Made by a program: the position numbers and the translations under genes. Shown here one piece after another: positions 1 through 22,377 of a stretch of DNA of 22,377 nt (position 1 is the stretch's first letter; each line of letters opens with the position of its first letter). Under the pieces are notes generated by a model, which was not told the origin of the DNA, made no database searches, and was given only the letters and a program-made list of their open reading frames with translations. The stretch covers positions 1 through 22,377 of the forward strand of contig NW_021836927.1 of NCBI RefSeq assembly GCF_006345805.1, read 5' to 3'. The stretch comes from Octopus sinensis. Taxonomy: Eukaryota.

Positions 1-298
1 GGAAAGGAAATAAGTGGAAGTGAAAAAGAAGAAAGAAAAGGAAATTAGTAGTAGTAAAAGTAGTAGTGGTAAAGGAGGAGGAGGAGGAGAAGGGAGGAGA
101 AGAAGAGAAAAGACTGAGAAGATAGAAGAAGAAGAAGAAGAAGAGCAAGAAAAGGAAGAAGAGGAAGAAGAAGAGGAAGAAAAGAGGAAGAAGAGAGAGG
201 AGAAAGGAAGAAGGAGAAGAAGAGAAGGAAGAGAAGAAGAGAAGAAGAGATAAGAGGAAGAAGAAGAGGAAGAGAAGAAGAAGAAGAGGAAGAAGAAG

Positions 299-379
<81 letters not shown>

Positions 380-380
380 G
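1..380. repeat. Purine-rich simple repeat: (GAA/GAG)n followed by (GAT)n
   Basis: Directly visible low-complexity tract; the poly-E/K/R ORF 14..253 is its translation. Confidence 0.95.
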
Positions 381-1060
381 ATGATAATATCGAGAAAAAC
401 TGACAAGTAGACAGACAGATAGACAGCCAGATAGATTTATTCATTCATTCATTGATAAAAAGATGTCGAAGGGCTTACTTGTAACTCCATAAATGATAAA
501 TACAGAAACCACAGTTGAGTTGTAAAATATATAATTCTTAATCAAACAGACTCAAGTGAGTATTTAACTAATTCAAATTTTGTAACACGTTTGTTAAAAA
601 CGTTTGCACTCATTCTAACGTTAATTACCACTTTCGTGAAGTCAACACTCGAATAAACGAAATTCAGGCAAGTGGAGCATTGCGATTATACGTGTGTTTA
701 GGTTGACAATTATTTATAGCCTGTACGTTGCTTTATTTTGTAAGTAGGCATGTCAGCAGAGAAGAGATAGGACGAATACTGCCTTAGTCGCTAATTTCTT
801 CTGTCGTGAAAGGCGAGAATTAAAACGATTTTGAAGAGGGAAGCTCAGCTTAAGTGAGATCTGGTTGTTATTGCTTGTTTATATGTCACTCAAATATAGG
901 ATTCTGTCAGTGTTTATGCGTATGTTGATAGTATATGTGTTATGACTTGAATACGTGTATGTGTTTAGTGGTGTGACGTGGTGGTGGTGTGTCAGAGCTG
1001 ATGCACGATTTACGAATTATTCTTCTTTTTAGCCCCTGGTCAACTGTGATCGATTAAAGG

Positions 1061-1435
1061 AGCACTCCGTCGGTTGCGACGATGAGGGTCCCAGCTGATA
1101 CGATCAACGGAACAGCTTGCTCGTGATATTAACGGTGTAAGTGGCTGAGCACTCCACAGACACGTGTACCCTTAACGTAGTTCTCGAGGAGATTCAGCGT
1201 GACACAGATTGTGACAAGGCTGGCCTTTGAAATACAGGTACACAGAAACAGGAAGAAAGAGCGAGAGAAGTTGTAGTGAAGAGAGTACAGCAGGGTCACC
1301 ACCATCCCCTGCCGGAGTCTCGTGGAGCTTTAGGTGTTTTCGCTCAATAAACACTCATAATGCCGGTCTGGGAATCGAAACCGCGATCCTCCGATTGCGA
1401 GTCCGCTGCCCTAACCACTGGGCCATTGCGCCTCC
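1061..1435 (-). mobile_element. Full-length tRNA-derived SINE, family A (copy 1)
   Basis: Reverse complement starts GGAGGCGCAATGGCCCAGTGGTTAGGG (A box)...GGTTTCGATTCCC (B box). Collinear with 19401-19789. Flanked by direct repeat ACTGTGATCGATTA (1043-1056 / 1436-1449), extendable to 18 bp with one mismatch. Confidence 0.93.
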
Positions 1436-1899
1436 ACTGTGATCGATTAGAGGTATAATCAAAGAAATTCCCACTATGACCAACCCGTTTTTTTTCTGTT
1501 GTTGGTATTTCTTTTTTCTAATATAAAAGGACCCAGATCTAAAAATCTTTTGTGACTTAACCTGCCGCTCGAATTATCCACACCAACTGGTCTTTGGTCT
1601 CTACGTTCTTGCTAAAAGCTTTCAGACCAAAACCCAGATCCCACCCAAGCCCAAGGAAGACTATTTCCGTGCCACCCGCAAGACTTGGAGACCCGAAGAA
1701 AATAAGAGGATGCAAGTGCTACCCTTCTCTCAATCCATCTTTCTCTGGCACAGTTGTAAGCTTTTGATTCACTGCGCATGGCGTGGTGAATCAACACTAG
1801 CACATATACACAAACCTGTATGTATGTGCGTGTGTTTGTATGTGTATTATATATTCACACAACACACACACACACACACACACACACACGTACACACAT

Positions 1900-2047
1900 A
1901 TGTACACAGGCATGACAGGAGTAAATGGACACCCCATAAAACATCGTTTTATGTTTATTCTTTCTCTAACGCGGTTGAGAAAGACCCCAACCACTCTGCA
2001 TGCAACACCAAGTGGCTTCAGTTTAATGACTGAAGCAAGAAAAAGAA
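1900..2047 (+). mobile_element. Old SINE 3' fragment related to family B
   Basis: Follows a (CA)n tract and ends CAGTTTAATGACTGAAGCAAGAAAAAG, matching the family B tail CAGTCAAATGACTGAAACAAGTAAAAG. Confidence 0.5.
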
Positions 2048-2135
2048 GCCTGTTTTATAAATGTGTATATGTATGGATTATCTTGAGTGACGGGAACTCA
2101 AGATTAATCAACGGATTCTATGCAGTTTAAAACTT

Positions 2136-2427
2136 TACGAGGAGGTGCAGAAAAGTTCCTGACTTTGAGTGAAAGAAAATATTGGAGGATCAGTTATTCT
2201 TTTATGCTGTTATTCTCATCTTTGTTTCAGTCATTTGACTGCGACCATGCTGGAGCACCGCCTTTAGTCGAACAAATCAACTCCAGAACTTATTCTTTGT
2301 AAGCCTAGTACTTATTCTATCGGTCTCTTTTGCCGAACTGCTAAGTTACGGGGACGTGTACACGCCATCGGTTGTCAAGCGATAGTGGGAGGGGAACAAA
2401 CACAGACACACAGACGCACACACACAA

Positions 2428-2472
<45 letters not shown>

Positions 2473-2830
2473 TATATATACGACGAGCTTCGTTCAGTTT
2501 CCGTCTCCTAAATCTATTCACAAGGCTTTGGTCGGCTATAGTAGAAGACACTTGCCCAAGGTACCACGTAGTGGGACTGAACCTAGAACCATGTGGTTGG
2601 GAAGCAAGCTGCTTACCACACAGCCACTCCTGCGCCTATAGTTAATCACAATTATATTGAACATATTTCCCTCTCAGATTCACACACTTATTGCAGCGGT
2701 GGTCCAGGTTTTCCAATCCCTGTAAAAGAACCCTTAAGGTTGGACGTCCAACCAGGCCTTTCACGACACCTTTAAAGGCAGAAATTTTTCTGCATGCCTT
2801 CGTAAATACACAAATGGAAACCAAAATTAT
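2136..2830 (-). mobile_element. Mariner 3' end (TIR plus degenerate transposase C-terminus) interrupted by a SINE
   Basis: TA+CGAGGAGGTGCAGAAAAGTTCC TIR-like end at 2136, resembling irritans-type CGAGGG termini. Minus-strand peptide GLENLDHRCNKCVNLRGKYVQ in ORF 2642..2824 matches the mariner C-terminal G..KL..RW.KC....G.Y.E motif. Confidence 0.75.
2197..2639 (-). mobile_element. tRNA-headed CORE-like SINE, family B, with internal (TA)n(TG)n
   Basis: Head GGCGCAGGAGTGGCTGTGTGGTAAG; ACCTTGGGCAAGT CORE-like segment; six near-identical copies in the window; short AGTTA duplication (2192-2196 / 2640-2644). Confidence 0.92.
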
Positions 2831-3072
2831 AGGGATGTAGGAAAATTTGTCTGAAAACCTTAGTTATAAATACAAAATTGAAGTACAAATTTAGCATGGA
2901 TTTAAATTACAATTATATGGTAAATATTAAAACTCATCAACAACTCATTAAAAAATTTTACGGAATCCCCACAATACATCACCTTCAGTATAGAATAAAC
3001 TGCAATAAACTATCAGAGAGAATATCATCGTACGGATTCTCTTCATCATCATCTCTGGCTGTAATTATAGGA

Positions 3073-3345
3073 TGAACATCATCATCATCATCATCGTCGT
3101 CGTTGTCGTCCGTCGTCGTCATCGTCGTTGTCATCGTCGTCGTCGTCATCATGAATCATCAATCATCATTTTCTTTTTTTTCTTCTCCATTTTTGTCCAT
3201 CATCCTGCTCCTCCTTCACCTTCTCTTCATCATCATCATCATCACCCGCATCACAATCAACATCATTATCATCATTAATGTCGCATCATCATATCATCAT
3301 TATCGTCGTTGTCATTGCCGTCATCGTCATCATCACCATCATCCC
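3073..3345. repeat. (CAT/CGT)n trinucleotide low-complexity tract
   Basis: Directly visible. Confidence 0.9.
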
Positions 3346-3522
3346 ACAGATATCCCCCCCCCTACGATATCCATTGCATTCGAAGTGCAGCATTTCTTGA
3401 ATGCTTTGATAATAATATCAGCTGTTATTTATTCGGGCTGAAAATTTTGGCATCGCTACGCCTGTGAGTTATTTCCTCGGGCAACGAATATCCCAAGAGA
3501 AATATGCACAGACACTCAATAA

Positions 3523-3553
<31 letters not shown>

Positions 3554-3693
3554 CTAACCACAACTCACTTACGGGCGCTCAAACATGGTATATATTTGGA
3601 AATGCATACGATCTGTCTTATATAAGAAGCTATGGTGTGATGTGTTTATATCAGAACTATAATGCAATAACTGCAGTACTTCTTCAGTAATAG

Positions 3694-3775
3694 TTCCAAA
3701 TTTTGGCACGGGGTCACAGCCATTTTTGAGGGCAGGGTGAAATCGAGTACATCGACTCCAGTACTTCTCAGTGGC
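3694..3775 (-). mobile_element. Old 3' fragment of SINE family D
   Basis: TTTTGAGGG...TCGAGTACATCGACTCCAGTAC matches the TCGATTACATCGACCCCAGTG segment of family D. Confidence 0.6.
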
Positions 3776-3829
3776 CTAGTACAGCCGCAAATTGTGGAGA
3801 TATTCACATAGAATATATATATATATATA

Positions 3830-3958
3830 TTATTTTATAGAAGGAGCTTCTACAGGACTAGAACTGTTTCATTCAGATGAAATCTTCAGGAAGCTCTTCT
3901 GAAGATTTCATCTGAATGAAACAGTTCTAGTCCTGTAGAAGCTCCTTCTATAAAATAA
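3830..3958. repeat. Perfect inverted repeat, 60-bp arms, 9-nt loop
   Basis: 3830-3889 is the exact reverse complement of 3899-3958; loop GAAGCTCTT. Confidence 0.97.
3844..3896 (-). ncRNA. Type I hammerhead ribozyme motif (near-canonical)
   Basis: Minus strand reads GAGCUUC-CUGAAGA-U.UUC(AUCU)GAA.U-GAAA-CAG(UUCUAGUC)CUG-UA-GAAGCUC: 7-bp stem I, CUGANGA, stem II, GAAA, 4-bp stem III, GUA cleavage triplet. Only the first stem II pair (U.U) is non-canonical. Confidence 0.8.
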
Positions 3959-4045
3959 ATTACTTTACTCTGCTATGTATTGAGTACCTTATTTACTGTG
4001 GTTAACCCCGACTCAACCCGGGAACTACATATATATATATATATA

Positions 4046-4307
4046 TATAAAATAATATGTTACATTTACTCAATAGTCAAGATAAAACTCTGAATTTCAG
4101 ATGCCGAAGTGGAAATCCACAACACCATCTCGTGGGTCCGCGAGCAGAATTATAATACAGTAATTTCCCTTTATATAACGGTATTTTTTCATAGCGTTTT
4201 TCAGATGGTCAGATTACCGAAGAGATGGTGTTGTGGATTTCCACTTCGGCATCTGAAACTCAGAGTTTTACCTTGACTATTGAGTAAATGTAACATATTA
4301 TTTTATA
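4046..4307. repeat. Inverted repeat, 86-bp arms (84/86 identical), 90-bp spacer
   Basis: 4046-4131 versus reverse complement of 4222-4307, two transitions. Confidence 0.95.
4208..4277 (+). ncRNA. Degenerate type I hammerhead motif
   Basis: GTCAGATTA-CCGAAGA (U4C)-GATG...CATC-T-GAAA-CTC-A-GAG-TT-TTACCTTGAC; palindromic stem III, imperfect stem I. Confidence 0.55.
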
Positions 4308-4383
4308 GATAAATTTCCTCTATTTACATAATATTGAGGTTTCTTTCTTTCTTTTGTTTTTCTTACTTCAACCGTTTTTACCA

Positions 4384-4414
<31 letters not shown>

Positions 4415-4989
4415 TGAAGGGTTCTTTCTCTGTGTTTACTTATCCTGTTTTCCATTTTTTTCTCGTTGTTTACGCATTTAACTCATTTGTTTACGTATTT
4501 CATGTTATGTGCACTGCTGATGATGCCCTGTTCCCATATATGCATGTATATATATATATATATATATATACAAATTGAGATAGGGGTTGTAAATGCAACC
4601 CTCCATGGGATAACATATATCCAATATACTGCTAGTGAAGTACCCAGCAAAGTTAATACATAAATGTTAAGGATTGCGATGCAATCAATTCATTTACTGT
4701 ATTATATGGGCAAAGGTAAAATGATTTACCACAAATTACTAATACAAGATAAGAAAATGGAGAAATACATCTAAATCAAATTCAATAAACACCAATAATA
4801 CTCAATCACATACTTTATTAAACCACCACATAAGAGACTGTAGGGTTAAACATAAAAAAAGCAGACAAATCAGTGTACATAAAGGAATGTACATAAATAA
4901 GTGTACATAAAAGAGTAATGTTGTATAATAAGTAGAATATATATAAAAAAGAGACTATAAATATAAGTAAATATAGATATAAGTATAGA

Positions 4990-5066
4990 TTACATCTTAC
5001 AGCTGTTTCGGCCATGTAGATAAGTATGTCTCATTTTACCAATATTAGCCTTTTGCACAGGAGTAA
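4990..5066 (-). ncRNA. Hammerhead remnant with decayed core
   Basis: Minus strand TTACTCCT-GTGCAAAA-GGCTA...TGGCC-GAAA-CAGCTG-TA-AGATGTAA; stem II and palindromic stem III intact, stem I 6/8 pairs, CUGANGA box corrupted. Confidence 0.45.
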
Positions 5067-5185
5067 ACAAAAGAGACAGAGACAGGCAGAAACAATGGAA
5101 ATGCCCCTTGTATCTGAATACTATGCAAATATTCTTTTAAAATACTTTTCATTCAATTTTTCCAAAATTTAATTGTTTTCCATAC

Positions 5186-5227
5186 TTGCAGTTGAAAAAG
5201 TGTTAATGACCGAAACCAGTACTGAAA
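5186..5227 (+). ncRNA. Minimal hammerhead motif, U3-A8 variant, partly decayed
   Basis: TTGCAG-TTGAAAA-AGTGTTAATGACC-GAAA-CCAG-TA-CTGAAA; stem I 5/6 pairs, stem II weak, stem III one change from the ACCGGT palindrome. Confidence 0.5.
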
Positions 5228-5345
5228 TGTTTATTATAAAAATATTTTAGCATTACTACCTTGAATTTTTTTCCATATATATATCAACTCGTGTGCTCCT
5301 TTTCAACCTTCTACATATACCTATACATATATATATATATATATA

Positions 5346-5392
<47 letters not shown>

Positions 5393-5401
5393 AAAGAGGC
5401 T

Positions 5402-5551
5402 ACAAACATTCTCAAGTCATATACGTTATTATAAAAATATAAAGATTTACATCTGTTTCTTGGATATCCCATACTTTGGGACATCCCAGAAACAGCTGCA
5501 AGACTTCAAATTTTTCTTATAATAATAACGTATATAACTTGAGATGTTTGT
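5402..5551. repeat. Diverged fold-back inverted repeat (about 70-75-bp arms, loop TACTT) with hammerhead 3' half
   Basis: ACAAACATTCTCAAGTCATATACGTTATTAT...CTGTTTCTTGGATATCCCA pairs with TGGGACATCCCAGAAACAG...ATAATAACGTATATAACTTGAGATGTTTGT; contains GAAACAGCTGCA. Confidence 0.85.
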
Positions 5552-5727
5552 CTTGCCTTAGCATCTGTTGTCCTCTTTAGCAAAAATATATCCGCCATAT
5601 CGGAAATCTACAATGGTTCCATAACTCCCGTCTCAGCTATGACCTTGGAGCCCTGGAAATCCGTTAGAGCACTTGCCCAGCGTACCTAGTCGTTTAGATT
5701 ACCTGTGAACTAAACCCCCATGTTTTG

Positions 5728-5776
<49 letters not shown>

Positions 5777-5790
5777 ATATATGTATATAT

Positions 5791-5996
5791 ACTCTTTTTC
5801 TTGTTTCAGTCATTTGACTGCGGCCATGCTGGAGCACCGCCTTTAGTCGAGCAAATCAACCCCGGGACTTATACTTTGTAAGCCCAGTACTTATTCTATC
5901 GGTCTCTTTTGCCGAACCGCTAAGTTACGGGGACGTAAACACACCAGCATCGGTTGTCAAGCAATGCTAGGGGCACAAACACAGACACACAAACAT

Positions 5997-6054
<58 letters not shown>

Positions 6055-6220
6055 GTATACATATATACGACAGGCTTCTTTCAGTTTCCGTCTACCAAAT
6101 CCATTCACAAGGCATTGGTCAGTCCGGGGCTATAGCAGAAGACACTTGTCCAAGGTGCCACGCAGTGGGACTGAACCCGGAACCATGTGGTTGGTAAGCA
6201 AGCTACTTACCACACAGCCA
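5791..6220 (-). mobile_element. SINE family B copy, slightly 5'-truncated, inserted in (TA)n
   Basis: Collinear with the other family B copies; lacks the first about 10 nt of the head. Confidence 0.93.
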
Positions 6221-6221
6221 G

Positions 6222-6293
<72 letters not shown>

Positions 6294-6298
6294 TGTAT

Positions 6299-6589
6299 AA
6301 AACCCGCTTTGGTCATAAATAAATATGGGATTGCACTTAAAAGTTCCCCCTCCGAGGTACAAGTCCGGGCATACCTGCCTCGCTTCTCCATGCCACAGAT
6401 GTTTTTCAAGAGAGAGGCAAGTGCCGATATTTCTCGGCACCAGTTGATATCGCAACTCGTTTCTACAGCTGAATGAACAACAGCAACATGAATTATAGTC
6501 TCTTGCTCAAGAACACAACACAAAACCCGGTCCGGGAATCGAACTCACTGCCTCATGATTGTGAGCCTGGCACTCTAAACACAGACCCA

Positions 6590-6591
<2 letters not shown>
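6299..6591 (-). mobile_element. tRNA-derived SINE, family C (older)
   Basis: Minus strand CATGGGTCTGTGTTTAGAG (degenerate A box), GAGTTCGATTCCC (B box), then TGTGTTCTTGAGCAAGAGAC; head resembles family A but the body differs. Confidence 0.7.
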
Positions 6592-6626
<35 letters not shown>

Positions 6627-6708
6627 CACACGAGCACGCACACACACACACACACACCCTCACATATATATATATACATAAGTATGTATATGTATATATA
6701 TATATATA

Positions 6709-6879
6709 GGCGCAGGAGTGGCTGTGTGGTAAGTAGCTTGCTTACCAACCACATGGTTCCGGGTTCAGTCCCACTGCGTGGCACCTTGGGCAAGTGTCTT
6801 CTACTATAGCCTCGGGCCGACCAAAGCCTTCTGAGTGGATTTGGTAGACGGAAACTGAAAGAAGCCTGTCGTATATATG

Positions 6880-6910
<31 letters not shown>

Positions 6911-7128
6911 TGTGAATGTTTGTGTGTCTGTGTTTGTCCCCCTAGCATTGTTTGACAATCGATGCTGGTGTGTTTATGTCTCCGTCACTTAGCGGTTCGG
7001 CAAAAGAGACTGATAAAATAAGTACTGGGCTTACAAAGAATAAGTCCCGGGGTCGAGTTGCTCGACTAAAGGCGGTGCTCCAGCATGGCCGCAGTCAACT
7101 GACCGAAACAAGTAAAAGAGTAAAAGAG
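6709..7128 (+). mobile_element. Full-length SINE family B copy
   Basis: GGCGCAGGAGTGGCTGTGTGG...GGTTCAGTCCC head; internal (TA)n(TG)n; tail AGTAAAAGAGTAAAAGAG; sits within a TA microsatellite. Confidence 0.95.
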
Positions 7129-7232
7129 ATATATATATACACACACACATAAGTATATGTATATATATGTATATATATGTATATGCATATACACACACAC
7201 AAATGCATATACATATACGTACACATATTACC

Positions 7233-7380
7233 ATGGGCTTATTTCAGTTTCCTTCTACCTAATCCACTCTTCTACAAAATCCAAAGCTTTGATCAGCCCG
7301 AAACTATAATAGAAGACATTTGCCCGAACTGCAAGGTGGAATTGAACCTACTGTGTGGCAACTTGGACAAGTTTCTTCTA
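7233..7380 (-). mobile_element. Old diverged 5' half of SINE family B
   Basis: GGGCTTATTTCAGTTTCC...AATCCACTC...AGAAGACATTTGCCC...ATTGAACC aligns to the family B minus strand. Confidence 0.7.
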
Positions 7381-7389
7381 CTAAAATGT

Positions 7390-7449
7390 ACATATATACA
7401 TACATGCATATATATATATATGTAAATAAATAAATAAATAAATATATAT

Positions 7450-7481
<32 letters not shown>

Positions 7482-7510
7482 AATATATATATGTATATAA
7501 ATATATATAA

Positions 7511-7557
<47 letters not shown>

Positions 7558-7660
7558 CATACATACATACATGCATACATACAACATACATACAGACACA
7601 TGAATACATACTACATACATTTGTAGACAGACAGACTGGCAGACAGATAGATAGATGCAG
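7390..7660. repeat. (TA)n/(TACA)n/(AGAC)n compound microsatellite
   Basis: Directly visible. Confidence 0.9.
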
Positions 7661-7762
7661 ACTTTAAAATACTTCGATTCAATTAACAATCTCATCAGTG
7701 AGAAGATATAACATTTAATGCAAAAAACATTAAGTATTCAAGATGCTTCCTTCAGCCTTATA

Positions 7763-7795
<33 letters not shown>

Positions 7796-7901
7796 TATAT
7801 ATATACATACATACATATGTAATGAGAAATTACAAAAAAAACAAAAGACAAAGACGGTGTATAAACAATAAGCAGATGTATCAGTTTAACGCTCGGGAAG
7901 T

Positions 7902-7937
7902 CTTTTACGTTTCAGGCCTACGCTCTTCGACAGAAAG
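7902..7937 (-). ncRNA. Minimal hammerhead-like motif in a probable Penelope-like end fragment (about 7820-8000)
   Basis: Minus strand CTTT-CTGTCGA-AGAGC(GTAG)GCCT-GAAA-CG-TA-AAAG: 4-bp stem I, A6U core variant, palindromic ACGT stem III. Confidence 0.45.
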
Positions 7938-8002
7938 GAACACAGAAATAAAACAGGAAGAGAAAATAGAAAAACGTTTTCGTGGATAGCGATCTATCAT
8001 AG

Positions 8003-8176
8003 CGTAGCAGGATATTATTCTCTCTCCAAAACACTGCCGTAGCAACTTCAGTTTCTCTTGCGGCATGAGAAGTTGCCCCTTCATGCTGGAGTTTTGTGTG
8101 AGGTCTACTTTGAATGGCCTTCACGTTCCCCGGACTTGAATAACCCGGATTTTGCATTGTGGGGATACCTGAAAGG
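8003..8176. mobile_element. Tc1/mariner-superfamily DDD catalytic-domain fragment with internal inversion
   Basis: Minus strand about 8003-8095 encodes LQHEGATSHAARET then (frameshift) LLRQCFGERIISCY; plus strand 8115-8176 encodes WPSRSPDLNNPDFALWGYLK. Confidence 0.8.
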
Positions 8177-8764
8177 TTCGTTCGTGAGACGTGACAGCGA
8201 AGAAGTGCGCACATTCACTCTCTGCACGCGATTAGACTCGGAAAGTTTGTGAGGAATCCATTGACCCAATTTCCTAACTTTTTCGATGGCATGCACGTGT
8301 CGACGAGTGGTTGAATTACCAAATCCAAGCTTTTCCGTTAGTTTTTGTTCCACCAGGGTTTGTAGGACGTCCTCGTTGAGCTATACAGATCTTCCAGGAC
8401 GAGGTTTGTCTTCTAGGCTGTAGTTTCCAGCTTGGAATTTCTGGAACCACTGTTGACACTGGCTTACGTTTATTGTCTGATCCCCTTATACTGCATTAAT
8501 ATTCCTCGCACTTTCCGTTGAGTTGTTGCCTTCATTGAACTCATAAAGCAAAATATGCCGAATATGTTCCTTTGTCACTTCCATTATATCTTTGAATAAA
8601 TGACTATTAAAATCGAACTGCAGTCCTCAAAACTTGCACTAAGAATTAGTACAAGGTAAAATTGCTACCTGCTTATGTAGCAAGTTGGTGCAGGTAGTTT
8701 ATCCGGTCCCCCTCCGACTTTCATGTAATTGAAAAAACCGCATTATTTATGGGATGACCCAATA
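8171..8764 (-). mobile_element. Mariner 5' half: left TIR plus disrupted transposase N-terminus
   Basis: Terminus TA-TATTGGGTCATCCCATAAATAATGCGG; ATG at 8584 giving MEVTKEHIRHILLYEF; WFQKFQAGNYSLEDKPRPGR; GQWIPHKLSE (WVPHEL motif); frameshifts and stops; broken at EPF. Confidence 0.9.
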
Positions 8765-8859
8765 TACATAAATAAGTAACAAGAGATGGACATTGTGTCA
8801 ATTCACTACAGCTGTTTCCATCGAATTCTTAATATATCTAATAAATATACGTCTATTAG

Positions 8860-8898
8860 GTATGTATGTATGTGTGTATGTATGTATGTATGTATGTA

Positions 8899-8945
<47 letters not shown>

Positions 8946-9058
8946 CTATCTGTTTGTCTGTCTCTCTGTCTGGCTAGCTTCCTAACTGGCTGCTGGCTGG
9001 CTGGTTGCCTGGCTGGCTGGGTGTCTGGTTGGCTGACTGGCTGTTTGTCTGTCTGTTT
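8860..9058. repeat. (TATG)n(TA)n(CTGG/CTGT)n compound microsatellite
   Basis: Directly visible. Confidence 0.9.
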
Positions 9059-9418
9059 GATGTAGGTATCTTCTGAAAACCAGAGTGTGTGCATGTTTTT
9101 ATCAATCTAATCTATTTTTAGAGATATTTTTTAAAATTCATGCCTTCTTTGCAGCTTATTTGGAACAGCAAATTTTTCATATCCATCATCCCCATTTTAG
9201 ACCTCCTACCCTAAAAGGTCTTGATGATGGATTGAAAGGGCTAGATGAATGATAAAGGGATTTTACTGTTTCAAGTATTTGCTAGAGAAATCATACGACA
9301 AAATGAAAATATAGCCTTAAAACAAAATTGGAACTAGAATGTCCAGCGTTAATACTACCGACGCGCGTGCACACGCTTACACAAATGTACGAACGTATAT
9401 ACATGCATGTATAATACA

Positions 9419-9714
9419 TCTTTATATATAAAAGAGAAGTTGTGTGTCTGTCTCCTACGATTTAGATTCCTAACTACTCCCACATTTTGCGGTGCAGTTT
9501 AACCAAAACCGGGTATCTTATAGTCGTGATTCATATCGAGCCCTTCTGGGTATTAGCGCGCGTCTACGATGAGTCTACGATTTAAAAAGAAATTACCATC
9601 ATCTTTTTTCCATTTTTAATGCATTTTTTTGCTATTTTTTGGCTATAACTCTCTAAAAATGCTTATATAGTTATTTCCCTTACAAACCCGAGCAACGCCG
9701 GGCGATACTGCTAG
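9419..9714 (+). mobile_element. Complete non-autonomous Helitron (296 bp)
   Basis: A|TCTTTATATATAAAAG 5' end; GC hairpin CCCG(A)GC-AAC-GC-CGGG at 9687-9702, 8 nt before CTAG|T; inserted between A and T with no TSD. Confidence 0.88.
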
Positions 9715-9800
9715 TCATGTATAAACGTAAACGCTGCCATCTACATACATACATACATACATACATTCATCATACATACATACATACATACATACATACA

Positions 9801-9836
<36 letters not shown>

Positions 9837-11097
9837 TACAAACGAAAACAAGGTGGCAGAGACTTAACATAGATCCAAAATGCTTTCCAATGTCGCATCA
9901 TATCCCTTCGGCAACATCTTTTAATCACCAAGTGTCGAAGTGCATCCCTTGACCAAGTTTGCATACATGAGGCTGATAACGTCATAAGACTTGGAAGGCA
10001 GCTCTTTGAGCAGCACTGTGTCTGATAACCTAGAATACATGCCCAAAGAACTCGCACGAATCTACCGCAACGTATCATCAGATGTAAGGATGAGTCTATA
10101 TGAGCAGAAGACTATGCATGGATATGTTAGTAGAAAGCTCCGTGATAATAGTAACATCGATCATCAATGCAGTTTATCATGGACCAATAGCCGGATTACT
10201 ACCTCCCACTTTGAAGGGTATGCGTTTGCAATCCAAGAACAGGAAATACCAACCAAGTACGTGATGACAGAGATGCAGGTAAAGTCATAAAATGTGACAA
10301 CCGATGCAGACTTTGTAGAGTTCACACTGAAAATATCACCCACATCATAAGCAGTTGTCCGAAAATATCATCACGGTATCATTTACCAATGAAACATGAT
10401 GTTGTAGCTAGAACACTATAATGAAAACTGTCGGAAGGATAATTCCGAGGACAAAGAAATAAGATCCCACAATATAGTAGAGGCCATAGCCCCTCATAAT
10501 AGAAAATAATACTGGTGAAATGTATCAGTGAAAACCTCAATGAAATGTAAGCACAACAGACCTGATATAATGATTTGCGATAGAGAAGAGAAACTGTGCA
10601 CAGTTCTGGAAATTAACTGCCCAGTGAATGTTAACATAAAGCTGAAGATCGGTGAAAAAGAGAACACCTATGCTGAACTATTTGAGAAATCTGCAGTTAC
10701 TCTATCTAGATTAAATGTTCAGGTTTATACCTGTAATTTTTGGGGCGTTGGGATATGTAACACACTGCCTAAATACCCATCTTGAGAAATTAGGCTTCTC
10801 AAACCAGAAAGAAGTCTAATTCGAAGACTACAGATCCAATCTATCACTGGAACTGTAAAAATCTGTAAAACTTTCCAGAAGTTTATCACTTAAACATATA
10901 TGAGTATGTCTAGATATGCAACTATATGTATGAGAATACATACATAAAACATACAAATCTGCACACACATACATACATACAACAAACAAAAATACCTTGT
11001 TGTTGATGTTGAAATTCCAATGAAGAAGCCTTGGATCTAGGTTAGAAACCGGTTCTTTCTGTATTGGCAAGAAATCTTGAAATAAACTGAATAATAA
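9837..11097 (+). mobile_element. 5'-truncated, degenerate RLE-type non-LTR retrotransposon (R4/Dong-like)
   Basis: Frameshifted peptides: RKQGGRDL (R..GGRGL); KTMHG; FEGYAFAIQEQEIPTKY; CCHC knuckle CRLCRVHTENITHIISSC (about 10305-10358); KHDVVA; restriction-like endonuclease HNRPDIMICDREEKLCTVLEINCP...EKENTY; stop about 10893; 3' UTR with AATAAA. Flanked on both sides by (TACA)n. Confidence 0.88.
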
Positions 11098-11139
11098 CAT
11101 GCATACATACACACATACATACACACATACATACATACA

Positions 11140-11171
<32 letters not shown>

Positions 11172-11225
11172 GAGTTGAGCACTGGGGTCGATGTAATTGA
11201 CTAGGCCCCCCTCCCCTAAAAAGCT
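11172..11225 (+). mobile_element. Short old fragment of SINE family D
   Basis: AGTTGAGCACTGGGGTCGATGTAATTGACT matches the family D body. Confidence 0.6.
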
Positions 11226-11757
11226 GGTAAAATCGCATGTGCATTAAAACGAAATAAAAGAATAAAGCAAGTTATATAATGGTCTGCATGCCACGTCTGA
11301 GACCATTATCATGCAGTTTTCTTGTTTATAAGCATGACATCTTTCTAACATCTTTCTTCCATTTTGGAAGCTTTGTTCTTACCAGCATTCATTGGGCTAC
11401 TTTTCGTTGAATCTTTCCAAACGATGATTTCTTTTGTCTTTTGGTGACTAGAATGTTTATTTATGAAATTCACGAGGAATGGTATTGGACTCAATGTTAC
11501 AATTTCAATTGTTGACCGCAACACCCGGATAAAACTGTGCGTCATATGTCCGCAACACCCTATTTAAGAATGTTTCGTTATCATACACACGCACGAACAA
11601 TAAGCTGGTATATGCGTGATCTCTCCATCTGCTAGAAATTTCAGTTAAATCTTCGAGTTACGTCATTCGTCTTGATAAAAAATACAACACTTGTATTTGG
11701 ATATTAGAAATTGGCATATAAACAACCAAGGAGACTGACACAGAGGAGTAGATAAAT

Positions 11758-12194
11758 CAGTGGTTCTTAATCGGGGTCCATATGAAACCTGAGGGTCTAC
11801 ATGAGATTTTTGAGGGTCTACAAAACAACATATTGGGGATCCCCAATACTATTTTAAGGGCCCATGAAAAGATTTTGCTTTAGATGTATGTATTGGTATG
11901 TATAGACAGAAACAGTTAGGTTTCCTTCTCAGACATTTTACATAGTTCAACATATACAAGTTAATACTTACTTTTACTTACTTTACTTACTTTTACTTTT
12001 ACTTGTTTCAGTCATTTGACTGTGGCCATGCTGGAGCACCGCCTTTAATCGAGCAACTCGACCGCGGGACTTATTCTTTTGTAAGCCCAGTACTTATTCT
12101 ATCGATCACTTTTATCGAACCGCTAAGTAACGGGGACATAAACACACCAGCATCGGTTGTCAAGCAATGTTAGGGGGACAAACACAGACACACA

Positions 12195-12232
<38 letters not shown>

Positions 12233-12289
12233 TATATATATATATATATAATATATATATATATATATAATATATATATATATATAAAT

Positions 12290-12322
<33 letters not shown>

Positions 12323-12326
12323 AATA

Positions 12327-12374
<48 letters not shown>

Positions 12375-12666
12375 CATATATACGACGGGCTTCTTTCAGT
12401 TTCCGTCTACCAAATCCACTGACAAGGTGCCACTCTGTGGGACTGAATCCGGAACCATGTGGTTGGTAAACAAGCTACTTACCACACAGTCACTCCTGCG
12501 CCTATATGTGTGAAAAACAAAATAGGAATTTTGGAAGAAGTTTCTATGGAACTAGTTTTTTAAACATCAAATGGTTTCTTTTTTGGGATGGGGGGGGGTC
12601 CACCAGAATAATATAGTAATCAGAGAGATCCAAAGATAATAGAAAAAAAACTGTTGAGAACTCCTG
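11758..12666. mobile_element. hAT (Charlie-like) MITE interrupted by a SINE
   Basis: TIRs CAGTGGTTCTTAAT (11758) and GTTGAGAACTCCTG (12653-12666), 10/14 match; 8-bp flanks AGATAAAT / AGATAGAC (6/8); repeated subterminal GGGTCYA motifs. Confidence 0.72.
11966..12502 (-). mobile_element. SINE family B copy with expanded internal (TA)n, expanded (TTTTAC)n tail and 43-bp deletion
   Basis: Collinear with other copies apart from the listed changes. Confidence 0.93.
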
Positions 12667-12859
12667 AGATAGACAGACAATCGTATATACTTACAGACAG
12701 ACAAAGACAGACTGACATAGTTAAACAGATAGCTACCTACAAACAAACAGACAGACATAGAGCATTCTTTAGGGTCATAATTTTGGTAATCTCGTTACTC
12801 TCAGAAACACTTTACTACTGTCTTGTATAAGGTTAGGCGTGGTTTCATCAACTGTTTGT

Positions 12860-13289
12860 GGTGATGGTACGTTGTGGCGGTGGTGGTAATAACGGTAGTA
12901 GTCGTAATATTGGTTGTTATTGTTGCTGTTGTTGTTGTTCTGGTGGTGGTGGGGGTGGGGTGGTGGTGGTGATGGTGGTAGTAGTGATGGACTGACACTA
13001 GTGGTTTGCGGTGCTGATCGTGGTGGCCGTTGTCGTACTGGCTGTGGTTAGTCGTGAAGGTTATAGTAGTAGTAGTAGTGGTGGTGGTGGTGGTGGTGGT
13101 TGTCGTCGTCGTCGTCGTAGCTGTAGTAGTAACCATGGTGGTGACGGTGGTTATGGTGCAGTTATGATAATGGCGTTGTTGTTTGTGGTAATGTTGGTGT
13201 TGGTGTTGGTGGTGCCGGTGGCAGAGGCGACAGCTGTTGTTGTTGTTGGTGGTGGTGGTGCTGCTGCTGCTGGTGTTGATGTTGTTGCT

Positions 13290-13321
<32 letters not shown>

Positions 13322-13690
13322 GGTGGTGGTGGTGGTGGTGGTGGTGTGGTAATGGTGGTGGTGGAGGTGGTGGTGGTAATGGTGGTGGTGGTGGTGGTGG
13401 TGGTGGTAATGGTGGTGGTTATGGTGGTGGTGGTTATGGTGGTGGTGGTGGTAATGATGGTGGTGGTGGTGGTGGTAATGGTGGTGGTGGTGGTGGTGGT
13501 AATGGAGGTGGTGGTGGTAATGGTGGTGGTGGTGGTTGTGGTAATGGTGGTGGTGATGGTAATGGTGGTGGTGGTGGTGGTGGTGGTGGTGGTGGTAATG
13601 GTGGTGGTGGTGGTGGTGATGGTGGTAGTGGTGATGGTGGTGGTGGTTGTGGTAATGGTGGTGGTGGTGGTGGCGCTGTTGGAGGCGGTA
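12860..13690. repeat. Long (GGT/GTT/GGTAAT)n low-complexity tract
   Basis: Directly visible; gives poly-G/V/H/T ORFs in several frames. Confidence 0.92.
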
Positions 13691-13764
13691 AAGAAACTGT
13701 TGGTGGTTGAATTTGTTAGTGTTTAACTCCCAGGTCTGACGAAACAAACGTATAAATACAAATA

Positions 13765-14615
13765 AAAGACTTGCAAGTAAATTTGGAAAGCAGAAACTGA
13801 AAGAAACCCATAGAATATGAGCTGGCAGAATCGTTAGCACCTCGGGCAAAATGCTTACCGGTATTTTGTCTGCCGCTACGTTCTGAGTTCAAATTCCGCC
13901 GAGGTCGACTTTGCCTTTCATCCTTTCGGGGTCGATAAACAAAGTACCAGTTTCGCATTGGGGTCGATATAATCGACTTAATCCTTTTGTCTGTTCCTGT
14001 TTGTCCCCTCTGTGTTTAGCCCCTTGTAGGCAATAAAGAAATATATATACGTGTGGGTGTGCACGCGTGTGTGTGTGTGTGCGTGTGTGCGCGCGTGTGT
14101 GAGTGTATGTGTATTGTGTGTGTGTATTGTATGTGTGTGTGTATTCTGCGCGTATGTGTTTGCATTGTGTGTGTATGTGTGTGCTTATGTGTGTGTGTAT
14201 TATGCGTGTGTATGTGTGAATGTGTATGTATATCGTGTGTGTATTGTATGTGCGTATGTGTGTGTATTATGCATGTGCATGTGTGGATGTGAGTGTATGT
14301 ATGTGTGTATGTCTATTGTGTGTGTGTATTGTGTGTATTGTGTCTATATGTGTTTGTATTGTATGTGTGTATGTGTGTATGTTGTGTGAGTGTGTGCGCG
14401 CGCGCCTTCATGCCGTTTTTGTCACCGACCAATACTTGGCAACCGGTCTAGGTTTGTTTACGGCTCCGTAACTTAGCGTTTCATCAGAAGACACAGATAG
14501 AATAAGTATTTGTCTAAAAGGGAAAATACTGTGTACAATTCGTTCAATCAAATGCCCTTTATGATGCTTGCTCCAGCATGGCCTCAGTCTTATGACTGAA
14601 ACAAATAAATGATAA
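13765..14615 (+). mobile_element. Old SINE family B relative, host of a family D insertion, with about 360-bp degenerate (TG)n
   Basis: AAATTTGGAAAGCAGAAACTGAAAGAAACCC before the insertion; CCGTAACTTAGCG...GCTCCAGCATGGCCTCAGTCTTATGACTGAAACAA after the (TG)n. Confidence 0.75.
13819..14043 (+). mobile_element. tRNA-derived SINE, family D (possible Meta/MESC-type core)
   Basis: GAGCTGGCAGAATCGTTAG (A box), GAGTTCAAATTCC (B box), GCCTTTCATCCTTTCGGGGTCGATAAA...AGTACCAG core; matches 15942-16180 and 19915-20152. Confidence 0.92.
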
Positions 14616-14671
14616 CCGAAAGCGCCTACTAAATTATCGAAAGTGAGGCAAGCAATGAAGATAATAAATAA

Positions 14672-14950
14672 CCCTTTCTACTAAAGGCACAAGGCCTGAA
14701 ATTTTGAGGGACGGGGCAAGTCGATTATATCGACTCCAGTGCGTAACTGGTACTTATTTAATCCACTCCGAAAGGATGAAAGGCAAAATCGACCTCGGTG
14801 GAATTTGAACTCAGAACAGACGAAATACCTATTTTTTTTATTACCCACAAGGGGCTAAACACAGGACAGACAAACGGATTAAGTCGATTATACCGACCCC
14901 AGTACGTAACTGGTACCTATGTAATCGACCCTGAAAGGATGAAAGCAAAG
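14672..14950 (-). mobile_element. Two abutting partial family D SINEs with different 3' tails
   Basis: 14672-14829 (tail CTTTCTACTAAAGGCACAAGGCC) joined at AATACC to 14825-14950 (tail ATACCTATTT..ACCCACAAGGGGC). Confidence 0.85.
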
Positions 14951-15335
14951 GTGTGACTGTGTGGTAAGTAGCTTGCTAACCAGCCACATGGTTCCGGTTT
15001 CAGTCCCACTGCGTGGCATCTTGGGCAAGTGTCTTCTGCTATAGCCTCGGGCCGACCAAAACCTTGTGAGTGGATTTGGTAGACAGAAACTGAAAGAAGC
15101 CTGTCGTATATATGTATATATATATATATATATGTATATGTGTGTGTATGTGTTTGTGTGTCTGTGTTTGTCCCCCTAAGTGACCGATGTGTCACTTAGC
15201 GGTTCGGCAAAAGAGACCGATTGAATAAGTACTGGGCTTACAAAGAATAAGTCCCGGGGTCGATTTGCTCGACTAAAGGCGGTGCTCCAGCATGGCCGCA
15301 GTCAAATGACTGAAACAAGTAAAAGAGTAAAAGAG
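14951..15335 (+). mobile_element. SINE family B copy truncating a family D copy
   Basis: Collinear with 6709-7128, small internal deletion near 15180-15192, tail AGTAAAAGAGTAAAAGAG. Confidence 0.93.
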
Positions 15336-15529
15336 AAAATATATATATATAATCGGTTGTAGCTCATCTACAAAGTATGAGGCCTAGTACCTATGTCAGA
15401 AACCATTGCTCAACATTTCAAACGCTGCTGGGACCTGTGACAGTAACATTGCTGTGCCGAATATACTTCCAGTGCAAATCTCGCTTGAGTCAGATTCGCT
15501 TTTCAACTTCTTCGCGCGTTGATAAAATA

Positions 15530-15880
15530 ATATCTGGGAAAAGGGCTTGTCGATTACATCGACCCATGTGCTTGACTGATACTTGATTTATCGACCCCGA
15601 AGGAATAATAGGCACAATCGACCACAGTGGAACTTGAACTTAGAGCGTAAAGAGCAAGAAGAAATAACGCTAAGAATTTTGTCTGATGTAATAGCGATTC
15701 TACCAATCTTCCGTTTACAATAATTTATTACATTGATCTAAGGCCAGACATTTCGGGGCAGAGAGGTGGGGGAGAAACAGTCGTTTATACTGGGCCCTGT
15801 ATTTGACTTGTATTTTATTTTATGGGCTCTGAACAAAGTCGACCTCGGCAGGATGTGAATTTAGAACTTAAAGAGCCGAT
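15530..15880 (-). mobile_element. Two old tandem family D copies (about 15530-15715 and 15730-15880)
   Basis: GTCGATTACATCGACCC...TTTATCGACCCCGAAGG...TTGAACTTAGAGCG and CAAAGTCGACCTCGGCAGGATGTGAATTTAGAAC. Confidence 0.75.
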
Positions 15881-15941
15881 AGGTGCAACATCATTTAGAG
15901 GAAGTGATTCAGACACATTAATTTATTTCGATATATTACTG

Positions 15942-16180
15942 ATACCTATTTCTTTACTACCCACAAGGGGCTAAACAACGAGAGAGGACAAACAAGGACA
16001 GACAAACGGATTAAGTCGATTACATCGACCCCAGTGCGTAACTGGTACTTAATTTATCGACCCCGAAAGGATGAAAGGCAATGTCGACCTCGGCAGAATT
16101 TGAACTCAGAACGTAATGGCAGACAAAATGCGGCTACGCATTTTGCCCGGTGTGCTAACGTTTCTGCCAGCTCGCCGCCT
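15942..16180 (-). mobile_element. Young full-length family D SINE with 18-bp flanking duplication
   Basis: TATTACTGATACCTATTT at 15934-15951 and 16181-16198. Confidence 0.93.
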
Positions 16181-17084
16181 TATTACTGATACCTATTTTA
16201 TTGGTCACCGGGTGGATGAAGAGCAAGGAAGCTTTAAAGTAATATGAACTTAGTTGGTAAATTAATAACACTTCTTCTCCTTTGTTTTACGGATTTCATC
16301 AACTCTCCGCTGTCGCTTTGTAACGGAATTTCACTATAAAGCATGTTGTTTCTTTCACATCATGGAAGAGACATTGTAGCCATTTAAGCGACACAAAAAA
16401 ATCTGATGTTTTCACTTTTCGGCAATTTCTTGAGGTGTCAAGGTTTTCGTCGCATCTCTGTGGCCAGGCTACTGATACTGTTCAGCTACATCTAAGAACA
16501 GTACAACACTAAAATGATTGTGCCACCACATATTTTCTGTTTTAACACAGGTTCAGATTAAGTCATTGACTAGACAATTACGACTCCAGAATACGGCTTT
16601 TTGAGGGGTCCGTAACTGAAATAATAATCGATATGATTGTGTTGTTGTTGTTGTTGCTGTCTCCTTCGTCTTCCAATCAGGACTCACGCCATTAGCCACA
16701 AAGAATAATCTCTAATTCGAGCCTACTCTAAGCTACTAAGAATGCGTGTGGCAACTTGAAGATCCACCGACCACACGCGATAGACTGGCGGTTGCACGGG
16801 CGCGATAGCTACGTTGTTTTCCTCATTCCGTAAACGGTGGCTTTTAACGGGTGTGGAGAGCTGAACCATCCTGGGGTACAGAGGATTCGCAATCTAGACT
16901 AGGGTCTGAAAGTTTACCACACCATAGTGGGTTACACCATGGTTCCTCTGCTTTATGGCAGAAGTAAGAAGAAAGAGTGATGAAAATTTTTAGAAAAATT
17001 TTCAAAAATATTGAACGAAACCAGCAAGCAACAAAAATAATAATAAAAGATGGTAACAATGGCTTACCAACAAGATGCAACGAT

Positions 17085-17503
17085 AACAACAACAACAACG
17101 AAGTTGAAGGAGAAGAAGAAGAAGATGAAGAAAAGACGGAAGATGAGAAGAAGAAGATTGCAGGAAGAAGAAGAGGGAAGAAGAAGAGCGAGAAGAAGAA
17201 GACGAGCGAGGATGATGATGATGAAGAAGAAGAAGAAGAAAAAGAGAAGAAAGAAGAAGAAAGAAGAAGAAGAAGAAGAAAGAAGAAGAAGAAGAAGAAG
17301 AAGAAGAAAGAGCGAGGATGATGAAGACGATGATAATTAAGACGATGATGATGTTGATGACGATTTCGGTGATGGTGGTGGTGGTGGAGGAGGAGGAGAA
17401 GGGAAAGGATGATGATGCTGAATATGATGATGATGATGAGGAGGAGGAGGAGGCCGAAGAGGAGGAAGAGGAGGAAGAGGAGGAAGTGGAAGAGGAAGAG
17501 CAG
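17085..17503. repeat. (GAA/GAT/GAG)n purine-rich tract
   Basis: Directly visible. Confidence 0.92.
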
Positions 17504-18109
17504 GAACTTCTGTAAAATAGCAAAAATAACTAGCCGAAACCCAACAACCAAATTTCAGGCAGGCATTAATTGAATTGTTGTCGTTCCGCTGTGTCAGGCA
17601 GGCAGCCGATATATTAGGAGGAGCGAGCAAACATGGCATGGAAGGTTGCGCGGAGTGAAAGGAGGGGGGGGATTAAACCTAGGGTTTAGGGCGGAGGGGT
17701 GGGTGGGTGGCAGAAGCAGGTTTGGGATGTAAGATAGAGCGACGGAAGTAGGGTAGTAAGATCCTTCGTATGACGTATGAAGCCGCAGAATGCATGTTGC
17801 AGTAATATACGCTTAGAAAACATTGGGGAAATAATGGCGGTAAGAATTCGTAGCATGGAACATCAATGGCAACAACAACAATAACGTTAACAACAGCAAT
17901 GACAATAGCAACAATAACAACTGCTAGAGAAAAAAACATTGGTAGTTCTGGTGGTGAGGTGGTGAGGTGGTGAGGTTGATGGTAATGGGTAAAAGATATT
18001 GATGATATTTGTGGTGGTTGTTTGTGTTGGTGGTAGCGGCAATGGCGGGGAGGGGGGCAATAGTTTTGGTGGGGTTTTATAGTGTAGTAATGGTTGCACA
18101 ACATGTAAG

Positions 18110-18390
18110 GCGGTGGTGTGGCATCGGTGGCGGTGGTGTTGGCAACGGTGGCGTTGGTAGCCAGCCGTGGCCGCGGCGATGGCTGCGGCGATGGAGGCAG
18201 CGGTGGTGGCGGCGGTGGCGGCAATATTGGTGGTGGTGGTGATGATGGTGGTGGTGGTGGTGATGGTGGTGGTGGTGGTGGTGATTATGGTGGTGGTTGG
18301 TGGTGGTGGTGGTTATGGTGTATGATGGTGGTGGAGGTGATGGTGGTGATGGTGGTGATGGTGGTGGTGGTGGTGGTGGTGGTGTAATGA
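18110..18390. repeat. (GGC/GGT)n tract
   Basis: Directly visible. Confidence 0.9.
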
Positions 18391-18612
18391 TGCTGTCGAA
18401 AATACTGATTATGGTGATAACGATGTCGTGTTGACGAAGATCGAGATGATAACCATGATCACAATGGTAGTGGAAATGTTGATCATGATAAAGATCGTGA
18501 TGATGATGACGAAGATGATGATGATTATGATGATGAGGAGGTTAATAGTATTATCAGTTGTAGGGGCGTGGTGGTGGTGGTGATTTTGACAGTAAAGATG
18601 GTAATTTATTGC

Positions 18613-18701
18613 ATATATATATATATATATATATAGTCTATATTATCCAACTGTTGTTATTGTTGTTATCATTGTTGTTGTTAATGTTATTACTATGTAT
18701 A

Positions 18702-18740
<39 letters not shown>

Positions 18741-18769
18741 TATATATATATATATATATATCTATAATC

Positions 18770-18807
<38 letters not shown>

Positions 18808-19183
18808 ATCTATACTATATATATATACAGCATATATCACCATACCGACCAGACCTTCGGATGTGATGATGTGCCCCTTTAGTTCTCCAGCGATGCCACA
18901 TCGCCAGTTAGGCGGGCAGCCCTATATATATATTTATATACATACATACTTATATACATACATACACATACATACATACATACATACTACATATATGTAT
19001 ATACATACATATGTATGTATATACATACATACATATGTATATGTGAATGTATATGTGTATGTACATATATATGTATATAATATACACGCATGCATACACA
19101 CACACACATGCGCACACACACACGCGCACACACACATGCACACACACTCACACACATATATGTGCGTATGTATGTATGTATAT
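18613..19183. repeat. (TA)n/(TACA)n/(CA)n compound microsatellite region
   Basis: Directly visible, with a short non-repetitive island at about 18830-18922. Confidence 0.85.
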
Positions 19184-19400
19184 AGTCTCCTGAAATATAC
19201 AGTTGTTAGAATCGAACCCTGTAGTCATTGTGTTTACATACAATTCCCAAAGACTTATATTTGTCTATTCGAAGCCCGAGGATGTTGGAGTGGATTAGAT
19301 CTGCTGTTGCTAATGTTATTTGTATTGATGTCCGACATGCTATCGCTGTTGTTGACGATGTCGTTGTTGATCTTGCTGTTGAAGTCGTATTTATTGTTGA

Positions 19401-19789
19401 GTGGAGGCGCAATGGCCCAGAGGTTAGGGCAGCGGACTCGCGGTCGTAGGATCGCGGTTTCGATTCCCAGACCGGGCGTTGTGAGTGTTTATTGAGCAAA
19501 AACACCTAAAGCTCCACGAGGCTCCGGCAGGGGATGGTGGTGATCCCTGCTGTACTTTTTCACCACAACTTTCTCTCACTCTTACTTCCTGTTTCTGTTG
19601 TACCTGTATTTCAAAGGGCCGGCCTTGTCACTCTCTGTGTCACGCTGAATATCCCCGAGAACTGCGTTAAGGGTACACGCGTCTGTGGAGTGCTCAGCCA
19701 CTTACACGTTAATTTCACGAGCAGGCTGTTCCGTTGATTCGGATCAACCGGAACCCTCGTCGTCGTAACCGACGGAGTGCTTCCATCCG
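19401..19789 (+). mobile_element. Full-length tRNA-derived SINE, family A (copy 2)
   Basis: A and B boxes as in copy 1; TSD TTTATTGTTGA (19390-19400 / 19790-19800). Confidence 0.94.
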
Positions 19790-19914
19790 TTTATTGTTGA
19801 AGTTGTTCTGGATGCTGCTGTGTTGTTGATGTTTATGATGATGATGACAGCCATGATGTTCCTGTTGCTGCCGTCGTTTCTCGTGTTGTTTTTGTAGTTA
19901 TTGCTGCTACTTTC

Positions 19915-20152
19915 ATACCTATTTCTTTATTGCCCACAAGGGGCTAAACACAGAAGGGACAAACAAGGACAGACATAGGTATTAAGTCGATTACATCGAC
20001 CCCAGTTCGTAACTGGTACTTAATTTATCGACCCCGAAAGGATGAAAGGCAAAGTCGACCTCGGCGGAATTTGAACTCAGAACGTAACGGCAGAAGAAAT
20101 ACCGCTAAGTATTTCGCCCGGCGTGCTAAAGTTTCTGCCAGTTCGCCGCCTT
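19915..20152 (-). mobile_element. Full-length family D SINE
   Basis: Near-identical to 15942-16180; no clear TSD seen. Confidence 0.92.
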
Positions 20153-20394
20153 AAAGCCGGGTGAAATACCGTTCTCTTTGTTCTTATAGTTGTTCTGTAG
20201 TTCTTTTTGTTGCTGTTATTGTTACTGATGCTACTGTTGATGTTGTTGTTTTTGATATCTTTATTGCTACCGTTATCATTATTTATAAACACGTGGTTGC
20301 ACTACAAACTACGAGGGAAGTTTGTAGCTTTAAGTGTGTTGAAGAATTTATATGAAAGAGAGAGAAGGATACATATATTTCTTTATGATTTTTT

Positions 20395-20830
20395 CCTTTT
20401 TTTTTTTTTGCTTTCATTTTCGTGAAATACAATTCTTAAAATCATCGGTAGTCGGGAACAGCAATATTTCTCTCTTTTTTTAATTCATTAGTACGGCATA
20501 ACTCGGAACTTTAAATTACTTAACTTAAATTCATTTCTTCTCTTTTTTTTTCTAACAGTAGAGAAAATGCACGCAGAGAGATTCGCGTTAGTGTTGTCAT
20601 AATTTTTTGCTTTTGTCCTTTTATTTTTTCATTGTTTTTGTTCTTTTTTGTTTTCATTTTCATCGTTAATTAGGAATAGCACTATTTTGCCCCTCTTTTA
20701 GATTCGTCAGCACGACATAACTTGTAACATGAAATTAAGTTAAATTCATTACTTTTTTCTTTTCCTTCTAACAGTAGAGAAAAGGGATATAGAGGGGTTC
20801 TCCTTAGTATTGTGGTTATTTTTATTTAGC
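20395..20830. repeat. Old diverged tandem duplication (unit about 220 bp)
   Basis: CATCGG...GGAACAGCAATATTT...GCATAACT...TTAAATTCATT...TTCTAACAGTAGAGAAAA...TTAGTGTTGT (20443-20605) recurs with substitutions at 20661-20822. Confidence 0.75.
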
Positions 20831-21095
20831 CCAGGGTAAACCACGATCCAGCAGCTCTATCACTACTTAGTTTTGTTGCGCAAGCTAAATAATAGTGTTT
20901 TAAGATTCAGTCAAATCAGAAATGGCAGTGTCGATGACTAATTTGCAGATTCTCTTTGATAGAAGAAAAACACCAAGAACTCGATATGCTAATACCGGAC
21001 AAAAGCTCATAAATATTTGTTATACGGAGAGGACACTTCAAGAGATTCCCAGGGGTCAGATGATAGCGTTAAATAGGGCACATTTATCTCTACAT

Positions 21096-21323
21096 TTTTA
21101 CTGTTTTATTTGTTTCAGTCATTTGACTGCGGCCATGAGGGAGCACCGCCTTTAGTCGAGCAAATAGACTCCAGGACTTATTTTTTGTAAGCCTAGTACT
21201 TATTCTATCGGTCACTTTTGCCGAACCGCTAAGTTACGAGAACGTAAACACACCAGCATCGGTTGTCAAGCGATCTTGTGGGGACAAACACAGACACACA
21301 AACACACACAAACACACACACAC

Positions 21324-21373
<50 letters not shown>

Positions 21374-21574
21374 AACACACACATATATATATATATATAT
21401 ACACATATATACGACAAGATTCTTTCAGTTTCCGTCTAGCAAATCCACTCACAAGGCTTTGGTCGGCCCGAGGATATAGTAGAAGACACTTGCCCAAGGT
21501 GCCACGCAGTGGGACTGAACCCAGAACCATGTGGTTGATAAGCAAGCTACTTACCACACAGCCACTCCTGCATC
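21096..21574 (-). mobile_element. SINE family B copy
   Basis: Collinear with the other copies; long internal (CA)n(TA)n. Confidence 0.93.
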
Positions 21575-21667
21575 TACTGTCCATGAAAAATGTTTTCTCA
21601 GTTTCTGTCAGGTAAATTCCACACACAGCCACCACAGTTTTTCATGCTGCTGTTGTTTCTGTTGCAA

Positions 21668-21678
21668 ATGATGATGAC

Positions 21679-21730
<52 letters not shown>

Positions 21731-21810
21731 CTTGATGATGATGATGATGATGATGATGATGAGGAGAAGATGAGGATGATGATGATGAAGATAATGATGA
21801 CGAAGATGTT
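21668..21810. repeat. (GAT)n microsatellite
   Basis: Directly visible. Confidence 0.95.
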
Positions 21811-22149
21811 CATGTTACAATTTCTCAACCGCCATTTCGTCTTCCTTTTCTAGAGTATTTTACTACGACTTCATACGACTTCATACATCATACCAGCATC
21901 TGCAACTCCGCTCCTTCCTCTACATCCTCGCCCTGCTCCTATACTCGGCTCCTCAACCCTAGTCTTCCATTCTGCTCCACCCCCACCCCACTCCAACCCC
22001 ATACACATTATTCTCCTCCGTTAAATGATATCGTCTGACTGCCAGCGATTTAATTAATGCCTGAATTTTCTTAGAAGGTTTCGTCTAATTATTTGTTATT
22101 AACTGAGTATCATAAAAAATTGCTGGTGGTAGGGGCATGGGTTTTAATC

Positions 22150-22240
22150 AAAGAGTAGAAAACATTTGTTCATGGTACCACACATTGGGTTCGAACTCGG
22201 AGACATGCGATTGTGCAACGAAATATATTAACCACGTAAC
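22150..22240 (-). mobile_element. Very old family B-like head fragment
   Basis: AGTAGAAAACATTTGTTCATGGTACCACACATTGGGTTCGAACTC resembles AGTAGAAGACACTTGCCCAAGGTGCCACGCAGTGGGACTGAACCC. Confidence 0.55.
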
Positions 22241-22377
22241 TGGACCTATAAATATATCTCTGCTGCCTGAAAAAAAACATGTTCTTTCCCCCATCCTCAA
22301 CTAAAAGACATGAAGAACTATGAAAGAAGGCGATAAGTACCGGTGGTGGGGAAAGAAAAGAGAACTAACACTCGATC

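Follow-up and report, generated by a model that had tools for sequence, protein, structure and literature searches.

The stretch between positions 3,813 and 5,790 of the window is very likely a pile of six 5'-truncated retroelement 3' ends (U1 to U6) lodged in TA microsatellites. The window is the whole 22-kb contig NW_021836927.1 (22,377 nucleotides) of the 2.72-Gb genome of Octopus sinensis. Five of the units stem from protein-coding Penelope-like elements (PLEs), and U3 from a tandem repeat devoid of open reading frames (ORFs), which carries hammerhead blocks in the order S-G-C in its fuller copies, is predicted to be self-cleaving, and is likely mobilised by a Penelope-like enzyme. The array as such is ordinary and not a system, and its ribozymes are mostly dead. 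To judge from its sequence, the repeat family behind U3 is probably an animal retrozyme based on a non-circularly permuted (type-SGC, double-pseudoknot) hammerhead. It would comprise at least four subfamilies with thousands of copies in the genome; its ORF-less units of ~750 nt would be released from tandem transcripts by cleavage, and a Penelope-like enzyme that targets TA would spread them. The importance of this family lies in the fact that neither a host nor a genomic context had been known for type-SGC hammerheads (Eckert et al. 2023).

A previous sequence-only reading had described the region as an array of unrelated units between (TA)n tracts, and six units and six tracts were indeed located (Table 1). 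The separation by (TA)n holds for most neighbours, but U4 and U5 abut at 5054/5056 without a TA tract. Also present are the three fold-backs of that reading, i.e., the exact 60-bp arms of U1 (3830-3889/3899-3958), the arms of U2 with 94% identity (4039-4137/4216-4314), and a third one in U6 (~5402-5551). None of the units is single-copy; all six belong to high-copy families in the genome. First-look searches, in which 40 candidates were scored per unit and the U4 query also contained U5, returned 695 candidates for U1, 1177 for U2, 2100 for U3, 4524 for U4, 2133 for U5, and 2272 for U6.

Table 1. Positions of the units, (TA)n tracts and hammerheads of the array in the window.
Feature	Position	Strand	Remarks
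(TA)n target tract	3814-3829		
U1, 3' end of Hydra-type PLE	3830-4028	+	inverted 5' arm 3830-3889, sense copy from ~3890, 70-nt tail 3959-4028
Sole complete type I hammerhead of the window	3844-3896	-	in U1 inverted arm; stem I 7 bp, CTGAAGA, stem II 3 bp, stem III 4 bp, GUA site
U1 sense hammerhead	3897-3939	+	core intact; stem I down to 2 bp at inversion junction
(TA)n tract	4030-4049		
U2, 3' pLTR of Hydra-clade PLE	4039-4384	+	inverted arm 4039-4137, tail 4315-4384
U2 hammerhead	4208-4277	+	CCGAAGA 4217-4223, GAAA 4255-4258, GUU site at 4267
(TA)n tract	4385-4413		or 4385-4408
U3, 5'-truncated piece of ORF-less ~750-bp tandem-forming repeat	4414-4546	+	starts within family CTGATGA box
(TA)n tract	4547-4570		position corresponds to microsatellite inside U3 monomer; U4 likely inserted there
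U4, 3' end of Hydra-type PLE, long 3' UTR	4571-5054	-	cut inside stem II
U5, 3' end of Neptune-like PLE	5056-5322	+	decayed hammerhead, TTGAAAA 5192-5198, GAAA 5212-5215
(TA)n tract	5326-5390		or 5328-5389
U6, 3' end of older Hydra-type PLE	5391-5733	+	inverted arm from ~5402 replaces CUGAUGA box
(TA)n tract	5734-5765		

The notion of a TA landing pad is borne out by the families at large. Three or more TA repeats occur within 30 nt of the 3' end in 67 of 82 family copies, compared with 14% of random 34-mers drawn from the same loci; for the families of U1, U2, U4, and U6 taken together, TA flanks are found in 54 of 62 copies. The 5' ends of the families are variable and frequently inverted, with the start of the inverted arm lying at a constant offset from the 3' end, ~70 nt inward in U1 and U2, 170 nt in U4, 140 nt in U6, and 35 nt in U5. 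Such a pattern of truncation, inversion, and tail is described for PLEs (PMC8557442, PMC11167929). The U1 palindrome had also been considered as a fixed mini-element, an idea which arose from a query that itself held the junction. It was abandoned upon use of a tail-only query, which gave varied 5' structures among 29 copies (9 extending upstream, 10 with the stem I junction, 5 with another inversion, and 5 with plain truncation).

Hammerhead parts are found at the places assigned to them by the sequence-only reading, but only one complete motif, that in the inverted arm of U1, passes a relaxed type I descriptor, which yields at least one match in 5 of 300 dinucleotide shuffles of 3813-5790. 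Rfam detects no hammerhead in the window at E values up to 5, and none in six family loci either. In the U2 hammerhead (4217-4267), stem I is broken by two substitutions; 28 of 29 family copies keep at least 5 bp there. What is left in U3 at 4414-4421 is ATGA and the 3' strand of stem II only, the genuine CTGATGA of the family being cut by the 5' break at 4414. The lone CTGATGA at 4517-4523 is no hammerhead core but a private mutation absent from all nine family copies compared. U4 retains only GAAAC-AGCT-GUA (4998-5009), with the CCGAAGA box missing. The TTGAAAA of U5 represents the U3-A8 variant of the hammerhead core, which was noted in Schistosoma by Cervera 2014, and its stems II and III are decayed. 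U6 contains GAAACAGCTGCA at 5489-5500 without U16.1; it has no CUGANGA box, and its cleavage triplet reads GCA. As ribozymes, the window's own copies are nearly all dead.

PLE coding sequence is absent from the window, as had been stated before, with tblastn searches using Hydra and Neptune queries remaining blank. At other loci, five of the six units run upstream into RT/GIY-YIG frames, which confirms the Penelope link and contradicts the view of U1, U2, U4, U5, and U6 as short non-autonomous mini-elements. An identity as PLE ends had been named beforehand as a ground against novelty, and it applies to these five. Upstream of the unit, Hydra-like frames in sense were found at 4 of 20 loci for U1 (13 of these 20 reached the unit), 8 of 20 for U4, and 4 of 20 for U6; the sequence common to independent loci amounts to 2,954 bp, 3,540 bp, and 2,556 bp, respectively. 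For U5, thumb-linker-YIG frames occur in 2 of 11 loci with 1,363 bp in common, and the relatives L062/L129 and L070/L130 show a decayed Cys linker together with CxxC-YIG..H..H. One U2 locus has an endonuclease-like frame, and a search with that frame gave 150 scored matches from 20,856 candidates, among which open frames of up to 717 aa are found. U2 is present in 25 of 25 fetched loci, which were chosen by its endonuclease or by frame length. In locus L092, the order is pLTR-717-aa frame-pLTR; the short subfamily of U2 measures ~2.6 kb.

The protein of the U2 parent displays the motifs RWK, DKT, CxCX5C, and CxxC..E..N..CxH, conserved across 120 aligned proteins. RWK and DKT are 78-100% conserved in its relatives, and DKT is also seen in U4; for U1 and U6, this part of the protein was not recovered. 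The CxCX5C linker can be read in U1, U2, U4, and U6, and CxxC..E..N..CxH in U1, U2, and U6, while U4 shows CxxC..E with the end out of frame; RT and GIY-YIG of U1, U4, and U6 were assigned by homology to the U2 parent, in broken frames. In a structure model of the U2 parent (pLDDT 93), telomerase is the top fold match (E 2.9e-9), and its look-alikes in the atlas are RVT_1/HTH_animal and GIY-YIG, with low member shares. No PLE frame received a Pfam label, the profile of the 120 proteins found nothing in a sequence search of the PDB, and HHalign to a LINE RT returned a probability of 3.8 only.

RWK, DKT, CxCX5C, and CxxC/CxH are marks of the Hydra clade, almost all members of which insert in (TA)n (Craig 2021, PMC8557442). 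Copies of the U1, U2, U4, and U6 families pass the type I hammerhead descriptor, and, as judged by protein motifs, hammerhead, and (TA)n insertion, the parents of these four are Hydra-clade PLEs. The parent of U5 appears Neptune-like; this clade name is weaker, and Nematis is also possible. The hammerheads of all five families are of type I with the features of PLE hammerheads given in PMC4209133. As 3' ends of coding PLEs, U1, U2, U4, U5, and U6 represent known biology.

The idea of a short non-autonomous element holds for U3 alone, the unit that had been rated weakest, though not for the reason given, its family being ORF-less and tandem and the hammerhead being of type SGC and not a minimal type I one. 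Going upstream in the U3 family leads back to the tail of the element itself. Of 60 loci picked by the tail junction, two of which are query loci and two belong to one array, 42 have a same-strand hammerhead within 200-900 nt after that junction; in the remaining 18, similarity to the monomer extends for 100-450 nt and then ends, except for one locus in which the ribozyme lies nearer. Where a same-strand second junction occurs within 900 nt, the repeat periods are 664-857 bp. Inverted copies are found in 14 of the 60 loci. The longest ATG frame in two monomers is 115 aa, and their GC content is 35-38%. In-sense upstream coding was detected in only 1 of 132 family loci, with Hydra and Neptune queries and flanks of 1.5 kb (5 kb for 20 loci), and no partner PLE with a U3 pLTR or tail was found.

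Directly 5' of the point at which U3 is broken in the window, the family carries hammerhead blocks in the non-circularly permuted order S-G-C. Block S consists of the 5' strand of stem III, the cleavage site, and a stem I strand; block G of a stem II strand, GAAA, and a stem III strand; and block C of a stem I strand, CUGAUGA, and a stem II strand. Blocks S and G are joined by 2-6 nt, the typical S-G linker of type SGC being 3 nt (Eckert et al. 2023, PMC10085705). Readings of the motif as type I, II, or III were rejected, as there is no GAAA after the core and no stem I hairpin. Exact motif patterns gave 1,908 (A/C), 121 (B/D), 67, and 15 matches, with reversed controls at 0 each; the B/D pattern fixed part of block S, and the 1,908 matches are a lower bound for the family. 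A predicted fifth subfamily with C at 15.2 did not materialize. Its 67 copies kept A at 16.2 (31 examined) and were read as sporadic mutations (3% of matches), because the T form has 1,908 matches.

Stem III reads CTCAT/ATGAG in subfamily A, CGCGT/ACGCG in B, and CGTAT/ATACG in C, and the corresponding stems I are TTGTCG/CGACAA, TTGTCC/GGACAA, and TTGTTG/CAACAA. The truncated copy used to retrieve subfamily B had no block S; the S strands of B are nonetheless complementary to its own G/C strands, with a GUC site. Within subfamily C, ATACG at 15.x goes with CGTAT at 16.x in 10 of 15 loci and with TGTAT in 2 of 15. Core letters are 84-100% conserved per column, H17 being A or C depending on the subfamily (G in 2 of 37 A copies). 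In all subfamilies CUGAUGA, GAAA, U16.1-A15.1, and H17 as A/C are situated exactly at the ends of covarying helices. Subfamily assignment kept 37 of 45 copies for A, 30 of 41 for B, 11 of 18 for C, and 2 of 2 for D, with 20 of 126 unassigned. Copies with core, stem I, and stem III whole number 3 of the 37 in A, 9 of the 30 in B, 7 of the 11 in C, and 1 of the 2 in D, most copies in the genome being decayed; natural intact motifs include L294:1465-1550 (plus strand), L349, L327, L457, and L211.

For covariation, 88 matches from 79 chosen sources were aligned with a structure-blind, sequence-only profile model, which was chosen because MAFFT misregistered the subfamilies. In this alignment, 92.1% of the cells are paired versus 85.2% after shuffling. 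The covariation score is 0.198 versus 0.109 for shuffles, a value reached in 0 of 500 shuffles, and slid partners attain at most 0.056. Both partners change in six pairs, with 12-35 double changes per pair; three of these pairs lie in stem III, two in stem I, and one in an extra helix between the sequence preceding block S and the G-C linker, in which it is the only covarying pair. Rather than 141 events, the double changes reflect approximately three splits between subfamilies. The number of pairs with a double change is 8, and as many occur in 299 of 500 shuffles, so that this count is not above shuffles; furthermore, CpG decay affecting the two strands could have produced pairs 16.2/15.2 and 1.5/2.5. 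In the comparison of A with B minus one CpG-type pair, the chance of four changes falling as two partner pairs is 0.009, pairing not being required. Stem II (3-4 bp, 92% paired, mostly G-C and G-U) shows double changes in 0 of 4 pairs, and inspection by eye revealed no pairing between the free sides of these stems, I and II. The U3 family is likely an animal retrozyme variant on a type-SGC hammerhead.

A different origin of the helices is conceivable if all six units, including U3, were plain 3' ends of autonomous PLEs. The U3 monomer would then be a deletion remnant with helices of ordinary structure and no working ribozyme, in line with the weakness of stem II and with the family's divergence of ~10%, at which it may be long dead. 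A single locus (L212) joins an in-sense Hydra-like RT piece to U3 upstream sequence, and a Hydra parent was considered for U3 on this account; it was rejected, however, as U3 is found downstream in 0 of 24 other copies of that RT piece. Together with the near lack of in-sense upstream coding and with the position of the conserved core at the very ends of the covarying helices, as noted above for every subfamily, this makes the plain-end explanation improbable. It is also rather unlikely that the ribozyme is real with a classical topology formed between neighbouring monomers or two RNAs, S-G-C being the linear order in the DNA only. Copies do lie head to tail, dimer action is published for hammerheads of PLEs and retrozymes (PMC4209133, PMC7229834), and covariation cannot separate pairing in cis from pairing in trans. 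The classical fold would, however, require pairs spanning ~700 nt, whereas the S-G linker resembles that of type SGC, and when single strands were folded, stem III and the extra helix formed inside one monomer in 2 of 4 copies.

For the array as a whole, one might think of a functional multi-ribozyme cassette or of uncatalogued mini-elements acting jointly. The presence of six families within 1.9 kb is indeed an extreme density compared with sampled loci, seeing that 7 of 82 sampled 3-kb loci contain one other of the six families and 0 contain two. This reading is nevertheless very improbable and already largely refuted. The array has one complete hammerhead only; its units, five of which have coding parents, occur in both orientations and are of different age, with 82-99% identity to relatives, and the same combination was encountered in no other fetched locus.

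As for the preferred reading, a pile of retroelement ends, the sequence of events would be as follows. According to published PLE work, the GIY-YIG endonuclease would nick AT-rich DNA, reverse transcription would start at two sites near the 3' end, giving rise to the tail, and early termination or fold-back would lead to 5' truncation and inversion. Repeated targeting of the same TA tract would have built the array; each insertion would leave TA flanks open to new hits, and families would therefore accumulate. U4 probably landed in the internal microsatellite of U3. Tandem transcripts of the U3 family would be cut by the SGC ribozyme once per monomer after GUC, AUA, GUA, or AUC. The resulting units of ~750 nt would possibly be circularised, as in retrozymes (PMC7229834), and copied in trans by a TA-targeting PLE. 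Animal retrozymes are proposed to derive from PLEs (Li et al. 2026, preprint 10.64898/2026.07.22.740005).

If this holds true, the U3 family, which escapes both Rfam and type I descriptors, would give the first example of a type-SGC ribozyme encoded by a known organism's genome, and it would imply that genome surveys by type I/III descriptors and Rfam overlook whole ribozyme families. With a high-copy animal example beside type I PLEs, the origin of the non-circular permutation becomes testable; here, it possibly results from inversion and duplication caused by PLE insertion. Equally, it could be tested whether retrozymes require a type I ribozyme. No animal SGC hammerhead is reported in the literature searched, which lay outside subscription journals, Repbase, and Dfam, and the giant squid paper, in the part concerned with hammerheads, merely counts Rfam hammerhead_1 hits. 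The U3 repeat may already carry a name without the ribozyme having been noticed. Hydra elements, (TA)n targeting, and an octopus member are already published, the latter being Hydra-1_Obim with a listed hammerhead (PMC8557442), and the array adds a few Hydra and Neptune families.

Compared with Hydra-clade PLEs (PMC8557442), U1, U2, U4, and U6 are alike in the C-terminal GIY-YIG domain, CxCX5C, CxxC/CxH, (TA)n targets, inverted 5' copies, tails, and type I hammerhead; the likeness in RWK and DKT concerns the U2 parent, and that in DKT also U4. The GAA-ACTC-A-GAGT-T of U2 is identical to the hammerhead listed for Penelope-3_HM. Differences are seen in length, Hydra-clade PLEs being generally <3 kb and copies of U1, U4, and U6 >3 kb with long low-complexity UTRs or Asn/Thr-rich inserts, as well as in tails of up to 70-170 nt and in the CCGANGA box read in U2, U4, and part of U6. 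The hammerheads of U1, U2, U4, and U6 also differ from that listed for Hydra-1_Obim, and they are thus regarded as further families. With Neptune-clade PLEs, relatives of U5 share the Cys-rich linker before a CxxC-YIG endonuclease, two later His residues, and TA flanks, U5 being known from decayed thumb-to-EN frames at 2 loci only.

Type-SGC hammerheads (HRIMA-1 and variants, PMC10085705) and the U3 family have in common the S-G-C order, the full core, the short S-G linker, and covarying stems I and III. The published ones come from metatranscriptomes, none having been described in the genome of a known organism, whereas the U3 family resides in an animal genome with thousands of copies of a retroelement-like repeat. 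A helix between the free sides of its stems I and II was not identified by eye, and the extra helix is seen instead; its stem II is weaker, and its cleavage is predicted from sequence. From metazoan non-LTR retrozymes (PMC7229834; 10.64898/2026.07.22.740005), the U3 family, known from genomic DNA alone, is distinguished by the monomer of ~660-760 bp as against 150-450 bp, by the type-SGC instead of the type I hammerhead, and by the occurrence of mostly 1-2 monomers with PLE-style truncation, inversion, and tail. It resembles these retrozymes in being ORF-less, in the head-to-tail arrangement with one hammerhead per monomer, in GC content, and in its occurrence alongside PLEs.

The inversion point of the Penelope-like unit U1 recurs in its family: in 10 of 29 copies (loci L097-L125; window 3890-3898), the strand turns back at an identical self-complementary AGCT within stem I of the hammerhead. 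This AGCT is a fold-back hotspot, and a frequent outcome of folding back there is a pair of complete hammerheads on opposite strands. At window 5054-5056, the 5' ends of the Hydra-type unit U4 (minus strand) and the Neptune-like unit U5 (plus strand) face each other one base apart, with no TA tract between them. This head-on layout resembles the usual inverted 5' arm, yet the second arm belongs to another family; the junction may reflect a template switch or a later deletion.

The hammerhead core reads CCGAAGA or CCGATGA, with the uridine at core position 4 replaced by C, in most copies of the U2 and U4 families, and in part of the U6 family, all three being of Hydra type. Stem II of the U4-family hammerhead spans about 98 nt and encloses an internal 11-bp helix. 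A further palindromic hammerhead, from a U2-related family and with a canonical CTGATGA core, lies 3' of the U3 copy at L263. A weak hammerhead-like match at window 20372-20450 (minus strand), with a stem I of just 2 bp, is probably due to chance.

Among the coding parents, the U2-related young Hydra subfamily (L091-L095), with open frames of 717 amino acids and dozens of endonuclease copies of equal score, has likely been active recently. At loci L119, L169, and L224, the U1 and U4 parents carry low-complexity 3' UTRs of 1.8-2.3 kb, and in the U4 and U6 proteins RT and endonuclease are separated by long inserts rich in Asn and Thr.

The window also holds several dispersed repeats, presumably octopus SINE-type elements.

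Dispersed 200-bp repeats, found in both orientations
Feature	Window positions
Repeat	5790-6220
Repeat	6707-7126
Repeat	13819-14048
Repeat	14949-15346
Repeat	19915-20144
Repeat	21082-21576

In the ORF-less U3 family, a pyrimidine-rich stretch and an AG precede the predicted ribozyme. The element ends 3' at CCAAG; TAAGT comes next, and the sequence there fits a 5' splice site (L267:1431-1455, L317:1785-1810, L298). These splice-like signals possibly represent a retained intron of the PLE type.
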